Shown here piece by piece: positions 1 through 64,000 of a stretch of DNA of 64,000 nucleotides (position 1 is the stretch's first letter; each line of letters begins with the position of its first letter). The DNA is from Macrostomum lignano. Lineage: Eukaryota. The stretch lies in NCBI GenBank assembly GCA_002269645.1, contig NIVC01001973.1, positions 62,001 through 126,000 on the forward strand, given 5' to 3'. The notes under the pieces are model-generated. The model was not told the origin of the DNA, made no database searches, and saw only the letters and a program-made list of their open reading frames with translations. The position numbers and the translations under genes are program-made.

Positions 1-305
1 GTTGAACAATGGTAGCTTGTTTAGATTGTGCATGGCTGAGTTGAACAATGGTAGCTTGTTTAGATTGTGCATGGCTGAGTTGAACAATGGTAGATTGTTT
101 AGATCGTGCATGGCTGAGTTGAACAATGGTAGCTTGTTTAGATTGTGCATGGCTGAGTTGAACAATGGTAGCTTGTTTAGATTGTGCATGGCTGAGTTGA
201 ACAATGGTAGCTTGTTTAGATTGTGCATGGCTGAGTTGAACAATGGTAGATTGTTTAGATCGTGCATGGCTGAGTTGAGCAATGGTAGATTGTTTAGATT
301 GTGCT
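1..305. repeat. 39-bp tandem repeat (GTTGAACAATGGTAGCTTGTTTAGATTGTGCATGGCTGA), ~8 copies, truncated by the window start
   Basis: Unit recurs directly; ORF 2..307 is just the 13-aa translation of the unit. Confidence 0.97.
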
Positions 306-482
306 AAATGTAAGTACATGTGTACCGGCCTGATTAAGCATCAGGTGTGAATAACGACACTCGGTTTTTCAGTCTCAACTGACGGTATCAGCTGGGGCAT
401 GCAGAGGCTATTCGTAAACCCTGAATCTATGAAGTATTTTCAAGGACTATACTCAAGTACATTATAGAAATAAGAGGCCTAA

Positions 483-613
483 TTTTTTCAGCACAAAAAT
501 TGTAATAGCTTTTGCATGATAGGAGGGAGACCCAGCGATAATGTTTTAGTATGTCTTGCCTTTCTTTTGGGTCTCTCCTATCAAAAGCAATAATAATTTT
601 TGTGTTGAAAAAA
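483..613. repeat. Imperfect inverted repeat/hairpin of a dispersed repeat family
   Basis: 483-534 TTTTTTCAGCACAAAAATTG...GGAGACCCA pairs with 568-613 TGGGTCTCTCC...TTTTTGTGTTGAAAAAA; the 583-643 segment recurs diverged at ~5601-5650. Confidence 0.7.
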
Positions 614-1304
614 CTGAAAACCTCCTATCTCCATAATGCGGTATTGTTACGGTAAAACCTGCCTCCTGAAATGTTCCAAGAAAAGTAGTTTCCTGTCTTT
701 CTGCTTGAGTAGTCCTTGGTACTCTTATGCCGAAGATTTGCTATCAGGAATAACAGTGCTAGATATCGATATGATTATGTGTTATTACATTTGCATGTAC
801 TGAAGTGTGAAACCGCGGTATAGCTATAGCTTACTTACATATCCACGCGTCGAAAATTCTATCTAGATTAGTCAATATTACTCGTAAATTGAAGTAGTAG
901 ATATTATTACGTGTAATTTGACTCTATATGCTATGCTAATACATGAATATATGTGCATTAATGCGCGCGGTCCTGCTCGTGCGCTGTGCGTTCAAGTTTG
1001 TTAAAATTAACCAGAAAATTACGTTTTAGCTAAATGAAACATTTTGGGAACTGCATGCGATTTGGCGCACGTTAGCCGCACATTGCCATCGTTACCATCA
1101 TGGAGAAAGGCGAAGAAATGTGCACGAAAATTTCGCTGGAAGTTTTCAGTAATTAATACTCGATCTCACCTTCCGGACTTATACGCATTCAAGACCCCAT
1201 TCAGCGCTGCACAAAGAGGCAAATCTTTGTTTAGAAAGCACAACTGTACCTTGAGCGTTGACTTTTGTGAGCTGCTAAAAAATTTACACAGAATACCAAC
1301 CAAG

Positions 1305-2335
1305 ATAGAGGCGCCCACTATGAGATAGGGGAACGCCCACCAAGAGACAGGGGGACGCCCACCAAGAGATAGGGGGACGCCCACCAAGAGATAGGGGGAC
1401 GCCCACCAAGAGATAGGGGGACGCCCACCAAGAGACAAGGGGACGCCCACCAAGAGATAGGGGGACGCCCACCAAGAGACAAGGGGACGCCCACCAAGAG
1501 ATAGGGGAACGCCCACCAAGAGATAGGGGGACGCCCACCAAGAGACAGGGGGACGCCCACCAAGAGATAGGGGAACGCCCACCAAGAGACAGGGGCGCCC
1601 ACCAAGAGACAGATGCGCCCACCAAGAGACAGGGGGACGCCCACCAAGAGATAGGGGGACGCCCACCAAGAGACAGGGGCGCCCACCAAGCTAAAGGCGC
1701 CCATCAAGAGGCAGTGGTGCCCCCCAGGGAGGGGCGCCCACCAAGAGACATGGGCGCCCACCAAGAGACAGAGGCGCCCAACAAGAGACAGATCGAGGCA
1801 CCAACCAAGAGACACGGGCGCCCAACCATGAGACAGGGCACCCACCATGAGACAGGGGGTGCCCCAATAGAAGGGCGCCCAACAAGACAGGGACCCCAAC
1901 CAAAAGACAGGGGCGCTCACCAAAAGATAGGGGGCGCCCACCAAGAGACAGGGGCGCCCAACCATGAGACAGGGGCACCAACCCAACAGACAGGGGCGCC
2001 AACCCAAGAAACAGGGGCGCCCACCAAGAGACAGGGGGCGCCAACCCAAGAAACAGGGGCGCCCACTAAGAGACAGGGGGCGCCAACCCAAGAAACAGGG
2101 GCGCCCACCAAGAGACAGGGGCGCTAACCAAGAGACAGGGGCGCCCACCAAGAGATAGGGGCGCCAACCAAGAGACGGGGCGCCCACCAAGAGACAGGGG
2201 GCGCCCACCAAGAGAGAGGGGCGCCAACCAAGAGACAGGGGGCGCCCACCAAGAGACAGGGGCGCCAACCAAGAGACAGGGGATGCCCACCATGAGACAG
2301 GGGCGCCCACCAAGAAACCAAACATTAGCGCCCCT
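1305..2335. repeat. 21-22-bp minisatellite (GGGG(A)CGCCCACCAAGAGA(C/T)AG), GGCGCC-core family
   Basis: Direct repeats; the same unit occurs in reverse orientation at 6828-7010 and 33180-33785. Confidence 0.97.
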
Positions 2336-2389
2336 TAGGGTTGGGGCACCACAAATTAAATCCAATTAGAATTCATACGTACGCCACTG

Positions 2390-2478
2390 AGGCAGACAGG
2401 CAGGCAGACAGACAAACACGGAGACACAGGCGCAGAAAAACAGACAGACAAAATACTTTGAATTTACATCTATGTAGA
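2390..2478 (+). mobile_element. Possible Helentron/HINE (DINE-1-like) 3' end
   Basis: (CAGA)n-type microsatellite followed by TTTACATCTATGTAGA directly after a tandem array; resembles the layout of non-autonomous Helentron derivatives. Pattern recognition only. Confidence 0.35.
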
Positions 2479-3228
2479 ACTCCAAAATTCATGCTCATCT
2501 CAAAATCAACTCACCGAGCTGGTTACTGCTAGAACTGCAACAATCAACTGTCGTAGCCATCTTTGAAACTCCTTCGTGAGCTTCGTCGCATGCTTCATTA
2601 CGATCGGTCATTTCTATAGAACAGCTTTTCGTTGTTGTTACTTCTTCAGTTGAATCGGTGGTCTGGGGGGTCCTGGGAAATTTTTTTAAATCCCCTGTAT
2701 GCAGATCGAACAGCAGACGATCGAATTAACGTCTTATACAGTTTGAGCTTGCAGAACACTGAAAACCTAAATGCAGTAGTTTGATAAACAAGATAATAGA
2801 ATTTATCAGCCAATCAGAATTGAGCTGGATGTCAGCTTTCTCAAAGCTGCACGTTATATAAAAATATAAATGCAGTGAGCTCGGTTCATGCTGCTGCACT
2901 GTGGCCTGAGCCCGAAGGCTTTTTAGGCAATTAAAAGTTATTTCGACTGTAGATCGTGTGAGATCAGCTTGAGATGCTGTCCTGTTTAGGAGACTAGACA
3001 TGACAGTACATATATAATTTGGTTAGCAGACATGTAGATTTTTTTCGATTGCTAAATGCATGCTACGAAATCCAAACTACTTACACTTATATATATATAT
3101 ATATTTATTTTATGCATATTACTTAAAGTAAAAAGTAAGAGAATAACGCTTTTTTTCATTTATCGACTCAAGCGAATCGAAAGCCAAAGTGCAGAGTACA
3201 CCCAATTTTCCTCTAGTCCTTCCTCTAG

Positions 3229-4998
3229 CCCGTCGAACGTTTCACGCGGAATTTTTTCCGGAATTTTGTGATCCGGGCCCGATTTTTAATTGATTTCCGG
3301 GTGAAGGCCCGGATCAGCTTTTTTGGCCCGGAACAGCCCCTTGTTCCGGAAAAAAATCCGGAAATATGATCCGGAAAATTTTCGGGAAAAGGAAAGCTGT
3401 TCCGGTCTGATTTTCCGGAATTTTTCACCCGGAACACTATGGAATTCTGGGTGTAGACCCGAATTTCAGTAGTGTTCCGGGTGAAAATGTTCCGGGTGAG
3501 ATTTCGGGAATTGAGTCGGAATTCTCCAGTGATCCGGACCAACTGATCCGGAAAATTCACCCGGATCAGCTCCCTTGACCCGAATTTCAGCCAAGTTCAA
3601 ATTCACCCGGATCAGCTCCCTTGACCCGAATTTCAGCCAAGTTCCGGGCGAAGCTGATCCGGGAAAATTTCGGGACTTGAGTCGGAATTCCCTAGTGATC
3701 CGGAAAATTCACCCGGATCAGCTCCCTTGACCCGAATTTCAGCCAAGTTCCGGGCGAAGCTGATCCGGGAAAATTTCGGGACTTGAGTCGGAATTCCCTA
3801 GTGATCCGGACCAAATAATCCGGAAAATTCACCCGGATCAGCTCCCTTGACCCGAATTTCAGCCAAGTTCCGGGCGAAGCTGATCCGGGAAAATTTCGGG
3901 ACTTGAGTCGGAATCAATCCGGCATCCATTATATAAGTTCCATGGGGATTTTGAGAGGAAGCCTCCGATGGAAAACCGCTGAATACAGACCCCAGCAAAT
4001 GGCTATCCCATCAGGCAATCCCTGGCATCCATTTGGTCAACGGCGCTAATTCCTCTTGGAAAGCGAGGGGTAATAAAGCCTCGAAATTGCAATGTGAATT
4101 GATCTGCTTTTCGGCGGCTCTGTAGCGTCCGTAATGTGAGGCTGAGCCCATCCTCCGTACAGGTGACAATTGAAAAATTGTTGCGCCCTGTTTGTGTGCG
4201 AGAGGTTTGACTTCCACTGGCATGTAGTCTATCACAGCTGCTGAGTGTGTCAACGGGCTGAATGATTCTATCGTCATATTTGACGCTTAGAAGCATAAAA
4301 TCAGCCAACCATATTGTTTGGCACAGCTGGGTGTCTAGACGGAGACTGTAGCATGGTTCCAAATAGCTCTAACTGGCCCAGTATGCAAAGCAGCTCTCCT
4401 ATTAAGATAGACGCTAATCCGATTTTTGTCGGTACATGCTTCCAGTGGTTTGTCTAAGGCGTTTGCAGTTGCACCAGCCGTGAGCAGATCACGTCTAGAG
4501 TAGTCTATACGGACTACTATGGTCGGTAACCATATCGTGTGGCTCAAGGCAGCTGATAAGCTGACCTGCGATGGATAATCAATCCTCGCTTCTGTTGTGG
4601 CTCAAGGCAGCTGATAAGCTGACCTGCGATGGATAATCAATCCTCGCTTCTGTTGTGGCTCAAGGCAGCTGATAAGCTGACCTGCGATGGATAATCAATC
4701 CTCGCCCGGAATTGTGTGTTGATCCGGTTTTCGTCGCCCGGAATTTAGCCCGGATTTGTGTGCTGATCCGTTCCACTCGCCCGGATCGCACCCGGAACAG
4801 TCACCGGATTTTTTTTAGCGATCCGGGTCTATTTTCCGGAATTTTTCTTTTTGATCCGGAAATTTCGCCCGGATTCTGTAAACTTTCGTTACAGATCCGG
4901 AATTTCCACCCGGATCAGATTGCATTACTGGAATAGAAAAAAATTCCGGGTGAACGCAAAAAATTCCGGGCGAAATTCCGGGTGAAAAGTTCGACGGG
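3229..4998. mobile_element. Non-autonomous CMC/EnSpm-like DNA transposon with CCGG-rich subterminal repeats
   Basis: Left end CCCGTCGAACGTTTCACGCGGAATTT; right end reverse-complements to CCCGTCGAACTTTTCACCCGGAATTT. AG on both flanks (3227-3228, 4999-5000) is a 2-bp TSD. CCGGA-rich arrays at 3248-3925 and 4706-4990. Confidence 0.75.
4538..4705. repeat. 3 x 58-bp tandem repeat inside the CMC-like element
   Basis: TGTGGCTCAAGGCAGCTGATAAG... starts at 4538, 4596 and 4654. Confidence 0.95.
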
Positions 4999-5073
4999 AG
5001 TCTTTTCCTCTGGTTCCTCTTGGTTGGGGTCCCTCTGGACAAAGCTGCTTCTTGTCCACTCACCACGGGATAG

Positions 5074-6769
5074 CGACGTTTGCCTGCGGGACGTTTGCCA
5101 GCCGACATTTGCCAGCCGACGTTTGCCAGCCGACGTTTGCCAGTGGGACGTTTGCCAGCCGAAGTTTGCCTGCCGGACGTTTGCCAGCCGACGTTTGCCT
5201 GCGAGACGTTTGCCAGCCGACATTTGCCAGCCGACGTTTGCCAGCCGACGTTTGCCAGCGGGACGTTTGCCAGCCGAAGTTTGCCTGCCGGACGTTTGCC
5301 TGCCGGACGTTTGCCAGCCGACGTTTGCCAGCCGACGTTTGCCTGCCGGAAGTTTGCCAGCCAAAATTTGCTAGCCAATATAAAGCCAGTCAGTGAAAAA
5401 TTTGATACTGAAACATTCGCAGTTTAGCGGTTTGACAAAAACCGTTTTTACTCCAACTTTTTGACGGTTATTCGCATGTATACAAGTTTGAAAGCAAAAT
5501 ATATAAATTGTGCAGTTCATCAGTCTAACGTCTAATATCTAGTTTAAAAACGATTTTGGCACAACATATCAAAAGATGAACATTAGGTTTGCCTCGTATG
5601 AAAGCAATAACAATTGTTGTGCTGAAAAGATGAAAACTTCCTATCTCCCTATGGCCTTCAAAACATTTTTCATAGATTTCGAGTGCTGCGTACTTCTACT
5701 TTAGTAGTCCTTGGCATGACTAAGCTTTGCATACGTAGTGTCTAGCGCTTGCTATTCTACTAGCTTGCTACTGGCGGCTTGTCTGGCTATTCAGCTATAT
5801 AGCTTACTATAAAAACGTACCGCATTCGACTCGTCTACACATGTACGTTGAGATCGCGGTTTCCTTGCTTACTTGAGTAGTAATACAACAGAATTGGAAT
5901 CAATTTGCTTACTTTTAGATCTCCCAATGAACTGAGAAATATATGAGCCAGAATTACCGCTCAGCAGCTCTTTTTGTTTGCCTCATAACTTAACCGCTGG
6001 AGATTCCCATTGTAATCTGCGCGTCTTCTTTCGCACATCAAAAATCAAACATCTCAAACTGGGAAAAACGATACACAATTGTCAAAAGTAAACAATATTT
6101 TCACATTCAAAGAAAATCGTTGTTAAACTGGGTATTAGATGTAAATCTATATAAATTGCATAATTTATATAGATTTTGCATAAATTTCATAATTTATAGA
6201 TTTTGCTTTCAAACTTGTATATATGCGAATAACCGTCAAAAAGTTGGAGTAAAAACGGTTTTTGTCAAACCGCTAAACTGCGAATGTTTCAGTATCAAAT
6301 TTTTCACTAACTGGCTTTATATTGGCTAGCAAATTTTGGCTGGCAAACTTCCGGCAGGCAAACGTCGGCTGGCAAACGTCGGCTGGCAAACGTCCGGCAG
6401 GCAAACGTCGGCTGGCAAATGTCGGCTGGCAAACGTCCGACTGGCAAACGTCCCGCTGGCAAACGTCGGCTGGCAAATGTCGGCTGGCAAATGTCGGCTG
6501 GCAAACGTCCGACTGGCAAACGTCCCGCTGGCAAACGTCGGCTGGCAAACGTCGGCTGGCAAATGTCGGCTGGCAAATGTCGGCTGGCAAACGTCGGCTG
6601 GCAAACGTCGGCTGGCAAACGTCCCGCAGGCAAACGTCCGGCAGGCAAACTTCGGCTGGCAAACGTCCCGCTGGCAAACGTCGGCTGGCAAACGTCGGCT
6701 GGCAAATGTCGGCTGGCAAACGTCCCGCAGGCAAACGTGGGCTGGCAAACGTCCCGCAGGCAAACGTCG
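5074..6769. mobile_element. Foldback element with satellite-bearing inverted arms
   Basis: 14-15-bp array (GCCAGCCGACGTTT) plus ~160 bp of unique sequence at 5074-5510 is the reverse complement of ~6200-6769; ends CGACG...CGTCG; TAG on both flanks (5071-5073, 6770-6772). Confidence 0.75.
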
Positions 6770-6774
6770 TAGAC

Positions 6775-7375
6775 CCACTCACCACATCTCTTGTCCACTC
6801 ACCCACACTTGTCCCCCTGGCGCCCCCTGTCTCTTGGTGGGCGCCCCTGTTTCTTGGGTTGGCGCCCCCTGTCTCTTGGTGGGCGCCCCTGTTTCTTGTG
6901 TTGGCGCCCCTGTCTGTTGGGTTGGCGCCCCTGTCTCATGGTTGGGCGCCCCTGTCTCTTGGTGGGCGCCCCCTATCTCTTGGTGAGCGCCCCTGTCTCT
7001 TGGTTGGGGTCCCTCTGGACAAAGCTGCTTCTTGTCCACTCACCTACATCTCTTGTCCACTCACATACACATATATTGTCCATCCACCGATAGCTCTTGT
7101 CCACCCACCGATAGCTCTTTGCCACCCACCGATAGCTCTTGTCCACCCACCGATAGCTCTTTGCCACCCACCGATATCTCTTGTCCATCCACCGATATCT
7201 CTTGTCTACCAACCGAAATCTCTTGTCCACTCACCGATATCTCTTGTCCACCCACCGATATCTCTTGTCCACTCACCACATCTCTTGTCCACTCACCACA
7301 TCTCTTGTCCACTCACCCACATTTCTTGTCCACTCACCACATCTCTTGTCCATTCACCACGTCTCTTGTCCACTA
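6775..7375. repeat. Compound minisatellite: GGCGCC-family array (6828-7010) plus 20-22-bp TCTTGTCCACTCACC array
   Basis: Direct repeats; the 47-bp junction 6998-7044 is identical to 5018-5064. Confidence 0.93.
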
Positions 7376-8606
7376 CTGCACTCACCGATACTGCACTCAC
7401 TACTGCACTTATCCAATCACCGATATTGGTGTTTACAATGCTTTTTCATTTCGTTTCAAATGTGATCTTTACTACATAGCATTTCTTTGTGTATTATTAC
7501 GCATTTTTGTATCTTTTGAATAATTTAACATAGATACTAGAAAATCTACTCGTCGTTCTATTTTTGTTCGTTGCGTATTAGTTTCACTAGAGTACGAGCT
7601 AGTATAGAATATTAAAAGATGTGACCTCAATTTCTAGCAAAGTGTACGCTTTTCGATAGCAATATTAATATAACATAAATCTACGCCAAAGTTTTCAACC
7701 CCAAGTGTATCCTGACTAACACAGTCTCTTAACGTACACGATTGTTGTCGCATTTCAGACAGAACAAGGAAGTAGGCAGCGCGTTTGGAAGTACATTCAG
7801 CATCCTTTTACAGTCCCCGTGGTAAACAAGTGGCAGCTTTAATCCAACTCAGCCATACGCCCATAACTCCCCCCTCTCTCCTCACCTGCAGCCTAAGCTA
7901 GGGACTAATTGTGACACAAACTGCATCCACCCACAGTTGACACGAGAACCGCACTGAAAGCGTGATGTGAATTGCGTCACTTGGTGCTGAAATCTGAAAA
8001 TGTTGATCTCTGATTTCTAGTTGGAAATGTTGCTGCTGAGTGTATCAGCATTAGTTTGGTGTAGCACGGATATATTCACCTATACTATAAAATTATAAAT
8101 AGGACTTGACGCCGTTACAAAAACTGCAGATGGAAATTAGTACATTTTCTGCATTGACGTCATATGGGCACGCGCTTCTACTGTAAATAGCTGTACTGTA
8201 ACTGCACCGTCTGTCTACCCACCATTTTCGCGCACACTGCACTGCCATTTTATTTTTGCTAGCAGAGGCAAATAGCTGTGCACTCGTAATATACGTCGTA
8301 GAATAGAAGGCACAGCTCGTATAGAAGCGGCCCCTCAGAAACGAAAAATCTATAAAATAGGCGCAGACTAAATAGTGAATATAGTCAAGTTCTATTGTTC
8401 TTTCGTAGTACTTAACTAAATATGTACATGTACGTAAATGCTGCCTGCTATTGAAGCAGAACGACGTACGTACATGTATGTTATCTGTTATTCTGTACTA
8501 CTATCAAGTACGCTGTATACATTGCAGTCATGCAGAATGTGGTGTGAGGTTTCTTTTGAGCTGGACCACTACTATAGGTTATATTTAAATGTTGCCGAGT
8601 TATATA

Positions 8607-9055
8607 CTCAGCAACAGCTAACCCCCCCCCCCCCAACTCACGCTGTCACACGGCCCAAAAGTTTTGTATGCCATCGGTGACTCAGAAATGTGTGAAGGCT
8701 GCCGCCGCCAGACGCGAGCGCAAAGTGCGGCATGGGGGATTTGGGGAGGGGGTGGCGCAACTCAAAGTCTCCAGACATGAACCCCATCGAGCATGTCTGG
8801 GACTTTGTAAAGCGAAGAGTTCAGCAGGATGCCCCACAGAATGCTGAACAGGCGACTGGCGGTGCTGAATGCCTGGCAGCAGCTGCCCCAAGAGTTCATC
8901 AACCGGCTGGTGATCAGGATGCCACGACGAGTCACGGCACTTTTGCATGCTCGTGGTTCCTACACACGATACTGAGACTAGAATTAAAGACATTGCTTAA
9001 CTTTTGTGCCCGTGTGACAGCGTGAGTTGGGGGGGGGGGTTTAGCTGTTGCTGAG
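8607..9055 (+). mobile_element. Internally deleted Tc1/mariner element with a frameshifted transposase C-terminus
   Basis: ~55-bp TIRs (CTCAGCAACAGCTAA(C)nAACTCACGCTGTCACACGG..CAAAAGTT) flanked by TA. Internal translation KSPDMNPIEHVWDFVKRRV matches the Tc1 DDE motif SPDLNPIE; after a frameshift it reads NAWQQLPQEFINRLVIRMPRRVTALLHARGSYTRY*, a typical Tc1 C-terminus. Confidence 0.9.
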
Positions 9056-10343
9056 TATATTGCTGAAAGTGAAACTCAAGCTAAGATGGACAGATCTAAG
9101 ATCTAAAACATGGTATCCTCAACGTTAGCAAAAACACATGCTATCCTTTAATATAAAACCAAGCATCCGGTTTGGACGATCAATGCGAGCTTGCCAAGCT
9201 CGACTAAACCCACTAAATACTATGATAAATAACGCGTGACCTTTCTTCGTACCCAGTAAATTTAATACGATAAACCTACGAATACGATTGATAATTATTG
9301 TTTGACTTAATTAGCTGCTCCGGTTCTGACAATTATTCACACGCTTTCAGTTCACTCTCGGCTTGGGCGGTGAAATGGATGCTTTCTGTTTATCGCAATG
9401 GGAATGGGATGCAATGCAGTTTTGCTACACAACAAAGAAGTGACTGCATGAGCTGTAAGCAACATTGAGAATAGTTCTCAACCATGACTATTGCATTACT
9501 CATCCAAATAATGCTAGGTTAATTTAACTCATACATTGTTTCACATATAGGCGTGACAAAGTCTTGCATGCATGCGGCTTTGCCATACATCTACATGTAT
9601 GTAAAAAAACTACAAAAAGCTGTCAGCTGTTTCTAAGGCCAAGCAGTGCGCTTAATCCGTGTTAGGAAAGTGGAAAGGAAGCAGTAATGGCCAGTGAGTA
9701 CACAAGACCCACGACAGCTATTCGTTGTTCCAACCTTATTGGACAGTGAGGCAATGTACAGCAGCACGGGGGACAGGGTGATTCAGTTTGCTAAATTTAG
9801 AGGCGCATACACAGAGATAGATTTCCATGGAACCCTGGGCTGGGTATACATACAGAGCAATTTAACCCCAATGCAGTAAGGCCAACGACTAAACTAGACG
9901 AAGCGATCAATAAACCCAGTGTACAACCTAGCTTCACTATCAGCCCCAACACCCCTCAGCGTGTACATCCACTGGAGGAGTAATGTACATTTAGAACTTG
10001 CATCAAGTATCAGCTGACTCGGGCGGAGCAAGGGACGAAAAATTTTCCAAGCTGCCCTTAGACCCTTACCCCCCAGTCCCGGTTCATTTAAAATAAGGTC
10101 CGCGGCAATCTTCAGAGGCTATCAGTCTGTAAGAGAGCTTTTCTTAGCGTTTGTGGCGGTTGCTTTATCGCCGCGCTTGTACACTACTAGTGGGCTTTCC
10201 TGCTTGCGTTTGCTTGTCAGTTTCTTTACTAGTTCCGTCCGCCAACGCCACTCCTTTGCTAAATAATTTAGAGTAGCAGTAGTTACTACTTACTTGCTCC
10301 TACTCTCACTACTGAGGCAATTTCATTTTTTTCAAAGAAATAA

Positions 10344-10787
<444 letters not shown>

Positions 10788-11679
10788 TGTGACATGTTGT
10801 TGGTTAATCAATTTTCATGGAAAATGGTTTCAGTTTTTTCTGTTAAAATGACATTGTATGTACTATTTTTCAGAGTTCTTCTCGTTGATTGTTGATGCAA
10901 ATGATTGCCTGCTTTAAATTCGCGCCAATTATTTGTTATACTACTTACTTGTTACTAATAGTAACAAAAACAGCAAGAAAAGAAAATATTTGTGTTAATT
11001 TAAAAAAGCTACCAAATCTAAACTTACTGTATTGCATTGTTATTATTAATAACAATATAGGGTTCCATCAATATAAGTAATAACTGTGTTGTTGATTTAA
11101 AGTATGTTATTGACAAGTAATTGATGAATTACCATACTTAACTCTACTAACATATAAGAAACTTCCCTGATGAAATGATATATTAATGTCAGAATTTGTA
11201 AATAAAGTGCAAGCAGACTTTTTTCCTTCATGTATTTTTCCTATATCTGCAGAACAGAGTATATAGTTAGTAATTATGCAACTTATTATATTAACTGTGA
11301 ACAATACCCCAAAGTATCTATATCTCCTTATTTAAATTTTAATGAGATCTGCTTACACCTTGCGTTTATAGTCTACTGTACATTTACATGTATGTTTCCA
11401 ATGTGTACAAGAAAGAGAATAATTGTTATATTATATAAATGCTTTCTATTCAGCTAATTATAATGTATATTTAACACTTAATACTACTTATATATATCCA
11501 TCTTGTATAGTAACTTATTCATCTAAGCTGTAGCTATAATAATTATTAATGCGTCGGAGCAAGTTTTCCTGCGAGTCTTTGTTGCACAAAAATAAGAGTT
11601 TATTAAACTTTTACTTGGCTTTTTCATTTCGATGAAAACTAAATTTTATCTTTGCTCATGGATACATGCACTTGTTTGC

Positions 11680-12080
11680 TGGGCCACCCCCCAGCCTCCC
11701 AGGATGCTCAGTTTCTGGGTCAGCCTCCTATATCCCTAGTTGCTAGGCCAGCCTCCTAGATCCTCCGTTGCTGGGCCAGCCTCCCATGATGCTCAGTTTC
11801 TGGGTCAGCCTCCCATATCCCCAGTTTCTAGGCCAGCCTCCCAGATCCTCAGTTGCTGGGCAAGCCTCCCACCAGATCCCCGGTTGCTAGGCCAGCCTCC
11901 CAGATCCCCAGTTGCTGGGCCAGCCTCCCAGATCCCCGGTTGCTAGGCCAGCCTCCCAGATCCCCGGTTGCTAGGCCAGCCTCCCAGATCCCCAGTTGCT
12001 GGGCCAGCCTCCCAGATCCCCAGTTGCTAGGCCAGCCTCCCAGATCCTCAGTTGCTGGGCCAGCCTCCCAGATCCTCGCA
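11680..12080. repeat. 28-bp minisatellite (GCT(A/G)GGCCAGCCTCCCAGATCCCC(A/G)GTT)
   Basis: Direct repeats, degenerate at the left end. Confidence 0.95.
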
Positions 12081-12859
12081 GCTACGAGCCTTTAAAATCT
12101 ATAAAAATTAAAAAATATCGCGTCAAAAATAATTAGCAAGACAATATTATTCTCTCAAACATTGCGAACAAAATTTACGTTTTTGGGTTTTTATTTTCAC
12201 ATTGTTGAATTTTTTGGTGCGCAGACAAGAGGGACCAGTTGAATAATTATTAGATAATTCGTGCATTAATCCGATTGTACTGTTGAGGAAAAATTATACT
12301 TACATAGCTTTATTATAGTGGCGATTAACAAACAATAGCACAGGTGAATTATATTATTTATATATATACGTTGTTTGCTTATACTTAAAATGTCTGTGCA
12401 TTAGTGTGCAGTTGCGTAACATTGTGCTCAATTTAGCAAGTTTATTTGATAAACAGTAGATATCGAGCGTATTTAAAATTATTTATTCATCTAATTACTC
12501 TTGTACATTTATAATACAATGCGTTTCAATTAGTCTACTATTAGTAGGCATAATTCAAAAATAGATGTCAAAATTTAAATTGGGACAGAAGTATATATTT
12601 TAATTATGGGGCGTCCACAGCCAACAAAGCTTTGTTAATGGCTGTTTAGAGATTATTTAGAAATCAGGTGGACAATAAAACATGCATATTATAGATATTG
12701 AAGCTCGTTAAAACAAATACGACATAAATGAGCACAAGTAGAGTCAAGACTGTCGGGCATTGTTGATACACGTTTTCTAAATTTAAATCCAGAAGGTCTG
12801 ATTCAATAGCAACTTTGGTGGATTACGACAGATTGGCTTCTGTTTGGAGAAGCAGCCAG

Positions 12860-13575
12860 GAGGCGCTAGAAGGGCTCATTGGGGCGCTAGAAGGGGTCAG
12901 GAAGCGCTATAAGGGGAACAGGGGGGGCGCTAGAAGGGATCAGGGGGCGCTAGAAGGGGAACAGGGGGGCGCTAGAAGGGGAACAGGGGGCGCCAGAAGG
13001 GATCAGGGGGCGCTAAAAGGGATCAGGGGGCGCTAGAAGGGATCAGGGGCGCTAGAAGGGATCAGGGGGCGCTAGAAGGAATCAGGGGGCGCTAGAAGGG
13101 ATCAGGGGGCGCTAAAAGGGATCAGGGGGCGCTAGAAGGGATCAGGGGGCGCTAGAAGGGATCAGGGGGCGCTAGAAGGAATCAGGGGGCGCTAGAAGGG
13201 GAACAGGGGGCGCAAGAAGGGATCAGGGGGCGCTAGAAGGGATCAGGGGGCTCTATAAGGGATCAGGGGGCGCTAGAAGGGATCAGGGGGCGCTAGAAGG
13301 GATCAGGGGGCGCTAGAAGGGATCAGGGGCGCTAGAAGGGATCAGGGGGCGCTAGAAGGGATCAGGGCGCTAGAAGGGGTCAGGGGCGCTAGAATGGATC
13401 AGGGGGGCGCTAGAAGGGGTCAGGGGCGCTAGAAGGGATCAGGGGGCGCTAGAAGGGATCAGGGCGCTAGAAGGGGTCAGGGGCGCTAGAATGGATCAGG
13501 GGGGCGCTAGAAGGGGTCAGGGGAGCGCTAGAAGGGATCAGGGGCGCTAGAAGGGATCGGGTGGCGCTAGAAGAG
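12860..13575. repeat. 19-20-bp minisatellite (GGGGGCGCTAGAAGGGATCA)
   Basis: Direct repeats just downstream of the TFAP2 stop codon. Confidence 0.97.
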
Positions 13576-13813
13576 GATAGGAGAGCGCAGTTCTTGACCA
13601 GCCACTCAATATGTGCAGTTAATATGGGGCGAAACTCGCAAAAATTGAAGATTTCACGCAAAAACAAGGGTGCTTTAATTCCTGTTTAATTCTTACTTAA
13701 GACGGCTGCATTAGTTCGATAATGCACAAAAATCGACAAGAAAAACAATATTATTTAACTTCAAGAAAACTTTGCAAGCTTGAAACTCTTCATGTTAAAT
13801 ATTAGCAAAGCAG

Positions 13814-14111
13814 TCACTGCTTATCATGCTTTCCACCGCCTGAATGCATATCGGAGCCGGCCATTTTTCCCGCGCTGGCAACGGGCGTCAGGCCGGACAT
13901 CTCTCTATCCAGCGACTTCACCATCTCACTGAGAATGCTCTGCACCACTGTGAACGCCGACACCATTGCCGGAGCACCGAACCCGTGAGTGATGAGGCTG
14001 AAGTGAGTCAGGTGACGCTGGATGCCGCCGTCCAGTACCGCATTTGGCCGAGTGTTGCACAATGGGGAGCGGTCTTTGTTGAGCATGTCCGTGACCTCTT
14101 GGAGTAGGCCT
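13814..14111 (-). CDS. TFAP2: AP-2 transcription factor, last coding exon (helix-span-helix C-terminus)
   Basis: Acceptor aaaatcag|A; (K)GLLQEVTDMLNKDRSPLCNTRPNAVLDGGIQRHLTHFSLITHGFGAPA matches AP-2 'QDRSPL..RP..ILEPGIQSCLTHF.LI.HGFG'; TGA at 13814-13816; phase 2 matches the previous exon. Confidence 0.95.
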
Positions 14112-14169
14112 CTGATTTTTGTTTTGGGGGGGGGGGCGAACCGTTAGATAAAGTTACATGTGTACCTCA

Positions 14170-14480
14170 GCGGTGGCGCCCCCTCAGATTGAATGACGCC
14201 CCTCCAATGGAATGGCGCCCCTCAAATTGAATGGCGCCCCCTTAAAAGGAATGGCGCCCCCTTAAAAGGAATGGCGCCCCCTCAGATTGAATGACGCCCC
14301 TCCAATGGAATGGCGCCCCTCAAATTGAATGGCGCCCACATAAAAGGAATGGCGCTCCCTAAAATAGAATGGCGCCCCTCAAATTGAATGGCGCCCCCTT
14401 AAAAGGAATGGCGCCCCCTTAGATGAAATGGCGCCCCCATTAAAGGAATGGCATCCCCTCAAATGGAATAGCGCCCCCTG
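14170..14480. repeat. 20-21-bp GGCGCC-core minisatellite (TGGCGCCCC..AAA..GAA) in the last TFAP2 intron
   Basis: Direct repeats. Confidence 0.92.
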
Positions 14481-14482
14481 AG

Positions 14483-16562
14483 AGGAGAGACAGGAGGGAG
14501 AGGGAGACAGGAGAGAGAGGGAGACAGGAGAGAGAGGGAGACAGGAGAGAGAGGGAGACAGGAGAGAGAGGGAGACAGGAGAAAGAGGGAGACAGGAGAG
14601 AGGCGGAGACAGGAGAGAGAGGGAGACAGGAGAGAGAGGCGGAGACAGGAGAGAGAGGGAGACAGGAGAGAGAGGCGGAGACAGGAGAGAGAGGGAGACA
14701 GGAGAAAGAGGGAGACAGGAGAGAGGCGGAGACAGGAGAGAGAGGGAGACAGGAGAGAGAGGCGGAGACAGGAGAGAGAGGGAGACAGGAGAGAGAGGCG
14801 GAGACAGGAGAGAGAGGGAGACAGGAGAGAGAGGGAGACAGGAGAGAGAGGGAGACAGGAGAGAGAGGCGGAGACAGGAGAGAGAGGGAGACAGGAGAGA
14901 GAGGCGGAGACAGGAGAGAGAGGGAGACAGGAGAGAGAGGCGGATACAGGAGAGAGAGGCGGAGACAGGAGAGAGAGGCGGAGACAGGAGAGAGAGGCGG
15001 AGACAGGAGAGAGAGGGAGACAGGAGAGAGAGGGAGACAGGAGAGAGAGGCGGAGACAGGAGAGAGAGGGAGACAGAGAGAGAGGCGGAGACAGAGATAG
15101 AGGGAGACAGGAGAGAGAGGCGGAGACAGGAGAGAGAGGGAGACAGGAGAGAGAGGCGGAGACAGGAGAGAGAGGGAGACAGGAGAGAGAGGCGGAGACA
15201 GGAGAGAGAGGGAGACAGGAGAGAGAGGCGGAGACAGGAGAGAGAGGCGGAGACAGGAGAGAGAGGCGGAGACAGGAGAGAGAGGCGGAGACAGGAGAGA
15301 GAGGGAGACAGGAGAGAGAGGGAGACAGGAGAGAGAGGCGGAGACAGGAGAGAGAGGGAGACAGAGAGAGAGGCGGAGACAGAGATAGAGGGAGACAGGA
15401 GAGAGAGGCGGAGACAGGAGAGAGAGGGAGACAGGAGAGAGAGGCGGAGACAGGAGAGAGAGGGAGACAGGAGAGAGAGGCGGAGACAGGAGAGAGAGGG
15501 AGACAGAGAGAGAGAGGCGGAGACAGAGAGAGAGGGAGACAGGAGAGAGAGGGAGACAGGAGAGAGAGGCGGAGACAGGAGAGAGAGGCGGAGACAGGAG
15601 AGAGAGGGAGACAGGAGAGAGAGGCGGAGACAGGAGAGAGAGGGAGACAGGAGAGAGAGGGAGACAGGAGAGAGAGGCGGAGACAGGAGAGAGAGGCGGA
15701 GACAGGAGAGAGAGGCGGAGACAGGAGAGAGAGGCGGAGACAGGAGAGAGAGGCGGAGACAGGAGAGAGAGGCGGAGACAGGAGAGAGAGGCGGAGACAG
15801 GAGAGAGAGGGAGACAGGAGAGAGAGGCGGAGACAGGAGAGAGAGGCGGAGACAGGAGAGAGAGGCGGAGACAGGAGAGAGAGGGAGACAGGAGAGAGAG
15901 GCGGAGACAGGAGAGAGAGGCGGAGACAGGAGAGAGAGGCGGAGACAGGAGAGAGAGGGAGACAGGAGAGAGAGAGGGAGACAGGAGAGAGAGGGAGACA
16001 GGAGAGAGAGGCGGAGACAGGAGAGAGAGGCGGAGACAGGAGAGAGAGGCGGAGACAGGAGAGAGAGGCGGAGACAGGAGAGAGAGGGAGACAGGAGAGA
16101 GAGGCGGAGACAGGAGAGAGAGGGAGACAGGAGAGAGAGGGAGACAGGAGAGAGAGGGAGACAGGAGAGAGAGAGGGAGACAGGAGAGAGAGGGAGACAG
16201 GAGAGAGAGGGAGACAGGAGAGAGAGGGAGACAGGAGAGAGAGGCGGAGACAGGAGAGAGAGGGAGACAGGAGAGAGAGGGAGACAGGAGAGAGAGGGAG
16301 ACAGGAGAGAGAGGGAGACAGGAGAGAGAGGGAGACAGGAGAGAGAGGGAGACAGGAGAGAGAGGGAGACAGGAGAGAGAGAGGGAGACAGGAGAGAGAG
16401 GGAGACAGGAGAGAGAGAGGGAGACAGGAGAGAGAGGGAGACAGGAGAGAGAGGGAGACAGGAGAGAGAGGGAGACAGGAGAGAGAGGGAGACAGGAGAG
16501 AGAGGGAGACAGGAGAGAGAGAGGGAGACAGGAGAGAGAGGGAGACAGGAGAGAGAGGGCGA
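14483..16562. repeat. ~2.1-kb purine-rich 17-19-bp minisatellite (GAGACAGGAGAGAGAGG[CG])
   Basis: Plus strand is almost entirely A/G; ORF 14379..16565 is an artefact of it. Confidence 0.98.
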
Positions 16563-16746
16563 CACGAGAAGAATTTTGTAGATGAAGTGATTAACAGAAT
16601 GGATTAGAGTGGATTTAAGTTTTTAAAAAGTATATTTTTAGCTTTGATTTGTAACGTTCTACAGCCCACAACTTATTCGTATCAGCTACTGGAAGTAGCA
16701 AATAAAATCTCGTATACTAAAACTGGTTAAAGGCCTACAAACTTAC

Positions 16747-16891
16747 TTAGCCGCTACAATGGAGCTTTTGCGGTGCTGCATCTCAACTGGGTCCGGGCTG
16801 ACGCCTCTGTTCAGGTAGTCAGCACAGGCCCTTGCTGGGAACTCCGTCTCGCACAAGTAGTTGAAGTCGCGGGCAAGGCGGACAGCTTCAC
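16747..16891 (-). CDS. TFAP2: AP-2 coding exon (helix-span-helix)
   Basis: cacatacag|GT GAA...GCT AA|gtaagt; (G)[47 protein letters not shown](K) corresponds to AP-2 '[28 protein letters not shown]'. Not in the ORF track. Confidence 0.96.
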
Positions 16892-16974
16892 CTGTATGTG
16901 GGGTGATTAATAATTAATGAGCAATTAATAAGTGTGTTTTGTCTGGCATGAAATGTTTTGGAGAAGTTTAGTTT

Positions 16975-18660
16975 GGCGCCTAATAAAAGTGTCATATGGC
17001 GCCAACTTAGAGTGTCATATGGCGACGTTATATGGCGCCAACTTAGTGTCACGTGGCGCCTAACTATAGTGTCATATGGTGCCTAACTATAGTGTCATAT
17101 GGCGCCTAATTATAATGCCATATGGCGCCTAATTATAATGCCATATGGCGCCTAACTAGATTGTCATGTGGCGCCAACTTAGAGTGCCATATGGCGCCTA
17201 ATTATAGTGTCATATGGCTTCACCTAGAGTGGAGCTTCATAGAGTGGAGCTTCAATTGGAGTTTCATATGGCGCCAACTTAGAGTATCATACACGTATGG
17301 CGCCAACTTAGAGTGTCATGTGGCGCCAACTTAGAGTGTCATGTGGCGCCAACTTAGAGTGTCATATGGCGCTAAACCAGAGTGTCATACTCATATGGTG
17401 CCAAGTTAGAGTGTCATGTAGCGCCAACTTAGAGTGTCATGTGGCGCCAACTTAGAGTGTCATGTGGCGCCAACTTAGAGTGTCATATGGCGCTAAACCA
17501 GAGTGTCATACTCATATGGTGCCAACTTAGAGTGTCATGTGGCGCCAACTTAGAGTGTCATGTAGCGCCAACTTAGAGTGTCATGTGGCGCCAACTTAGA
17601 GTGTCATGTAGCACCAACTTAGAGTCATGTAGCGCCAACTTAGAGTGTCATGTGGCGCCAACTTAGAGTGTCATATGGCGCTAAACCAGAGTGTCATACT
17701 CATATGGTGCCAACTTAGAGTGTCATGTAGCGCCAACTTAGAGTGTCATGTAGCGCCAACTTAGAGTGTCATGTGGCGCCAACTTAGAGTGTCATGTAGC
17801 ACCAACTTAGAGTGTCATGTGGCGCCAACTTAGAGTGTCATGTGGCGCCAACTTAGAGTGTCATATGGCGCTAAACCAGAGTGTCATACTCATATGGTGC
17901 CAACTTAGAGTGTCATGTAGCGCCAACTTAGAGTGTCAAGTGGCGCCAACTTAGAGTGTCATGTGGCGCCAACTTAGAGTGTCATGTAGCACTAACTTAG
18001 AGTGTCATGTGGCGCTAAACCAGAGTGTCATACTCATATGGTGCCAACTTAGAGTGTCATGTGGCGCCAACTTAGAGTGTCATGTGGCGCTAAACCAGAG
18101 TGTCATACTCATATGGTGCCAACTTAGAGTGTCATGTAGCGCCAACTTAGAGTGTCATGTGGCGCTAAACCAGAGTGTCATACTCATATGGTGCCAACTT
18201 AGAGTGTCACGTAGCGCCAACTTAGAGTGTCATGTAGCGCCAACTTAGAGGTCATGTAGCGCCAACTTAGAGTGTCATGTAGCGCCAACTTAGTGTCATG
18301 TAGCGCCAACTTAAAGTGTCATGTGGCGCCAACTTAGAGTGTCATGTAGCACCAACTTAGAGTGTCATGTGGCGCCAACTTAGAGTGTCATGTGGCGCCA
18401 ACTTAGAGTGTCATATGGCGCTAAACCAGAGTGTCATACTCATATGGTGCCAACTTAGAGTGTCATGTAGCGCCAACTTAGAGTGTCATGTGGCGCCAAC
18501 TTAGAGTGTCATGTGGCGCCAACTTAGAGTGTCATGTGGCGCCAACTTGGAGTGTCATATGGCGCCAACTTAGAGTGTCATGTGGCGCTAAACCAGAGTG
18601 TCATACTCATATGGTGCCAACTTAGAGTGTCATATGGCGCCAACTTAGAGTGTCTTATGA
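16975..18660. repeat. 23-bp minisatellite (GGCGCCAACTTAGAGTGTCATGT) with a recurring ~29-bp variant
   Basis: Direct repeats; the variant GGCGCTAAACCAGAGTGTCATACTCATAT recurs about 9 times. Confidence 0.97.
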
Positions 18661-19374
18661 CGTCGAAATAATATCTGGGTTCAATATTGTATGAATCCCT
18701 AGTTCATATACATTCTCTCTTTTAGCCACTCAGAACTGAAAACCCAATCCTATATTGTGCACCCTTAGAGAGCATTGTCAGTTTGCGTGCATGGCAACCG
18801 CCGCTAGCGCGCCCATCAGGTGCCGGCTGAAAAGAAGCTGGGATTCAGAATAGAGAAACTTGATCACTCCGGGAAGACCCTATCAGGATATTTCTAAGGG
18901 GATTTCATCTGGTAGGGGCGAAAATCTGTTATAAAGAATTTCTAACCAAAGATTTTATCTGTAATCAGTTTAGCAAGTTGAAAATCTCTTTATACATCTC
19001 TGTATGGAGGCTTACTGCTCTGGTTACTAGGGCGGGGGGAAGTGAGCGAAATTCAAGCCGACTCAGAATCCCGCTCTCGTGTTAATTCTTTCTGCTCTCC
19101 TCTCCTCGACAGCGCAACTGTGAGCTCCGGGTAATCCGACACCAGCTGCTGACACGCGGAAGTGAATAAAAGGTTTCATTCGATTCTTTTCCAATATTTT
19201 TTTGGTTTGAACTGGATTAGTAATGTCTCTTTGAGGACAGCTGGAGGCCCGAAAGGAACGTGAATTTGTCGTATCGCTGGTGCATCTAGCATGCTCACGA
19301 AAAATTGGGCTTTTCTTGACTGAAATTGTCTATGGCAAAAACCCTATTCACCGCTATCCGTTCGCTGGAACATA

Positions 19375-19765
19375 CTAGACTTGTCCCGAGATCCCATCCA
19401 GACTTGTCCACAGATCCCGTCCCGACTTGTCCCGAGATCCCGTCCCGACTTGTCCCGAGATCCCGTCCCGACTTGTCCCGATATCCCGTCCCGAATTGTC
19501 CCGAGATCTCGTCCCGACTTGTCCCGATATCCCGTCCCGAATTGTCCCGAGATCTCGTCCCGAATTGTCCCGATATCCCGTCCCGAATTGTCCCGAGATC
19601 TCGTCCCGACTTGTCCCGAGATCCCATCCCGACTTGTCCCGAGATCCCATCCCGACTTGTCCCGAGATCCCGTCCCGAATTGTCCCGAGATCCCATCCCG
19701 ACTTGTCCCGAGATCCCATCCCGACTTGTCCCGATATCCCGTCCCGACTTGTCCCGAGATCCCCT
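19375..19765. repeat. 23-bp minisatellite (CTTGTCCCGAGATCCCGTCCCGA)
   Basis: Direct repeats in a TFAP2 intron. Confidence 0.96.
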
Positions 19766-19846
19766 CCCAACCCCAAAAAGTTTTTTTCCGTCCGAGCGTC
19801 AGGAAACTCAAAGTCCGATCTCCATCAGGTTCCTGCACAGACTCAC

Positions 19847-20215
19847 CTTCGACTAGCGAAGTCAGCAAAGTCACGGTGGCCGCCTTCCGTCTTCCAGCCG
19901 GCAGATTCAGTCCGATTTTGTCTAGCTTGTCTCGCAACGATCGGCCACCGTTTTTACTCTTGGCCCGTCGCAGAACCCCGCCTAGCAGAGAGGCGTTGAG
20001 GCACTCTGGTGGACTCAGGCGACGTTGGATTTCCGCCACGGTCACTTTGTACTTGGAGGTGCTGGACAGGAGGCTGAGACGACCAGGCACGGAGCAGAAC
20101 AGATCCGATGGGGCGCCGAGTCCCGCTCCCAGTAGGATGTCTTTGGCAGCGGCAGCTGCGGCAGCTGCGGCGGCTGCTGCGGTGGCTGAATCAGTTGATG
20201 ACTTGGTGCGCATGC
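19847..20215 (-). CDS. TFAP2: AP-2 coding exon (basic DNA-binding region)
   Basis: cgctcag|GC ATG...GTC GAA G|gtgagt; contains [85 protein letters not shown], the diagnostic AP-2 sequence. Confidence 0.98.
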
Positions 20216-20249
20216 CTGAGCGTTTAGGGCAATGTTTTTGTTGTATTAA

Positions 20250-23200
20250 TTGTGTCAGAGGTGCGACTCGTGCATGCCTAATGACTGTTGGATTAGGTGT
20301 GCCAGATGTGACTCGTGCATGCCTAATGACTTTTGGATTAGGTGTGTCAGAGGTGTGACTCGTGCATGCCTAATGACTGTTGTATTAGGTGTGCCAGAGG
20401 TGTGACTCGTGCATGCCTAATGACTGTTGTATTAGGTGTGCCAGAGGTGTGACTCGTGCATGTCTAATGACTTTTGTATTAGGTGTGTCAGAGGTGTGAC
20501 TCGTGTCTGCCTAATGACTGTTGTATTAGGTGTGCCAGAGGTGTGACTCGTGCATGCCTAATGACTGTTGTATTAGGTGTGCCAGAGGTGTGACTCGTGC
20601 ATGTCTAATGACTTTTGTATTAGGTGTGTCAGAGGTGTGACTCGTGTCTGCCTAATGACTGTTGTATTAGGTGTGTCAGAGGTGTGACTCGTGTCTGCCT
20701 AATGACTGTTGTATTAGGTGTGTCAGAGGTGTGACTCGTGTCTGCCTAATGACTGTTGTATTAGGTGTGTCAGAGGTGTGACTTGTGTCTGCCTAGTGAC
20801 TGTTGTATTAGGTGTGTCAGAGGTGTGACTCATGTCTGCCTAATGACTGTTGGATTAGGTGTGTCAGAGGTGTGACTCGTGTCTGCCTAATGACTGTTGT
20901 ATTAATTGTGTCAGAGGTGTGACTCGTGTCTGCCTAATGACTGTTGTATTAGGTGTGTCAGAGGTGTGACCCGTGTCTGCCTAATGACTCTTGTATTAGG
21001 TGTGTCAGAGGTGTGACCCGTGTCTGCCTAATGACTGTTGTATTAGGTGTGTCAGAGGTGTGACCCGTGTCTGCCTAATGACTGTTGTATTAGGTGTGTC
21101 AGAGGTGTGACTCATGTCTGCCTAATGACTGTTGTATTAGGTGTGTCAGAGGTGTGACTCGTGTCTGCCTAATGACTGTTGTATTAGGTGTGTCAGAGGT
21201 GTGACTCGTGTCTGCCTAATGACTGTTGTATTAGGTGTGTCAGAGGTGTGACTCGTGCATGCCTAATGACTTTTGTATTAGGTGTGTCAGAGGTGCGACT
21301 CGTGCATGCCTAATGACTTTTGGATTAGGTGTGTCAGAGGTGTGACTCGTGTCTGCCTAATGACTCTGTTGTATTAGGTGTGTCAGAGGTGTGACTCGTG
21401 TCTGCCTAATGACTGTTGTATTAGGTGTGTCAGAGGTGTGACCCGTGTCTGCCTAATGACTGTTGTATTAGGTGTGTCAGAGGTGTGACTCGTGCATGCC
21501 TAATGACTCTGTTGTATTAGGTGTGTCAGAGGTGTGACCCGTGTCTGCCTAATGACTCTGTTGTATTAGGTGTGTCAGAGGTGTGACTCGTGCATGTCTA
21601 ATGACTTTTGTATTAGGTGTGTCAGAGGTGTGACTCGTGTCTGCCTAATGACTGTTGTATTAGGTGTGTCAGAGGTGTGACTCGTGTCTGCCTAATGACT
21701 GTTGTATTAATTGTGTCAGAGGTGTGACTCGTGTCTGCCTAATGACTGTTGTATTAGGTGTGTCAGAGGTGTGACTCGTGTCTGCCTAATGACTGTTGTA
21801 TTAGGTGTGTCAGAGGTGTGACCCGTGTCTGCCTAATGACTGTTGTATTAGGTGTGTCAGAGGTGTGACTCGTGCATGCCTAATGACTTTTGTATTAGGT
21901 GTGTCAGAGGTGCGACTCGTGCATGCCTAATGACTTTTGGATTAGGTGTGTCAGAGGTGTGACTCGTGTCTGCCTAATGACTCTGTTGTATTAGGTGTGT
22001 CAGAGGTGTGACTCGTGTCTGCCTAATGACTGTTGTATTAGGTGTGTCAGAGGTGTGACCCGTGTCTGCCTAATGACTGTTGTATTAGGTGTGTCAGAGG
22101 TGTGACTCGTGCATGCCTAATGACTCTGTTGTATTAGGTGTGTCAGAGGTGTGACTCGTGTCTGCCTAATGACTGTTGTATTAGGTGTGTCAGAGGTGTG
22201 ACCCGTGTCTGCCTAATGACTGTTGTATTAGGTGTGTCAGAGGTGTGACCCGTGTCTGCCTAATGACTCTGTTGTATTAGGTGTGTCAGAGGTGTGACTC
22301 GTGCATGTCTAATGACTTTTGTATTAGGTGTGTCAGAGGTGTGACTCGTGTCTGCCTAATGACTGTTGTATTAGGTGTGCCAGAGGTGTGACTCGTGTCT
22401 GCCTAATGACTGTTGTATTAATTGTGTCAGAGGTGTGACTCGTATCTGCCTAATGACTGTTGTATTAGGTGTGTCAGAGGTGTGACTCGTGTCTGCCTAA
22501 TGACTGTTGTATTAGGTGTGTCAGAGGTGCGACTCGTGCATGCCTAATGACTGTTGTATTAGGTGTGTCAGAGGTGCGACTCGTGCATGCCTAATGACTG
22601 TTAGATTAGGTGTGTCAGAGGTGTGACTCGTGCATGCCTAATGACTGTTGTATTAGGTGTGTCAGAGGTGCGACTCGTGCATGCCTAATGACTGTTGGAT
22701 TAGGTGTGTCAGATGTGACTCATGTCTGCCTAATGACTGTTGTATTAGGTTTGTCAGAGGTGTGACTCATGTCTGCCTAATGACTGTTGTATTAGGTGTG
22801 TCAGAGGTGTGACTCGTGTCTGCCTAATGACTGTTGTATTAATTGTGTCAGAGGTGTGACTCGTGTCTGTCTAATGACTGTTCTATTAATTGTGTCAGAG
22901 GTGTGACTCGTGCATGCCTAATGACTGTTGTATTAGGTGTGTCAGAGGTGCGACTCGTGCATGCCTAATGACTGTTGTATTAGGTGTGTCAGAGGTGCGA
23001 CTCGTGCATGCCTAATGACTGTTGGATTAGGTGTGTCAGATGTGACTCATGTCTGCCTAATGACTGTTGTATTAGATGTGCCAGATGTGACTCGTGCATG
23101 CCTAATGACTGTTGGATTAGGTGTGCCAGATGTGACTCGTGCATGCCTAATTACTGTTGTATTAGGTGTGCCAGATGTGACTCGTGCATGCCTAATGACT

Positions 23201-23515
23201 GTTGTATTAGGTGTGTCAGAGGTGTGACTCGTTCATGCCTAATGACTGTTGTATTAGGTGTGTCAGAGGTGTGACTCGTGCATGCCTAATGACTGTTGTA
23301 TTAGGTGTGTCAGAGGTGTGACCCGTGTCTGCCTAATGACTCTTGTATTAGGTGTGTCAGAGGTGTGACTCGTGCATGCCTAATGACTGTTGTATTAGGT
23401 GTGTCAGAGGTGTGACTCATGTCTGCCTAATGACTGTTGTATTAGGTGTGTCAGAGGTGTGACTCGTGTCTGCCTAATGACTCTGTTGTATTAGGTGTGT
23501 CAGATGTGACTAATG
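20250..23515. repeat. ~3.2-kb 47-bp (some 49-bp) minisatellite (GTGTCAGAGGTGTGACTCGTG(TC/CA)TGCCTAATGACTGTTGTATTAGGT)
   Basis: About 70 direct copies filling most of the intron. Confidence 0.98.
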
Positions 23516-24099
23516 TTTGCTAATAACTTGCTACAGCTGTATCTCATGTTATATTCATCCGAATTGGCAGTAGTTTTATGGAGATTTCAAACTTGGCAAT
23601 CTGGCAAATCAAGACTCGCTTCATCAAGCGCACCCAAGAACTTGTTATTTGCAGTTAGTTAAATCTTACTGATGAGGAATAAATACAACAATCAGCAGGG
23701 CTCCGCCGTTCAGAATCGCTAAGCTGGGAATAATCTGGCGCACAATTGGAGATTAGGGATTCGAATTGATGCTGAAGAGCAGGATTCGAGTGAAGTCAAG
23801 CGGAAAAAAGAAACTCTGACTGTTTCTAAATGCCGGATTGCAAAGTGCTAGGGATAGACGCCGACAAGGGAAAGAGACTTGTTCTGCCTCGAGGGCATTT
23901 GGCTCACCCAGAAAGTTTTCCAAATCCCTATCTGAGTCTGAGTCTGGCCTAGTTGAGAATTAGCAGAATTACAAAGAGCCGACACTGGAGAGACGTGCAT
24001 AAATACAGAGTATTGGAGTGGAGTATGGCAAAAGTTTTACTCCATTTATTGCATAAAGCCGTGAGCCGAAACGTAGAACTTACAAGAAGTGCTTCTATA

Positions 24100-24468
24100 T
24101 CTGAGGGTCAGAGGTGTCAGGATCTGGGTCCCAAAAGTGTCAGGATCCGAGGGTCAGAAGTGTCAGGATCCGAGGGTCAAAAGTGTCAGGATCCGAGGGT
24201 CAGAAGTGTCAGGATCTGGGTCCCAAAAGTGTCATGATTCGAGGGTCAGAAGTGTCAGGATCCGAGGGTCAAAAGTGTCAGGATCCGAGGGTCAAAAGTG
24301 TCAGGATCCGAGGGTCAGAAGTGTCAGGATCTGGGTCCCAAAAGTGTCAGGATCCGAGGGTCAAAAGTGTCAGGATTCGAGGGTCAGAAGTGTCAGGATC
24401 CGAGGGTCAGAAGTGTCAGGATCCGAGGGTCAGAAGTGTCAGGATCCGAGGGTCAGAGGTGTCAGGAA
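24100..24468. repeat. 23-bp minisatellite (GTGTCAGGATCCGAGGGTCAGAA)
   Basis: Direct repeats. Confidence 0.96.
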
Positions 24469-24505
24469 CCGAATAGCAATCATATCAGTTTTTTCTACAT
24501 CTTAC

Positions 24506-24560
24506 CCCGTCGAGTCAGAACATGGTCCGGCGACATGTAGGAGCTGTCTTCCAGGCTTGA
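24506..24560 (-). CDS. TFAP2: AP-2 small linker exon (55 nt; SSLEDSSYMSPDHVLTRR-G)
   Basis: aatttgcag|TCA...CGG G|gtaag; phase 0 in and phase 1 out exactly bridge the flanking exons, at the position of vertebrate exon 3. Confidence 0.85.
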
Positions 24561-24650
24561 CTGCAAATTCGGGAATGTAAATAAGGATTATAGGTATAAA
24601 TTAACAGATGACGATTTGTAATCATAATCAACGATGATTAAAAAATTAAC

Positions 24651-24773
24651 CTGATTATCCAAGCTATGCACGGACAAGCCTAAACCAAGTTGTTCCAATT
24701 GCTGTTGCTGCTGCTGCTGCTGCTGCTGTTGCTGCTGCAGTTGCTGCTGCTGCTGATGTATCTGCTGCTGTTG

Positions 24774-24816
<43 letters not shown>

Positions 24817-25253
24817 AGTTCGTGCCTTCCACGGGCGGCCAGAGCGGCCGTGGCAACAGCGGCAGTCTGGTAGCCGCGGCAGCCGTGAGGATCAGGGTGT
24901 CCGTACAATGACCCGTAGCCCACGGCATTGGCGCTGGCAAATTGTTGCCAGGGATCGTGAAATTCGGCCGGCACCACCGAGTGCTGATGCGGCTGGTGCG
25001 AGTGATGATGCGGATAGGGCGGCGGGAAATAGGGAGGCTGGAAATCCGGCGGCGGAGGCTGTTGTTGCTGCTGCTGCTGCTGCTGGGTTGGGTTCTGCTG
25101 CGGAACCGTGGCAGCTGCAGCAGCCGCCGCTGCCGCCGCAGCTGCAGCGGACGCTGAGGCATGATGATGGCCGGATGCTGTCGAGGTTTGAGCGCCGAAC
25201 GGCGGCACCGGGGTGGCCAGACCGAGACTGTGCAGCTCGCCGCTGCGACGGTC
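24651..25253 (-). CDS. TFAP2: AP-2 exon with PY transactivation motif and polyA/polyQ tracts
   Basis: cacgcag|GAC CGT (DRRSG, cf. vertebrate exon-2 start DRHDG); DFQPPYFPPPY motif; ends GAT AAT CAG|gttaat; 603 nt open. Confidence 0.92.
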
Positions 25254-26024
25254 CTGCGTGTGACGTTGTTGAAGGGGAGATGTGTTGTTAAGCTGGGAGA
25301 AAAAGTGCCGGATGATGATGAGGCAGATGTTTGACTTCCGGATCGAGATTCTGAAGATTGAAAGCTCAAAGGGCCTGTCACCTTATGCTCATGGAGTGGA
25401 GCCCGAGTAACCCATGTACACAAATGATACGTCACTCTGCTCACAGTGACACCAAGAAGCTGGATTTGGCAAAAAGTGACAAAAATGGACCTAGCAAAGG
25501 AGAGAAAAAGCAAGAGGATAAGTAGAGATTCCACCTTATGAGCTTAAGTTTACATAATAGTCCCTAGTTATCCTCTTGCTTGTTCTCTCCTTATCCCAGG
25601 TTTGTAGAATATCAAAGCCCAATGGATTCAATTGTCTAATATTGTCAAACAATAGATTTGCCATGACCGCTAAAGGGCACACAATAGACCCTCTCTCCCT
25701 CTCTATCTCACAATTACAAAATAGTCCCAATCGGCATGCTGACAGGCTGATGGCAGTCTCCTCTGATCGGTCAGAACGGGCAGCATGCGGTTGCTGTTAC
25801 AGACGATGCTCTCGAGCAACAACTCCACGTGCACACAGAATAATCCAAGGTTTGAGCAACTTTACTTTTTCCGAGCTGGACTATGGGTCAACGAATATCC
25901 AATCGGGTACAGGTAAAAAAATTATGATTGGGTAGGGGCTGGGGGCATTCTGAGACATCTGCCGGCTGTTCCTGGATGTTGTCCGTCTTTGTAAGGTTGG
26001 ATAAGGGTGGATAGGGAGGGGCGG

Positions 26025-26430
26025 TTCGAGAATGGGCGGATTGGGGGAGGGGCGGATCTGGGAGGGGCGGATCTGGGAGGGACAGTTCTATGAGGGGCGG
26101 ATTGGGGGATGAGCGGATCTGGGAATGGCGGATCGGAGAGGGGCGGATCGGAGAGGAGCGGATCGGAGAGGGGCGGATCGGAGAGGGGTGGATCGGAGAG
26201 GGGCGGATCGGAGAGGGGCGGATCGGAGAGGGGCGGATCGGAGAGGGGCGGATCGGAGAGGGGCGGATCGGAGAGGGGCGGATCGGAGAGGGGTGAATCG
26301 GAGAGGGGCGGATCGGAGAGGGGCGGATCGGGTAGGGGCGGATCGGAGAGGGGCGGATCGGAGAGGGGCGGATCGGAGAGGGGCGGATCGGAGAGGGGCG
26401 GATCGGAGAGGGGTGAATCGGAGAGGGGTA
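26025..26430. repeat. 15-bp G-rich minisatellite (GGATCGGAGAGGGGC)
   Basis: Direct repeats. Confidence 0.96.
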
Positions 26431-26787
26431 GGAGAGGGGTAGACCAAGGAGGATGGACCAGGGAGAATCCGGTAGGAGCGGATGATAGAGGAAGAGCTTG
26501 GTTGCGGACAAGGTTGAGACAAGGAATAAGAGTCTGAGGCTGGGGTTTTTTAGTTTTCTAAGAAACTGCGGCTTGAGCAACATCTTTAATCCGACAGAGA
26601 AAAATTTGCTTGGTCACCCGCTGCCGCTGCGACTCCCCGTCGCTCTCTCATTGGGGGCCGAGCCATGCAGCACCGCTCTGTCTCTGCCCAACAGCGCATG
26701 GGAGTTATGCGTGCACAGGGACAGCGAATATATCGATCAGAACAATAATTAACAATAATTAATGGTCTTAAATAAATCAACAATTAC

Positions 26788-26823
26788 CTTTTCACCGTAG
26801 TAGTGCTTGTAGAATCCGGAACC
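26788..26823 (-). CDS. TFAP2: Candidate 36-nt in-frame AP-2 microexon (GSGFYKHYYGEK)
   Basis: aaattcgcag|GGT TCC GGA TTC TAC AAG CAC TAC TAC GGT GAA AAG|gtaatt; phase 0/0, no stop, lies between the first exon and the DRRSG exon. Confidence 0.5.
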
Positions 26824-26894
26824 CTGCGAATTTAATGAGGGCAATTATGGTTTATTAAATATGATTGGTTCGATTGAAGTATCAGATATGAATA

Positions 26895-27770
26895 ATGCAG
26901 AATGTGTTTGAGTGATGTTGTTCTGTTTGAGTGATGTTGTTCTGTTTGAGTGATAGCTGTTCTGTTTGAGTGATGTTGTTCTGTTTGAGTGATGGCTGTT
27001 CTGTTTGAGTGATGTTGTTCTGTTTGAGTGATTGCTGTTCTGTTTGAGTGATGTTGTTCTGTTTGAGTGATGTTGTTCTGTTTGAGTGATGTTGTTCTGT
27101 TTGAGTGATAGCTGTTCTGTTTGAGTGATGTTGTTCTGTTTGAGTGATGTTGTTCTGTTTGAGTGATGTTGTTCTGTTTGAGTGATAGCTGTTCTGTTTG
27201 AGTGATGTTTTCTGTTTGAGTGATTGCTGTTCTGTTTGAGTGATTGCTGTTCTGTTTGAGTGATGTTGTTCTGTTTGAGTGATGTTGTTCTGTTTGAGTG
27301 ATAGCTGTTCTGTTTGAGTGATGTTCTGTTTGAGTGATTGCTGTTCTGTTTGAGTGATGTTGTTCTGTTTGAGTGATGTTGTTCTGTTTGAGTGATGTTG
27401 TTCTGTTTGAGTGATGTTGTTCTGTTTGAGTGATGTTGTTCTGTTTGAGTGATGTTGTTCTGTTTGAGTGATAGCTGTTCTGTTTGAGTGATGTTGTTCT
27501 GTTTGAGTGATTGCTGTTCTGTTTGAGTGATGTTGTTCTGTTTGAGTGATGTTGTTCTGTTTGAGTGATGTTGTTCTGTTTGAGTGAGTGATGCTGTTCT
27601 GTTTGAGTGATGTTGTTCTGTTTGAGTGATGTTGTTCTGTTTGAGTGATGTTGTTCTGTTTGAGTGATGTTGTTCTGTTTGAGTGATGTTGTTCTGTTTG
27701 AGTGATGCTGTTCTGTTTGAGTGATGCTATTTTGTTTGAGTGAGTGATGGTGCTCTGTTTGAGTGATGCT
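26895..27770. repeat. 19-20-bp minisatellite (TGTTCTGTTTGAGTGATGT)
   Basis: Direct repeats in the first TFAP2 intron. Confidence 0.97.
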
Positions 27771-28479
27771 GTTTGTAAATAAAGGGGCCCCATTTTTACT
27801 AATGGTCACTCTGACTGACGTCCCGTTGGTCCCCAACACGCACGCAATGGTGACCTATTAAAAAGGATGCCTCATTTAGATATCAAATTTCTATCCCGCA
27901 GCTCTAATACTTGGCGTTCACTATATGTAGCAATAAGCATATATTTATGAGAATAAATACAATATATTCTAGGCGTCTTATCCGATATCTGTGTAAACCA
28001 GTGCCTTAGTTCATTGGTTATTCAATCGTGTTTGATCGCACGCAGTGGGGGGGGATGTGGTTGATGGTGAGGCTGCGGCGGCTGCTGAGAGATGTCTCAA
28101 TGCCCCCCTCCCTTGTAATTATCCACCTGTCCAGCAAAATAAACAAAGCGTCGACCCGAGGGAGGCTGCATGCGGCATCAAGCATTGGGGAGCTAATATT
28201 CGTGTATCATAATTTTCTATAGAACCAAACAGCACGGTATAGTGTTAATAATAATACAAACAGGCAAAGTGTCAATTAACTTAATTTTGTAATCGGGGTT
28301 AAGATAGATAGTTAAAACCCTTCTACGGATATGGCTATGAGAAGCAAGCACAGTAAAAAATCGCATAGGCCCAACAAGAGTCACAATATACAGTTGGCCA
28401 CCAACCCGAGAAACTTCCATTGAATCCATCCCCTGATATTTTGATAATTAGACAAAACAATTTTTAACAACACCCTTAC

Positions 28480-28515
28480 CTGCCAGCCGTTAGAGTCGAT
28501 AGCCAGAAAGGACAT
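28480..28515 (-). CDS. TFAP2: AP-2 first coding exon (MSFLAIDSNGWQ)
   Basis: ATG TCC TTT CTG GCT ATC GAC TCT AAC GGC TGG CAG|gtaagg, phase 0; resembles the human TFAP2A isoform 1c N-terminus MSILAKMGDWQ|DRHDG. Confidence 0.85.
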
Positions 28516-30340
28516 TTCTTTATATTTATAATAAGTATTCTAAGCCTATAAGTTAGGAATGGCCGAGTGGAGGGAGGGGCACACAAAGGGCCGCAAATAA
28601 GTGCCGAGAGAGGAAAAGGGCCCAGAGGCAGATAGGAACGGAGAGAGAGAGAGACAGGCAGGCTGGGTAAGTCCAGCTGAATTGTCTATGGCCCGAGGAC
28701 TGATACAGGGGAAGAGGGCGCCGGCTGCAGCTGAGGGGATAGAGAGAATGGCAGCGAGCGATGCGGCAGGCCTTCGGGCTAAGGTGGAGCTTTCGGCTCT
28801 GAGGAGCGACACACAGAGAGACAGACACACACAGAGGGCCTAAATTGCGGATCTCCGGTTCCTAACTCGCCCGCCGCCTCTTTTCCGTCTCTTGTTGCTT
28901 CTGGGGATGTCGGAGCGGGGGGGCGACGGACGGCGGCGGGTGGGAGGTGAAGCCGGAGGCTGCAAGTTGGTTGGCTGGTCGGCTGCTGCTGCTGCCGCTG
29001 CTTCAGGCAGGCTGCGAATCTCCCAGACCCATGCAAAGCCCCTCTGAAAATTGCGTATAGCGCACCCCACCCCCGACTAGCTTGAGGGCTCCAACCAAGT
29101 CTTTCTCAGACGATGGAACAGAGACAGACTGACAGACTGAGCGGGGAAGAGAAGCAGATCAGGCGGACGGGCGGAACCCTCCGGGAACCTATAAGATTCG
29201 ACCCAGACTCCCCCGCTTCATCCTTGGACCCCTGGCCGACCAACCCCTAGCCACCCCGAAGCGAAATTACCCTCCATTTTCTGTTCCCGCTTCCCGATAC
29301 CAATATGACGAGAAAGTAATGGAGTCCCTATAGGGCACTGGGCCTGAGGTGGGATCTGGAGTGGAGCAAAACTTATAAGCTCAAGACTCAGAAGCAGGCA
29401 TAGATGCTGTTGTCAGCTTCAGTTATAATCAAGTATTCAAATCTTCTACAGTCTAGCCCTAGAAATGACAGAATTTAAAATTAGAAATATTTGTAATAAA
29501 TAATAACTATTGCTGTTTGAAATGAAAACATGCTTAGTATTCAAGGACTTCCATGACCATAGTAACGATAATTATGATATTAGGCGTTTGGTTTGGAGCA
29601 AACCACGAAAAATATTCGTAGCCTAACTGTAAATCTTCAAGAATGCTTTCTAGTCCAGATGTTTCTTATCTAGAAGTCCTTGGTCGAAGGGAAAATGTTA
29701 TAAGGCAACTAACTCCCTATTGAACTTCGCTTTTTTTCTTCCCCAAAGTCTCCTGTATACAGTGTGTAAGCGCAGACTCTATACTGAGCTCCATCATGGG
29801 AATTGAATTTTCTCCTCTGCTGCAGCGGATTATTCCTCATTCCCCAGCCCTTAATTTTCCCAGCGGCGGGCTTAGCCTATAGCCTCGGGCAAGTCATGAT
29901 GGAAGTGAAAGTCTAAGGCTGTAAGCAATTATATTATTATTATATCGTCTAAATTACATTTGCCTCCGTCGCAACCTGCCCTTGTCCCAGCCCCTGTCCA
30001 CCCGCGCCCGTCTTGTCCTCCGCCCAACGCTGAGAAGTTTTCCCCCGTTTGGCTGCAGAAATATTTGCGCTGCAGTGCTGTGGAAGCAGCTTATTTATAC
30101 TGTGCAGCACGGGAGCAGGCCCAGGGCTACCTGTGCAGTTGCCATGCGCGAAGCTGAATTGACCGCGCAGGCGGGGGCCCCTTAGGGTATAAAAATGAAT
30201 TTGTATATATGTTAAATGGATGTGAATACACTGACATTGGACACCGGCTATACAGCTAATTGAAATCTTCTGCTTTTAAGAAATTCCGACAGTAATGTAA
30301 AACTTGTTACCGACCATGTTGCACCTGAGCCTGAGGCATC
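28516..30340 (-). promoter_or_regulatory. Putative TFAP2 5'UTR/promoter region with clustered AP-2 consensus sites
   Basis: Repeat-free, CpG-containing region upstream of the ATG; GCCN3GGC at 28952, 29882, 30119 and 30329, and GCCN4GGC at 28770. Confidence 0.5.
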
Positions 30341-30361
30341 TTCCTTTCTTTGTATTTCAGA

Positions 30362-30972
<611 letters not shown>

Positions 30973-31099
30973 TGGCAATTCTGACTGGCATCCGTGACCA
31001 AAGCAGACACCACAGAGAATCAGGAAGCGCTGCTTCTGTTTTGCTTGAGAACAAAGCGGATGCAAGCAGAAAAGAAGCAGATCAATTCACAGTCGAAGG

Positions 31100-31160
31100 C
31101 AGCAGGTGGCCGTAGCTGCTGCCTGCAAGAGAGTTCCGGGCTCGAATCCGGGTCACGCTA
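31100..31160 (+). other. Possible degenerate tRNA-derived SINE head
   Basis: GGTGGCCGTAGC (A-box-like) ... GGGCTCGAATCCGGG (B-box-like); no complete cloverleaf seen. Confidence 0.3.
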
Positions 31161-31619
31161 TTCCGGCAGCAATTATCAGCCGCTTCATTCATTTGTTTGC
31201 TGTGCCACGCCGTTCGGGATTGCTTAGTCAAATAGCCAAAAGAAGCAGATCTGCTTCGGAACAATTTTTGCTTCTTGTGCTGTATCATTTCGAATGCCAT
31301 TTCAGTCAGGCATCGTCAGCAATTCGCCCTCCTCAATCCACTGCCTGGGGGCTCTCTTCTCAGCATGTGCATATTTAGGTAGCCAAGTATAGATATAGAC
31401 TATATGGTAGAAACAAATGACAAAGAGTTCTCTATGCTGAATTGGCTTTGAATCATGAATTTCTCAGTGCCTTTCTGATATTCATCCTTTGTGACTTGAG
31501 TTTGCGGCAATTAGATGATAGACTGATAGATGCTTAAAGCAAGCCTCCATTAGAACATTTTAGACAGAATTTGCTCTGAATATTTAATCATACTCTCATC
31601 TCGCGCCTTTCATCTCATC

Positions 31620-32250
31620 TCTATGTTATCATCCTCTCATCTTCTCCCTTCACCACTCACCCTGCCCCACTATCTTCTCACTGTCTTCACTCTCCTCTCA
31701 CCGTCTATACTCTCCTCTCTACTCTCCTCTCACCCTCTCCACTCTCCTCTCACCCTCTATACTCTCCTCTCCATTCTCCACTCTCCTCTCACCCTCTCGA
31801 CTCTCCTCTCACTCTCTCCACTCTCCTCTCACCCTCTCGACTCTCCTCTCACTCTCTCCACTCTCCTCTCACCCTCTCCACTCTCCTCTCCACTCTCCTC
31901 TCACCCTCTCCACTCTCCTCTCACCCTCTATACTCTCCTCTCTACTCTCCTCTCACCCTCTCCACTCTCCTCTCACCCTCTATACTCTCCTCTCACCCTC
32001 TCCACTCTCCTCTCACCCTCTCCACTCTCCTCTCCATTCTCCACTCTCCTCTCACCCTCTATACTCTCCTCTCCACTCTCCTCTCCACTCTCCTCTCACC
32101 CTCTCCACTCTCCTCTCCACTCTCCTCTCCACTCTCCACTCTCCTCTCACCCTCTCCACTCTCCTCTCTACTCTCCTCTCACCCTCTCCACTCTCCTATT
32201 ACCCTCTCCACTGTCCTCTCACCCTCTCTTCTCAGCCTCTTCACCCTCTT
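31620..32250. repeat. Pyrimidine-rich low-complexity minisatellite (CTCTCCACTCTCCTCTCACC)
   Basis: Direct repeats. Confidence 0.95.
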
Positions 32251-33179
32251 CTCACCCTCTCATCTCTTTCTCTTTCTTTCTAATCTATCATCTCACTCTA
32301 TAAATTCCCCCTTCTCTGTCTGTCTTTCTACCTAGATAATTTCATCACTTTTTTCTTGTGAAGCCACACTGTCCCGAATATTTGCTTGCTTCGAAAGCAA
32401 TGCAGGAGCTTAGAGCATCTTCACAAAGCTACTGAATGTATCGACTAAGATCAACACTAACTTGGCACACTCGCTCGGCATCCCCTTGAAAATGTTGATA
32501 CCAAGAATGGATTAAGCTGCTGGGGATTTATATCGAACAATATAATCCTCATTCATTTAACAACAATAACTGACACGAACTAAATACGAAATAATGTAAA
32601 AGAAGATTAGTGAGAGATTATTGCGCCAAAGCCCATTGCCCCTGGGCCGGGCTGTGCCACCCACGATATACCTACCCAAGCCCAGAAGCCTCCTTCAGTC
32701 GTGTATCAAGTCATCCCAAGCCACAGAAGGATTATCCCACCCATCGGCACCTTGCCAACAATCCGACAAAATTTGGGATTAAAAAATCATTTCGAGATTT
32801 TGGTTGGCAACTGCGAGACGTGTGAAGTGTATCGCAGATACTTGAGCGGCTGTCGATTAGGGGAGAACCTTTAGGGGGAATATTTACACCCTTAATCCAT
32901 TCCGTGGGAATACATATGCCAGCATGTCAGAATTTATGCCAGAATTTTGCATAACCTTGGCGCCATCTAAAGGATGCGGCCATTGCGGCGGACAGGTTCA
33001 TGGACCTTTGGCTACTTGGACTGGAAACGCGATGCATGCATCTGGCTAAAATGTGGACAAATGTAATAGAATATTATATTCTATTTTTATAGAAAATTTC
33101 CTTTTTGAAGAAATTTATCTTTTAGTTAATTTATTTCGTTTTATATTATTTTCGTTTCGTTAAAACCTAAGAGAACCAC

Positions 33180-33785
33180 TTTGACTGTCTCATGGTGGGC
33201 GTCCCTGTCTCTTGGTGTCCCTGTCTCTTGGTGGGTGTCCCTGTCTCTTGGTGGGAATCCCTGTCTCTTGGTGGGTGCCCCATTTCTTGGTGGGTGCCCC
33301 ATTTCTTGGTGGGCGTCCCTGTCTCTTGGTGGGTGTCCCTGTCTCTTGGTGGGTGTCCCTGTCTCTTGGTGGGCGCCCCTGTCTCTTGGAGGGCGCCCCC
33401 TGTCTCTTGGTGGGGGCCCCTGTCTGTTGGTGGGCGCCCCCTGTCTGTTGGTGGGCGCCCCCTGTCTGTTGGTGGGCGTCCCTGTCTCTTGGTGGGAATC
33501 CCTGTCTCTTGGTGGGAATCCCTGTCTCTTGGTGGGTGCCCCCATTTCTTGGTGGGCGCCCCTGTCTCTTGGTGGGCGCCCCTGTCTCTTGGTGGGCGTC
33601 CCTGTCTCTTGGTGGGGGCCCCTGTCTCTTGGAGGGCGCCCCCTGTCTCTTGGTGGGGGCCCCTGCCTCTTGGAGGGCGCCCCCTGTCTGTTGGTGGGCG
33701 CCCCCTGTCTGTTGGTGGGCGCCCCCTGTCTGTTGGTGGGCGCCCCCTGTCTCTTGGTGGGCGCCCCCTGTCTCTTGGTGGGCTA
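33180..33785. repeat. 21-22-bp minisatellite (CCCTGTCTCTTGGTGGGCGCC), same family as 1305-2335, reversed
   Basis: Unit is the reverse complement of the 1305-2335 unit. Confidence 0.96.
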
Positions 33786-34234
33786 AGATGTTTTTCAGCG
33801 GTCCCTGGACGCAGGGATTTTTGAGATTTTTTTGTCGTTGAGAAAAGTGGAGATAATCCGCCTCAGCACATGGCTACATCTCCAGCGAAAGATGAAGGAT
33901 TGGGATTGGGGAGAAAAGACAAGTGGCAGACTCACAGAGTTTGAGTGGGTGAAAGACACAGGACTCGATCCAGTCGGTACAAGAAAGGATTAAAGTTTAT
34001 TTGGAGACTGCCTGTCTATCTTCGAATAGGGAAGAGGGAGAGTTGAGATCCCAGCAAAACCTGCATGCGCCAAATCCCTAGCCTTGGGGGAAGATGGAGA
34101 TCCCGATTTCTGGCTGAGATTGCTGATGCTGCAGCCGCCTTATTTAGTAGCTACGAGCTATACTGTATAAAAGATGAGCAGTTCACTGTGTAATAGTAGT
34201 TAATGGACTCGAACAAGTTGAGTGCCACTTTGTC

Positions 34235-35730
34235 AGGGGCGCCATATTGGTTGTCAGGGAAGCCATATTGGTTGTCAGGGGCGCCATATTGGTTGTCAGG
34301 GGCGCCATATTGGTTGTCAGGAGAGCCATATTGGTTGTCAGTGGCGCCATATTGGTTGTCAGGGGAGCCATATTGGTTGTTAGGGGGGCCATATTGGTTG
34401 TCAGGTGCGCCATATTGGTTGTTAGGGGTGCCATATTGGTTGTCAGGGGTGCCATATTGGTTGTCAGGGGAGCCATATTGGTTGTCAGTGGCGCCATATT
34501 GGTTGTCAGGGGAGCCATATTGGTTGTTAGGGGGGCCATATTGGTTGTCAGGTGCGCCATATTGGTTGTTAGGGGTGCCATATTGGTTGTCAGGTGCGCC
34601 ATATTGGTTGTTAGGGGTGCCATATTGGTTGTCAGGGGAGCCATATTGGTTGTCAGGGGCGCCATATTGGTTGTCAGGGGAGCCATATTGGTTGTTAGGG
34701 GGGCCATATTGGTTGTTAGGGGGCCATATTGGTTGTCAGGTGCGCCATATTGGTTGTTAGGGGTGCCATATTGGTTGTCAGGGGCGCCATATTGGTTGTC
34801 AGGGGAGCCATATTGGTTGTCAGGGGCGCCATATTGGTTGTCAGGGGAGCCATATTGGTTGTTAGGGGGCCATATTGGTTGTCAGGTGCGCCATATTGGT
34901 TGTTAGGGGTGCCATATTGGTTGTCAGGTGCGCCATATTGGTTGTTAGGGGTGCCATATTGGTTGTCAGGGGAGCCATATTGGTTGTCAGGGGCGCCATA
35001 TTGGTTGTCAGGGGAGCCATATTGGTTGTTAGGGGGGCCATATTGGTTGTTAGGGGGCCATATTGGTTGTCAGGTGCGCCATATTGGTTGTTAGGGGTGC
35101 CATATTGGTTGTCAGGGGCGCCATATTGGTTGTCAGGGGAGCCATATTGGTTGTCAGGGGCGCCATATTGGTTGTCAGGGGAGCCATATTGGTTGTTAGG
35201 GGGCCATATTGGTTGTCAGGTGCGCCATATTGGTTGTTAGGGGTGCCATATTGGTTGTCAGGGGAGCCATATTGGTTGTCAGGGGCGCCATATTGGTTGT
35301 CAGGGGAGCCATATTGGTTGTTAGGGGGCCATATTGGTTGTCAGGTGCGCCATATTGGTTGTTAGGGGTGCCATATTGGTTGTCAGGTGCGCCATATTGG
35401 TTGTTAGGGGTGCCATATTGGTTGTCAGGGGAGCCATATTGGTTGTCAGGGGCGCCATATTGGTTGTCAGGGGAGCCATATTGGTTGTTAGGGGGGCCAT
35501 ATTGGTTGTTAGGGGGCCATATTGGTTGTTAGGGGGCCATATTGGTTGTTAGGGGGGCCATATTGGTTGTCAGGGGAGCCATATTGGTTGTCAGGGGAGC
35601 CATATTGGTTGTCAGTGGCGCCATATTGGTTGTCAGGGGAGCCATATTGGTTGTCAGGGAAGCCATATTGGTTGTCAGGGGAGCCATATTGGTTGTCAGG
35701 GGAGCCATATTGGTTGTCAGGGAGCCATAT
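34235..35730. repeat. 20-21-bp minisatellite (GCCATATTGGTTGT(C/T)AGGGG(A/C/T))
   Basis: About 70 direct copies; the MAPLTTN ORF is an artefact. Confidence 0.98.
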
Positions 35731-36314
35731 TGGTTTTCAGGAATGGTTACCCACTCAGAAGGGCGTCGGTCACGAAAAAAAGTGTCAAACTTGCAACCGC
35801 CGACTTCGCCAGACCTTCTTTGGAGCAGGAAAAAGACCCCTGCCGTGACATGTGTTTGTTGCAGCGTATGGCAACAAAAAAACTCCGTCATATTGCGCTT
35901 ACTCATAATCAAAATTCTTCTCCTATCTAAGATATGAATCTGGGTGATTTTGCAGAACTCAAAAAGAACCTTTTGATATCAGCAAAGGAGAGAGAGAAGA
36001 GAAAGGCAAATTGAATCCTAAATAATGGGATTTACTCTCTGTAATCAAGCAAATGTTTTAATCTAATTAGCCGTGTGCGCTTCATCCCTTGATGCTGTTT
36101 GGGAGGTGAGTGAGGTCACTCTGCCTTGTGCCTTAATGGTAGAGCTGATTTTAAATAAATTAGCACAATGTAATCCCATTGTGATAGCGGATGTAATTGT
36201 CTAATTGTCAGGAAGTTGAAGTTGATCACACTAGATTTTGAGAAAACAATTTTTCCTGATTTAAAAAACATTCTGCACCTGCAGTAGCTAAGGAGACAGA
36301 ACTAAGGGTCATTG

Positions 36315-36745
36315 TTCCACGGGAATCGGGATCTCTGTTCACGGGAATCGGGATCTCTGTTCACGGGAATCGGGATCTCTGTTCACGGGAATCGGGATCT
36401 CTGTTCACGGGAATCGGGATCTCTGTTCACGGGAATCGGGATCTCTGTTCACGGAAAAGATCTCTGTCCACGGAAAAGATCTCTGTTTACGGGAATTGGG
36501 ATCTCTGTTCACGGAAAAGATATCTGTTCACGGAAAAGATCTCTGTTTACGGGAAAGATCTCTGTTCACGGGAATTGGGATCTCTGCTCACGGAAAAGAT
36601 ATCTGTTCACGGAAAAGATCTCTGTCCATGGAAAAGATCTCTGTTTACGGGAAAGATCTCTGTTCACGGGAAAAATCTTTGTTCACGGGAAAGATCTCTG
36701 TCCATGGGAAAGATCTCTGTCCACGGGAAAGATCTCTGTTCACGG
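36315..36745. repeat. 19-22-bp minisatellite (ACGGGAATCGGGATCTCTGTTC / ACGGAAAAGATCTCTGTTC)
   Basis: Direct repeats. Confidence 0.95.
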
Positions 36746-37554
36746 ATAACGTGTTTTAGTTTTAGTAGAACTGACTGAAAGTTCAAATTTTGAAGATGAG
36801 GCTGCATACATATACATTAGTTCAATTCTAACTGCCAGATGCTAAAAAATCAATTATTTACATATTTACACCAAGGGATATCATCTAAAGTCGAGGCCAC
36901 CCATAGCGAATCTTACACCAAGCTAATTACAGCTTGACAATATGCGAGCTATGAATATCAAACAGTTGGCATGGAATGAAAAGCAGCCCTGCAATGTTAA
37001 TGGAATAACCACCTGTGTGATCTAATTCCTATTTTGTGTTGCAGGTGTCCCCTGCTGCTGGGCAATGGGATAAAAATTCACACCTTTTTTAACAAAGACA
37101 AAATGAAAGGATTTTTTACCTAACAGAATCCCCCCATGCATCTGTCGAAAATCTCGCGCGACTAAAAAAGTTATCTAAGTAAAAATTTCAAGAATCTATG
37201 GAAAATAATTCAAAAGAGCAGCGCCTTCTTTTGCATTTCTGCAACAAATTCTTTTAGGAGAAGGGTGCCCCAAGGCTGGTCTTTGTGACTGACAATGGGA
37301 CAATGGATAATGGGGAGTGTTGTTTGCAAAGCTGACGAGATCCCATCAATGAGGAGATTTTCGTGAGTGTCAGTTCTTGAGCATCCTAATATATGGGTAG
37401 TAAATATTCTTTTTGTGAGCAAGCAGCCGGGCTCGAGTGTGGCATTGCAGCACCTGTCTGCTTCACCTCGCTTGCAGAACTTTTTTATTGCTGAACTTCA
37501 CCGCAAGACATAATCGGATTAAGGAAGATTTTGAAGCCATAGGTAGACAGGTGG

Positions 37555-37985
37555 GATTCACTCAGACAGGGAGAGATTCACTCAAATAAGATTGAGATTC
37601 ACTCAAATAAGGCGAGACCCATTCAAATAAGGTGAGACTCACTCAGATAGGGTGAGATTCACTCAAAAAAGGTGAGATTCGCTCAGATAGGGTGAGATTC
37701 ACTCAGATGGGGTAGGATTCACTCAGATAGGGTGAGATTCACTCTAATAAGGGTGAGATTCACTCATACAGGGTGAGATTCACTGAAATAAGAGTGAGAT
37801 TCACTCAGATGGGGTGAGATTCACTCAGGCGGGTGAGATTCACTCAGATGGGGTGAGATTCACTCAGGCGGGTGAGATTCACTCAAACGGGTGAGATTCG
37901 CTCAAATAGCGTGAGACTAATTCAGGCAGGGTGAGATTCACTTAAATAGGGTGAGATTCACTAAAATAAAGGTGAGATCCATTTA
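37555..37985. repeat. 19-20-bp minisatellite (GGGTGAGATTCACTCAGATA)
   Basis: Degenerate direct repeats. Confidence 0.92.
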
Positions 37986-38274
37986 TATTGACAAGGTGAG
38001 ACAACGGCTGATAGGAGTCAGAGATTCACACATAGAATCTTAGGCTAGTCATATAGGAAAAGAATCACAAATGCAACAGAATCCACAATCGAGAGTTAGA
38101 GACAGCGAAAGCTACAAGAAGAGGATAACCCATCAATCCCCAACCTATCCTATCCAATAGCTAACATGATATCCCCCCATGGATTGGGAGCCGGCTACCA
38201 GAGACCCCGAAACTAGCATGAAAGCAGAGCTGGACAGTTAATCGAACAATAGATTGCTCGAGGCGATGTAAAGC

Positions 38275-38342
<68 letters not shown>

Positions 38343-38345
38343 GAG
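38275..38345. repeat. (GA)n microsatellite
   Basis: Dinucleotide run. Confidence 0.98.
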
Positions 38346-38844
38346 AGGAGGATGGAGGGAACGCATGCCGTGATTAGCGAGGCGGACACAGGGAGGCGGG
38401 GTCCAGCGGCTCAGAACAAGGACTGTTAAAGAAGTATAGAAACTGGATTGGAAAAGCTCAACTGCTATGTGTATCTGAACACAGGACGTCTAGCAGTCCA
38501 TGACCGTCGGGACCATATTAGAAATTCCAAATTGAAGCTGACAACCAATGCTTTTGGCGCATATTAAGTTAGGATCATTATACATGTAAGGGACAGTGAT
38601 TTCATAAGAGGAACTGAAGAAATTCAATACTTGTCTTATGTGATAGGAAGAAAGCTCTAGAATAGAAGATTCGATACTAATACACCTTGGCCCTGCAAAA
38701 CTGTCACTGTATTTTAGATGCAACTTTCTCTACTGCTTCGGATTCTAATTTTAACATTTTTAATTTCGCTTTTCGATCGATCAGCTTTTTGGAATCGATC
38801 AGATTTATGCAAATTGTATGCTGCAATCTGGATTGATGGCTTTC

Positions 38845-40140
38845 TCTCTGTGTTTACTCTCTGTCTCTTAGGTGTCTGTTCTCTCTTATCTCTGTATCTA
38901 CTCTCTCTTATGTCTACATATACTCTCTCTTATCTCTGCATATACTCTCTCTTATCTCTGCATATACTCTCTCTTATCTCTGAATCTACTCTCTCTTAGG
39001 TCTGCATATACTCTCTCTTATCTCTGCATATACTCTCTCTTATCTCTGCATATACTCTCTCTTATCTCTGCATATACTCTCTCTTATCTCTGCATATACT
39101 CTCTCTTATCTCTGCATATACTCTCTCTTATCTCTGCATATACTCTCTCTTATCTCTGCATATACTCTCTCTTATCTCTGCATATACTCTCTCTTATCTC
39201 TGCATATACTCTCTCTTATCTCTGCATATACTCTCTCTTATGTCTGCATATACTCTCTCCTATCTCTGAATCTACTCTCTCTTATCTCTGCATCTACTCT
39301 CTCTTATGTATGAATCTACTCTCTCTTATGTCTGCATATACTCTCCCTTATGTCTGCATATACTCTCCCTTATCTCTGCATATACTCTCTCTTATCTCTG
39401 AATCTACTCTCTCCTATCTCTGAATCTACTCTCTCTTATCTCTGCATCTACTCTCTCTTATGTATGAATCTACTCTCTCTTATGTCTGCATATACTCTCC
39501 CTTATGTCTGCATATACTCTCCCTTATCTCTGCATATACTCTCTCTTATCTCTGAATCTACTCTCTCTTATGTCTGCATCTACTCTCTCTTATCTCTGTA
39601 TCTACTTTCTCTTATCTCTGAATCTACTCTCTCTTATCTCTGCATATACTCTCTCTTATCTCTGAATCTACTCTCTCTTATGTCTGAATCTACTCTCTCT
39701 TATCTCTGAATCTACTCTCTCTTATCTCTGAATCTACTCTCTCTTATCTCTGTATCTACTTTCTCTTATCTCTGAATCTACTCTCTCTTATCTCTGAATC
39801 TACTCTCTCTTATCTCTGAATCTACTCTCTCTTATCTCTGAATCTACTCTCTCTTATCTCTGTATCTACTTTCTCTTATCTCTGAATCTACTCTCTCTTA
39901 TCTCTGAATCTACTCTCTCTTATCTCTGAATCTACTCTCTCTTATCTCTGTATCTACTTTCTCTTATCTCTGAATCTACTCTCTCTTATCTCTGCATATA
40001 CTCTCTCTTATCTCTGAATCTACTCTCTCTTATGTCTGAATCTACTCTCTCTTATGTCTGAATCTACTCTCTCTTATCTCTGAATCTACTCTCTCTTATG
40101 TCTGAATATACTCTCTCTTATGTCTAGCTTCTCTCTCTTA
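38845..40140. repeat. 22-bp minisatellite (CTCTCTCTTATCTCTG(CATATA/AATCTA))
   Basis: Direct repeats. Confidence 0.97.
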
Positions 40141-40699
40141 TATCTGTATCTACAGTATATGCACCACTCTAATCTATATTTATATTCTCTAAACTCATAT
40201 TTTCTATCCTCACTCACTTTCACATATTATTGACTCGACTAATCAGTCACCAGGGTCTATTCTTGAGCCGCCGAGGCAGCATAAAAAATTAGTCAAATAA
40301 TTGGCTGCACAGGCAATTGGGCGGTGCGGTGGGGGGGGGGTTGTTATTGCCATGGTCGCCAAGCCCAAGAGAGATCGAAATTGGCTGCGCCGAGACGAGA
40401 AGAGTTGCGTTGACGCTTGGAAAGTCAATAATCTTATAAGTAATTGGCGTAGCTCGCGTATATAGAGAAGGGAAGAAAGGGAGAGGGTGAGAAGCACTGG
40501 ACCCCGAGGGGGCAACCGCTCCCCCCCTTAGTCAGTTAGATTAGGACGCAATTGTCTATGGCCAAGGAACACTAACAATGCGAAATCTGGATTGGTAAAG
40601 CTTAGCAATTTATTTTCAAGTGCAATATTACTTACTGCTGGATTTCAATTTTAAATCTCTTCTCTGAATACACTCTCTGTAGTTTCTGAATTTCATTCT

Positions 40700-41225
40700 C
40701 ATATCTAAATCTCACCCTCTCTTATCTCTGAATCTCACCCTCTCTTATCTTTGAATCTCACCCTCTCTTATCTCTGAATCTCACCCTGTCTTATCTTGGA
40801 ATCTCACCCTCTCTATCTCTGAATCTCAGCCGCTTTCATTTCTGAATCTCACCCTATCTTATCTCTGAATCTCACCCTCTCTTATTTCTGAATCTCACCC
40901 TGTCTTATCTTGGAATCTCACCCTCTCTATCTCTGAATCTCAGCCGCTCTCATTTTTGAATCTCACCCTATCTTATCTCTGAATCTCACCCTCTCTTATT
41001 TCTGAATCTCACCCTCTCTTATCTCTGAATTTCACCCTCTCTTATTTCTGAATCTCACCCTCTCTTATCTCTGAATCTCACCCTCTCTTATCTCTGAATC
41101 TCACCCTCTCTTATCTTTGAATCTCACCCTCTCTTAACCCTGAATCTCACCCTCTCTTATCTCTGAATCTCACCCTTTCTTATCTCTGAATCTCACCCTC
41201 TCTTATCTTTAAATCTTACCCTCTA
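40700..41225. repeat. 23-bp minisatellite (ATCTCACCCTCTCTTATCTCTGA)
   Basis: Direct repeats. Confidence 0.95.
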
Positions 41226-41719
41226 TTATATCCGTGTACGGCCTCTGTCTCTACCATACAATCGTACACCGCTAATTCTAGTGGTCCTTGGTCCAGACGT
41301 GCGCCCATGAGGCTTCTCAATCTTCACAATCCAAATCCTGCATCTAGAGCACCCTGTCCGCAGCTTCACTGAAGTGAATAACATTCAGGCTACTGGAATT
41401 AAGCATTGAGTTGCAAGATAGGCAGAAAATTGCAATCTGGCAAATGCTAAGCATAGCTAGACTTCGAATTTAGACTGCCCACCCCCTCACCCGGCTCCGA
41501 AATCAACAAGCCGTATGATATTGTTTTTATTTTTATACACTTTATTTTATTCATTCATTTCAGCTCACCAGATCTGGCGTGAAATGCGACCTCACCCGAA
41601 CAAAATTTAGCGGATGGCTAGGTTGATGGGCACGCGGTTGGAGTCTCTCCTGATGGGGTCTCACGGTCTGGCATCGCATTCCCAGTTAAAAAAGCTAACA
41701 TTGGCGTCTTACATTGCCG

Positions 41720-41882
41720 CCCCGAAAGCATCGGCGCCCCGAAAGCATCGGCGCCCCTAACATTGGTGCCCTTAACATCGGCGCCCCAAGACCCGGCGAC
41801 CATAACATTGGCGCCCCTATCATCGGCGCCCTCTATCATTGGCGCCACTATCATCGGCGCCCCCCAAGCATCGGGCGCCCCT
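41720..41882. repeat. Short degenerate ATCGGCGCCCC array
   Basis: About 9 degenerate copies with a GGCGCC core. Confidence 0.8.
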
Positions 41883-42134
41883 AACCATCTGGCAGTCATA
41901 AAGGTCATGGCAGAGACGGGGTCTCATCTCACACGCTCTAATCTAACATCATCTATAAGTGACATAAGCCAACCAAAAATTAGCTTTCAATTGCCAATAT
42001 TGCTACTGTTAGTAGCCGCTTATCACGTGCGAATATATAGTTCAGATATAAAATTTTCCAGGAAACGGTCGGTACTCCTAGCTCCAAATCTTAATTACTC
42101 GCCCGAAACCACATACTTTATTTCTTGACACAAC

Positions 42135-42497
42135 TTCCTAACTCTCCCGACACAACATCCTGACTCTCCCGACACAACATCCTGACTTTCCCGACACAAC
42201 ATCCTGACTCTCCCGACACAACATCCTGACTCTCCCGACACAATATCCTGACTTTCCCGACACAACATCCTGACTCTCCCGACACAACATCCTGACTTTC
42301 CCGACACAACATCCTGACTCTCCCGACACAACATCCTGACTTTCCCGACACAACATCCTGACTCTCCCGACACAATATCCTGACTCTCCCGACACAACAT
42401 CCTGACTCTCCCGACACAACATCCTGACTCTCCCGACACAACATCCTGACTCTCCCGACACAACATCCTGACTCTCCCGACACAACATCCTGACTCT
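42135..42497. repeat. 22-bp minisatellite (CTCTCCCGACACAACATCCTGA)
   Basis: Direct repeats. Confidence 0.97.
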
Positions 42498-42984
42498 CTG
42501 CATTCTGACCCACCGACCACCGAAATCACCCATCTGTCTCCTGATCCCGCGTGTAAACAGATCATTTTCCGCGTCATGTACTTTTTTGGCGACATTTTGA
42601 GTTCTTATTTGTTAAAACTAGCTACTGTTTTAGTTTTAGCTTGGATAAAAATATCCGGCTTTAGCTTTCTACTCACAATTGGCGTAATTAGGTGTGAAAG
42701 CAGTTGTTTCGGCTTTTAACAAAATGTACTTTTTTGTTATGAATATATTTGACATACTGGAATGCGTATAGGATGTCATTTTAAATAGGTCAACCTAAAC
42801 ATTGAGATAATAACCAAAGAATTATGATATGAATCATAAAATTATGATTCACAGTAAAGTCACATCGTAAGATTGTAAGCTATATCTCACTTGAAGTTTA
42901 TGAGTTCAGTCTCTCTTTGACTGTGAGCCACACAATGAAATCACGAGCTTAGTTTCCCATTCACTGTGAGATCCTAAGCTTAGT

Positions 42985-43460
42985 CTCACCACGAGATCCC
43001 AAACTTAGTCTCATTCTGAAATTTAGAGCTTAGTCTCACCGTGAGATCCCGAGTTTTTTCTCACCGTAAGATTCCCAGCTTAGTCTCTCTGTGAGGTCAC
43101 GAGCTTAGTCTCAACGTTAGATTCCGAGCTTACTCTCTATTTGGGATTCCGAGCTTAGTTTCACCGTGAGATTCCAAACTTAATTTTACCGTGCGATTCC
43201 GAGCTTAGTCTCACCGTGAGATTCGAGCTTAGTCTCACCGTGAGATTCCGAGAGCTTAGTCTCAATTTGAGATCCGGAGCTTAAGTCTCAGTGTGAGATC
43301 ACGAGCTTAGTCTCACCATGGGATCCCGAGCTTAGTCTCACCGTGAGATTCCGAGTTTAGTCTCACCATGAGATTCCAAGCAATTAGTCTCACCGTGAGA
43401 TCCCGAGTTTAGTCTCACCGTGAGATCCCGAGTTTAGTTTCACCGTGAGATCCCGAGCTA
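42985..43460. repeat. ~25-bp degenerate minisatellite (TGAGATTCCGAGCTTAGTCTCACCG)
   Basis: Direct repeats. Confidence 0.92.
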
Positions 43461-43984
43461 AACTACCTATAAACTGACATTTCTTGAACTGAAACTACTA
43501 ACAGTAAAGTAAAAGCAAAATTGTTTTACCGTGAGTCTTAGTATGGCCTACTACAGGTGGGGAAAAGTCTACAGAATAGATCATTTATTCGATGGAAGAC
43601 AGAACCGCCCTAAAGACGCACGACCCGTCAGTGGCTATCATCAGTAAAGGCAGAGTGAGGATCGCTCAAGCAGAACTGGGATTCTATTGTTCTATTGTGC
43701 CAGAATAATACGAGCTACCTTGGCTTTGCTCAAGTAGTCAAGGCTTGAGCTACTTGTGTCTGAGTCAAGCATCCACTTCAATCACAGACTGTTCTATTCA
43801 AGAAATAAACTCGGATTCCGTCTCCGCCCCCAGGGGGGGGGGTTCTCAGTGTAGCAGCTCCCAGCACCTGACAAAACCTCATCAGTGGTGTCGCTATGGA
43901 TGGCTTTTATGGTTAGGGTGACAAAGCCAAGAATTCTGCACGACAAAATTGCTGCATTATTTTGGGAATCGGTGTTGTTAGCAC

Positions 43985-44665
43985 TCCTTTTGGCGCCGAA
44001 TCCAGACACACGTACCCATTTTGGCGCCGAATTCAGACACACGTACCCATTTTGGCGCCGAATTCAGACACACGTACCCATTTTGGCGCCGAATCCAGAC
44101 ACACGTACCCATTTTGGCGCCGAATTCAGACACACGTACCCATTTTGGCGCCGAATCCAGACACACGTACCCATTTTGGCGCCGAATTCAGACACACGTA
44201 CCCATTTTGGCGCCGAATCCAGACACACGTACTCATTTTGGCGCCGAATTCAGACACACGTACTCATTTTGGCGCCACAGACAGGCAACTCATTTTGACG
44301 CCGTAGGCAGGCAACTCAATTTGGCGCCACAGACAAGCAGCTCATTTTGACGCCGTAGGCAGGCAAATCAATTTGGCGCCACAGACAGGCAGCTCATTTT
44401 GGCGCCACAGACAGGCGACTCATTTTGGCGCCACAGACAGGCACTCATTTTAGTGCCGCAGACAGGCACTCATTTTAGCGCCGCAGACAGGCAACTCATT
44501 TTGGCGCCGCAGACAGGCAACTCATTTTAGCGCCACAGACAGGCAATTCATTTTAGCGCCACAGACAGGCAACTCAATTTGGCGCCACAGACAGGCGATT
44601 CATTTTGGCGCCACAGACAGGCAACTCATTTTGGCGCTACAGACAGGCAATCATTTTGGCGCCGC
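43985..44665. repeat. Compound TTTTGGCGCC array: 31-bp units (43985-44275) then ~26-bp units
   Basis: Direct repeats CATTTTGGCGCCGAAT(T/C)CAGACACACGTACC, then TTTTGGCGCCACAGACAGGCAACTCA. Confidence 0.96.
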
Positions 44666-44949
44666 CTCATCTCCAGCTGCTTGAGAACTGCTTGACAATG
44701 CTTCGACGAAAGCGCACTTGGTTGGGGATACTCTAATTTGATTCTCTTAAAGTCAAAGTCAGAAATTTAATATCTCGTGAATAATTTGGTTATTTCTTAA
44801 AAATTTATGCACCTTTGCGTCTGCAATTTCAGCAAAAATTACACTTCAAGTCAAACAAAGCATACTTATAGCTAGATTTTTTCTGAAGAATCAGTCAGGC
44901 AGTCAGTTTAAAATATAGATAATTTTAACAACCCAGTGCGTGTGACTGT

Positions 44950-45240
44950 CTATCAACTGTCTATTCACTGACACATAACTGTCTATTCACTGACACATAA
45001 CTGTCTATTCACTGACACATAACTGTCTATTCACTGACACATAACTGTCTATTCACTGACACATAACTGTCTATTCACTGACACATAACTGTCTATTCAC
45101 TGACACATAACTGTCTATTCACTGACACAAAACTGTCTATTCACTGACACATAACTGTCTATTCACTGACACAAAACTGTCTATTCACTGACACATAACT
45201 GTCTATTCGCTGACACAAAACTGTCTATTCGCTGACGCAA
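44950..45240. repeat. 22-bp minisatellite (ACTGTCTATTCACTGACACATA)
   Basis: Direct repeats. Confidence 0.97.
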
Positions 45241-45879
45241 AACTAACACCCCACACCCACGCGAGAGCCTACTCCCACCCACACGTAGGCAAGTACCCTG
45301 CCACCCACACAAATTTATCCACCCACTGCTGACACTCGCCCTTCTGCCAAGCACAAAGTCATCCACCCAGCAACCCCCACACTCAGCCTTCAGCTCCCGC
45401 CCATGCGAATCCAGCCGTGCAATTTCAATGCCAGTCGCTAGTCTCGCAGCAACAATAAGAGTGATAAGGCTTCAAGGCTTTAAAGCAATTGGCATGCGAG
45501 TTCTCCTGGCATCCTCAGAGAGCCAATCCTTGAGCAGCTGGTGCCCCAGCCAACTCCAACCTCTCAGGCCAACCGATGCAGTAACTCAAGTCTTAATATA
45601 GACGAGTTGCTTCACCCACTCGGCTGCTTGTCCCAGAGGAGAAATATTCCCAGCAACAAGATAGAGTTGAGAAAGTCAGGAGTTGAAAAGCAACCAGCAG
45701 CAGTCATAGTTGTGGAGAAGACGCTCAAGTAGACGCCCACGCAGACGTCACTGCTGCATCTTGAAATTCAATAAGTTTCTACAAATCCAAATTCCTGTCG
45801 ATAATCATCTAGCTAGGTAGCAGTGCTCTCAAGAGTTGGACAGCTCAAGAACAAGTGCAGCAGACAGAACCAATCGAGT

Positions 45880-46188
45880 ATGCAGTTTTTCACAGAAGTC
45901 GCCATCTGCTGTCTATTGCTGACCGTGCCGACAGTCAAAGTCTGCGGCATGGCTGCGACAATCGACAATGAGGATGATGGCGACATGAACCAAGCGCTGG
46001 AGAGTCAACGCAGCATCCAGGACGGTGTCGAAGGTGATCTACTTTGGATTCTGAAGGCTGCCAGACGGCAGGGCAAGCGGTCCTCGGGTCTGCAGCTGCC
46101 AGCAAAGTACAGCGACTTCGTAAAGGACTGGGCAAAGGAGATGCGCTATTCCACAACCAATATCAGGTATAGGTGCGGCTTGCACTGA
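45880..46188 (+). CDS. Small secreted protein, candidate neuropeptide/peptide-hormone precursor (102 aa if unspliced)
   Basis: Hydrophobic N-terminus MQFFTEVAICCLLLTVPTVKVCG, acidic spacer NEDDGD, Gly-Lys-Arg amidation/cleavage site (RRQGKR), second peptide SSGLQLPAKYSDFVKDWAKEMRYSTTNIR; non-repetitive, GC-rich relative to the flanks; AATAAA at 46403. Confidence 0.65.
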   Translation: MQFFTEVAICCLLLTVPTVKVCGMAATIDNEDDGDMNQALESQRSIQDGVEGDLLWILKAARRQGKRSSGLQLPAKYSDFVKDWAKEMRYSTTNIRYRCGLH

Positions 46189-46669
46189 CTGACGTTAATG
46201 ACAAATTAATGTCCACCAAATTAATATCTGCACCGTTCATTTGCATTGCAGATGGTAAGACTAACCTACCAAAGCAAGTTAAGACAAGCCTCGCCGATCG
46301 ATTGATTGTGTCTTTTAAAAAATTAACACAATAATGTAACATAAAAACTTGAAAACTCAATTGTAACTTAAGCCTTGTTGAAAAATATAACTCAAACCAC
46401 TTCAATAAATAAAATACATTAAATTAATTAAGAAAACTACGCACGTAGTATCGCTTCACTCGAAAAAAACTGGAAGTCGATATCGAGTTCGAATTGTCCG
46501 AAGCTAAATGGCATTTGTTTCGAGTTGGCCACGTTTTGCTTGTTGGAGTTGCTATCGGTATAGGGATAACACTGGTACAAAGCAAACTATGTGAAGGCGA
46601 CAGTCCGCTCGCAGACAGTCAGGAGGTAGGCCAGTCTTGCCTATAACAGCGAAAACCGAAATACAGGGA

Positions 46670-47310
46670 CCCTAAGCCTACTGCGACCCTAACCCTAAAC
46701 CTAATCCAGAACACTAACTCTTAAACCTAATCCATAACCCTAATCCATAACCCTAATCCAGAAACCCTAATCCAGAACCCTAATTCAAAACCCTAATTCA
46801 GAAGCCTAATTCAGAATCCTAATCCAGAACCCTAATCCAGAATCCTAAACCACAAACCTAATCCAGAACCCTAATCCAGAACCCTTATCTAGAACCCTAA
46901 TCCAGAACCCTAACCCAGAACCCTAATCCAGAACCCTAAACCAGAACCGTAAACCAGAACCCAAATCCAGAACCCTAAACCAGAACCCTAATCCAAAACC
47001 CTAATTCAAAACCCTAATCCAAATCCCTAATCCGCGACCCTAATCCAGAACCCTTATCCAGAACCCTAACCTAGAACCCTAATCCAGAACCCTAAACCAC
47101 AAACCTAATTCAGAACCCTAATCCAGAACCCTGATCCACAACCCTAATCCAGAACCCTGATCCACAACCCTAATCCAAAACCCTAACCTAGATACCCTAA
47201 TCAAGATACTCTAACCTAGAACCCTAATCCAGAACCCTAATCCAGAACCCTAATCCAGAACCCTAATCCAGAACCCTAATTCAAAACCCTAATCCAGAAC
47301 CCTAATCCAA
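46670..47310. repeat. Telomere-like 13-bp repeat (CCCTAATCCAGAA; reverse TTCTGGATTAGGG)
   Basis: CCCTAA recurs about every 13 bp; the array begins with ACCCTAACCCTAA. Confidence 0.92.
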
Positions 47311-47910
47311 CAGCAGGTCAACGCAGGTCAAGTTATTGATACACTGGCTTATTTAAGCTAGTTTCAAGACATACAGCATTCGAGAAATATACTCTTAAAT
47401 TACTTCCTAACTTTGGAAAGATAGATTTAGGAAAGAACTCATTTCTTCGCCTAAAAGAGATTTGTTCTGAAACTTCTCAAACACGATGATGTTTCGAAGA
47501 GATTGCATGAAAATCATGTTTGCGTGTAACAGTAGAACTCCCAAGAGAATTAAGGGAGAATTAAACACCAACTTTTAGTTTTATAGTTTACAATAATATT
47601 AGCCGCACCGGATTTTCGTGATTAAGATCGTGATTAAATTGCACAGGGTAGAGTTATTATATTTTATACTACAATAGTACTGCTTGCACTTTATATAGCG
47701 AAGGTGGGAGTGGCACTATATTTATTCTATTGCTCGCTAGCATGCATAAAACTTCAACAAAAGACAATGAAAACTCATAAATAAGTGTTTTACGTAAGCG
47801 AAATAAATATCACAATAAGCGGTGGATTTTTTAATTAACTAGAAAGCTTGAGTCACAGGCCACACTGCTAATGTACCATTAAAAGTTCTTTATCATTGAG
47901 TTGTTCTATA

Positions 47911-48498
47911 CTGTCCGTCAAAAGTTCCGGAACCCTTGCTACAATGTCTTCTAGCGGACATAATTTCAGTCCGTTTCAATTGTAACTTGATTCAAATGAA
48001 AGCTGCGGATCTCAGCTCCATGATGTGGTCAAGAAAAAGTTTATTCGAAGGAGCGCGTGTGAACAGGCCAGTGTTATGTACATAAAGGTTAGAGAAAAAA
48101 AGTGAGGAAAAGACAAACAAGCAATTGACTCTCCCATGAAAGCTGACTGCACAAGAATCCATAAGAGCCTGTTGATTTCAACACAAGTTTTGGCCATAGA
48201 CTAATGTTAGCCAGGCTGAACACTGCGCGCAAACCGATTCCTTCCCATGTGTGTTTGCTCCATAGACTCAGCAACCATAGACAATTGCTTGTTTGTCTTT
48301 TCCTCACTTTTTTTCTCTAACCTTTATGTACATAACACTGGCCTGTTCACACGCGCTCCTTCGAATAAACTTTTTCTTGACCACATCATGGAGCTGAGAT
48401 CCGCAGCTTTCATTTGAATCAAGTTACAATTGAAACGGACTGAAATTATGTCCACTAGAAGACATCGTAGCAAGGGTTCCGGAACTTTTGACGGACAG
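47911..48498. mobile_element. Tc1/mariner-type MITE with 217-bp near-perfect TIRs
   Basis: 47911-48127 is the reverse complement of 48282-48498 (two differences seen, both at CpG); 154-bp spacer; TA on both flanks (47909-47910, 48499-48500). Confidence 0.88.
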
Positions 48499-48979
48499 TA
48501 TATAAGAGTTTTACTTTACTAAGCAGAATCAGGCTGACGGGCAAATGCTTTTATATATATATATACGGGCTATAAATATATGCAAAATTGATTGACAGAT
48601 TTGAACATGCGCGCAAGTCTATCGACACGGATTCTGTGAGATTATCGCAGCATATCAAAAAGCATATTCTTAGCTTATCAACAACATGGCTACAGGATAT
48701 TCAACGCTTCAGTCAATGCGAGTTCATCGAAAAAACCAAGGACCCTGAAAAAGAAACCGAATCGAAATAAACTGGTCGATGGAGAAGAGATCCTCGAATT
48801 ACAAGCTGTGGCAACACGCGCTGTGAAAAATTAAAGTAGACAGTCGTGCAGGCGACAATGATGATGATTACATTCTTTGACGAAGTGGCAAACAGATATT
48901 TTGGGTCAATATTTAAGTCAATGCTGCACTGGCAAAACGCAAAAGAAAAATTCTCGCTACATTCTATTGAAAAGCAAAT

Positions 48980-49490
48980 CGTCAAGATCTACCACAAGTA
49001 TCGTCAAGATCTACCACAAGAATCGTCAAGATCTACCACAAGTGTCGTCAAGATCTACCACAAAGTGACGTCAAGATCTACCGAAAAGTATCGTCAAGAT
49101 CTACCACAAAGTATCGTCAGGTCAAGATCTACCACAAGTATCGTCAAGATCTACCATAAAGTTTCGTCAGGTCAGGATCTACCACAAAGTGTCGTCAAGA
49201 TCTACCACAAAGTGTCGTCAAGATCTACCACAGAGTATCGTCAGGATCTACCACAAAGTATCGTCAAGATCACCACAAAGTGTCGTCAAGATCTACCACA
49301 AAGTGTCGTCAAGATCTACCACAAAGTATCGTCAAGATCTACCACAAAGTGTCGTCAAGATCTACCACAAAGTGTCGTCAAGATCTACCACAGAGTATCG
49401 TCAAGATCTACCATAAGGTATCGTCAGGTCAGGATCTACCACAAAGTATCGTCAAGATCACCACAAAGTGTCGTCAAGATCTACCACAAA
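48980..49490. repeat. 22-23-bp minisatellite (GTCGTCAAGATCTACCACAAAGT)
   Basis: Direct repeats. Confidence 0.96.
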
Positions 49491-50204
49491 ATGGAAGTGG
49501 TATTAAAAAAAATGTGCCATATCTACCAGTAAGAAGTGGATGTGCACTTGCAGGAGGAATGAAAATATGAAATAAATTCATCGACAAAAGGCAGACGGCA
49601 TAATGATTTATAAAAGCATAGAAATAGTCTACATGTAGACTGCGTCTTTATGAGGCCAGACTGAAATTACCAATTTAAATTAGGGGCCACAAACAGGGAT
49701 TTCGTAGAATCATCAGACGACACCATACGAGCGTACAAGTCAAAATGATAAAATCTTAACAATCCAATAAACTCAACGCTTACATACTACGAGCGCTCGT
49801 ATAACCATAAGGACTACATTGAGGCATCTAAATTTAGATCTACAACAACAGAAATTTATCCCATAGGACTCGCAAAGCTGAACTAACCCCAATCGCTAGT
49901 CTTCACTAACGTATATTGTTACGACGGGCCTCGTTTTCTGACATGTCAAATTTAGAAAGTCATAAAAATAGATTAATATATATAATACAAGGCTCTGCTG
50001 CGGCATCCCGCGTATTCAAAATCGATGATGCAATAAAATACTGCTGTACTTGCAGGCACCCATTGATCCACTCTCGAGTGCATGAAGATAGGCAACTGCT
50101 AAATACAATGGCAACCCATAATACTGTTCAAGCTTTATCAAGTATTCACGTAGAGAATATTTATTTTAAAACCGCCAGTACAAAAGAGAATTTAATTAGA
50201 TCTG

Positions 50205-51220
50205 TCACAATTGACTGCCAGTGTCATTTGACTGTCAGTGACATTTGACTGCCAGTGTCAATTGACTGTCAGTGTCAATTGACTGTCAGTGTCATTTGAC
50301 TGTCAGTGTCATTTGACTGCCAGTGTCAATTGACTGTCAGTGTCATTTGACTGCCAGTGTCATTTGACTGCCAGTGACAATTGACTGCCAGTGTCATTTG
50401 ACTGTCAGTGTCATTTGACTGTCAGTGACAATTGACTGTCAGTGACATTTGACTGCCAGTGTCATTTGACTGTCAGTGTCATTTGACTGTCAGTGACATT
50501 TGACTGTCAGTGACAATTGGCTGCCAGTGTCATTTGACTTCCAGTGTCATTTGACTGCCAGTGTCATTTGACTGTCAGTGTCATTTGACTGTCAGTGTCA
50601 TTTGACTGTCAGTGTCATTTGACTGTCAGTGTCAATTGACTGCCAGTGTCATTTGACTGTCAGTGTCAATTGACTGTCAGTGTCAATTGACTGTCAGTGT
50701 CATTTGACTGCCAGTGACAATTGACTGCCAGTGACATTTGACTGTCAGTGACAATTGACTGCCAGTGACAATTGACTGCCAGTGTCAATTGACTGCCAGT
50801 GTCAATTGACTGTCAGTGTCATTTGACTGCCAGTGACAATTGACTGCCAGTGTCAATTGACTGCCAGTGTCAATTGACTGTCAGTGTCATTTGACTGCCA
50901 GTGTCATTTGACTGTCAGTGACAATTGACTGCCAGTGTCATTTGACTGCCAGTGTCATTTGACTGTCAGTGTCATTTGACTGTCAGTGTCATTTGACTGT
51001 CAGTGTCATTTGACTGTCAGTGTCAATTGACTGCCAGTGTCATTTGACTGTCAGTGTCAATTGACTGTCAGTGTCATTTGACTGTCAGTGTCATTTGACT
51101 GCCAGTGTCATTTGACTGCCAGTGTCATTTGACTGTCAGTGTCAATTGACTGTCAGTGACGTTTGACTGCCAGTGTCAATTGACTGTCAGTGACATTTGA
51201 TTGTCAGTGACAATTGACTG
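50205..51220. repeat. 17-bp quasi-palindromic minisatellite (TTTGACTG(T/C)CAGTGTCA)
   Basis: About 60 direct copies. Confidence 0.97.
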
Positions 51221-52094
51221 TGCATGTATTTTGGCCTTCTCTCGAGGACAGGGTGAAGTCGTCAAAGACAATAGAGTCATCCGAGAGTTAATTTGAGGCG
51301 TGCTAGGCCTTCGTCACTTTATGAATTTAGAATGGCATTTTGCATTTATAACAAATCTATGTAGTCTACTTAATTAGTACTTCAAGTAGAAAGTAAAGCG
51401 TTAACACAAAAACTCTTGGACGAAATTTGCGCGACTGTTTAACAAATCTACAACTCTCGTGATGAGCTCGGAACTCAACATTACAGTTGTTTGCAGTGGC
51501 TCCTCGGTGATTCTTGTCATGAAAACGATTTCAACGGTTAAGAAATATAGCCTAATTTACGAGCGTAATAAAGATAAATGATTTAAGGCAGACAGACGGA
51601 GACTTCAGTAAATCTCCAAATTTTCCAGATTATTATAAACACCGGCTTTATTAATAAATTTGAAATTTCGCATGCAAAGAATTATTAAATACCTAATAGC
51701 ATTAGAAGCTGTTATTACTATATCTTGAACTAAACTGGCCTTATTTAATAGCAAAGTTACAAAAAAAGAAAGAAGCAAACTATACTACTATCAGCTACTA
51801 CTATTCATAACTACGTTAGTAGCATATATTGCGCCTCTGCAAACAGTAGCTCGTAGTAACGATTTTTTTGAGTCAAGTACTCAATCATCGGACAGACAAT
51901 TTATACAACTAGATAACTTTAACAGGTGAGTAAGACCAAAGTGAAATTATAATGCCTTCGGCATCCGATGCATTATTTAAAAAAGAGAAGTCAGAAGACT
52001 CGTACAAATGTTAAGGGAACTTTTATAAGTTGCAAAACATGTACAATATACAAAACACATTCTAACATTCAACTTGTGAATTTGGTACGATTAA

Positions 52095-53140
52095 TGGAGG
52101 GCGATTCTTGGGGATTTGACGGCGATTATTGGTGGGGATTTGAGGGTGATTCTTGATGGGGATTTGAGGGCGATTCTTGATGGGGATTTGAGGGTGATTC
52201 TTAATGGGGATTTGAGGGCGATTCTTGATGGGGATTTGAGGGCGATTCTTGATGGGGATTTGAGGGTGATTCTTAATGGGGATTTGAGGGTGATTCTTGA
52301 TGGGGATTTGAGGGTGATTCTTGATGGGGATTTGAGGGCGATTCTTGATGGGATTCGAGGGCAATTCTTGATGGGATTCGAGGGCGATTCTTGATGGGGA
52401 TTTGAGGGCGATTCTTGATGAGGATTTGAGGGCGATTCTTGATGGGATTCAAGGGCGATTCTTGATGGGATTCGAGGGCGATTCTTGATGAGGATTTGAG
52501 AGCGATTCTTGATGGGGATTTGAGGGTGATTTTTGATGGGGATTTGAGGGTGATTCTTGATGGGGATTTGAGGGTGATTCTTGCCGGGGATTTGAGGGCG
52601 ATTTTTTATGAGGATTTGAGGGAGATTCTTGATGGGATTCGAGGGCAATTCTTGATGGGATTCGAGGCCGATTCTTGATGGGATTCGAGGGCGATTCCTG
52701 ATGAGGATTTGAGGGCGATTCTTGATGGGGATTTGAGGGTGATTCTTGATGGGAATTTGAGGGTGATTCTTGCCGGGGATTTGAGGGCGATTTTTGATGA
52801 GGATTTGAGGGAGATTCTTGATGGGATTCGAGGGCAATTCTTGATGGGATTCGAGGCCGATTCTTGATGGGATTCGAGGGCGATTCCTGATGAGGATTTG
52901 AGGGCGATTCTTGATGGGGATTTGAGGGTGATTTTTGATGGGGATTTGAGGGTGATTCTTGATGGGAATTTGAGGGTGATTCTTGCCGGGGATTTGAGGG
53001 CGATTTTTGATGAGGATTTGAGGGAGATTCTTGATGGGATTCGAGGGCAATTCTTGATGGGATTCGAGGGCGATTCTTGATGGGATTCGAGGGCGATTCT
53101 TGATGGGATTCGAGGGCGATTCTTGATGAGGATTCAAGGG
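52095..53140. repeat. 23-24-bp minisatellite (GGGATTTGAGGGCGATTCTTGATG) with 8-9-unit higher-order blocks
   Basis: Direct repeats; marker CTTGCCGGGG at 52580, 52769 and 52982. Confidence 0.96.
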
Positions 53141-53214
53141 CGAAAGGAAATCAAAGCAACAAGAAACATGATCCAATATTTCTCCAGCACAATGCTACTC
53201 AAAGTAGCACCAGC

Positions 53215-53812
53215 TTAGAACTCGCTACTACCCATGGCCTCGTCCTCGTCGTCAACAAATTTATCGTGCTGCCATTTGCCTTCGATGCCGCCACCGCCGC
53301 CGCCTCTGAAGCCGCCGAAGCGGCCGCCACCGCGACGAAAACCGCGGCCGCCGCGCCCGCCCCGACGATATCCGTCGCCGTCTGTAGGCCTGCGCTCTCC
53401 TCGATCGTCGTGCAAAAAATATGACGGCGCTTTCGGCGTAGCCAACGGGTCCAGAGCGGCCGCTGCCGGCGGTCTGTAGTACAACCGATTCGAGTCGAAC
53501 TTGCCGCCCCCGCTTTCGGTAAAGTTTTTCACCGGCCGGACGCCGAGCCGTTCGGCGATTGGTCGGCGACGAAAGCGTCGTTGATTTTGACCGCCAGCTA
53601 ACGGCGACAGCGGCTCCTCGGGCGACGGCGACGGCGACAGCGAAGCAAACCGACGCCCGCCGATTCTGTCGTGAACCCGGCGAGGCGGCTGAGGCGGCAG
53701 CCTGAGGATCACCGGGGAGCGGGATCGGGACGCAGAGCGCGAACGGGAACGCGACGAGTAGCGCCGGCGAGAATAACGATTCGAGGACGACATGTGGATT
53801 GAGCGGCGCTCT
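53215..53812 (-). CDS. RS/RGG protein with BCLAF1/THRAP3 (Btz-like) C-terminal motif, exon 2
   Basis: cctgacag|A GAG; RS tract SRSRSRSASRSRSP; TPKAPSYFLHDDRG...RGGRGGRGF...KWQHDKF resembles BCLAF1/THRAP3 TPKSKKYFLHDDR...GRGRG...KW.HDK and the CASC3 Btz motif; stop at 53215. Confidence 0.8.
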
Positions 53813-53889
53813 CTGTCAGGTGAGAAATGTATTACGAAATTGTGAAATATCCACAGCATACTACTCAATAGTAATATAACATACCCGAT

Positions 53890-54105
53890 ACTAATACCCA
53901 ACCTACCCAATCCCTGATCCCAACCTACCCAATCCCTGATCCCCAACCTACCCAATCCCTGATCCCCAACCTACCCAATCCCTGATCCCCAATCTACCCA
54001 ATCCCTGATCCCCAACCTACCCAATCCCTGATCCCAACCTGCCCAATCCCTAATCCCCAAATTCCCAACCTACTAAATCCCTAATCCAAACCCAATCGCT
54101 GATCA
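53890..54105. repeat. 22-23-bp minisatellite (CCAACCTACCCAATCCCTGATCC) in the intron
   Basis: Direct repeats; G-rich on the minus strand. Confidence 0.93.
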
Positions 54106-54188
54106 TTAATCTACCCTTATCTTCGATCAGCAGCTAACAGCATTGTAAATCAGCCGACTAAGAAATCTCAAGTGTATTATGTACTAAC

Positions 54189-54550
54189 CTATCGCCGCTA
54201 CCCCCGTTGCTATGCTGCCGCTGCGAGTGCCGGACGCTGCTATAAGTTCTAGGCGGCGATCTGGGCTCAGGCGTGAGTCGGTCGTGATGAAATTTCAACA
54301 CCTCAGGTCGTTGAAACACTGGCGCGCTGCCTTCGTCAGTACGCCGAGGCAGACGGATGGCATCGACGTCGGGATCGAAGCGGCGGACCAGCGGCTCAGT
54401 GCTTGGCGGTCCGCGCACTTTACGTTCAATAACAATTGATACATCTTCATCAATAGTGAGAGGCTGACTAGGCTGATTACTTAAGCGACGGAATCTTTCG
54501 CTAGTTGTCTGACTGGTGGTGTGCCGCTTATCTAAACTGCGACTGCTCAT
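54189..54550 (-). CDS. BCLAF1/THRAP3-like protein, exon 1 (120 codons + 2 nt)
   Basis: ATG at 54550; donor GAT AG|gttagt is phase 2 and joins exon 2 in frame (AG|A = Arg), giving 319 aa; CpG-rich non-repetitive coding sequence. Further upstream exons cannot be excluded. Confidence 0.72.
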
Positions 54551-54727
54551 TCTGTTCTGCTGTTGGTTTCTTGAAAAAAAGAAATGACAAATATTTGCTT
54601 TTTAAACTCCAAGTGCTCAAGTAGACACGTTATAGTTATTGAGTTGCTCTCCAAGACAGATGTGCAGTTTTCTAATCACATAAATGATTAAAACAAAGTA
54701 TCTGTAATACACACTAAACTATAAGAC

Positions 54728-55340
54728 ATGGGAATTGCTCCAATGCTACAAGGGTTCGAGGGGAATTGCTCCAATGCTACAAGGGCTTGTGGGGAATTGC
54801 TCCAATGCTACAAGGGCTTGTGGGGAATTGCTCCAATGCTACAAGGGCTTGAGGGGAATTGCTCCAATGCTACAAGGGCTTGAGGGAATTTGCTGCAATG
54901 CTTACAAGGGCTTCTGGGGAATTGCTCCAATGCTACAAGGGCTTGTGGGGAATTGCTCCAATGCTACAAGGGCTTGAGGGGAATTGCTCCAATGCTACAA
55001 GGGCTTGAGGGAATTTTCTCCAATGCTTACAAGGGCTTCTGGGGAATTGCTCCAATGCTACAAGGGCTTGAGGGGAATTGCTCCAATGCTACAAGGGCTT
55101 GAGGGAATTTGCTCCAATGCTTACAAGGGCTTCTGGGGAATTGCTCCAATGCTACAAGGGCTTGTGGGGAATTGCTCCAATGCTACAAGGGCTTGTGGGG
55201 AATTGCTCCAATGCTACAAGGGCTTGTGGGGAATTTCTCCAATGCTACAAGGGCTTGTGGGGAATTTCTCCAATGCTACAAGGGCTTGTGGGAAATTGCT
55301 CCAATGCTAAAAGGGCTTGTGATGAATTGCTCCAATGCTA
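54728..55340. repeat. 31-bp minisatellite (GGGAATTGCTCCAATGCTACAAGGGCTTGTG)
   Basis: Direct repeats. Confidence 0.96.
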
Positions 55341-58300
55341 CTAGAGTTAGAAAAAGTAAATAAATCAATTTTTATTACTACAAGTAGTTTGAGGTTAAAA
55401 GGTAACATTTCTTAAAAATAGCATAAGATTTAGACATAGTAGGTATTATACTTTTTTAATATTTGTAAACTTTAGGAGAATCATCCTTAGGCTTAGGTCT
55501 GGGCCCTCGCCACTCTGTGAAAAATTACTAGGCTTTAAATGTCTTGCTTAGCTAGGCCAACAATATTTTATATCTAATTTCTGAAGAGATATTAATACTA
55601 ATAGTAATATAAAACAATTTACAGTAAGTAAGTGCAGTCTATTTCAAATAGCCTAATATTCTAGTAATGGAGCCTAATAAATAAAAATCTAGACTAAATT
55701 CTATAGTCCAGATAGTGCAGCATAGTACGTATACCAGAAAATGCCTTTTTTGTTTTGCTATACCAAATGCATGCCAGTTTTAAATCACAAAAAATTATTG
55801 ACTGTTGTAAAATTCTTCAAGAAAAATGCAATTGAGGAAACTAATTTCAAATTGTCTAAAGAAATGTTTTTAAACAAAACTTTCTACAACAACTTAGCAA
55901 ATGCAAAAATTGCTAAGATTACCAACAACTTTTTAATTATTTAACTATTTTGTTAACTTTATATTTATAAAATTACCATTTGAATTATAAACTAAGATGA
56001 GTTTTTTGAAACTCTTGTAGCATACATACTTTTAAAAAAGGAAAATTATTGAAATGTTTAATTTTGTGTTTGTCAAAGTTTTAAAGTTTTGGTAAATATA
56101 AATTGGTATGCCAAAAATTTACTTGAGCCTCAAGTGGTAACACCAAAGTGATAAACCAAAATAGCTAAACTATCCATTAGTACTGGTATACTAGAAATTT
56201 CTAGCATACCATGTAACTTTCCAAAGTGTAGACTAAACCTTACCTTCAGATTACTAAACAATGTAATACTAGGAGACTAAAAAGACCTGTGATATATTAT
56301 ACAGTATTTAATTGGTTATAGTTTGAAATACCATTTTTATAATTAGTACTAAGACCAGATGGCCACAGCTCTAAATGTCTAACTTTCTTAGTTAATACAG
56401 GTAAATATTTAAAATTGCATGAGTTGAAGATGTGGCAGTATATTGATTTTATGTATATGTCTATTAGTTTGAGATGGCTATTGGCTATCTTTGGTTAAAA
56501 TTGCAATTGCTCCATTTAAAAAAAACTAAAACTAGATGGAAGGGATAGGGATTGAGAGATTTCTTGAAGCATTGCTTTCTTGTCAATCCTGAATACCAAT
56601 TCTTCTGTTGCAATCATGGCTAGATGCCCTATAGCATCCATGCCATCTACTCATATAATTTTTACCATAGAGACATATATATGACCTTTGGTAGACCTAT
56701 GCAACTTTGGCAACTCTAGTATATCAAAGGCCCTATTTTGACATCTACCTAAACAAGTTTCTATAGTGCTATTGCCAGCTGCGCAACATCTTAAGCAATA
56801 TCCTTTTCTAGGTGGCGCATTAGTATGGTGTTTAAAACTATCTATTTAGTAATTTATTAATAAACTCTCAATTGTTCTATTGATAAAACTTTTTTTAAAT
56901 TTTCAAAAAAGAATTAAATATATGAAATAAGAGCTAGAAGATTGCTGATATACTATATTAGAATTAGATTAACCAAAAAAATATTTGTATAAGTTAAGGT
57001 TATAGCTTTTATTATTAGCATTTATCTATTAAATAAATCAAATAGGGCCTAGCCTAATATACCTTGTTGCATATGCATCCAGGTTTCTTATATAGGATTG
57101 TGGTAGGTGGGTGCCTACTACTGACAATTTTCAAATTGCCCTGTTTCTATTTGTAATTTATCATTTGTCCCAGGTTTGGCCCTCTTATGTCCACCTTAAG
57201 GTGTTGCCCTGACGTCACCCCTCGTCATTTCCTACTCCCTGGGTCTAGCCCTCCATTCCCCTGTTCTGGCCTTTGTGCCCCTTTTTCTGCTCAATGTAGC
57301 TTTTGCCAATCTTCCCCATATTAATTTTTGCTTGTCCATGTTTATGTCCATATTAACTAGAATAATTAATGCTCAAACCATATTACGATCTTTGTGCGCC
57401 ATCATATGGTCTTAAACAATAATATTTATAGCTCAATGCGAGCCCACCAAAATTAACTCTGACCCCCCATCCCTCCTTTTCTCTTGTTTTACTGCTTCAA
57501 ACTGTTGACTTCTAATATTTTCCTATTTGGTTGATCAATTACTTGCGTGTTTAATCAATAACTAGTGCATCCGTTTAGCAACTAATAGTACCTGTTTTAT
57601 AGTTGCTTTTGCAGCATCACCTTGCATCTTATTATTTGTTGTTAGTAATTACAATTTTATCCAGTGCAATTAATAAACTCAATTAAACTTAATACTCATT
57701 GCTTAATAAAGACCATAGCTTATCTTAAGTCATTTGCCCGTGGGGCATAAAATAACCAAGTTCTCATCTTAAAGAAAGCTCTTGAGACTTCAATGCTCTA
57801 TAATACGCAATTACGGTGGTGGCAATGCTACTCTACTAATATTAATCAGTCAAGCATTTGAAGTGCATTAACTACGATGTCTGAGGACCCCTCTGAATGC
57901 TCAGGCCTAACTAAGACTGCTTGCCTACAACTGAAACTATCCTCCCCCCAGAATTTAAGGACCCTGGCAGTCGGAGTTAAACAGGAAAATTTTGTTGTGA
58001 TTTGTCTGCGCGATTTTCCGGCTTTATTTGTGCGAATGCAATGCTAACTAGTTTCAAAGAAACCTAAACCTACCCACTTCAAACTAGAAAATTTTTTTAT
58101 CTTCTTTTTTGCTCCACTTCAGGATTATTGATGACTTTTTAATAAACTAATAGATCTATATTATTGGCTTTAAATTTAACATAATTTTAGGTAGGCCTAA
58201 TTATCATTATTAGAATAGGGTAACATCTTATCAATCAAACAAGGGATCTTCAAAACCAAAAATGCTAGTGACTTTCATTTTTATTATCTCATGGGCCTAG

Positions 58301-58924
58301 CCTATAGGCCATCTATAAAAGTGACATATAATTTGAAAGAAAACATTTTTATCTACAAAATGAGATAAAGTTTTGACAATATACTTGATAGATACTCAAA
58401 AAAATTAGCATTACTGATAGAAATTATTAAGGAAATACACATTTTGGAATTTTTTCTTGATTTGGGATGTCTGCAAAAGAATTGTTTTAGAGACTACAAT
58501 TTTTAACTTACAATTACATTCAAAACAAAACAGTTTTTGAATTCAGTGTTAGGCCTAAATTTTCTACAAAGCAATATAACACACATACCAATCTGATATA
58601 TAGGCCTAGTTGGGCAAAAAATGCACAAAAAATTGGGCACAAAATTGAAAAACATAGAAGTCAGGCCTAGGTCTAGATAATATTTCAAATATATTATTAA
58701 TTTATTAATTTTTAATTAACTATATATTTATTATATTTTTAATAGTATAAAGTTGCAAATCTATGTCATGATAGAATTTAGAAAGAACTAGCAATCTTCG
58801 CCCCCCGATGGGGGACATCTGGATAGAACTTCTGTTCTCTACAAGTAACAAAAAGACAGCCAAATAGAGTCTTCACAAAGACAGCAGAAAAACTGCTCAA
58901 ATGAAGCGCAATGCAAAAAGAAAA

Positions 58925-59180
58925 CATCCCAAGACAGCAAGCATCCCCCCTCCCCCCCAGATAGCAAGCACCCCCACATAGCAAGCACCCCCAGATAGCA
59001 AGCACCCCCAGATAGCAAGCACCCCCAGATAGCAAGCACCCCCAGATAGCAAGCACCCCCAGATAGCAAGCACCCCCAGATAGCAAGCATCCCTCAGATA
59101 GCAAGCACCCCAGATAGAAAAAACCACCAGATAGCAAGCATCCAATTGATAGCAAGTATCCTTAAATAGCAAGCATTCAC
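58925..59180. repeat. 17-bp minisatellite (GATAGCAAGCACCCCCA)
   Basis: Direct repeats. Confidence 0.94.
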
Positions 59181-59299
59181 CAGACAAAAAGTATATAGTG
59201 CAACATTTCCTTAGCTTTCTAGGGGCTCCTTTATGATTGGCATGACGCTTCTTATTACGTTTGAAAATGTCTCTCCTATGTTTGAAATGGTGGCTATGG

Positions 59300-61900
59300 C
59301 TATTTTATTTTTGAATTCGTGGCTTTTTAATGTTTGGCATGGTGACTCTTTAATGTTCTACATGGTGGCTCTTTAATGTTTGACATCTTGCCAGTTTTAT
59401 GTCTGTCATGGTGGCTCCTTACTGTTAGAAACGGTGGCTCTTTAATGTTTGACATGGAGTCACATATATGTTTCACATGGTGGCTCTTCTATGTCTAACT
59501 TGGTAGCTCTTTTATGTTTGACATCGTGGCTCGTTAATGTTCTACATTGTGGCTCTTTAATGTTCTACATGGTGGCTCTTTAGTGTTTGACATGGTGGCT
59601 CTATAATGTTCTACATTGTGGCTCTTTAATGTTCTACATATTGTGGCTCTTTAACGTTCGACAGGGTGGCTCTTTAATGTTTGACATGGAGTCACGTATA
59701 TATTTGGCATGGAGTCACGTATATGTTTGACATGGTGGCTCTTTAGTGTTCGATATGGTGGCTCTTTAATGTTTGACATAGTGGCTCTTAATTTTTGACA
59801 TGGTGGCTCTTTAATGTTTGACATGGAGTCACGTATGTGTTTGACATGGAGTCACGTATATGTTAGACATGGTGGCTCTTTAATGTTTGACATGGTGGCT
59901 CTTTAATGTTCGACATGGTGGCTCTTTATTGTTCGAAATTGTGGCTCTTTAATGCTCTACATTGTGGCTCTTTAATGTTCTACATGGTAGCTCTTTAATG
60001 CCTGACATTGTGGCTCTTTAATGTTCTACATATTGTGGCTCTTTAATCTTTGACATGGTGGCTCTTTATTGTTTGACATGATGACTCTTTAATGTTTGAC
60101 GTGGTGGCTCGTTAATGTTCTACATTGTGGCTCTTTATTGTTTGACATGATGGCTTTATAATGTTTGACATCATGGCTCTTTAATGTTCTACATTGTGGC
60201 TCTTTAATGTTCTACATGGTGGCTCTTTAATGCTTGACATTGTGGCTCTTTAATGTTCTACATATTTTGGCTCTTTAATGTTTGACATTGTGGCTCTTTA
60301 ATGTTCTACATTGTGGCTCTTTAATGTTCTACATTGTGGCTCTTTATTGTTTGACATGAAGGCTCTTTAATGTTCTACATTGTGGCTCTTTATTGTTTGA
60401 CATGATGGCTCTTTGATGTTTGACATGGAGTCACGTATGTGTTAGACATGGAGTCATGTATATATTTGGCATGGAGTCACATATATGCTTTACATGGTGG
60501 CTCTTTAATGTTTGACATGTTGGCTCTTTAATTTTTGACATGGTGGCTCCTTAATGTTTGACATGGTGGCTCTTTTATGCTTGACATGGACTCACGTATA
60601 TGTTTGACATGGTGGCTCTTTAATGTTTGACATGGTGGCTCTTTAATGTTCGACATGGTGGCTCTTTTATGCTTGACATGGTGGCTCTTTTATGCTTGAC
60701 ATGGTGGCTCTTTAATGTTCGATATGGTGGCTCTTTAATTTTCGAAATGGTGGCTGTTTTATGTTTGACAAGGTGGCTCTTTAATGTTTGACATGGTAGC
60801 TCTTAAATGTTTGACATGGTAGCTCTTTTATGTTCAACATGGTGGCTCTTTATTGTTTGACATGGTGGCTATTTAATGTTCGAAATGGTGGCTCTTGAAA
60901 GTTTGACATAAAGTCACATATATGTTTGAGATGGTGGCTCTTAAATGTTTGACATGGTGGCTCCTAAATGTTTGACATGGTGGCTCTTTACTGTTTGAAA
61001 TGGTGGCTCTTTAATGTTCTACATGGTAACTCTTTTATGTTCGACATGGTGGCTTTTTAATGTCTGACATGGTGGCTCCCAAATGTTTGACACGGTGGCT
61101 CTTTAATGTTCTTCATGGTGGCTCTTTAATATTCTACATGGTGGCTCTTTTATGTTTGACACGGTGGCTTTTAATGTCTGACATGATGGCACTTTTATGT
61201 TTTGACATAGTGGCTCTTTAATGTTTGACATGGTGGCTCTTAAATGTTTAACCTGGTGACTCTTTTATGTTTGACATGGCGGCTCTCTAATGTTTGACAA
61301 AGTGGCTATTTAATGTTCGAAATGGTGGCTCTTGAAAGTTTGACATAAAGTCACATATATGTTTGAGATGGTGGCTCTTAAATGTTTGACATGGTGGCTC
61401 CTAAATGTTTGACATGGTGGCTCTTTACTGTTTGAAATGGTGGCTCTTTAATGTTCTACATGGTAACTCTTTTATGTTCGACATGGTGGCTTTTTAATGT
61501 CTGACATGGTGGCTCCCAAATGTTTGACACGGTGGCTCTTTAATGTTCTTCATGGTGGCTCTTTAATATTCTACATGGTGGCTCTTTTATGTTTGATACG
61601 GTGGCTTTTTAATGTCTGACATGGTGGCTATTTTATGTTTGACATGGTGGCTCTTCTATGTTTAACATGGTGGCTCTTTTATGTTTGACAAAGTGGCTAT
61701 TTGATGTTTGATATGGTGACACTTAAATGTTTGACATAAAGTCACATAAATGTTAGACGTGGTGGCTCGTTTAGTTTTGACATGGTGGCTTTTTAATCGT
61801 TGACATGGAGTCACGTATATGTTTGACATAGTGCTTATTTTATGTTTGGCATGGTGGCTCTTTTATGTTTGACATGGTGGCTCTTCTATGTTTGACATTC
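59300..61900. repeat. ~2.6-kb 23-bp minisatellite (CATGGTGGCTCTTTAATGTTTGA)
   Basis: More than 100 diverged copies; a 437-bp block is duplicated (60867 and 61304). Confidence 0.97.
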
Positions 61901-61964
61901 CGCTTCTATTATGTTTAGCAGTTTTGTGTTTTTAAGGTGTTTTGATAAAAAAATCTTTTTGCAC

Positions 61965-62025
61965 TACTAAGATTCAAACCCAGGTCGCTACATTAGCATT
62001 CCAGTCTGTTTGCATCTTGGCTATC
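61965..62025 (-). other. Possible degenerate tRNA-derived SINE head
   Basis: Minus strand TAGCCAAGATG (A-box-like) ... GGGTTTGAATC (B-box-like). Confidence 0.3.
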
Positions 62026-62379
62026 TATTTTCAATTGGAGAACATGAATTGTGGCCATTATAATTCAATTCTTACAGCAAGTCAATTGGAGTAAAAAGTT
62101 ATGACATAATCAATTTCTCAGTCAGCCAGTATCAGTCTCAATTTGAGTTAGCAATATGGTTACGCAATTTCATTCAAGTCGTGTGTGCATTTCTTCGGCA
62201 CTGTTTTCAACTTGTTGTGATGCAATCTTTATCACAATCGGAATTCAGCCAGTCAGTTTTTTCTCTAGCATTCTTACAATGAATTTTAGGTCGAAAGAGC
62301 TGCTTGACCTTTGCAAAAAAGCATGTTTTTCGAATATTTAATCCCTTTAACATTGAGAAATTTCTTAGCCAGGATGCAT

Positions 62380-62498
62380 GTACCGTCCTAGGAAAATTTC
62401 CGATCGAATGGTGCAAGTTTGAAGAAAATCGGTTGAGCCGTTTTTTCTGGAATCTATCCCACACATACACACAGACATTTCATTTTTAGTATATAGGA
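62380..62498 (+). mobile_element. Helitron/Helentron-like non-autonomous 3' end
   Basis: GCAAGTTTGAAGAAAATCGGTTGAGCCGTTTTT ... ACACATACACACAGACATTTCATTTTTAGTATATAGGAT, the layout typical of invertebrate non-autonomous Helitron-like elements. Confidence 0.5.
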
Positions 62499-62721
62499 TA
62501 TATAATGGAGATTCAATGTTGTACATGGCTTTCTTGGTATATGACCATCTTGGAGACTTGGTGCAGCTCTTATATATTTACCATTTTTGTATATAGATAT
62601 AATTTTAGGCAATGGCTATAGTTCCGGCACCTGAACCCATTTTCTAATGGCTATGGATCTAGCAGTCTTCTGCAGGCAGTTATTTACTGACTACTAGGCC
62701 CTAATGACATCTTTGAACATT

Positions 62722-63161
62722 GGCAGTTGTTATTTGTCCGGTGACTGGACAAATAGCGATGTGGTTATTTGTCCAGTTACTGGATCCTGACCATGCTTTC
62801 CTATTTATCTTGTTAATACCGGACAAATAGACATTTTGTTATTTGTCCGGTTAAATTAATAATTCTAAAATTTCTTGTTCATAAAAACCACAAGGGTAAA
62901 TATTCCTAGACTTCAAAGACTTCTTACTTGTATCTTGATTATTATATTGTTTTACTAGTATGTGTTTTATACACCAAATTATGCCAAATTGAATACACTG
63001 CTTTGCTTATACTCTAAAGAAAATAATCATCAGTATACGAGAAAAGGTCCTAAAAATCTAGAATATTCATTACAAAACAAATAAGATACTTGTGTTAGCA
63101 ACTTAACCGGACAAATAGCAAAAAGGCTATTCGTCCAGTCACCGGACAAATAACAACTGCC
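62722..63161. mobile_element. Mutator-like (MULE) MITE, 440 bp
   Basis: TIR GGCAGTTGTTATTTGTCCGGTGACTGGAC(A/G)AATAGC; exact 9-bp TSD TTGAACATT (62713-62721 and 63162-63170); internal GGACAAATA subrepeats. Confidence 0.92.
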
Positions 63162-63622
63162 TTGAACATTAGGCCTAGAAGTATAGTATCTTGTTTTGAA
63201 TCTTATCGTTTCATTCTGATCTTATCTTAAACGAAACCTCAATATAAACCACCCATTAAAAAGCAAGAAGTTTTTGCTATATTATACCCATAAACTGCAC
63301 TACTGGAATACCACTGCCAGATCCATCTAGGCCTAGCCATTAGAAAATGGGTTCCAGTGCCAGAACTCTAGCCTTTGCCATAATTTTACTAAATAAGGGG
63401 CCTTACTATAATAGGCCCCCATAAGCCCTACTATATAGTTAGACAGATATATTTAGTTGGGATTTAAAAATATTAATATTTAGCCCATCAGTTAAAGGAC
63501 TAGTGGAAGTAGTAGTAGTAGTAAGAAGTTGGCTCAGGCGATTAGCCTGTTTGGCCAATATATTATAGAGCTGTGTATTTTGAAAAATTTTCGAAATAGA
63601 GGTTTAAAGCAAGGACGACTTA

Positions 63623-63882
63623 GGGCCTTTTCATATTACCAATTCCAGAACCAGAATCGGTTCGGAATTCCAAGAAAAACAGCAGTATAACTATTAAACT
63701 CTGTTAATATTTGACTACCTCAACAACCTAACTTAGCACAATTTTTCACTTTCTTCTTGACGATTGTCAATCAATAATAAAAACTTTATAGCACGTATCT
63801 CCCTCTAGTTATGGAGACAAAAAGTTATACTTCACAAATTAGTTCTGGTTCTGGAACCAGAGCAAGCAATATGAAAAGGCCC
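63623..63882. mobile_element. PIF/Harbinger (Tourist-like) MITE, 260 bp
   Basis: TIR GGGCCTTTTCATATT plus inner CCAGAACCAGAA/TTCTGGTTCTGG; TTA on both flanks (63620-63622, 63883-63885). Confidence 0.85.
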
Positions 63883-64000
63883 TTAAGTAGAAGGACGGGA
63901 AACCTCGTTTCTTAGAAAATTTTTGAAGGCACTCTTTCCCGAAAAAATACACTGCGGAGATAGGAAATAAATAAAAAAATTAACATAGATAAATCAAAAT

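Follow-up and report, generated by a model that had tools for sequence, protein, structure and literature searches.

Positions 45880–46258 of the window, the whole 64,000-nucleotide stretch of DNA analysed here, hold a plus-strand gene of Macrostomum lignano, Mlig026646, that is real and has an apparently constrained coding frame, the constraint resting on three substitutions. By its sequence, the predicted protein of 97 residues resembles a small secreted pro-peptide and fits a peptide-hormone precursor without amounting to proof of one. The gene is known so far only from M. lignano, where it appears to be an expressed gene of the small, secreted pro-peptide type. We tentatively put it forward as a candidate orphan prohormone, that is, the precursor of a signalling peptide of the regulated secretory pathway.

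Gene structure and annotation

The reading frame starts with an ATG at 45880 in a good context (A at −3), and exon 1 runs over 287 nt to 46166 on the plus strand. A GT–AG intron of 85 nt (46167–46251; donor CAG/GTATAG at 46166/46167, acceptor TTGCAG/ATGGTAA at 46251/46252) follows in phase 2 and splits the AGA codon of the penultimate residue, Arg96, after its second base; its span is that of the GenBank model. The coding part of exon 2 (46252–46258) supplies the A that completes Arg96, a TGG codon for Trp97 and a TAA stop. The spliced coding sequence of 294 nt thus encodes 97 amino acids, from MQFF to a terminal NIRW, and the unspliced reading would end in NIRYRCGLH. Two overlapping AATAAA hexamers on the same strand (46405–46410 and 46409–46414), read from the sequence about 150 nt past the stop, are likely to be the poly(A) signal of the gene.

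In a protein-database search, the spliced reading frame of 45880–46258 was identical to the M. lignano GenBank entry 'hypothetical protein BOX15_Mlig026646g2/g3' (accessions PAA53606.1, PAA62103.1 and PAA83880.1, named g2 and g3). The product of the open reading frame was 99% identical to the 97-aa GenBank/UniProt protein BOX15_Mlig026646g3, and an exact look-up of the unspliced 102-aa product gave zero matches. The GenBank annotation of the Mlig_3_7 assembly is the 'coregenes' set, made from StringTie/TACO RNA-seq assemblies, a de novo transcriptome and TransDecoder, with zero ab initio models (PMC5730564). Because this annotation was built solely from transcripts, the Mlig026646 transcript and its splice junction are RNA-derived; expression and splicing are taken here from that annotation, and coding status is a TransDecoder call. 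The annotation allowed multi-mapping, so the transcript may stem from any of the three loci described below. Neither the gene ID, in four M. lignano expression papers and their supplements (which may be incomplete or use other IDs), nor the candidate peptide strings, in literature text, were found.

These data bear out the gene model of the preliminary description, which had proposed the ATG-started frame at 45880 with the 46167–46251 intron and the NIRW end: this is exactly the RNA-based GenBank model, and the Arg codon split after its second base (AGA, phase 2) is there. The 3′ end, which had been left ambiguous and referred to cDNA, is given by the RNA-derived annotation as the spliced NIRW form, an indirect answer that comes from annotation. 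The flanking motifs fared less evenly. The AATAAA signals lie at 46405 and 46409, not at 46403, and the CRE-like octamer AGACGTCA, matching TGACGTCA at 7 of 8 bases, is present on the plus strand at 45743–45750 as a motif match only. The window has 9 copies of the heptamer GACGTCA where 4.9 ± 2.8 would be expected, and at least as many turned up in 13 of 100 shuffles; with the count at chance level, the CRE-like site, which had been offered in support, carries no weight.

Genomic copies and evidence for coding

An exact look-up showed that the protein is encoded identically on three contigs of assembly GCA_002269645.1 (Mlig_3_7), with a gene span of 379 bp at each. The window segment 42880–49258 is 100% identical to its NIVC01001973.1 stretch; the copy on NIVC01003056.1 is 98% identical over a 2-kb alignment spanning the gene, and the copy on NIVC01000398.1 is 92.5% identical over the best alignment, of about 2.4 kb, that spans it. 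Over the coding sequence the three copies agree at 99% or more of positions. The GT and AG dinucleotides of the intron are kept in all three, and within the 64-kb window we found no paralogue. The M. lignano genome is partly duplicated, with known redundancy (PMC5730564), and the three copies agree with this. Three copies also argue that Mlig026646 is not a transposable element, which would be expected at far higher copy number. The preliminary description had named a match to a transposable element or to a known non-secreted protein as what would speak against its reading; neither was found.

Exon 1 of the NIVC01000398.1 copy differs from the window at 3 of 287 positions (45924, 46017 and 46122). 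All three differences lie at third codon positions and are synonymous, an outcome with P = 0.011–0.022 under neutrality when 22–28% of possible substitutions are synonymous (n = 3 events), and the same three changes alter the protein in every one of the five other frames. Tallied differences give a divergence of 1.0% in exon 1, 2.4% (2/85) in the intron and about 4% (about 10/242) in the 3′ flank. One of the intron changes would be non-synonymous (Gly to Ala) in the read-through tail, which fits that tail being intron. The length of the reading frame is by itself within chance, since 35 mechanical ORFs in the window reach 150 aa or more. What lifts the gene above chance is, first, that GenBank carries exactly this spliced model, derived from RNA, at three loci and, second, that no frame but this one leaves the three differences in exon 1 between homeologous copies silent.

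Architecture of the predicted protein

The N-terminus (codons 1–23, 45880–45948, plus strand; MQFFTEVAICCLLLTVPTVKVCG) resembles a signal peptide by hydropathy and the (−3,−1) rule, both applied as heuristics. Its hydrophobic core comprises residues 7–16 (VAICCLLLTV), with a 9-residue Kyte–Doolittle mean of up to 2.9, and is followed by P-T-V-K-V-C-G, in which V21 at −3 and G23 at −1 satisfy the rule; judged by hand, the predicted cut falls after G23. The n-region has no positive charge and contains a Glu. The core is too short to be a membrane anchor and is broken by Pro, which argues against one.

Behind the predicted cut lies an acidic spacer or propeptide (codons 24–44, 45949–46011, plus strand; MAATIDNEDDGDMNQALESQR) with a net charge of −5. 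A candidate amidated peptide follows on the same strand (codons 45–64, 46012–46071; SIQDGVEGDLLWILKAARRQ); it is net neutral, has an internal RR at residues 62–63, and its N-terminal boundary is uncertain. It runs into Gly-Lys-Arg (codons 65–67, 46072–46080, plus strand), read from the sequence as a canonical dibasic site joined to an amidation-donor motif. The remainder is a 30-residue C-terminal peptide, SSGLQLPAKYSDFVKDWAKEMRYSTTNIR plus the final Trp, most of it encoded on the plus strand by codons 68–95 and two bases of Arg96 (46081–46166). This peptide (residues 68–97) has a net charge of +2 and includes an amphipathic helical stretch with a hydrophobic moment of 0.45–0.56. There is no Cys after residue 22, and the mature region is without repeats.

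The GKR site is the single clean dibasic-plus-Gly site of the protein. Shuffling the mature region yields G[KR][KR] in 9.8% of cases and GKR itself in 2.7%; with the general motif in about one shuffle in ten, GKR is not beyond chance. R62–R63 are separated from it by Gln64 alone, which makes a compound site, RRQGKR, and because RR sits one residue before GKR, '...ARRQ-amide' would be one of several possible outcomes. At the other end, R44 stands alone: P4, P6 and P8 are all non-basic. Given this, and the RR inside the peptide, the exact product 'SIQDG...ARRQ-amide' is a guess. The precursor layout of the preliminary description therefore stands in part: the signal-peptide-like start, the acidic spacer and GKR are present, but the proposed cut after R44 falls at a lone Arg and the peptide contains RR. 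An AlphaFold2 (AF2) run on the single sequence, with no alignment, gave a pLDDT of 48 and no confident fold, with low-confidence helices at residues 36–63 and 75–88. Low-confidence fold predictions are usual for pro-peptides.

Homology and fold searches

No relative outside M. lignano was found by a word-indexed search of 5.8 billion proteins or by an exhaustive phmmer search of 1.84 billion representatives, databases that may lack other Macrostomum. In both, the matches were alternative models of Mlig026646 and one 2982-aa bacterial repeat adhesin, which we discarded as repeat-summed noise without any single matched stretch. No Pfam family matched the whole protein or the isolated peptide segments (E up to 10), nor did one match the older models, and Rfam gave zero matches in the 64-kb window. 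A PDB sequence search returned only uS7, a ribosomal protein, and helix 1 of the TGIF1 homeodomain, each with E about 1. A TALE homeodomain was rejected: the TGIF1 match (E = 0.97) covers helix 1 only, no frame of the window contains W[FY]xNxR (helix 3), and there is no Pfam homeobox match. UniProt names a 74-aa alternative model (A0A1I8F8C3) 'SLBP_RNA_bind domain-containing'; our own Pfam search, run to E = 1, did not recover that domain. The older UniProt models of the gene, which come from another annotation, carry frame shifts, a skipped segment, or a fusion of exon 1 to 48697–48822 and then to 53.2–53.7 kb, and are treated here as artefacts.

Alternative readings

The extent of the gene and the coding status of its transcript can each be read differently. 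The ab initio UniProt model A0A1I8H8A0 (248 aa) makes exon 1 the first exon of a longer gene that continues from NIR into 48697–48822 and on to 53.2–53.7 kb. Besides the existence of that model, the middle segment has a usable acceptor (ctacag/G) and donor (/gtgaaa) that keep the frame. Yet the RNA-based annotation closes the coding sequence at 46258, with AATAAA signals about 150 nt past that stop, and the tail of A0A1I8H8A0 is an antisense reading of a minus-strand CASC3/Btz-like ORF at 53215–53955, which marks it as a prediction artefact; the 48.7-kb segment is, moreover, unmatched in the flank of the NIVC01003056.1 copy that was examined. A longer gene is, on this evidence, very improbable. 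We consider it unlikely, though less so, that the transcript is real and its reading frame has no functional product, being either non-coding or a de novo transcript of very recent origin, situated between minisatellites, from which TransDecoder picked the longest ORF. With 97 codons the frame is short and mechanical ORFs abound in the window, protein searches gave zero homologues, AF2 confidence is low, the locus sits among tandem-repeat arrays, and the region, non-coding flanks included, is about 98% conserved among copies, so that constraint is hard to measure. Against these points stand the three exon substitutions, all silent in this frame only, the lower divergence of exon 1 (1.0%) than of the intron (2.4%) and 3′ flank (about 4%), the good start-codon context with A at −3, and the coherent order of signal peptide, acidic spacer and basic site.

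If a secreted protein is made, it need not signal. It could be a lineage-specific gland, seminal-fluid, mucus/adhesive or antimicrobial-type product, secreted constitutively or from gland cells, with GKR either incidental or a furin-type maturation site; we think this possible, if on the unlikely side. The gene-level evidence for it is identical to that for a prohormone, and the GKR motif is within chance. Signal peptide, acidic propiece, basic site and an amphipathic, mildly cationic peptide are also seen in many host-defence precursors. Reproductive glands are also where some of the planarian 'prohormone' genes are expressed (PMC2953531), and orphan status fits the fast-evolving, species-restricted reproduction-related genes reported for Macrostomum (PMC7336406). 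However, the gene ID is missing from supplements on reproduction-related and germline/neoblast genes (possibly incomplete or with other IDs), a net charge of just +2 is weak for an antimicrobial peptide, and a mature region with neither Cys nor repeats is unlike most structural gland products. A last reading concerns ancestry: Mlig026646 would be a diverged NPY/NPF member that lost its RF/RY-amide end but kept, as a relic, a phase-2 intron in the codon of the penultimate Arg. Intron position and phase do agree (AG/gt...ag/A in Arg96, with one residue left for exon 2), and an intron separates the exon for RXR from the terminal residue in the NPY genes of flatworms and vertebrates (PMC2953531). 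But a phase-2 split of a given codon has a prior of about one in three for phase alone, and little else agrees. The C-terminus is N-I-R-W-stop, with no RXR, F/Y or Gly donor (and so no RxR[F/Y]-Gly), and no exon starting with R[FYW]G lies within 10 kb downstream. The preliminary description, which had raised the NPY/NPF hint, had itself reported no RF-G/RY-G exon, and our scan of 46167–56000 likewise found none. The precursor layout is also wrong, the 30-residue peptide lying at the C-terminal end after a 44-residue spacer and not directly behind the signal peptide. Its Tyr residues are at positions 8 and 21 counted from the C-terminus; in the NPF family this spacing is 10 and 17. No Pfam Hormone_3 match was obtained even with the isolated peptide (E up to 10). 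With only intron phase and position in agreement, we reject NPY/NPF membership, and a diverged member is extremely improbable.

A candidate prohormone and its proposed processing

We return to the orphan prohormone as our working reading. Planarian prohormones have been recognized in silico by a signal sequence, basic cleavage sites, a length of <200 aa and dissimilarity to other genes (PMC2953531). The predicted layout of Mlig026646 would fit this description with its signal-peptide-like start, acidic spacer and GKR; the protein has 97 aa, no Pfam family and no relatives outside M. lignano in the searches above, hence no similarity to otherwise annotated genes, and as to cDNA the identical model in an RNA-only annotation provides it indirectly. 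M. lignano has a PC2 homologue in its nervous system, GYIRFamide-positive neurons and amidated FMRFamide-like peptides, and PC2 knockdown is lethal during post-embryonic development (PMC4490696).

In the mechanism that we propose, Mlig026646 is transcribed and its one 85-nt intron removed to give what would be a 97-residue pre-pro-peptide, whose 23 N-terminal residues would act as a signal peptide and be cleaved off in the ER. The Cys-free, largely unstructured 74-residue pro-peptide would then enter the regulated secretory pathway, where a prohormone convertase would cleave the compound basic site R62-R63-Q-G-K66-R67 and a carboxypeptidase would trim the basic residues. Two products could result: an acidic N-terminal fragment that ends either in ...AARRQ-amide, with Gly65 as amide donor, or in ...ILKAA, and the C-terminal peptide of 30 residues, SSGLQLPAKYSDFVKDWAKEMRYSTTNIRW, mildly basic and amphipathic, whose last residue, Trp, would keep a free carboxyl group. 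One of the two would serve as the extracellular signal, a neuropeptide or peptide hormone. An equally good choice of product makes the acidic N-terminal part the spacer and the 30-residue C-terminal peptide the product. Secretion, cleavage, amidation, signalling role and cell type are all inferred from the protein sequence.

Taken one step further, Mlig026646 might encode a previously undescribed Macrostomum neuropeptide or peptide hormone, the ...AARRQ-amide or the 30-residue ...NIRW peptide, acting on some receptor; this we hold more tentatively than the prohormone reading itself. Less likely is an extension in which the NPY-type intron would mark a degenerate offshoot of the expanded flatworm NPY family whose RF-amide end was lost. 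The preliminary description had seen in it a candidate for an undescribed signalling molecule, outside any family it could assign; as a hypothetical protein, it is already in GenBank and UniProt, annotated but uncharacterised.

A free-living flatworm, M. lignano serves as a transgenic, regenerating model, and planarian peptide hormones control germline and reproductive development (PMC2953531). The searchable literature yielded no catalogue of prohormones for M. lignano. If the candidate were validated, it would add one ligand to an unexplored M. lignano system and exemplify signalling peptides restricted to one lineage. That would be an incremental gain: orphan ORFs for small secreted products abound, and Mlig026646 already has an annotation.

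Surroundings of the gene

The gene occupies a unique island of about 1.4 kb amid dense minisatellite arrays (window 41001–51000). Upstream are a 22-bp unit repeated 17 times at 42127, a 25-bp unit repeated 20 times at 42961, 31- and 26-bp arrays at 43988–44665 and a 22-bp unit repeated 13 times at 44955; downstream are a 13-bp unit repeated 47 times at 46700–47309, a 23-bp unit repeated 22 times at 48979 and a 17-bp unit repeated 46 times from 50211. Minisatellite copy number differs among the three homeologous loci. In the NIVC01000398.1 copy, 13 bp (AGTCTAAGACGTC) are inserted at about 2990–3002, in alignment between window positions 45876 and 45877 and five bases ahead of the ATG. Perhaps through a small duplication, the insertion gives rise to a second AGACGTCA, the same octamer as at 45743.

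Further along the plus strand, 48697–48822 is a 42-codon open segment in frame with exon 1 and conserved in the NIVC01000398.1 copy; it may serve now and then as an alternative exon, or be a product of chance. On the minus strand, an ORF at 53215–53955 contains a CASC3/Barentsz (Btz) eIF4AIII-binding domain (Pfam 1.5e-5, above cut-off), with a tail rich in RGG. Read on the plus strand, this DNA is Pro-rich; that reading is the one used in A0A1I8H8A0, where it is fused to exon 1 of Mlig026646, an annotation artefact. Elsewhere in the window, a minus-strand ORF of 289 aa at 19344–20213 has a strong AP-2 domain (Pfam TF_AP-2, 7e-42) and is presumably an exon of the M. lignano AP-2 homologue. The segment 14001–16000 has extreme strand asymmetry (GC 0.59, GC skew 0.56, AT skew 0.74); its mechanical minus-strand ORF of 728 aa is without a Pfam match and resembles a purine-rich low-complexity repeat.

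Comparison with known systems

What Mlig026646 has in common with the NPY/NPF superfamily is the phase-2 intron in the penultimate Arg codon of a C-terminal peptide; unlike that superfamily, it lacks the RxR[F/Y]-amide, the Gly donor and a CPON-like extension behind them. A second likeness concerns the candidate amidated peptide. The core of CRH/DH44-type peptides, ...LLLEIARRQ..., resembles its LLWILKAARRQ, so that both have a short hydrophobic-then-ARRQ stretch within a predicted helix. Neither the whole protein nor isolated segments gave a Pfam CRF match, and the peptide would end halfway through the length of that family (about 40 residues, amidated); we reject CRH/DH44 and regard the likeness as coincidence.

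Host-defence precursors such as those of amphibian skin peptides consist of a signal peptide, an acidic propiece, KR and an amphipathic C-terminal peptide. Mlig026646 would have the same order of modules and likewise an amphipathic, helical-prone peptide at its C-terminus, but its net charge there is only +2 and there is no homology.

A parallel in overall plan can be drawn with the 'secreted peptide prohormone' (spp) and 'neuropeptide precursor' (npp) genes of Schmidtea mediterranea, to which protein searches detected no sequence similarity. Those genes were confirmed by cDNA, mass spectrometry of their peptides (40/51) and in situ hybridization (about 85% in the CNS) (PMC2953531), whereas Mlig026646 is known from sequence and annotation. 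Like the predicted Mlig026646 product, they are small (<200 aa), with a signal sequence, a spacer, basic sites and an optional Gly amide donor, and, like it, they show no similarity to other protein families and are often lineage-restricted (PMC2953531).
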